The notes beneath the pieces were generated by a model, which was given only the letters and a program-made list of their open reading frames with translations, was not told the origin of the DNA and searched no databases. A program made the translations under genes and the position numbers. Of a stretch of 11,388 nt of DNA, positions 1 to 11,388 are shown piece after piece. The DNA is taken from NCBI GenBank assembly GCA_048938385.1, contig JBHLMG010000038.1, positions 1 to 11,388 of the forward strand, read 5' to 3'. Each line of letters begins with the position of its first letter. The first letter of the stretch is position 1. The stretch comes from Promethearchaeota archaeon. Lineage in GTDB: Archaea; Asgardarchaeota; Hermodarchaeia; Hermodarchaeales; Hermodarchaeaceae.

Positions 1-2442
1 GTAATGGGGGGGCAAGACAATTTGTCCTGCCACGCCCATTAAGGGTTCACAGATAAACGCTGCGACCCCCTTTCCTGTGCTTTTTAATTCATTTACTACT
101 GTCAAAATATCAGTGGCGTATTTTTTCCCTGCGTTATGATCCTTCGCTTTGTATTCACCCCGATAGACATCCGGGGTGCGGACTGTGTGGACAAACGCTG
201 GGGCCCCTCGCCCCCCAGGTCCATCGAACTTGTAGGGGCTGATGTCGATCATCGTGCCGGTGTTCCCGTGATAGGCCCCGTTGACTACAATGACATCGGA
301 CTGTCCGGTGTGGGTTCGAGCCATGCGGAGGGCGAGTTCGTTGGCCTCGCTCCCACTGTTGACGAAAAAGCACATTCGGAGAGGCTCCGGTAAGGTAGCA
401 ACCAGGCGCTTGGCGTAGTTAACCAAGGTTTCGTGTAGGTATCGGGTGTTCGTGTTCAAGACGGCGGCCTGGCGATGGAGGGCCTGTACCACCTTCGGGT
501 GGGAGTGGCCCACTTGTGGAACATTGTTGCGTCCGTCTAAATATCGGCGTCCGTCGGCATCGTAGAGGTATTGCATGTACCCCCGCACAATTTGGATGGG
601 TTGCTGATAGGAAAGGCTCAGGGCCTTCCCAATCAACTCACCTCGTGCTGTAAGGATTTCAGGTGTCTCCATGGGTTTGTGGGGGAATCGTTCTAACAGA
701 ATTCCTAGTATCGTGTTCGGATCAGGGCAGATACTCGTCCATGGTCGCCGTTGCCGGGGAAATGCAGCGATGGGAAAGTCACCTTTCCAGTCGAACATGT
801 CGGAGATCAACTGGAACCGAACCGATGGCGGCCAATCCCCGTTCGCTGGGGCGTCGCCGACCTGCCCAATTTGATCCCCTTTGTGGATGTGCTGACCGAC
901 TGTTCGTCCGTCAAGGGAGGTCCGACTCAGATGGGCGTAGAGGGTGTAGAATGTGAGGGCACCATCGTTGACGGTGTGCTCGAGGATAATCGTTGGACCG
1001 TTTCGGCGGAATCCTGGGTTCTCTTGTACGCTGTGAATGACACCGTCTAGCGGGGCGAGAACGGGGGAGCCGGAGGGCGCAAACAATTCCATGCCTAGAT
1101 GAATCGTGCGAGATTCAAAGCCCTCATGCAATGTTGACGGGATCTGCTCCTCTTGGTATACTAACCGTGCTTCGTTGTATCGACCCACTCCTACAGCTGT
1201 CCCATCAGCCTTGAGGCGATTCGCGATGAGTTGGGTAAAGGACGGGGTGTCATGGATGTCAACTAAGGCGCCGTATTCGAGGCTTCCGACGCTGAGGTCG
1301 AAGACAGTGACAGGTTCCGTGCGGATGTCGTAGTGTAGGAGGGTCCCAACCTGGTTTTGATTCTCCTGTAACCAGGTGATGATTTCCTGGCTCTTGGGGT
1401 TGGCAGGGAGTCCACAGGCATCTCGGAAGATGTAGGTAGCCAACCGCGGATGCACCGTTCGTAGTTGCTCTAGCATCTTCCAGGCGGGCTGTTCGGAGAT
1501 GGTGAGGTACTCGTTATCAGGTTCCAGCGTTTTCTGGTACGCTGAAATGGAGACGCTCAGCGCTAGACGCGTGCACACCAGATGAAACAGCAACTCGAGT
1601 TCCAACTCCGTAAGTGGAAACACGGAGTGATAGCCCCCCACCACCTGGGCTGCTGCGGTTATCGGGTCAGGTTTTCCCAGGATGGCGTAGGTGACAGCTA
1701 CCGCGATTTCGAAAACTGAATGGGACCACACCATGTCCCCAAAATCCAGAATCCCAAACTGTAAAGGCGTCGTTGGCTCGTGCCAGTTTACAATGATGTT
1801 GTAGTCATTACCATCGTTGTGAATCACACTGGAACGAAGGCGGGCAAGGTGAGGCTGCACCTGGGCCTCAAACACCGTGAGGAAATGCTTCACCAGCGCC
1901 CGTCGATCCTCGTCTGTGATGTGGCCAAGATACTGCCGGATGGTAACAGGTGCGTGCTTCAAATCCCAGTAGAGCTCTCGCTTCGCAGCAGGATGCGCAA
2001 AGTTGTCCAGGGCTCGGGATATTTGCCCGATGAATACTCCCAATTCTCGCAGGAAATACTCCGAGTGTGGCTTCACCTCCGCCATCACCTTCCCTGGTAG
2101 GTAGGAGACTAACCGCACAAAATGCGAATTGCCAGCAGCATCATCAAACACACCAATCTGCTCACCAGAGCGCGTCGGAATTAGATGTGGACTCAACATC
2201 CCTTCTGCAGTGTTCTGTAAATGCGTCATAGCTTGATTCTGAAACTCTAAGATTTCTCGTTTCTCTGATGTCGCCGCAATCTTGAGCACATACTCCTCAC
2301 CCGCACCCGTGCGTACATAGAAGTTCCGATCCCGCTCGCTCGGTAACTCATGAATCTCTCCCTCTACATCATACAATTCCTTGGCGATGCTGAAGGCTTG
2401 GTCTTCGGTGAACGGGGGACGCAATTGATCTCGACCTGACAC
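1..2442 (-). CDS. Fusion of an APH/hydroxylysine-kinase-like phosphotransferase, a degenerate M23-like domain and a class III PLP aminotransferase (AGXT2L/phospho-lyase-like); runs off the left edge
   Basis: Absent from the ORF track because it has no stop in the window. Hand translation from GTG at 2442 (GAGGTG 7 nt upstream) is open to base 1 (814 codons). Kinase motifs: LPSERDRNF, YVLKI, VIHNDGNDYNIIV, GILDFGD. M23-like segment: GRYNEAR..RTIHLGMELF..YTLYAHL..WPPSVRFQ. Aminotransferase-III motifs: IVRGYMQYLYD..YLD..NNVPQVGHSHP, LNTNTRYLH, FVNSGSEANELALR, AYHGNT, AAFICEP. Confidence 0.92.
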   Translation of the reverse strand, partial: MSGRDQLRPPFTEDQAFSIAKELYDVEGEIHELPSERDRNFYVRTGAGEEYVLKIAATSEKREILEFQNQAMTHLQNTAEGMLSPHLIPTRSGEQIGVFDDAAGNSHFVRLVSYLPGKVMAEVKPHSEYFLRELGVFIGQISRALDNFAHPAAKRELYWDLKHAPVTIRQYLGHITDEDRRALVKHFLTVFEAQVQPHLARLRSSVIHNDGNDYNIIVNWHEPTTPLQFGILDFGDMVWSHSVFEIAVAVTYAILGKPDPITAAAQVVGGYHSVFPLTELELELLFHLVCTRLALSVSISAYQKTLEPDNEYLTISEQPAWKMLEQLRTVHPRLATYIFRDACGLPANPKSQEIITWLQENQNQVGTLLHYDIRTEPVTVFDLSVGSLEYGALVDIHDTPSFTQLIANRLKADGTAVGVGRYNEARLVYQEEQIPSTLHEGFESRTIHLGMELFAPSGSPVLAPLDGVIHSVQENPGFRRNGPTIILEHTVNDGALTFYTLYAHLSRTSLDGRTVGQHIHKGDQIGQVGDAPANGDWPPSVRFQLISDMFDWKGDFPIAAFPRQRRPWTSICPDPNTILGILLERFPHKPMETPEILTARGELIGKALSLSYQQPIQIVRGYMQYLYDADGRRYLDGRNNVPQVGHSHPKVVQALHRQAAVLNTNTRYLHETLVNYAKRLVATLPEPLRMCFFVNSGSEANELALRMARTHTGQSDVIVVNGAYHGNTGTMIDISPYKFDGPGGRGAPAFVHTVRTPDVYRGEYKAKDHNAGKKYATDILTVVNELKSTGKGVAAFICEPLMGVAGQIVLPPHY

Positions 2443-2552
2443 TAGCTTACACCTCTGTATATCACAGCATATGTAATCCAAAAAATACTCTGCTGCAGAG
2501 AGGCTAAGACGAAAATCGAAAGAATCGAGCTAGAAAAAACCAACACTCAAAG

Positions 2553-2594
2553 AAACGCATGCGTCCACCTCAGTCTGGGCCATTACTATGCCCC
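2553..2594 (+). repeat. Intergenic direct repeat copy 1 (most degenerate)
   Basis: aaacgcatgcGTCCACctcagtctgggccattactatgcc; core GTCCAC at 2563-2568, with weak similarity to the extended consensus downstream. Confidence 0.5.
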
Positions 2595-2668
2595 GGAAAT
2601 AAGATACTGTTTCCTTACTAAGAGTTTAATAACTTGATTTCTAGGAGTGTCCGCAAGGTGGACCAAAA

Positions 2669-3247
2669 TTGTCGGAAATACCATCCCAAGATGGGCTGTT
2701 TATTGTTGACCAGCAAAAATGCGTGATCAAAGATTTTGATGCCCCAGGATGGATCCTTGATATCGGGGGCGGCGGTGAAGGGATCATTGGACGCCTTAAA
2801 GGATCCAACGTCATCGCCATCGACATTCGAAAAGAAGAACTCTTGGAAGCCCCACCAGGACCCTTAAAACTCGTTATGGATGCCACTGACCTCCACTTCC
2901 TCGATAACACCTTCGACACCGTTACCGCCTTCTTCTCCCTCATGTACTTGCCCTCCGAATCCCGCCCCCAAGTCTTCCACGAGGTAACCCGCGTCCTCGC
3001 ACCTGAAGGGAAATTTTACATCTGGGATGTCACGATTCCCCCGGTCACCGATCCCACGAAACATTTGTTCGTCGTCCCCCTCACCATCCAACTCCCCGAT
3101 GAGGAAGTCCAAACCGGCTACGGCGTCCCCTGGCAAGGGCGGAAACAATCCCTCAGCGATTATCTCCAACTCGCCCAAAAAACCGGACTCAAACTCGTCA
3201 CCCACCAAACCACCGACCACATCTTCTACATCGAATTCACAAAGTAA
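2669..3247 (+). CDS. Class I SAM-dependent methyltransferase (Methyltransf_11/25-like)
   Basis: Motif I ILDIGGGGEG, then VIAIDI, MDATDLHFLDNTFDTVT and RVLAPEGKFYIWD. TTG start preceded by AAGGTG. Confidence 0.9.
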   Translation: MSEIPSQDGLFIVDQQKCVIKDFDAPGWILDIGGGGEGIIGRLKGSNVIAIDIRKEELLEAPPGPLKLVMDATDLHFLDNTFDTVTAFFSLMYLPSESRPQVFHEVTRVLAPEGKFYIWDVTIPPVTDPTKHLFVVPLTIQLPDEEVQTGYGVPWQGRKQSLSDYLQLAQKTGLKLVTHQTTDHIFYIEFTK

Positions 3248-3269
3248 TCCATGACCAAATCACACTCCA

Positions 3270-3300
3270 ATAAACGAAAAAGGTGGTGTCCATCCCAACA
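3270..3300 (+). repeat. Intergenic direct repeat copy 2
   Basis: ATAAACGAAAAAggTGGT-GTCCAtCCcAAC. Shares the upstream ATAAACGAAAAA with the copy at 7058. Confidence 0.75.
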
Positions 3301-3502
3301 GTATAGGTCAACATCTCTCCTCCTTCTCCGACGCTCTTGAAAGGGAGATTTTGCCTTAGATGAACTTATGAAAGGGGCATTGGATTTTTCTCAAAAATTA
3401 GCTTTGCATGTGCGTACAGACCAATGCGTTCTTTTATTCGCTGACAAATGTCTACAGCACACATTCTAGCGCCGATTGCTCCTTTTCAGCGGGGTTAATG
3501 GT

Positions 3503-4312
3503 ATGAAAAAAGCGTATGCAGTAGGCTTACTTCTACTCGGATTACTCATTGCCTTCTCTCCTACACCGATCACGCGCGGGCTCCAACTCTCTTCATCTAC
3601 CAAACAGCTCCCCGTTTACATCGATCTGGTACCTAATTGGGATTTCGCCGAGATTGAATCGGGTGGGTGGGACGGAAACGACCATAATGCCAGCAAACCC
3701 ACCTTCTGGTACTTCACCGGTGATACCACTGGTCCCAAAGAACAATACCGAATAATCAACGATACCGCAAACGGTGGTGATGTCCACACCCTGTTCCTCC
3801 AACCTACCCACGCCAACCAAGAACACACCGTTATGTTCTGGCAAGACTTCACCACCCTCGACATTAACCAGGTCTCCATCCAGTACCGCAGTTGTGCCAC
3901 GGGTCCCACAGCCCTCATCCTGCTCTACGGGCTCAACGCTAGCATCACACCCGACACGCCCCTTCCCAACGGCACCATTCCCTACCTCACCACGCTTCAT
4001 CCCTCTCTCAACGAAACTCCTGGCTATTGGTCCAACTACACCACCGCCACCATCTCCCTATCCAACCTCCCCAACACCTACCACCACTACCGCATCCACT
4101 GGCAACTCATCGAAGCCCCCGGAAAACCCGACGCCCAACTATACATCACCTACTGCCGTGTTACCGGACCCCAACTCCTACTCCCTCTCATCTGGCCCCC
4201 AATCGCAATCCCAATCATAGGCCTTGTCGCCGGCATTATCGTTTCCATCATCATGCTCCTCGTCTACCTCAAAAAAACAGGGAAACTCCACTTACCCAAA
4301 CTAAGCCGATAA
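3503..4312 (+). CDS. Hypothetical secreted, membrane-anchored surface (glyco)protein
   Basis: ATG at 3503 (in frame with track ORF 3476) gives signal peptide MKKAYAVGLLLLGLLIAFS. C-terminal TM helix IAIPIIGLVAGIIVSIIMLLVYL followed by basic KKTGK. Several N-x-S/T sequons (NAS, NDT, NAS, NGT, NET, NYT). Confidence 0.8.
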   Translation: MKKAYAVGLLLLGLLIAFSPTPITRGLQLSSSTKQLPVYIDLVPNWDFAEIESGGWDGNDHNASKPTFWYFTGDTTGPKEQYRIINDTANGGDVHTLFLQPTHANQEHTVMFWQDFTTLDINQVSIQYRSCATGPTALILLYGLNASITPDTPLPNGTIPYLTTLHPSLNETPGYWSNYTTATISLSNLPNTYHHYRIHWQLIEAPGKPDAQLYITYCRVTGPQLLLPLIWPPIAIPIIGLVAGIIVSIIMLLVYLKKTGKLHLPKLSR

Positions 4313-4324
4313 CACGACCACATT

Positions 4325-4364
4325 GAGGGCGTCCACCCTAACCTGGCAATTCACCTGCCAAGAA
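4325..4364 (+). repeat. Intergenic direct repeat copy 3 (long form)
   Basis: gagggcGTCCACCCTAACCTGGCAATTCACCTGCCAAGAA. Aligns over ~35 bp with the copies at 8713 and 10706. Confidence 0.85.
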
Positions 4365-4381
4365 CATCACATGTCCAATTA

Positions 4382-5590
4382 CTAATGGTCTAAAGAAGTC
4401 CTGCGGCGATAGACAACGATTACCAAGACAACACAGGCAATTATGATGGCTGTACCACCCGCAATCACAGGTCCATAAGTCAGCAGCATCGAACCCCAAT
4501 CCGTTAATGTCAAGGGGTGTTGGGCAAGCACCCAGTTCATCAAGAAAAGAGCGGCCGCCCAGTTTTCCTCGCAGGTGGGTAAGATTTCCACTTCAGGTAA
4601 CTCAAAGTAGGTCAAATCGAACTCTGGATTGTTTGGACGAAGTTCGATCGTGAGACCCGGAATCCCTTTTTCCTCATAAACCCAATCTCCCATATCACCC
4701 ACCGTCAGGTATGTTGCACCGCCCTGTACGACGGTATACTCTTCCCCATGGACCGCATGAATCGCTTCGGCCATTCCCTGCGACAACGCCTCCATGCTAG
4801 CGGCATCAACGGGGGGGTCGGGTGTGTAGCCCCAAGGGTAGGCAATCATTTGCCAGTAGCTATGATAACTGACCACCGCCTGGAAGTCATTCTCCACATC
4901 CAAAATCAAATCGCGCATTGCCACCGTTTCTGGCTCTGAAAACGCCGAGGGGCCCCAATAGGTCTCATCAATGGGATTGGGCGACCCATCCGCAATCCCC
5001 TCCTCAACATCTTGCCCCCAATTAGATGTCCCATAGTTTCGGTTCAGATCTACACCGAATGTCCCATCACTATTATTCACGCGATTCTTTCGCCAATACC
5101 GTGAATTCTCCCCCGGACTCTCGGGGGACTCAAAATACGCCCGACAGAATTCAAGACCATCAGGGTTCACGACGGGCACAATCCAAATCTCGCAATTATC
5201 AACAAACCTTTTGACGACAGGGTCAGAGTCATACAACTCCACCAGCTTCCACGCAAAGTAGTAGGGGACTTCTGCTGAAATCCACTCCCGAGCATGATGC
5301 AGCCCCACAAAGAGAACATCCGGCTCATGCCGCTCCTTGATATTCGGATAATCACTGATCTTAATCGCCCAGATGGGGCGTCCCTCCACGCTATACCCCA
5401 CAGCATCCAGCCACACTATCGGTGAACTACTCAATGCTAGAAGCCCTGCCACAAACTCTGAATATGTATGGTATTCCGTCCACTGAACCGGAACCAAGGA
5501 CACGTTAGCCCAAACCCTTGGCGGCCTTACCAAGACGCACAACGCCATCACTAACACAGCAACTACACAACTACTCTTCAACCGCCTCAA
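4382..5590 (-). CDS. M14 zinc carboxypeptidase (carboxypeptidase T-like), secreted and C-terminally anchored
   Basis: HHAREW (HxxE Zn ligands), VNPDG, WRKNR, GVDLNRNY, FSEPET, SYHSY (third Zn ligand) and TIELRP (catalytic Glu). N-terminal signal; C-terminal TM followed by RRR. Confidence 0.93.
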   Translation of the reverse strand: MRRLKSSCVVAVLVMALCVLVRPPRVWANVSLVPVQWTEYHTYSEFVAGLLALSSSPIVWLDAVGYSVEGRPIWAIKISDYPNIKERHEPDVLFVGLHHAREWISAEVPYYFAWKLVELYDSDPVVKRFVDNCEIWIVPVVNPDGLEFCRAYFESPESPGENSRYWRKNRVNNSDGTFGVDLNRNYGTSNWGQDVEEGIADGSPNPIDETYWGPSAFSEPETVAMRDLILDVENDFQAVVSYHSYWQMIAYPWGYTPDPPVDAASMEALSQGMAEAIHAVHGEEYTVVQGGATYLTVGDMGDWVYEEKGIPGLTIELRPNNPEFDLTYFELPEVEILPTCEENWAAALFLMNWVLAQHPLTLTDWGSMLLTYGPVIAGGTAIIIACVVLVIVVYRRRTSLDH

Positions 5591-5683
5591 AACAACACTT
5601 CCAATAAAATATCAACGCAGAAGCGCACTTCTAGTTAAACGCAATAGCCCTTCTGAACGATAAAAAATACCCGATACAGGACC

Positions 5684-5713
5684 AAACAAGCGGTCGTCCA
5701 CTCCAGCTCACGG
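5684..5713 (+). repeat. Intergenic direct repeat copy 4
   Basis: aaacAAGcGGTCGTCCACtCcagctCACGG; core at 5696-5701. Confidence 0.75.
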
Positions 5714-5895
5714 AACACATACTGAAGTTGCACGTATATTCTGGCTTGTTAATCGCCATTTTCTTGCGTTTCGAAAGCGTATTTGCACTTTCCACCAAAT
5801 ACCTGAAAGGGACGGGTCAATTCATCCAATTCGGTATGTAGAAATATCATGGACCACAAAGGCTTACCAATGGTTTCATCGTGGGAGGTGATTCA

Positions 5896-6111
5896 ATGGC
5901 AAGAGTATATCGCATTCTCCTGCAAATCCTCGCAGTTTTGAACCTAGTGGTGGTTAGCCTGAATTTAGTGCTTCCCCTCGTCGGCCTTCCTGTAAATGGA
6001 ACGCCAACCCCCGCCCAAGCAATCCTAATCTACATCTATTTCGGAACCTTCACCTGGCCGATATTAACTGGGCTCATTCTTCTCCTTAATGTCTTCAAAC
6101 CTAGTGACTGA
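5896..6111 (+). CDS. Small two-TM hypothetical membrane protein (71 aa)
   Basis: Strong RBS GGAGGTGAT just upstream of ATG 5896. Two hydrophobic stretches: ILLQILAVLNLVVVSLNLVLPLVGL and AILIYIYFGTFTWPILTGLILLL. Confidence 0.72.
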   Translation: MARVYRILLQILAVLNLVVVSLNLVLPLVGLPVNGTPTPAQAILIYIYFGTFTWPILTGLILLLNVFKPSD

Positions 6112-6196
6112 ACGACTGGACTCCCCGGTGAAGGCACTCCTTGACAATCACTCATCGAAAAACGAGAACAGACAAAACCCATTACAGAGCCTACAG

Positions 6197-6234
6197 AAGT
6201 GCTAGTCCACACCAGCAGCTCGTAAAGCACCTGC
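6197..6234 (+). repeat. Intergenic direct repeat copy 5
   Basis: AAGTGcTaGTCCACaCcagcagctcgtaaagCACCTGC; core at 6205-6210. Distal CACCTGC is shared with copy 3. Confidence 0.62.
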
Positions 6235-6288
6235 AGTTCAGGCATGCAATCCTAGGCTTTAATTGAAAGCTGGTAATTTTTACGAGTT

Positions 6289-6918
6289 CTACATCTTTTC
6301 CAGTTCCCCAGTGGGTGGATACAGCGCGAGTTTTCTCTCAATCTCATAGATTAAAGGAATGATTCCTTTGAGATCCCCAATGGCCTTAAGACAGCCTTTG
6401 GCAAAAACCTCGTCTTCAAACTGGTCATAGAGTGAACTAAAATAGGATCCGGAGTATTCCGCGTCTTTGAAATTACTGAAAAGACCTCTTGATGTGGTGA
6501 GCCCCAAATAGGTTTTATTTAGCAGCATCATTAAGGAGACCGACATACCACTAACAAAGTCGAGATTCCCGTATTCATCGACGGGACCATCTTTGCCTTC
6601 CAGAAACGCGGCTAGCGCCTTCTTCCGCTCCTTTTTCCATTTCGTAGGATCTTTCTCCCACTCATACAGCGTAAAGTAGGCAGGAAGCCCCAACATCATT
6701 TCTTCCGCCAAGGCTTCTGGCAGCTGCCTTTGCAGTTGACAGACCCCAGGATAAATGTCCCGCATCAAGGCTCCAAACTTCTCCACCCCTTCTTGCCGAT
6801 CTGGATACTCCGCCTCCAAAAACGCCTTTATCTTCGGCACATAATCTCTGGCAAAAAACGCCACCAAATACGAAACTTTGTCCGGCTTCACTCGTTTCCC
6901 CTGCAAAAACTGGACCAA
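6289..6918 (-). CDS. Hypothetical soluble protein (209 aa)
   Basis: Open frame with TTG start 5 nt after GGAGGTG. Plausible helical composition; no motif recognised. Confidence 0.75.
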   Translation of the reverse strand: MVQFLQGKRVKPDKVSYLVAFFARDYVPKIKAFLEAEYPDRQEGVEKFGALMRDIYPGVCQLQRQLPEALAEEMMLGLPAYFTLYEWEKDPTKWKKERKKALAAFLEGKDGPVDEYGNLDFVSGMSVSLMMLLNKTYLGLTTSRGLFSNFKDAEYSGSYFSSLYDQFEDEVFAKGCLKAIGDLKGIIPLIYEIERKLALYPPTGELEKM

Positions 6919-7057
6919 ACGAACACCTCCATCTGCGATTAATCGAGCACCACTCCGTACTCACTTAAATTACTAATGGCTTAGCACATTTGATTTGGAT
7001 CATCATAGTCAGGAACCACCAAGATGCAACAACTCCTCGTAGCGAACACTGACACAA

Positions 7058-7101
7058 ATAAACGAAAAATGGTCGTCCACCCAAGCAGTCTAACCAATTC
7101 A
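7058..7101 (+). repeat. Intergenic direct repeat copy 6
   Basis: ATAAACGAAAAATGGTCGTCCACCCaagcagtctaacCAATTCA; core at 7075-7080. Confidence 0.85.
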
Positions 7102-7151
7102 TAGAAGCTTAGACCTGCTCAAATGTCGGGTTTACAAATTTTCACTTCAGC

Positions 7152-7164
7152 TTATATACTCCGT
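7152..7164 (+). promoter_or_regulatory. Putative archaeal TATA box plus shared flank (TTATATACTCCGT) upstream of the beta-helix gene
   Basis: TTATATA box. The same 13-mer occurs on the minus strand at 10877-10889. Confidence 0.5.
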
Positions 7165-7232
7165 CTCATTTGTAAACACCTCTCTTCACACCCAAATAAA
7201 TCCCTCTTCCAGCTACCCGAAATCGCATTATC

Positions 7233-8639
7233 GTGACCAAGAAGGTAGCGATAACTCGAGGGATATATGCATTGAAAATTCATAACTCAAGCAGGTATGT
7301 GGTCATAACCGGGTTGTTCTTGGTATTGGCCATCTCACTGTTTACGAGCAGTCTCACAATCGCTGCACCATTCGAACAACGCATCACTCCGTCAAATGAC
7401 ATCACTGGTACCACCGACTGGCAAAACCTGCAAACCGCCTTCAACGCGGCTTCAGGAATTCCTGGTGCGGTAATCGAACTCCAAGCCGGAACATACTACA
7501 TTAATCAGGCTGTTGTAATCAAAGATTTCGTCGGCACATTCAAAGGCGCGGGTATGGAACAGACGATAGTTCAGACGCCGGGTGGAGATTATCTGTTTCC
7601 CAAAGTGACTGAAGGTCCGGTCTGGGAAGCCCCCGGCATGTTCATCTTCTACTACGACCAATTAGGCGAAGCGCACACACCAGCGCATCTTACCCTCTCC
7701 GACATGACTTGGCACGCTATCGGTCAAACTGAAGGTTGGGTAACTCATGTGCCTTTCCTCGTTGACCAATTTGCCTACATAAGCGCTGTATATGGGCGGT
7801 ATACCGGAATTGAAGACGATGAAGTGTCATACATCAGCACAACTGCGGAACGAATGCAATTTCTGGGTGACTCGTATCCAGAAGGCAAACTTGGACCCGT
7901 GAATGTCATCAATGGATTCATCATGGAACCCGAATTCTTTGCTACCGACGATGATCCACCAGAATTCTATACTGACAAACAGCTCTGTGGAACCTACACT
8001 TGCATCAGTTCGAAATTCCAAAACATCCTCTATGCCTACAACACCCTAATGATCACTGACTCCAGTGTCACAGTTGGTGGAAAACCCCAATTCCAAAACA
8101 CCTTCATTGACTGTGCTACAGGAGTTGACCTCTTTAACTTAGACAACTCCGAAGCAGAAGTGTCATACTCTGAAACCTTTAATTCCAGCGCGGTTATCAT
8201 CGAACTGTATGCACCTGGCCTGACCCCATCAACTTTCACCATCAAACACAACACCATTCGACAACGCCCATCAGCATGGTTTGCGGGCGTAGAAGTCTGG
8301 AGCTATGGCCTCTATTATGGACAAGAAAACATCGATACTCTCAACATCACACAGAACACCATCATCTCGGAAAGCCACAATCCACCCTATGGTCCCATCT
8401 TTTGTTTCGGTGCCCATAACACCAACATTACCAACAACATGATTCAAGGAACTGGAGAATCCGGAATCTTCCTTGGTGGACTATCAACTGGCTGCTACAT
8501 CCGTGGAAACAACCTCAAACACTACGACGCAACAGCCCAAGACATCTACCTGGGATCCGCTACCAGCCATTGCACCGTCATCCTCGGGGCAACCGACACA
8601 ATCACAGACGATGGAACAAACAACACCATCCAAGGCTAA
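7233..8639 (+). CDS. Secreted right-handed parallel beta-helix (pectin-lyase-fold/NosD-like) protein
   Basis: N-terminal hydrophobic segment; cap motif DWQNLQTAFNAA..VIELQAGTYYIN..FKGAGMEQTIV; repeated TIKHNTI, NITQNTI, NITNNMI and YIRGNNL rungs. The true start may be TTG at 7272. Confidence 0.8.
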   Translation: MTKKVAITRGIYALKIHNSSRYVVITGLFLVLAISLFTSSLTIAAPFEQRITPSNDITGTTDWQNLQTAFNAASGIPGAVIELQAGTYYINQAVVIKDFVGTFKGAGMEQTIVQTPGGDYLFPKVTEGPVWEAPGMFIFYYDQLGEAHTPAHLTLSDMTWHAIGQTEGWVTHVPFLVDQFAYISAVYGRYTGIEDDEVSYISTTAERMQFLGDSYPEGKLGPVNVINGFIMEPEFFATDDDPPEFYTDKQLCGTYTCISSKFQNILYAYNTLMITDSSVTVGGKPQFQNTFIDCATGVDLFNLDNSEAEVSYSETFNSSAVIIELYAPGLTPSTFTIKHNTIRQRPSAWFAGVEVWSYGLYYGQENIDTLNITQNTIISESHNPPYGPIFCFGAHNTNITNNMIQGTGESGIFLGGLSTGCYIRGNNLKHYDATAQDIYLGSATSHCTVILGATDTITDDGTNNTIQG

Positions 8640-8712
8640 ACCCACTCATTGGTGCTTCCAGAGAGAAGCACCCCCGCACCCTTTTTACTCCTGAAACTCA
8701 AGCACTATATAC

Positions 8713-8756
8713 CGAAAAAGTGGTCGTCCACCCTAACACGGCAATTCACCGTGTTA
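8713..8756 (+). repeat. Intergenic direct repeat copy 7 (intact core, with a perfect 8-bp inverted repeat)
   Basis: CGAAAAAGTGGTCGTCCACCC-TAACACGG-caattca-CCGTGTTA; core GTCCAC at 8726-8731, hairpin at 8734-8756. Confidence 0.9.
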
Positions 8757-8858
8757 ATTGATCGATGACAGCTCCCGGTTTTAGTACCGTTGTATTCCTC
8801 ATATGAGCTGTACTGTCTTCTGTCCCGTTCTTATAGAGACGCTGGACAAAATGGAGTT

Positions 8859-10664
8859 TTACGATGTGCAAATCTGGAGGCAGTGTTGTGGACAACGATG
8901 GACGCAAGCATTACAATTGATACACCTTTGGGAGTGGGCTGGGTTAGCTTTGTGTCTCGCAGTATCTAACTGGAAGATATTCATCGGACAGACTTGTACA
9001 CAGACTCCACATCCATTACACTGTTCGGCATCCTGAGCAATTTGTCCATAGGGTTGAAGGGGATACCTCCCCGTAAAGAATGGCATTTGTGAATGCCCTC
9101 GCTTGTACAGCAACTGACCCAAATCGCTGGGTAAGATTGGCGTCATTCCATTCAAGTCCACACCCAAGATTATCACTACACTAATCGTGACTAGCAGTTC
9201 CCACAGCAACCCCAACAAGCTCCCCGTTGTATAAAGCGCAACGAGTAGGACTCCGCTGATGGCGCAAATCCCATATACCAGCGTTTTGACGAAACCTGAT
9301 CTGCTGGGGAGGTAGGGTATAAGAAGATAAGCACCATAAGTGAGCAGCCAAATGATTCCCAGGGTTAGGAGAAGCCTCGTGGGCGCAAAAATCAGGCTGA
9401 GCGGGACCGCACAGAGCGAAATCATAATAGCATAGAGGCTTGCCATTTCTAAGCGCCGCGACACCGGAAACCGTACGGTTCGCATGCACTCGGTTTTCTT
9501 CGCTTCGTTCTTCAAATAGGCTGGGATGTCCGCGGCATACACGGGACCAAACTGGGCTGTCCATCCCGTCTCCTGCTTAATCACATCGGGATCAACGCCT
9601 GGTGCCGCAAGTTGCGGAAGAATCAGACCCCGGTGTCGTACCAAATTATTGATACCACTCAGCTTTATCGCCGCGATAACAGAGTGTGCCGTAAAATCAC
9701 CCCCACACGCTGCACACCACACATTGATGCCCCGCGTTGGAGCCACCAACACATAACAATCAATCTTCGCTTGTTGGAGAGTTTTCAGAACCCGGCGAAT
9801 GGTCAGATCGTAATTGCATGTGACTAGCACGGGGCTTTGAGGCGAGGGCTGACCCACAGGGAGAAGTCCGGGCGAAGTAGCAACTGCCACCCAGCGAAAA
9901 ATCGTTTCCGCCACATACTTGAGTCGTGATCCCACCTGGACTGTCGGATACGAAGACTGTGATTCTGGGGGTAGTTGCTCTTGGTGGGGTTTCGTTACAA
10001 TCAGTAATAACAACGAGTCTAGTAGATATCGCTTCTGAACCAGGAACTGAAACCCGAACTTTCTGAGCTTTTCTTCAAGATTTTTCACGCGATGGGTGGT
10101 GGTCTGACTCAGGATAAAAGTGAACACCGTAAGAGGTACGCGTAAAACATAATAGGGAAGCATTTTTCGTATCGAACGGGGACGGACTTCATCCACGATG
10201 ATCAGGCGTCCATCCGGGCGAAGCAGACGCCTTGCTTCACGAAGCAGGTAGGCCTGTTCCACATCAGACAATTCGCTCAACACTAAGGTGGCAGTCACCA
10301 CATCAAAGGAGGCATCAGGAAACTGATCCGTCTCCGTCAAATCCATCTCCCGAAACTGCACCCTATCATCCAACTTCTCCTGCACTGCTTTGGCTTGAGC
10401 TAACGCAATCATAGCAGGTGACACATCAATTCCAATCACCTGCGCCCCTTTCCGCGCACAAAGCCGCGCCAATGTACCAGTCCCACTTCCAATATCAAGA
10501 ACATGGTCAGATGACCCAACGATTTTATCAGCTATCCACTGTTTAAGAATTGCATCAACACCCAATGTGAGAACCTTAAGGCCCTGATCATACCGCCACG
10601 GCGCTGACTCCAGCAACTTCATGAGCACAGCAGTTGACGCAACTAACGCCTCCTGGTCATCCAC
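8859..10664 (-). CDS. Fusion of a class I SAM methyltransferase, an HgcA/CdhD-like corrinoid-binding domain, TM helices and a 2x[4Fe-4S] HgcB-like ferredoxin (HgcAB-like fusion)
   Basis: MTase: VLDIGSGTGT, GIDVSPAMI, FDVVTATLVLSEL, LLRPDGRLIIVDE. HgcA-like: SPVLVTCNYDLT, TRGINVWCAACGG (cap helix), LILPQLAAPGV, FGPVYAADIPAYL, MRTVRFP. About 4 TM helices. Ferredoxin: CNGCGVCVQVCP and CINCNACVHRCP. Start codon uncertain. Confidence 0.9.
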   Translation of the reverse strand: MDDQEALVASTAVLMKLLESAPWRYDQGLKVLTLGVDAILKQWIADKIVGSSDHVLDIGSGTGTLARLCARKGAQVIGIDVSPAMIALAQAKAVQEKLDDRVQFREMDLTETDQFPDASFDVVTATLVLSELSDVEQAYLLREARRLLRPDGRLIIVDEVRPRSIRKMLPYYVLRVPLTVFTFILSQTTTHRVKNLEEKLRKFGFQFLVQKRYLLDSLLLLIVTKPHQEQLPPESQSSYPTVQVGSRLKYVAETIFRWVAVATSPGLLPVGQPSPQSPVLVTCNYDLTIRRVLKTLQQAKIDCYVLVAPTRGINVWCAACGGDFTAHSVIAAIKLSGINNLVRHRGLILPQLAAPGVDPDVIKQETGWTAQFGPVYAADIPAYLKNEAKKTECMRTVRFPVSRRLEMASLYAIMISLCAVPLSLIFAPTRLLLTLGIIWLLTYGAYLLIPYLPSRSGFVKTLVYGICAISGVLLVALYTTGSLLGLLWELLVTISVVIILGVDLNGMTPILPSDLGQLLYKRGHSQMPFFTGRYPLQPYGQIAQDAEQCNGCGVCVQVCPMNIFQLDTARHKANPAHSQRCINCNACVHRCPQHCLQICTS

Positions 10665-10699
10665 TCCAACATTAGGCTTCCTAATAGAAAAAAGCTAGC

Positions 10700-10860
10700 A
10701 AAAGCAAAGTGGTCGTCCACCCCACCACGGTAATTAACCTGCCAGGAATAATGCACCCGGACTCCTTACCGCACATACCGTCCAAAGCGACCCCGAAGGG
10801 CCGCTTCAGAAGCAATGAATTCCTAGGAGGTGATCCTGTAGTCGTGGGTTTGTTTAGAAG
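10700..10860 (-). ncRNA. Candidate structured non-coding RNA or long 5' leader (unknown family)
   Basis: On the minus strand: TTATATA box at 10889-10883; GGATCACCTCCT at 10836-10825; 9-bp stem AAGCGGCCC-TTCG-GGGTCGCTT at 10806-10785, whose C(UUCG)G loop and G-U pair only work on this strand; possible further stems (GGAC..GTCC or CCGGG..CCTGG); terminal hairpin GGGTGG-ACGA-CCACTT followed by T-rich sequence. Boundaries are estimates. Confidence 0.5.
10706..10748 (+). repeat. Intergenic direct repeat copy 8 (intact core; 3' end of the candidate minus-strand RNA)
   Basis: AAAGTGGTCGTCCACCCcACCACGGtAATTaACCTGCCAGGAA; core GTCCAC at 10715-10720. Confidence 0.9.
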
Positions 10861-10876
10861 AGTTAAGTCACAAGTC

Positions 10877-10889
10877 ACGGAGTATATAA
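10877..10889. promoter_or_regulatory. TATA element, possibly bidirectional (LLM gene on +, candidate RNA and HgcAB-like gene on -)
   Basis: ACGGAGTATATAA reads TATATAA on + (about 45 nt before ATG 10932) and TTATATAC on -. Confidence 0.5.
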
Positions 10890-10931
10890 CCGCATACCTC
10901 TAATCAATCAACGACGATGGAAGGTGATAAG

Positions 10932-11388
10932 ATGCCTCTCAGCTTCGGAATTCAAATTGGGAATTACTTCGGTTTTGATTATGATACGATAAAGGAAATC
11001 GCACTGACGGCAGAAAAAATTGGCTATGACGCGTTGTGGATTAGCGACCACTTCTTCATTGATAAGAACCCCGCAACGACATCGTGTCTAGAAGCGTGGA
11101 CTGTTCTCTCCGCCTTGGCATCCATCACCAAGACACTTCGGTTGGGCACCTTGGTGACCTGTAACGGATTTCGATATCCCACGGTCTTGGCTAAAATCGC
11201 TGCAACCGTTGATGTGATTTCGAATGGTCGATTGGAGTTTGGCATTGGTGCGGGCTGGAAAAAGAATGAACACGTTAACTACGGGATTCCTTTCCCAAGT
11301 CTCAAAGAGCGAATGGATCGATTGGAAGAATCCGTACAGATAATCAAGAAGCTGTGGACTGAGCCAAGTGTCAGTTTTGATGGAGTAT
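10932..11388 (+). CDS. LLM-class (probably F420-dependent) oxidoreductase; runs off the right edge
   Basis: Absent from the ORF track because it has no stop in the window. ATG 10932 follows AAGGTGAT and translates as MPLSFGIQIG..AEKIGYDALWISDHF..LEAWTVLSALASITKTLRLGTLVTCNGFRYPTVLAKIAATVDVISNGRLEFGIGAGW..ERMDRLEESVQIIKKLWTE. Confidence 0.93.
   Translation, partial: MPLSFGIQIGNYFGFDYDTIKEIALTAEKIGYDALWISDHFFIDKNPATTSCLEAWTVLSALASITKTLRLGTLVTCNGFRYPTVLAKIAATVDVISNGRLEFGIGAGWKKNEHVNYGIPFPSLKERMDRLEESVQIIKKLWTEPSVSFDGV

Follow-up and report, generated by a model that had tools for sequence, protein, structure and literature searches.

Genomic islands of Prochlorococcus built by tycheposons arise through tandem accretion at the 3′ ends of tRNA and tmRNA genes (bioRxiv 10.1101/2020.12.28.424599). 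Rows of small unrelated gene cassettes, each bounded by one polar copy of a site, are the hallmark of integron arrays and of integrase-less CALINs, including archaeal ones (Ghaly et al. 2022, PMC9668308). Short recombination sites also flank the small gene modules of Acinetobacter plasmids (pdif modules) and occur in the archaeal XerA/dif system, whose 28-bp site has two 11-bp inverted arms and a 6-bp spacer (PMC2958812). Aloposons (PMC8813620), giant-gene transposons at tRNA sites, were also considered and set aside as not comparable. Here we analyse a gene array from an Asgard archaeon for which we found no published description. In mechanism its nearest counterpart is the tandem accretion seen at the ends of tRNA genes, and it resembles an integron in layout, not in parts. 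Among known prokaryotes, Asgard archaea are the nearest relatives of eukaryotes, and how genes are gained and shuffled there is an open question.

The window, that is, the whole stretch of DNA analysed, is the 11,388-nt contig C14 of a 2.48-Mb Promethearchaeota archaeon assembly (G000; 90% complete), which we compared with 14 congeners and with metagenome contigs (L series). It carries nine open reading frames in the orientations - + + - + - + - +, and each of the eight gaps between them holds one repeat copy. The genes are as follows.

1-2481, minus strand: gene 1, truncated at the contig end; fusion of phosphotransferase (APH), M23 peptidase and class-III aminotransferase
2669-3247, plus strand: gene 2, SAM methyltransferase; orthologues in the G013 and G001 arrays
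3476-4312, plus strand: gene 3, 278-aa protein of no known family; orthologues in G014, G008 and G007, with other neighbours
4382-5590, minus strand: gene 4, M14 zinc carboxypeptidase
5881-6111, plus strand: gene 5, 76-aa protein; orthologue in G014:C26
6289-6918, minus strand: gene 6, 209-aa protein of no known family; orthologues in G008, G001, G012 and G003
7233-8639, plus strand: gene 7, beta-helix protein; missing in G012:C116 from between the orthologues of genes 6 and 8
8859-10664, minus strand: gene 8, fusion of methyltransferase, CdhD-like domain and 2x[4Fe-4S] ferredoxin
10917-11387, plus strand: gene 9, truncated at the contig end; luciferase-like monooxygenase

Plus-strand GTCCAY cores lie at 2563, 3288, 4331, 5696, 6205, 7075, 8726 and 10715. 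The hexamer alone is unspecific, with 29 matches over both strands of the window; a 65-nt profile finds the same eight window copies, all on the plus strand, and elsewhere in the assembly matches only on contigs C42 and C39. Hexamer positions and profile together confirm the original prediction of one same-strand motif copy in each of the eight gaps. Its copy spacings (725, 1043, 1365, 509, 870, 1651 and 1989 bp), its single gene per unit and its near-palindrome GTGGTCGTCCAC, with 4-bp arms GTGG/CCAC flanking TCGT, were likewise correct.

Sequence comparison identifies the repeats as orphan 3′ tails, copied from the transcription unit of 16S rRNA and lying on the minus strand, where each copy finishes with UGGGGUGGACGACCAC followed by a U-run. 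Tandem integration at RNA-gene 3′ ends, which the original prediction had mentioned in passing, thus proved the right identification, and its idea of an unexplained motif of a new kind was not borne out. The copies, with their scores under an out-of-sample profile built on 42 copies from other genomes only, are listed below.

10700-10844, minus strand: full-length orphan 16S tail (copy 10715; 24.6 bits), matching positions 2-149 of 151 in a profile of authentic 16S tails (101.9 bits, E 6e-30)
10824-10844, minus strand, within the preceding relic: 16S 3′-end remnant (last ~12-21 nt)
10709-10724, minus strand, within the same relic: core; the other parts are a ~105-nt trailer with a UUCG hairpin and a U-run
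8708-8764, minus strand: tail relic, core with about 35 nt of trailer (copy 8726; 24.3 bits)
7055-7099, minus strand: tail relic, core with a short diverged trailer (copy 7075; 20.3 bits)
6186-6241, minus strand: decayed tail relic (copy 6205; 10.1 bits)
5676-5733, minus strand: decayed tail relic (copy 5696; 13.7 bits)
4316-4367, minus strand: decayed tail relic with core GGGCGTCCAC (copy 4331; 11.2 bits)
3268-3317, minus strand: strongly decayed tail relic, borderline (copy 3288; 7.1 bits)
2544-2598, minus strand: possible oldest relic, by position and orientation (copy 2563; 5.1 bits)

The top score in 50 shuffled control windows was 7.0 bits. Judged by this profile, six copies (10715, 8726, 7075, 5696, 4331 and 6205) are securely significant, and sequence similarity offers borderline support for copy 3288; copy 2563, whose score is not above chance, may be a relic given its position and orientation only. 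Authentic 16S tails in G006:C71, G008:C48 and G016:C21 align collinearly with the full-length relic, and because this relic runs on to 10844 the repeat extends beyond the motif first described, which itself stands.

Position and base pairing suggest what the tail does in the intact unit. In archaeal pre-rRNA, the helix formed by leader and trailer is cleaved by the splicing endonuclease. In G016 and on G000:C7 the leader segment GUCCACCUCA complements the repeat core, with a 10-bp pairing (L019, G000:C7), and the core sits 95-110 nt downstream of the 16S 3′ end, so both position and complementarity fit the trailer strand of a processing stem. We read the first part of the core as the trailer strand, which at the foot of this stem pairs with the 16S leader; the GUGG-ACGA-CCAC hairpin with its U-run is probably a terminator. 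Leader-relic duplex energy, tried as a test of former function, did not discriminate: shuffled trailers paired almost equally well, an effect of the C/A richness of the leader and the G/U richness of the trailer. Although the core matches a processing-stem strand, only the 16S-adjacent copy can serve as one, and the displaced copies lack a strand close by to pair with; a promoter or terminator role for the array copies, already doubted in the original prediction, does not fit.

The link to 16S is direct in relatives. Contig G014:C26 (27.7 kb) from a congener holds array, live tail and 16S gene together, with the gene 5 orthologue about 2 kb from 16S and two tail copies ahead of the authentic tail. 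G016:C21 carries a full SSU rRNA at 5951-7493 on the minus strand (1399 bits), and its last repeat core lies at 5834-5857. The order 16S, tail, cassette, relic recurs in G006:C71, G008:C48 and metagenome contigs L045, L046, L057, L066 and L069. The authentic-tail profile gave 93 matches, whose 3′ boundary falls nearly always at positions 144-150 and whose 5′ reach varies. The G000 assembly lacks most of its own 16S gene (G000:C7:1-145 is the 5′ end), so there the link between C14 and 16S is made by analogy with the congeners and not by contig. Rfam returned no match at E<=1 for the window, C42 or C39. The tail of a protein-coding gene had also been considered as the source; inspected by eye in six frames, the consensus had no consistent stop codon, and the idea was dropped after the 16S link emerged.

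Within G000 the repeat is found on three small contigs only, and it is clustered in 12 of the 14 congeners. One copy in every window gap could point to a general regulatory or REP-like intergenic element, or to contigs mis-binned from an organism in which the motif occurs genome-wide; we give this explanation next to no chance. Genome-wide occurrence, which the original prediction had said would count against it, was not seen: confinement to C14, C42 and C39, with no copy in the other 2.46 Mb, rules out a genome-wide REP-like element. The copies also sit between divergent, convergent and tandem genes alike, and against mis-binning, the same contigs in relatives run into conserved chromosome at one end and into 16S at the other. 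We consider it likely that the window belongs to the interior of an accessory-gene island of 30-40 kb built immediately behind the single 16S gene. An MFS transporter gene at the end of G000:C38 had been weighed as the anchor of the array; no repeat follows it, and it marks the far, old flank of the island and not the insertion end.

The array shares four features with islands at tRNA and tmRNA gene ends. An intact RNA gene, here 16S rRNA, stands at one end of the island. Partial 3′-end copies are scattered in a single orientation: among 70 copies on 13 contigs, none runs against its own contig's orientation. Older insertions are displaced outward by newer ones and their remnants degenerate, seen here as a drop in relic score the farther a copy lies from 16S (11 contigs, mean Spearman rho 0.52; permutation p 0.0002). 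Finally, accessory cargo varies between close strains. Unlike those islands, the target here is the tail of the 16S unit (stem base, terminator and sometimes the last 21 nt of 16S), the units are mostly single genes of 0.5-2 kb, and no element of the arrays examined holds an integrase or replication module.

The locus extends the principle of RNA-gene tails as landing pads from tRNAs to ribosomal RNA. It ties a large (30-40 kb), fast-turning accessory island to the 16S rRNA gene, indispensable to every cell, several species have its gene packets in common, and no classical mobile-element enzyme was found in the arrays. Arrays next to 16S break metagenome assemblies, which helps to explain both the frequent absence of 16S from such genomes and the difficulty of binning small repeat-rich contigs.

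Comparison between species shows cassette orthologues in changed order and with changed neighbours. Identical gene order in relatives had been named in advance as counterevidence; instead we observed gain, loss and shuffling at the repeats. Gene 3 and the left half of copy 4331 are orthologous in four genomes, and the gene 3 orthologues have the left half and core in common and a different right half. A 210-nt homology of C14 with C42:1326-1535 ends at 7082 (core+2), and in one cassette that is 96.5% identical between two strains, divergence begins directly after GTCGTCCACCC. In these alignments, exchange between arrays is confined to the ~24-bp conserved core AAAARTGGTCGTCCACCCC. The exchange point can be placed no finer than this identical block, which leaves site-specific and short-homology recombination unseparated.

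Whole tails move as well. An L045 relic is 91% identical to another species' live tail and 73-76% identical to L045's own, which suggests that tails travel with incoming DNA; in G006 and G005, gene 9 and the full-length relic travel together (91% nt identity), and close strains have exchanged live-tail types. Circular or cassette-skipping junctions were not seen in the assembled contigs of public runs, which are uninformative on this point, being contigs and not reads; loose ends at 7082 and 10706 in them are paralogous C42 copies. The view that the copies are recombination scars or sites bounding the single-gene cassettes of a gene-capture array is upheld by the reshuffling and by exchange points at the core.

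The locus is a gene-capture island, because the array abuts an intact 16S gene in relatives, cassettes are reordered, exchange falls at the core and relics decay. In the mechanism we propose, new DNA packets of one or a few genes, with their own promoters and in either orientation, would enter beside the live 16S tail. Entry would occur by recombination between the live tail and a tail copy on incoming DNA, which we infer to be circular or linear, and each entry would displace one tail copy outward, where decay would set in. Taken as a whole, the 16S-tail origin of the eight motifs and the accretion of packets at the live tail are well supported, and we hold them to be likely. Candidates for the acting enzyme are short-homology recombination by host machinery, a lone XerA or a nuclease-like gene described below. 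Among about 45 array genes scanned we found no integrase, transposase or reverse transcriptase, as the original prediction of a window free of recombinases would have it, and the enzymatic step of the mechanism is left unsupported by the arrays' own genes.

Like integrons and CALINs, the island has a fixed insertion end and cassettes that are common to several species and reordered. Its parts differ. Integron attC sites are imperfect inverted repeats (R''-L''...L'-R') that form a single-stranded hairpin with a GTTRRRY core, whereas here the GTTRRRY/RYYYAAC pair is absent from the repeat consensus, and single-strand DNA folds of three copies, on both strands, gave only the 4-bp hairpin and local stems (z -0.8 and -0.6 for the long copy). 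IntI, with its specific extra domain, adjoins integron arrays and was not found here. Integron cassettes are mostly promoterless, co-oriented and Pc-driven; those of the island have their own promoters and run in either direction, with promoter-like boxes conserved upstream of gene 3 and a TATA box upstream of gene 9. The site itself is a copy of a host RNA gene tail, and distal sites decay rather than being kept. The sole PF00589 match in G000, on C26, is of XerA type (NF040815, 269.7 bits vs a cut-off of 220) and falls under the integron-integrase cut-offs (154 vs 265; 104 vs 435). The integron-like parts first proposed, attC fold and IntI, are therefore not borne out, the only tyrosine recombinase being XerA-type and elsewhere in the genome.

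An integron-style process could still operate with other components. In that case a dedicated site-specific recombinase, XerA or one not recognised, would act in trans on the ~24-bp core as its active site; cassettes would be excised as circles and re-inserted at any core, with the live tail in the role of attI. We regard this as possible but doubtful. No other part of the repeat is nearly as well conserved as the core, whether inside a genus or across genera; some junctions consist of a core without trailer, so that the core alone seems sufficient, and each exchange point inspected falls at the core. The assembly carries one XerA-type enzyme, its sole tyrosine recombinase; this enzyme, and the small gene modules bounded by short sites, recall Xer/dif modules. 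Core conservation is, however, equally explained by constraint on the live tail (processing stem and terminator), and the farther a core lies from 16S the more it has decayed (5-7 bits at 2563 and 3288), which argues against their selection as sites. The core also lacks the 11-6-11 Xer layout (PMC2958812): by eye it has no dif-like 11-bp arms, only 4-bp inverted arms (GTGG/CCAC) around a 4-nt centre, flanked by an A-run and CCCA. Unlike Xer/dif, all copies here are co-oriented and the site derives from an rRNA tail, and xerA is not linked to the array. In the 90%-complete G000 assembly we found no serine recombinase, reverse transcriptase or Y1 gene, and for IS110-type recombinases a single sub-threshold match only (16.5 bits vs a cut-off of 29).

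Complete relics invite an RNA-based reading. In the three families inspected, their first base lies no more than about 2 nt from that of the 21-nt 3′ exon of 16S, and they end at the U-run; this exon starts in the helix-45 loop, where the genus carries an insert of 32-100 nt. Such relics could represent RNA freed when the splicing endonuclease cuts a helix-45 intron (3′ exon plus trailer to the terminator), then ligated to other RNAs and copied into DNA. We judge this very improbable: beyond the lack of a reverse transcriptase in the 90%-complete assembly, promoters and genes pointing both ways in cassettes misfit transcript copies, and most relics are shorter and have other 5′ ends.

A 419-aa nuclease-like gene lies between relic and live tail, adjoining 16S, in G006, G008, L069 and L070, with protein identity down to 43%; it occupies the 16S-proximal slot in at least four divergent lineages. 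The protein carries an invariant motif of D...ExK type, and in fold it comes closest to MspJI (Foldseek probability 0.92), NucS/EndoMS and R.BspD6I, the matches being weak over the whole protein (TM about 0.2). Pfam, NCBIfam and PDB sequence searches gave no matches. A homing-type process could follow if this enzyme cut tail/helix-45 sequences without the gene, donor repair then copying gene and cargo, swapping tails and building the array; its position, motif and fold matches and the swapped live-tail types of close strains are in keeping with this. We nevertheless find it improbable, as the fold matches are weak, the protein has no family assignment, the gene is absent from the proximal slot of G016, G014 and L045 and was not found in G000, and it could be an ordinary restriction-type cassette. 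Unlikely, and to be held tentatively, is a dedicated integrase-free Asgard gene-capture system that uses conserved transcription-unit ends, here the 16S tail, as landing pads. Its two joints would be the junction of the helix-45 intron and the base of the processing stem, and an enzyme not yet recognised, for example the product of the nuclease-like gene, or the RNA-splicing machinery would drive it.

One further observation concerns the proximal slot itself: a conserved nuclease-like gene held there sits uneasily with the newest cassette always entering beside the live tail.

The window belongs to an island of gene cassettes that is anchored at the tail of the 16S rRNA gene. The motif GTCCAY, which the original prediction placed once in every intergenic gap, is present on the plus strand at all 8 named positions, one per gap, among nine ORFs (orientations - + + - + - + - +, the outermost two truncated at the contig ends) that make up one entire contig of 11,388 bp (C14) in a 2.48-Mb, 51-contig assembly (G000, 90% complete). 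The hexamer alone is unspecific, with 29 matches in the window, and a 65-nt profile recovered precisely these eight copies there, all on the plus strand. Scored with an out-of-sample profile of 42 copies from other genomes only, the copies with cores at 10715, 8726, 7075, 5696, 4331 and 6205 reached 24.6 to 10.1 bits, and those at 3288 and 2563 reached 7.1 and 5.1 bits; against a maximum of 7.0 bits over 50 shuffled windows, six copies are thus secure and two are weak. A 12-mer resembling the core, CTGGTCATCCAC (10653-10664, 7.9 bits), lies 45 nt to the left of the true one, inside the 5' end of the gene 8 coding sequence; it is probably a chance match. Across the whole assembly, the 65-nt profile matched C14, C42 (4 copies) and C39 (2-3 copies) only (next best E = 0.57), and a second profile, from authentic 16S tails, returned the same three contigs, so the repeat is not a motif of most intergenic regions genome-wide.

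Among relatives, the repeat is clustered on one or a few contigs in 12 of 14 same-genus genomes and is also found in some of a sister genus; none of 70 copies over 13 contigs runs against its own contig's orientation. In the consensus, GTGGTCGTCCACCCCA comes after an A-run, and to the right of it lies a more variable part with a few sub-types. Orthologues of genes 2, 3, 5, 6, 8 and 9 occur in relatives' arrays in different orders and with different neighbours, each in an unchanged orientation with respect to the repeat. In one relative (G012:C116), a single repeat separates the orthologues of genes 6 and 8, making gene 7 a one-cassette difference; gene order is therefore not identical between related genomes. 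We also observed 65-82% matches of relatives' 16S-array cassettes in larger contigs of G000 without the 16S-tail repeat (C17, C2:172-173 kb, C32, C12, C16 and C34), which may be paralogues or cassettes common to other arrays of this genome.

In the window, as in relatives' contigs, repeat quality declines leftward (mean Spearman rho 0.52 over 11 contigs, permutation p = 0.0002), so the insertion end should lie on the right. In the sister genus (G016:C21), the reverse complement of the 16S rRNA 3' end begins about 95 nt beyond the rightmost repeat core (5834-5857), and the complete archaeal SSU rRNA that Rfam detects there occupies 5951-7493 of the minus strand (1399 bits). Within the genus, a 27.7-kb contig (G014:C26) carries the array, then a complete tail, then the 16S gene, and the same junction is found in G006:C71 and G008:C48. 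Five metagenome contigs (L045, L046, L057, L066 and L069) have the order 16S, tail, cassette, relic, cassette, relic, each relic being an orphan copy of the tail. G000 itself retains the 5' end of the 16S gene at C7:1-145, and the rest of the gene is unassembled. Past the conserved 16S 3' region, L066:11400-11464 does not match archaeal 16S and is probably an assembler join via a conserved rRNA stretch.

On the minus strand, the repeat is the terminal part of the transcription unit of 16S. A U-run comes after the core, UGGGGUGGACGACCAC on that strand, and the first ten bases of the core pair with the leader segment GUCCACCUCA in G016 and G000:C7 alike; this complementarity puts the core at the base of the processing helix between leader and trailer, and the small hairpin with its U-run is probably the terminator. 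A whole-tail profile from authentic tails, spanning 151 positions (21-nt 16S end, ~105-nt trailer, core and U-run), gave 93 matches, nearly all ending at positions 144-150 with variable 5' reach. One window copy is full length:

10700-10844, minus strand: full-length tail copy (whole-tail profile, 101.9 bits)
10824-10844: relic of the 16S 3' terminus, part of the full-length copy

This copy contains the UUCG hairpin of the trailer; compensatory changes in this hairpin are seen between species, and the copy accounts for a structured RNA with the repeat as its 3' end that had been proposed separately.

Two strains (L066 and L061) are 96.5% identical over one cassette and diverge directly past GTCGTCCACCC; a third copy, a paralogue, diverges within the core. 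Within G000, a 210-nt homology (84%) between C14:6873-7082 and C42:1326-1535 stops two bases past the core. The C42 segment (L001:1326-1535) is a truncated paralogue of the gene 6 5' end plus its upstream region, and at the core it joins another tail relic, a long one. For gene 3, four orthologues have a common derived variant of A-run and core on the right, and the sequence past the core is not common. The breakpoints in these three comparisons indicate that A-run and core travel with the left-hand gene (in window orientation) and that sequence right of the core is part of the next unit; some junctions have a core without any trailer. Exchange is thus restricted to the ~24-bp block, and since a crossover is unplaceable within that identical block, a site-specific enzyme and short-homology recombination are equally compatible with the data.

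A second joint lies at the live end, where the 16S genes of congeners carry an insert in the helix 45 loop, 21 nt before the 3' end, leaving a 21-nt 3' exon:

L032:640-671 (G006:C71): insert of 32 nt
L042, about 1329-1425 (G008:C48): insert of about 100 nt
L045:83-181: insert of about 100 nt

The insert folds as a hairpin extending helix 45 and is absent from the 16S of the sister genus (G016); the longer inserts of G008 and L045 are possibly two inserts each. In the three families of complete relics inspected, namely L045's first relic, the one at C42:1525 and the one preceding gene 9, the start falls no more than about 2 nt from the first base of the 3' exon. Two close strains have near-identical 16S up to the insert (46-82 nt compared) and differ in inserts and tails, and the relic of one is 91% identical to the other's live tail versus 73-76% to its own, so tails move with incoming DNA and the live tail is replaceable. 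The two tail types occupy swapped positions in the close strains L045 (181-334 and 1033-1178) and L046 (85-230 and 1547-1689), the live tail of one being the first relic of the other, so in these events the functional 16S tail itself was replaced.

The extent of an island could be followed in G006. Positions 1-2363 of its 32-kb contig C9 are 90-91% identical to the right end of G000:C38, which is an MFS transporter gene, and the remainder of C9 is cassette-like. The right end of C9 overlaps L066 (99.3%), and L066 in turn runs through five more relics to the live tail and 16S. The island in that species is thus about 40 kb long, with the conserved transporter gene at one end and 16S at the other. 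In G000 the order would, by analogy, be the C38 end, then C14, C42, C39 and unassembled parts, then 16S and C7.

No recombinase, transposase or reverse transcriptase was found among the nine window genes and about 35 further array genes. The 90% complete G000 assembly encodes one tyrosine recombinase, which exceeds the archaeal XerA cut-off and falls short of the integron-integrase cut-offs, and has one sub-threshold IS110-type match; serine recombinase, reverse transcriptase and Y1 transposase were not found in it. In G006, G008, L069 and L070, at least four divergent lineages, the slot between relic and live tail, adjoining 16S, holds a 419-aa gene that belongs to no known family:

L042:1603-2862, minus strand: 419-aa gene
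L032:1-471: 419-aa gene
L066:9906-11165: 419-aa gene
L069:922-2181: 419-aa gene
L070:1093-2346: 419-aa gene

Its proteins, with identity down to 43%, have an invariant D...ExK-type nuclease motif; 12 homologues were found, all on short contigs. The predicted structure (mean pLDDT 81.8) gives weak best fold matches, led by the restriction endonuclease MspJI and including NucS/EndoMS and R.BspD6I. This nuclease-like gene, not found in the G000 assembly, is a candidate actor and could equally be a restriction-type cassette.

The observation behind the original prediction was confirmed, and its interpretation as an integron-like cassette array was right in part: a gene-cassette island bounded by repeats stands, with a layout like that of an integron, whereas every testable defining part of an integron (PMC9668308) is absent. 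Its anatomy is that of tandem accretion at the ends of tRNA/tmRNA genes, as in tycheposon islands, where partial 3'-end copies mark successive insertions and older elements degenerate (bioRxiv 10.1101/2020.12.28.424599). It differs in that the target is the 16S tail, the units are small and an integrase is absent. We found no published description in work on Asgard mobile elements (PMC8813620, PMC11529989), a review of archaeal tyrosine recombinases (PMC8371274) or a limited keyword search; as far as this search reached, the 16S-anchored island extends the RNA-gene-tail landing pad principle to a variant not previously described.

Two window genes are fusions. Gene 1 (1-2481, minus strand) is a single frame of >827 aa that combines an aminoglycoside-type phosphotransferase with an M23 peptidase and a class-III aminotransferase, and no orthologue was seen among the relatives' arrays examined. 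Gene 8 (8859-10664, minus strand) is an unusual fusion of a SAM methyltransferase, a CdhD-like (corrinoid/CODH delta) domain and a 2x[4Fe-4S] ferredoxin, in that order, and this fusion is kept in G008 at 75% identity.

Follow-up and report, generated by a model that had tools for sequence, protein, structure and literature searches.

A Hermodarchaeaceae gene that fuses a CpaM-type methyltransferase to an HgcAB-like corrinoid protein

A single-chain relative of HgcAB

The mercury methylase HgcAB is built from a corrinoid protein with five transmembrane (TM) helices, HgcA, and from a ferredoxin, HgcB, whose C-terminal vicinal cysteine pair is required for Hg methylation (PMC11588087). The purified proteins have been known since 2024 to move a methyl group from S-adenosylmethionine (SAM) onto Co(I), and they need no dedicated methyltransferase in vitro (PMC11588087); the statement, in an earlier sequence-only reading of the DNA described here, that SAM had been reported as their methyl donor is thus borne out. 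That reading had also stated that the organisms tested with fused HgcAB-like proteins were not shown to methylate Hg, and published cultures of P. furiosus and M. methylutens, which carry fused hgcAB, made no methylmercury (PMC4646819, PMC5893877). The "fused HgcAB" proteins of Podar 2015, Gilmour 2018 and Lin 2023 correspond to a module formed by cpaM and an hgcAB-like gene (NCBIfam NF043040 and NF043039), the P. furiosus protein being a presumed member of NF043039.

We analysed a window, that is, a whole stretch of 11,388 nucleotides of DNA from a Promethearchaeota archaeon, which carries a related gene on its minus strand, the strand having been left unstated in the sequence-only reading. 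The anatomy proposed there, four modules in one 601-aa frame, was recovered with Pfam, NCBIfam and AlphaFold2: a class I methyltransferase, an HgcA-like corrinoid domain, membrane helices and a 2x[4Fe-4S] ferredoxin. The features are as follows.

8859..10664, minus strand: whole open reading frame including the stop, 601 aa from GTG, a single-chain CpaM-HgcAB-like protein, with the open frame also kept in five further species of the genus
10620..10622, minus strand: candidate alternative start ATG (Met15), giving 587 aa, from homologue alignment and reading of the DNA
9993..10631, minus strand: CpaM-type class I SAM methyltransferase domain, residues 12-224 (NF043040, 256.4 bits; 259.6 bits at genome coordinates)
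9921..9992, minus strand: Pro/Gln/Ser-rich linker, residues 225-248, in the place of the stop-start junction of an unfused pair (alignment)
8874..9920, minus strand: HgcAB-like part, residues 249-597 (NF043039, 378.9 bits; 380.7 bits at genome coordinates)
9516..9884, minus strand: corrinoid-binding domain, residues 261-383 (Pfam CdhD, E 6.8e-19; PDB 2h9a_A, E 7.6e-12)
9699..9731, minus strand: cap helix GINVWCAACGG, residues 312-322 (conservation in 76 sequences)
9156..9464, minus strand: four predicted TM helices, residues 401-503 (AlphaFold2 model)
8868..9038, minus strand: HgcB-like 2x[4Fe-4S] ferredoxin domain, residues 543-599 (Pfam Fer4 families at 543-595, and cysteine conservation)
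8717..8750, plus strand: copy of an intergenic repeat, core GGTCGTCCACC, 109 nt past the stop of the gene
10706..10739, plus strand: second copy of the repeat, 42 nt upstream of the GTG

Because close homologues (P0003 and P0005-P0008) begin with MKLLE or MRLLE at the equivalent of Met15, the true length would lie between 587 and 601 aa, and the ATG of Met15, giving 587 aa, is probably the true start. The upstream copy of the repeat sits in a divergent spacer shared with a luciferase-like gene, and in the closest species the gene is likewise bracketed by repeat copies. An integron-like (attC) reading of this repeat was rejected after no shared hairpin was found when seven copies or strands were folded as single strands (z -0.06 to -2.9).

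The methyltransferase domain matches Pfam Methyltransf_11 (E 3.8e-25) and exceeds the cut-off of the CpaM model NF043040, whose type in NCBIfam is "hypoth_equivalog", with 256.4 bits against 180 over model positions 2-215 of 216. This is the family to which the sequence-only reading pointed when it named a corrinoid-protein-associated methyltransferase usually encoded by a separate gene. A literature search found no paper naming CpaM. The class I SAM-binding motifs are intact in an alignment of 62 sequences, motif I being G59-x-G61-x-G63 and the further methyltransferase residues D80, D121, S130-E131 and E159; G59, G61, D80 and E159 are conserved at 100% and G63 at 98%, and this protein has every one of them. 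The best family matches beyond CpaM were UbiE/MenG (79.7 bits) and MpqE (71.9 bits), all below the family cut-offs, and the best fold matches found with Foldseek in the PDB were Coq5 (TM 0.73) and a PE N-methyltransferase (TM 0.74). When the whole model was searched against the PDB in this way, only class I methyltransferases were returned, for the N-terminal domain, and no match was obtained for the corrinoid or membrane part. For ArsM (NF008823 and relatives) the score of 55.5 bits stayed below the cut-off of 263. ArsM needs a cysteine triad that binds As(III); C69 is the single cysteine of the present domain, and by eye no conservation of it was apparent in the alignment.

The remainder of the chain exceeds the cut-off of the HgcAB-like fusion protein model NF043039 (378.9 bits against 285, model positions 2-350 of 350), the architecture of which, an HgcA-like corrinoid domain, TM helices and a 2x[4Fe-4S] ferredoxin, is found here in one chain. 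Residues 261-386 align to residues 318-441 of PDB 2h9a_A; no HgcA structure was among the solved-structure sequences searched. Across 76 sequences of the cap helix, G312, W316 and C317 are conserved at 100% and N314 at 99%. Cys317 (codon 9714-9716), the presumed cobalt ligand, is intact, and Cys320, which forms a lineage-specific CxxC with it, occupies a position that is Cys in only 29% of the 76 sequences. In the AlphaFold2 model of the whole protein (pLDDT 94.6, pTM 0.92), long helices span residues 401-426, 428-451, 457-480 and 487-503 with pLDDT of 95-98, and in the TM region R404 and G506 are nearly invariant, with G457 at 77% and K460 at 80%. Since the number of TM helices in the model is even, the ferredoxin would lie on the same side of the membrane as the corrinoid and methyltransferase domains. 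All cluster-ligand residues of the ferredoxin are in place (C549xxC552xxC555xxxC559P and C581xxC584xxC587xxxC591P); six of the eight cysteines are conserved at 98-100%, C552 at 84% and C559 at 88%. Two extra cysteines, Cys595 (Cys in 27% of relatives) and Cys599 (not conserved), are not vicinal, and the tail of the protein reads ...RCPQHCLQICTS. Corrinoid use by the genome is indicated by six B12-binding domain genes.

Reality of the fusion and distribution of the module

The sequence-only reading had named a stop or frameshift in the linker, around 9930-9990, as one finding that would undo its proposal. This region is open and in frame, and in homologues at 71-87% identity it has equal length and variable sequence; AlphaFold2 gives it a pLDDT of 83-90. 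An error in assembly or sequencing could have joined two adjacent genes, and a single base change would suffice for this in the nearest unfused relatives, where both genes lie in one frame with a single stop between them (TAA-ATG at one locus, L040, and TAG at another, L043). That such an error produced the present frame is hardly credible, however, when the linker is at least 18 residues longer than the stop-start junction with the frame kept, and when five further species-level genomes of the genus share the fused frame with this one, as do six public protein clusters (71-87% identity) that come from different contigs and sources. The six genomes of the genus with fused frames encode 597-611 aa, intact frames of 597-601 aa being present in the five other species and in independent public assemblies; a second Asgard family has fused frames of 645-672 aa, and public triple fusions are 36-87% identical to this protein. 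Judged from these comparisons, the single-chain fusion is genuine.

Loci of the module were collected with genome profile searches, using HMMs built from our own alignment. Of 26 unfused Asgard loci, 25 have cpaM directly upstream of hgcAB-like on the same strand, and the CpaM reading frames there score 218-307 bits compared to about 31 for a generic methyltransferase. Outside the Asgard set, across many phyla, a methyltransferase is adjacent to or fused with the HgcA-like protein in 77 of 80 loci, so that the pairing is near-obligatory; of the exceptions, two (L085 and L121) have the methyltransferase 1-2 kb upstream and in one (L094) none was found. The modules occur as [M][AB], [MA][B] or [MAB], with all three in nearly all of the 80 loci, among which no other universally conserved partner gene was found. 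The module is present at no fewer than 575 places in genomes that represent species of many phyla, and one in five of the sampled Asgard genomes has the HgcAB-like gene. Carriers that can be cultivated are Methanococcoides methylutens, Kosmotoga pacifica and, presumably, Pyrococcus furiosus. Nitrospina-type HgcA-like genes have neighbours described as "ubiE" (10.1101/648329). Fusion of all three parts is rare, accounting for about 6-8 of 229 family clusters (50% identity), and at least seven changes of fusion state are forced on the tree, from which we conclude that the triple fusion arose several times. An in-frame TGA in other Asgard HgcA-like matches was considered as selenocysteine and rejected, since it falls at the boundary between the [MA] and [B] genes and at no cysteine position; it was read as an ordinary stop.

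Taken together, the gene is a two-gene module in fused form, and that module is widespread and already catalogued. It has the same order, M, A, B, exceeds the cut-offs of both families, and shares with the module the cap-helix type G(I/V)NVWC(A/S/G)(A/S)xGG, four TM helices and two cluster motifs; it differs in having a 24-residue linker instead of a stop-start junction, and hence one chain. The sequence-only reading had regarded the fusion as Rosetta-stone evidence. CpaM and HgcAB-like proteins are indeed linked by it, but this is not news where the two genes nearly everywhere stand side by side in one orientation, and the link is already written into the curated family name, corrinoid protein-associated methyltransferase. 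Nor is the single-chain architecture new: it recurs in several lineages, and the NCBI label given to such proteins by PGAP is already "HgcAB-like fusion protein". Of the refuting finding named in that reading, an architecture both common and already characterised, the first part was found and the second was not.

Comparison with mercury methylases and other corrinoid proteins

With true HgcA and HgcB (NF040863 and NF040864) the protein shares a homologous corrinoid domain, the cap-helix cysteine, a dicluster ferredoxin partner and SAM as the likely methyl source. The counterpart of Cys93 of ND132 HgcA is C317, conserved at 100% in 76 sequences and predicted to ligate cobalt; the TM region is homologous, including the P-x-R-x-G-x-x-K and (D/N)-x-x-G-x-T-P blocks, and both HgcB-type CxxCxxCxxxCP motifs are present (C549-C559 and C581-C591, each followed by P). 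The differences begin at the cap helix, where GG follows the cysteine region in place of the GK of true HgcA: NVWCAACG lies outside the HgcA motif N(V/I)WC(A/S)(A/G/S)GK, and two true HgcA sequences that were compared read NVWCAAGK and NVWCAASK. Four TM helices are followed here by the fused ferredoxin, whereas the true HgcA examined has a fifth hydrophobic segment. The vicinal pair equivalent to Cys94/Cys95 of ND132 HgcB is absent, whereas a true HgcB used for comparison (locus L128) has CCC and a terminal CC. Finally, the class I methyltransferase carried here is dedicated to the module, and true HgcAB did without one in vitro.

These differences bear on whether the protein could be a functional mercury methylase, a true HgcAB in fused form. 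An HgcA-like fold, a cysteine-bearing cap helix, a TM domain and a dicluster ferredoxin would all fit, and the authors of the culture experiments themselves caution that negative tests do not prove an enzyme inactive (PMC4646819). We nevertheless consider this very improbable. As the sequence-only reading had held, the protein is not a canonical HgcA, scoring 170 bits against the NF040863 cut-off of 275; on the genome the HgcA model gave 170.9 bits for this gene and no other HgcA candidate. The HgcB model NF040864 reached only 38.8 bits against a cut-off of 99. NVWCAACG is not among the accepted HgcA cap-helix motifs listed in 10.1101/2022.03.14.484253, the Cys-Cys tail that HgcB needs is missing, and P. 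furiosus and M. methylutens produced no methylmercury with their fused hgcAB. In addition, two Desulfobacteraceae genomes keep a true HgcA and a triple fusion as paralogues side by side. The methyl acceptor is probably something other than Hg(II).

The large subunit of the corrinoid iron-sulfur protein (CFeSP), AcsC/CdhE, has a homologous B12-binding domain (Pfam CdhD; PDB 2h9a, 4c1n and 4djd at E 1e-10 to 1e-12). The likeness is confined to its C-terminal domain: NF003195, with a cut-off of 306 bits, scored 93.5, and residues 261-390 align to 322-449, so that the last 128 positions of the model match and not the full three-domain architecture. Neither the TIM barrel nor the N-terminal cluster domain of AcsC/CdhE was matched in this protein, which differs also in being membrane anchored, and a separate CdhE-like gene lies on contig 2 of the genome.

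Proposed working and alternative functions

We propose that the single chain, a fusion of CpaM with an HgcAB-like protein normally encoded by adjacent, translationally coupled genes, passes a methyl group from SAM through a Co(I)-corrinoid to an acceptor, and we give this reading a probability of roughly 0.6. The ferredoxin domain would take up low-potential electrons and reduce the protein-bound corrinoid to Co(I). The CpaM domain would then bind SAM and offer its methyl group to Co(I), yielding CH3-Co(III) under the Cys317 cap helix together with SAH, and the methyl group would be handed on to an acceptor at the membrane face. From its domains the protein can reasonably be read as a self-contained machine of this kind; the direction of methyl flow, cobalt as the substrate of CpaM and anything about the acceptor are what we infer. 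No hint of the acceptor was found in the gene neighbourhood within the window. SAM-to-cobalt transfer is established chemistry in the sister family, because purified true HgcAB methylates Co(I) from SAM (PMC11588087). The same observation, that true HgcAB reacts with SAM without a separate methyltransferase, means that the extra methyltransferase is not obviously needed for cobalt loading and may act elsewhere.

In the reactivation of MetH, an AdoMet domain and a flavodoxin are joined to the corrinoid domain, making CH3-Co(III). By reasoning, the present protein is alike in principle, with a SAM module, a low-potential electron carrier and a corrinoid domain, but there is no homology: the AdoMet domain of MetH has a fold unlike that of the class I Rossmann methyltransferase found here, and electrons are carried by a ferredoxin where MetH uses a flavodoxin. 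To our knowledge, no class I Rossmann methyltransferase is known to methylate corrinoid cobalt.

The likeness to MetH suggests that CpaM and the ferredoxin might serve only to re-methylate inactive Co(II) reductively, with another molecule as the catalytic methyl donor. The ferredoxin and the SAM-binding module are the parts that such a reaction needs, and the inactive Co(II) state in HgcAB chemistry does require low-potential reduction (PMC11588087). We regard a repair role as unlikely, given that no conserved MT1-type methyl-donor transferase gene stands beside the module in 80 loci and that SAM is the stoichiometric donor in the sister enzyme (PMC11588087). It is similarly improbable that the methyltransferase acts on the final substrate, such as a membrane lipid, a quinone or another small molecule, and not on cobalt, leaving the corrinoid/ferredoxin part to carry out a further and chemically more demanding reaction on that substrate. 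The best matches outside CpaM are indeed quinone or lipid methylases (UbiE/MenG, MpqE, Coq5 and PE N-methyltransferase), but they fall below the family cut-offs and are typical for any class I methyltransferase; PEMT/ICMT-like membrane methyltransferase genes directly adjoin the module in four distant lineages, but in only 4 of about 109 loci. A TetR regulator gene directly upstream of the module in 13 of the 80 loci would also fit, and the conservation of S130-E131 and E159 in CpaM alone would speak against it.

Transfer through cobalt thus remains our preferred reading, and a bolder form of it is offered tentatively, as somewhat less probable than its opposite: CpaM may be a class I Rossmann methyltransferase acting on Co(I), the machine may methylate a non-mercury membrane acceptor (a lipid or quinone, or a metalloid), and SAM-to-cobalt transfer may be ancestral to the HgcA superfamily, true HgcA being derived by loss of the dedicated SAM module.

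For this window the main outcome is a correct annotation, and the gene should be left out of counts of mercury methylases. Surveys of mercury methylation routinely drop the HgcAB-like clade as a confusing paralogue. This paralogue is nearly always accompanied by or fused to a SAM-binding methyltransferase, which makes it a natural system for SAM delivery to a corrinoid and for non-mercury methylation, and its single-chain form would be the most convenient construct because the 1:1:1 stoichiometry is fixed and co-expression is unnecessary.

The fused protein and its family

The sequence-only reading had described a single open frame holding four modules, and this observation was confirmed, with all four found by Pfam or as AlphaFold2 helices. 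Residues are numbered from the GTG.

8859-10664, minus strand: single-chain CpaM-HgcAB-like ORF, one long open frame of 601 residues from GTG

The equivalent of Met15 (ATG at 10622-10620) is the start in the closest homologues, and one homologue starts eight residues further upstream, so the product is taken to be 587 to 601 amino acids long. Pfam identified a class I methyltransferase (Methyltransf_11, residues 56-156, E 3.8e-25), a corrinoid domain (CdhD, residues 261-383, E 6.8e-19), and a dicluster ferredoxin (residues 543-595). An AlphaFold2 model from an 89-row alignment, confident throughout (mean pLDDT 94.6, pTM 0.92), contained four long helices at 401-426, 428-451, 457-480, and 487-503; four membrane crossings would put the ferredoxin, the corrinoid domain, and the methyltransferase domain all on one face of the membrane.

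Residues 12-224 matched NCBIfam model NF043040, "corrinoid protein-associated methyltransferase CpaM," at 256.4 bits (cutoff, 180), which bears out the earlier likening of this domain to such methyltransferases, and residues 249-597 matched NF043039, "HgcAB-like fusion protein," at 378.9 bits (cutoff, 285). The protein missed the NCBIfam models for true HgcA (170 bits versus a cutoff of 275) and true HgcB (38.8 versus 99). Profile searches of the window's genome (2.48 Mb, 51 contigs, 89.8% complete) found NF043040 and NF043039 in single copy each and no other candidates for true HgcA or true HgcB. The source organism is an Asgard archaeon, and the protein's nearest named homologues come from MAGs of Promethearchaeota and "Ranarchaeia."

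The cap helix reads GINVWCAACGG. Among 76 aligned relatives, G312, W316, and C317, the presumed cobalt ligand, are present in all, N314 in 99%, and G322 in 91%. Two true HgcA proteins from Desulfobacteraceae genomes have NVWCAAGK and NVWCAASK where the window protein has NVWCAACG, and the Hg-MATE protocol accepts only cap-helix motifs ending in GK (10.1101/2022.03.14.484253). A cap-helix CxxC (WCAAC; Cys317 and Cys320, window 9705-9716, minus strand) occurs in several lineages, not all, and in fused and unfused forms alike. C320 is found in only 29% of the 76 relatives; it adds a thiol a helical turn away from the presumed ligand of cobalt and could affect chemistry in the CxxC subgroup. Both CxxCxxCxxxCP motifs are present in the ferredoxin part, and its tail (…RCPQHCLQICTS), unlike that of the true HgcB read for comparison, is without the vicinal cysteine pair, which is required in HgcB (PMC11588087).

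The fused frame is conserved: five further species-level genomes of the genus contain open frames of 597 to 601 amino acids, and the architecture recurs in six public protein clusters, 71-87% identical, that stem from various contigs and sources. Across the aligned homologues, the linker (residues 225-248, nt 9921-9992) varies in sequence but not in length or reading frame. Among unfused relatives, the nearest carry the gene pair in one frame, interrupted by a single stop (TAA-ATG in locus L040, TAG in L043), so the fusion amounts to loss of that stop plus gain of a Pro/Gln/Ser-rich spacer.

Distribution and gene arrangement

HMMs of the methyltransferase (M), the HgcA-like corrinoid and membrane part (A), and the HgcB-like ferredoxin (B) were built from protein alignment A1, and the loci were scanned with them. 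An HgcAB-like gene scored above the cutoff in 58 of 301 sampled Asgard genomes. Where the HgcAB-like ORF was separate, a CpaM-type ORF lay immediately upstream on the same strand, often overlapping, in 25 of 26 Asgard loci; upstream CpaM-type ORFs of Asgard loci scored 218 to 307 bits, versus about 31 bits for an unrelated methyltransferase. Relatives are encoded at at least 575 places in species-representative genomes, and the best 80 of these were analyzed. Hosts of these best 80 included Odin-, Thor-, Heimdall-, and Hadarchaeota, Bathyarchaeota, Hydrothermarchaeota, Chloroflexota, Myxococcota, Desulfobacteraceae, and Aminicenantes.

Arrangements in the best 80 of at least 575 loci (brackets enclose one chain)
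[M][AB], directly adjacent: about 50 loci
[MA] fused: 23 loci, a small ferredoxin ORF directly next in 21
Full [MAB] fusion: 3 loci
Methyltransferase 1-2 kb upstream: L085 and L121
No methyltransferase in the locus stretch scanned: L094

Only 229 matches reached E <= 1e-30 among 1.84 billion representative proteins, about 6 to 8 of them full-length triple fusions, and three triple fusions were already labeled "HgcAB-like fusion protein" by NCBI's pipeline. Nine changes of the [MAB] state, seven of them forced by well-supported branches, were needed on a maximum-likelihood tree built from 115 HgcA-like domains by a "quick" search; some of its database AB rows may be truncated gene calls, and gains could not be distinguished from losses. 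Separate fusions are thus placed in the clade of the window protein, in a further Asgard clade, in one that is mostly bacterial, and in at least two more.

In a second, lower-scoring Asgard type of the module (L136-L139, from genomes G119, G178, G133, and G238), [MTase-HgcA-like] and [ferredoxin] share a frame with a single TGA between them ("...MGW*" or "...LLF*"), most simply two genes. In 13 of the best 80 loci (L061:2381-3013 and 12 others among L048-L127), mostly in Chloroflexota with the [MA][B] arrangement, the gene immediately upstream, on the module's strand, encodes a TetR-family regulator; an ABC-transporter ATPase gene is nearby in 9 of the best 80 (of at least 575).

A fused HgcAB clade that includes Thor- and Lokiarchaeota was described by Lin et al. 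(10.1101/2022.11.21.517362) and Podar et al. (PMC4646819), and Villar et al. (10.1101/648329) briefly mentioned a "ubiE" methyltransferase adjoining Nitrospina HgcA-like genes. Our literature search found no paper naming CpaM or treating the methyltransferase partnership or its fusion. The fusion had been put forward as Rosetta-stone evidence linking this methyltransferase family to HgcAB-like proteins; that link is valid but adds nothing beyond gene order and the curated family name. The earlier interpretation is supported in part. Judged by its sequence, the window protein belongs to a known, catalogued family, in which its fused state is rare.

Gene neighborhood and an intergenic repeat

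The CpaM-HgcAB-like gene stands alone in the window, convergent with a beta-helix protein gene and divergent from a luciferase-like oxidoreductase gene; the other neighbors, an M14 peptidase, a small methyltransferase, and an APH-M23-aminotransferase fusion, are unrelated. The last is a frame of at least 827 amino acids running off the contig end (window 1-2481, minus strand), with phosphotransferase (APH), peptidase M23, and class III aminotransferase domains; kinase-aminotransferase fusions of this kind presumably resemble kinase/phospho-lyase pairs. An intergenic repeat of about 34 to 75 nt (core, GGTCGTCCACC) occurs once per spacer throughout the window's contig, in every case on the plus strand regardless of gene orientation, and two copies bracket the CpaM-HgcAB-like gene.

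Copies of the intergenic repeat
4322-4355, plus strand: window
5681-5701, plus strand: window
7066-7099, plus strand: window
8717-8750, plus strand: window
10706-10739, plus strand: window
1522, 2451, and 5612 of L140: contig C42, same genome (G000)
3129 of L141: contig C39, same genome

The repeat's 14-mer was matched at only 7 genomic sites, on the window's contig and two others, all short; those two contain three radical SAM genes (two of them B12-binding), a class I methyltransferase gene, and a PEMT/ICMT-like methyltransferase gene. The PEMT-like gene (L141:3287-3943) comes after a copy of the repeat. Bracketing of the CpaM-HgcAB-like gene was also seen in the closest sister species (L042) and not in L044 or L045, and folding of the copies yielded no shared hairpin. 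The repeat may mark the boundary of a cassette or act as a shared regulatory site. Elsewhere, PEMT/ICMT-family membrane methyltransferase ORFs adjoin the cpaM/hgcAB-like genes at L084:2419-2970, L052:2136-2723, L019:3393-3902, and L117:2390-2998, the lineages being Desulfurococcales, Hadarchaeota, an Asgard genome, and a bacterium.

Proposed methyl transfer and candidate acceptors

M, A, and B were the sole parts always traveling together in the best 80 of at least 575 loci, across which no fourth conserved gene was found. SAM motif I and the ribose-binding acidic residue are intact (G59, G61, and D80 invariant; G63 98% conserved), as are the invariant cap-helix cysteine and the cluster cysteines, six of eight of which are conserved at 98 to 100% (C552, 84%; C559, 88%). 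Six B12-binding domain genes in the window's genome indicate that corrinoids are in use. Because the three parts always occur together, the key residues are intact, and corrinoids are in use, the route from SAM through Co(I)-corrinoid to an acceptor, as first proposed, is the best reading, by analogy with HgcAB. Cobalt would be reduced to Co(I) by the ferredoxin, the CpaM domain would deliver the SAM methyl group to give CH3-Co(III), and the methyl group would then leave to an acceptor near the membrane. We know of no class I methyltransferase that methylates cobalt. This, together with the finding that in vitro true HgcAB works without a further methyltransferase (PMC11588087), keeps our probability for the scheme near 0.6.

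The methyltransferase and ferredoxin parts might instead serve a MetH-like repair role, or the M domain might have a membrane substrate of its own; we consider both improbable. The latter is hinted at by the resemblance of that domain to UbiE/Coq5/PE-methyltransferase and by PEMT/ICMT-like neighbors in four distant lineages. As for the acceptor in the corrinoid scheme, mercury is unlikely for the window protein, which has neither the cysteine tail of HgcB nor the GK motif; two tested cultured carriers of fused HgcAB did not make methylmercury (PMC4646819, PMC5893877), and in two Desulfobacteraceae genomes a true HgcA (467.9 and 420.4 bits) coexists with a triple fusion, the pattern expected of paralogues with different jobs. 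In those genomes (G301 and G302; loci L128 and L129), true hgcA is followed by an hgcB-like ferredoxin ORF, and the triple fusion is on another contig; the L128 hgcB ORF has a cysteine-rich tail, and an ArsR-like HTH gene lies upstream in L129. An ArsM-like role of the M domain is also unlikely, as it scores far below the ArsM cutoffs and has a single cysteine, apparently not conserved in the alignment.

A single-chain form such as this one would be a convenient means of finding out what CpaM-HgcAB-like machines methylate.

Follow-up and report, generated by a model that had tools for sequence, protein, structure and literature searches.

Two mobile elements of Ca. Heimdallarchaeum, HeimM2 and HeimV2, have inserted exactly where the single 16S gene is followed by a tRNA gene, and a homing-endonuclease homologue of HeimM2 has been proposed to direct this site-specific insertion (Wu et al., 2022, PMC8813620). 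They are the closest published precedent for the locus described here; in both cases mobile elements of Asgard archaea lie directly downstream of a single 16S rRNA gene. HeimM2 and HeimV2 are, however, single elements of 8 kb and 44 kb, with neither an array of one-gene cassettes nor repeats of the 16S tail described for them; moreover, the HeimM2 nuclease is a homing endonuclease of the rRNA-intron type, whereas the protein found here resembles PD-(D/E)XK enzymes, and the archaeal order and family differ.

Mobile endonuclease open reading frames at the 3′ ends of genes, typified by the mORF of Allomyces mitochondrial atp6, bring along a replacement gene tail and displace the resident tail downstream. 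The present locus shares with these genes, and with free-standing homing endonucleases, insertion at the 3′ end of a conserved gene, duplication of the tail and, in two relatives, a putative nuclease gene beside the target end. It differs in having an rRNA trailer, not the end of a coding sequence, as its target, and in that many cassettes with non-nuclease cargo form arrays, most of them without a nuclease. Integrative elements targeting the 3′ ends of tRNA and tmRNA genes were reportedly treated by Williams in 2002. There too the 3′ end of a stable RNA gene is targeted, direct repeats flank the insert and tandem insertions yield several partial copies; those elements carry integrases, whereas here none lies in or beside the inserts, the inserts are single genes and the target is an rRNA trailer.

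Integrons and CALIN, including those of archaea (Ghaly et al., 2022, PMC9668308), likewise combine mostly single-gene cassettes with co-oriented sites, accessory cargo and shuffling between relatives. In contrast, no IntI was found here, the cassette genes point in either direction, and each site is a homologous copy of the tail of a host RNA gene, reaching to a varying extent in the 5′ direction; the primary site is apparently the 16S trailer and not an attI beside intI. Identity with integrons was considered and rejected: no integrase lies at the arrays and the cassettes are not co-oriented. Clear attC R″/R′ boxes were not seen by eye.

Here we analyze a stretch of DNA of 11,388 nucleotides (the window), which is the entire contig C14 of an Asgard archaeal genome (G000; 2.48 Mb, 51 contigs, ~90% complete). 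The initial annotation of the window described a candidate structured RNA whose 3′ end is an array repeat. We conclude that this element, at 10838-10695 on the minus strand, is very probably a paralogous copy of the 16S rRNA 3′ terminus and of the pre-16S 3′ trailer, closing the cassette of a luciferase-like monooxygenase (LLM) gene as its boundary. This confidence extends to the identity of the element and to its boundary role; the enzyme that may have placed it there is considered separately.

Results

Identity of the element

A profile built from four genuine 16S ends alone (genomes G016, G006, G008 and G014) matches the window element over profile positions 14–157 with E=1.4e-18. This is the top match in the whole G000 genome, followed in the ranking by copies on contigs C42 and C39 and then by the short array repeats. 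By BLAST, the element is 89% identical to the genuine trailer of G006 and 69% identical, over 149 nt, to that of G014. Direct reading finds the 12-nt 16S terminus GGATCACCTCCT, the anti-Shine-Dalgarno end, as an exact match; it aligns with the ...CCTGCGGCTGGATCACCTCCT of the genuine 16S genes in G016, G006 and G008, runs straight into AGGAATTCAT... as it does at genuine loci, and is preceded by degenerate 16S homology back to ~10841. These matches establish the homology, and the window copy appears to contain the last ~12–17 nt of mature 16S rRNA together with the whole ~135-nt pre-rRNA 3′ trailer. The ~150-nt RNA gene of a new kind proposed in the initial annotation would instead be such a partial copy. 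Its accompanying statement that the element does not fold as a tRNA agrees with ARAGORN, which reports no tRNA or tmRNA at 10700-10890, and an Rfam scan of the same segment gives no match even at E<=10.

By DNA search of relatives, nine of the genus's 14 other genomes contain the ~140-nt unit, as does one from a second genus, and many of the aligned matches start with ...CCTGCGGCTGGATCACCTCCT, that is, with the 16S rRNA 3′ end. Genuine 16S genes were located with the Rfam archaeal SSU model RF01959 in G016 (C21, 5951-7493), G006 (C71, 619-4212, with introns) and G008 (C48), and the unit sits immediately 3′ of each of the three. The end on contig C26 of G014, a contig that stops inside the gene, resembles the other genuine 16S ends. 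The same model finds no 16S gene in the ~90% complete G000 assembly, and it is from the relatives that we infer the link of the window contig to a genuine 16S locus. Upstream of 10841 the LLM promoter and gene stand in place of a 16S body and 5′ leader, so the window copy is not itself a genuine functional 16S locus. Coordinates of the features are collected in Table 1.

Table 1. Features of the window, with the basis on which each was assigned.
Feature	Positions	Strand	Basis or remark
Probable tail copy, 16S 3′ terminus and apparently complete trailer	10695..10838	-	Probably closes LLM cassette and opens next; profile and BLAST
16S rRNA 3′ terminus GGATCACCTCCT	10825..10836	-	Direct reading
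Trailer hairpin H1	10777..10813	-	RNAfold and covariation count
Array-repeat core GGGGTGGACGACCAC	10709..10723	-	Leader/trailer cofolding in relatives
T-tract TTTGCTTTTGC	10698..10708	-	After core in nearly all copies
Predicted recombination breakpoint inside tail copy, approximate	10781		BLAST segments
TATA box, TATATAA on + / TTATATA on -	10883..10889		28 nt upstream of LLM ATG
LLM gene, cut by contig end	10917..11387	+	Pfam Bac_luciferase 7.7e-38; reverse orientation relative to tail copies
Next cassette, 601-aa methyltransferase / CdhD(HgcA-like) / 2x[4Fe-4S] fusion	8859..10664	-	Pfam
Short tail copy, sub-terminal segment and core	8711..8759	-	
Short tail copy	7052..7088	-	
Short, degenerate tail copy	5681..5707	-	
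Short tail copy, degenerate core, sub-terminal segment of G000 type	4325..4364	-	
Weak tail copy	3270..3323	-	nhmmer E=0.1-0.3

The 16S genes of this genus carry introns, and that of G006 spans 3.6 kb. A mini-insert of ~32 nt lies exactly 21 nt before the 16S 3′ end in G006, G008 (C48, ~1100-1445) and G014 (C26, ~17060-17130); G008 has a second 16S insert a few bases upstream of it, and G016, which belongs to the other genus, has no inserts. This mini-intron of genus g1 was considered as the 5′ limit of the 16S-containing copies and dropped; the limits vary (about -20, -9 and -6).

Structural features and their origin in pre-rRNA

The fold of the whole 164-nt element (-58.5 kcal/mol, z=-2.0) is mildly better than that of shuffled sequences, and most of its signal is due to one hairpin, H1, which alone reaches -22.3 kcal/mol (z=-4.2, RNAfold) and in genuine trailers of genus g1 -21 to -25 kcal/mol. 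The initial annotation had read H1 as a 9-bp hairpin closed by C(UUCG)G with a G-U pair; the UUCG loop (10797-10794) and the wobble (G10801-U10790) are there, but the stem is longer, with 16 bp and one bulge. Conservation of H1 was scored by folding each copy separately and by an explicit structure count. Across 25 copies, 82% of cells are paired versus 44-52% in a control with the partners slid, and compensatory changes occur at nine of 14 pairs, with 30 double-change cells (0/500 shuffles as high). G-U pairs, possible on the 16S-sense (minus) strand only, are frequent in H1, and the structure therefore evolved on that strand; together with the 16S tail homology this bears out the earlier view of a sequence derived from a stable RNA read from the minus strand. 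A conserved local element of the 16S trailer, the UUCG hairpin is supported by covariation. RNAalifold on the raw MAFFT alignment was discarded as a measure, for it returned a weak alternative helix and missed H1 because of gap placement.

Also confirmed on the minus strand are the terminal hairpin, GTGG-ACGA-CCAC, and the T-tract that follows it; the 4-bp GTGG/CCAC helix is included in the repeat core. Cofolding joins the pre-16S leader (about -60 to -128) to the trailer (about +36 to +121) through 49 intermolecular base pairs in G006 and 56 in G016, two genomes of different genera, and the core (GGGGTGGACGA) pairs with CGUCCACC(U)C of the leader at the base of the processing stem. No canonical bulge-helix-bulge motif is evident in either of these MFE structures. 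At genuine loci, the core is thus modeled as the 3′ side of the basal helix in the processing stem that leader and trailer of pre-16S rRNA form together. Because archaeal RNA polymerase terminates at oligo-T, the T-tract would, by analogy, likely be the end or terminator of the pre-16S transcript in its genuine context.

The RNA-like features of the window copy are, then, inherited from pre-rRNA. In the MFE fold, AACCCACGAC (10850-10841 on the minus strand) does pair with GTGGTGGGG near the 3′ end, as initially proposed, but the orthologous copies of G006 and G005 do not preserve the closing helix AACCCACGAC/GTGGTGGGGT. At these LLM tails H1 is weakened as well (-11.5 and -10.5 kcal/mol, respectively, vs -22.3 in the window), and the cores are degenerate. 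Other pseudo-copies also lack H1, and many keep it with differing stem sequences. The structural conservation upstream of the LLM gene to which the initial annotation had looked is therefore not borne out in these relatives, and the loss of both H1 and the closing helix at orthologous loci fits inheritance followed by relaxed constraint rather than a selected small RNA gene. The fully intact hairpin of the window copy could reflect either recent origin or selection.

Repeats and cassettes in the window

A 14-mer search of the window with <=3 mismatches gives seven matches vs 1.0 expected, a number that none of 200 shuffles reaches. Five copies are clear (4327, 5692, 7071, 8722 and 10711) and two or three are weak; seven further copies lie on contigs C39 and C42 of the same genome, and all copies on the three contigs are co-oriented. 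Three of them (C14 10711, C42 1524 and C42 5614) are homologous well past the 40-nt repeat, and long copies are found in mid-array as well (e.g., C42 1505-1658). Among 400 genomes of the phylum, the core is multi-copy in family f1 only, matches elsewhere staying at the level of a reversed-pattern control. It is nearly invariant across two genera and is the best-conserved part even of pseudo-copies, an observation biased by searching with the core.

The 210 nt that end in the repeat at window positions 6873-7082 are 84% identical to C42 1326-1535, an identity that makes them the same cassette end at two array positions of one genome. Plus-strand GC skew is strongly negative (down to -0.55) over window positions 2800-8800, whatever the gene direction.

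In both G006 (C9) and G005 (C226), a 321-aa orthologue of the LLM protein is encoded between two repeats, with a long 16S-containing copy on the promoter side, and the downstream neighbors differ between genomes. The LLM gene is itself a cassette, and the window element closes it and opens the cassette of the 601-aa protein. A TATA box is present on the minus strand where the initial annotation placed it, and its assignment as the promoter of an RNA gives way to a better one: it stands 28 nt from the ATG (10917) of the divergent LLM gene and is conserved with the LLM upstream region in G006 and G005. Spacing and conservation mark it most simply, and most likely, as the LLM promoter.

The cassettes are shuffled among genomes. 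Four cassettes of the window, which encode the methyltransferase, a 278-aa and a 209-aa protein and the 601-aa fusion, occur in relatives in another order and with other neighbors; the 601-aa cassette, for example, recurs on contig C31 of G008 at a different array position. The cargo of 64 further cassette ORFs is metabolic (methyltransferases, Fe-S proteins, radical SAM enzymes, flavin oxidoreductases, a nitroreductase and a creatininase), and gene orientation is mixed in the window and in relatives. The 601-aa protein joins in a single chain a SAM methyltransferase, a CdhD/HgcA-like corrinoid domain and a 2x[4Fe-4S] ferredoxin, all on a mobile cassette. At the other end of the window, a large ORF (1-2481, minus strand) that runs into the contig end lies past the last weak repeat; it encodes APH phosphotransferase, M23 peptidase and class-III aminotransferase domains together and may be array flank or another cassette.

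Arrays at genuine 16S genes

In G016 (C21), G014 (C26) and G008 (C48), arrays of co-oriented tail copies begin at the genuine 16S trailer itself. Three to four relatives from two genera demonstrate the same arrangement, in which tail copies divide shuffled one-gene cassettes from the true 16S trailer onward, and longer arrays occur on contigs C9 of G006, C25 of G007, C51 of G003 and C31 of G008. The copies are alike at their 3′ end (core and T-run) and unlike in their 5′ extent, which ranges from -20 inside the 16S gene down to the last ~40 nt.

Recombination within the tail

The two halves of the window copy have different affinities. Positions 10781-11388 match the LLM loci of G006 (91%) and G005 (89%), whereas 10700-10777 find their match in C42 copies of G000 itself (82-84%) and none in the LLM tails of G006 and G005. 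Judged from these alignments, the window copy is a chimera, with a putatively cassette-borne 5′ part, a resident (G000-type) 3′ part and a breakpoint near 10781. Percent identity by alignment columns was abandoned in favor of BLAST segments, because misaligned sub-terminal types made it understate the similarity of the 3′ half to C42.

An occupied and an empty site can be compared directly. In G005, an insert of ~970 bp separates two tail copies, both of which overlap ~94 nt of the single tail present at the same place in G006; insertion therefore duplicates the tail. As in mobile genes of the mORF type, duplication of the target 3′ end is thus found together with occupied (G005) and empty (G006) alleles. 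The insert (G005 C226; L041 1604-2528) contains no ORF >=110 aa and, by eye, one short gene of ~95 aa ending ...EFPDYYDRLERLEDEAKSYWENK; it seems to be a very small cassette. Along the tail profile the breakpoints differ, that of the window lying at about position 75 and that of G005 at about 105; both values are blurred, as they were taken from the ends of BLAST alignments among repeats that resemble one another.

The ~30 nt before the core are lineage-specific: six G000 copies share a G000 type, all three G016 copies, including the genuine one, a G016 type, and copies elsewhere a common type. The 5′ parts of tail copies, by contrast with this resident end, go with the cassette. Chimerism, tail duplication and lineage-specific 3′ parts all fit recombination within the tail in which the resident 3′ part is left behind each insert. 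The suggestion that the repeats are 3′ ends of a stable RNA gene displaced by insertion is thereby upheld, with 16S rRNA as that gene, but the window copy, taken initially for the gene itself, is one of the displaced ends and closes the LLM cassette. In G008, one copy on contig C31 (L038 2982-3061) has a sub-terminal segment of the G000 type (GTTAATTACC...), the other G008 copies being of the common type, and may be a trace of cassette transfer between lineages.

Candidate enzymes

Searches of the arrays revealed no integron integrase, tyrosine recombinase or reverse transcriptase. Matches to PF00589 lie on other contigs only, with one Xer-like gene (313-315 aa) per genome and, in some genomes, a few other tyrosine recombinases. 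No recombinase family is among the most frequent Pfam families of the 64 cassette ORFs, and neither a nuclease nor a recombinase was found in the window, C39 or C42. The reverse transcriptase family PF00078 was not found in the ~90% complete G000 genome, a result that lends no support to the earlier idea that the RNA guides or primes a capture reaction.

The first slot behind the 16S gene encodes, in G008 (L042 1603-2862, minus strand; P0001) and G006 (C71 1-468), a 419-aa protein with the motif PDLII...GECK (PD..ExK). It bears a lead-level resemblance to PD-(D/E)XK and Mrr_cat clusters of a protein atlas, and has no Pfam family and no useful PDB sequence match. Homologues occur in three of the 15 genomes of the genus, with a remnant in G014 (C19). 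From its sequence we regard it as a putative PD-(D/E)XK-like nuclease.

Discussion

We propose that one-gene accessory cassettes pile up directly behind the 16S gene in this archaeal family. Each insertion would be a recombination event inside the tail that duplicates it, leaving co-oriented copies of varying 5′ extent and a common 3′ end between the cassettes, and the tail would serve as portable homology for the insertion and exchange of cassettes. In at least some lineages, the process would start with a free-standing homing nuclease of the PD-(D/E)XK type in the first slot behind the 16S gene, and kept copies would probably also stop read-through from the rRNA promoter. This homology-driven insertion and exchange via the tail, nuclease-started in at least some lineages, is the mechanism we prefer, tentatively and at a little below an even chance. 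With more reserve still, we suggest that the 16S tail copies may be the working sites of a new kind of gene-capture platform in Asgard archaea, in which the trailer of the single rRNA gene would be the primary docking site, cassettes would bring a transferable stretch of this trailer along for homology or recognition, and insertion would proceed by nuclease-initiated repair or a new recombinase and not by an integron integrase.

Alternatively, and in our judgment unlikely, capture could be site-specific and integron-like, with a recombinase encoded elsewhere that recognizes the core and its partial palindrome GTGG-ACGA-CCAC and inserts or excises circular cassettes at one fixed position, the end of the 16S trailer being attI-like and the tail copies attC-like. 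Every cassette boundary has a repeat in the same orientation regardless of which way the genes point, cassettes carry one gene each and are shuffled between genomes, and archaeal integrons are enriched in Asgard archaea (PMC9668308), all of which agrees with such capture; yet no tyrosine recombinase lies on any array contig, the Xer-like gene is elsewhere, and the most frequent families of the cassette ORFs include no recombinase. The near-invariance of the core in two genera, and its rank as the best-conserved part, would suit a protein recognition site, subject to the search bias noted above; the R″/R′ boxes (RYYYAAC / GTTRRRY), however, are by eye loosely echoed at most (CCCTAAC ... GTTAAT in the 8722 copy), and the copies are homologous to a host gene tail over up to 150 nt, unlike attC sites. 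Short G000 copies do have hybrid arms on either side of an AATT center, and blurred breakpoints are compatible with a fixed crossover at the conserved core, but the two breakpoints lie at the differing tail positions given above.

Rather improbable as well is a reading in which the copies are a functional RNA or terminator module, kept as terminators or insulators against read-through from the strong rRNA promoter and between cassettes, or as processing or stability elements for the pre-rRNA machinery; it is compatible with an origin in the 16S tail. The hairpin and T-run always lie in the 16S-sense orientation, but the gene upstream of the window copy points away, so that no sense transcript is there to terminate. 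Many pseudo-copies with stems of differing sequence keep H1 intact, and its G-U pairs are possible on this strand only; however, stem diversity can come from different donor trailers and not from selection in place, several pseudo-copies lack H1, including the LLM tails of G006 and G005, and the cores decay too, as in these same two tails. Last, an independent small RNA gene of ~150 nt, transcribed from a TATA promoter of its own and acting as array leader or as guide or primer for capture, is largely refuted and very improbable: in its favor are a TATA-like box ~35 nt upstream of AACCCACGAC, an MFE structure that closes 5′ to 3′ and the absence of an Rfam match, but the homology with genuine 16S tails runs end to end, the closing helix and hairpin are not conserved at orthologous loci, the TATA box is placed for LLM and travels with it, long copies stand in mid-array too, and no reverse transcriptase was found in G000.

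With the element identified as a 16S tail copy, one candidate for a new RNA family proves false, and a stray 16S tail, an array repeat and a “structured RNA” are explained together. The array repeat is not an arbitrary site; it corresponds to the base of the predicted pre-16S processing stem and the likely end of the transcript. That origin links the cassette arrays to a locus no cell can do without and yields an insertion model that is concrete and testable. Such tail copies break metagenome-assembled genome (MAG) assemblies at the 16S gene and can mislead the annotation of rRNA ends or of the anti-Shine-Dalgarno sequence. The cargo seen consists of bacterial-type metabolic genes, among them methyltransferases, Fe-S and flavin oxidoreductases and an HgcAB-like fusion, and the capture mechanism, if confirmed, would represent an integron-independent route of accessory-gene turnover in Asgard archaea.
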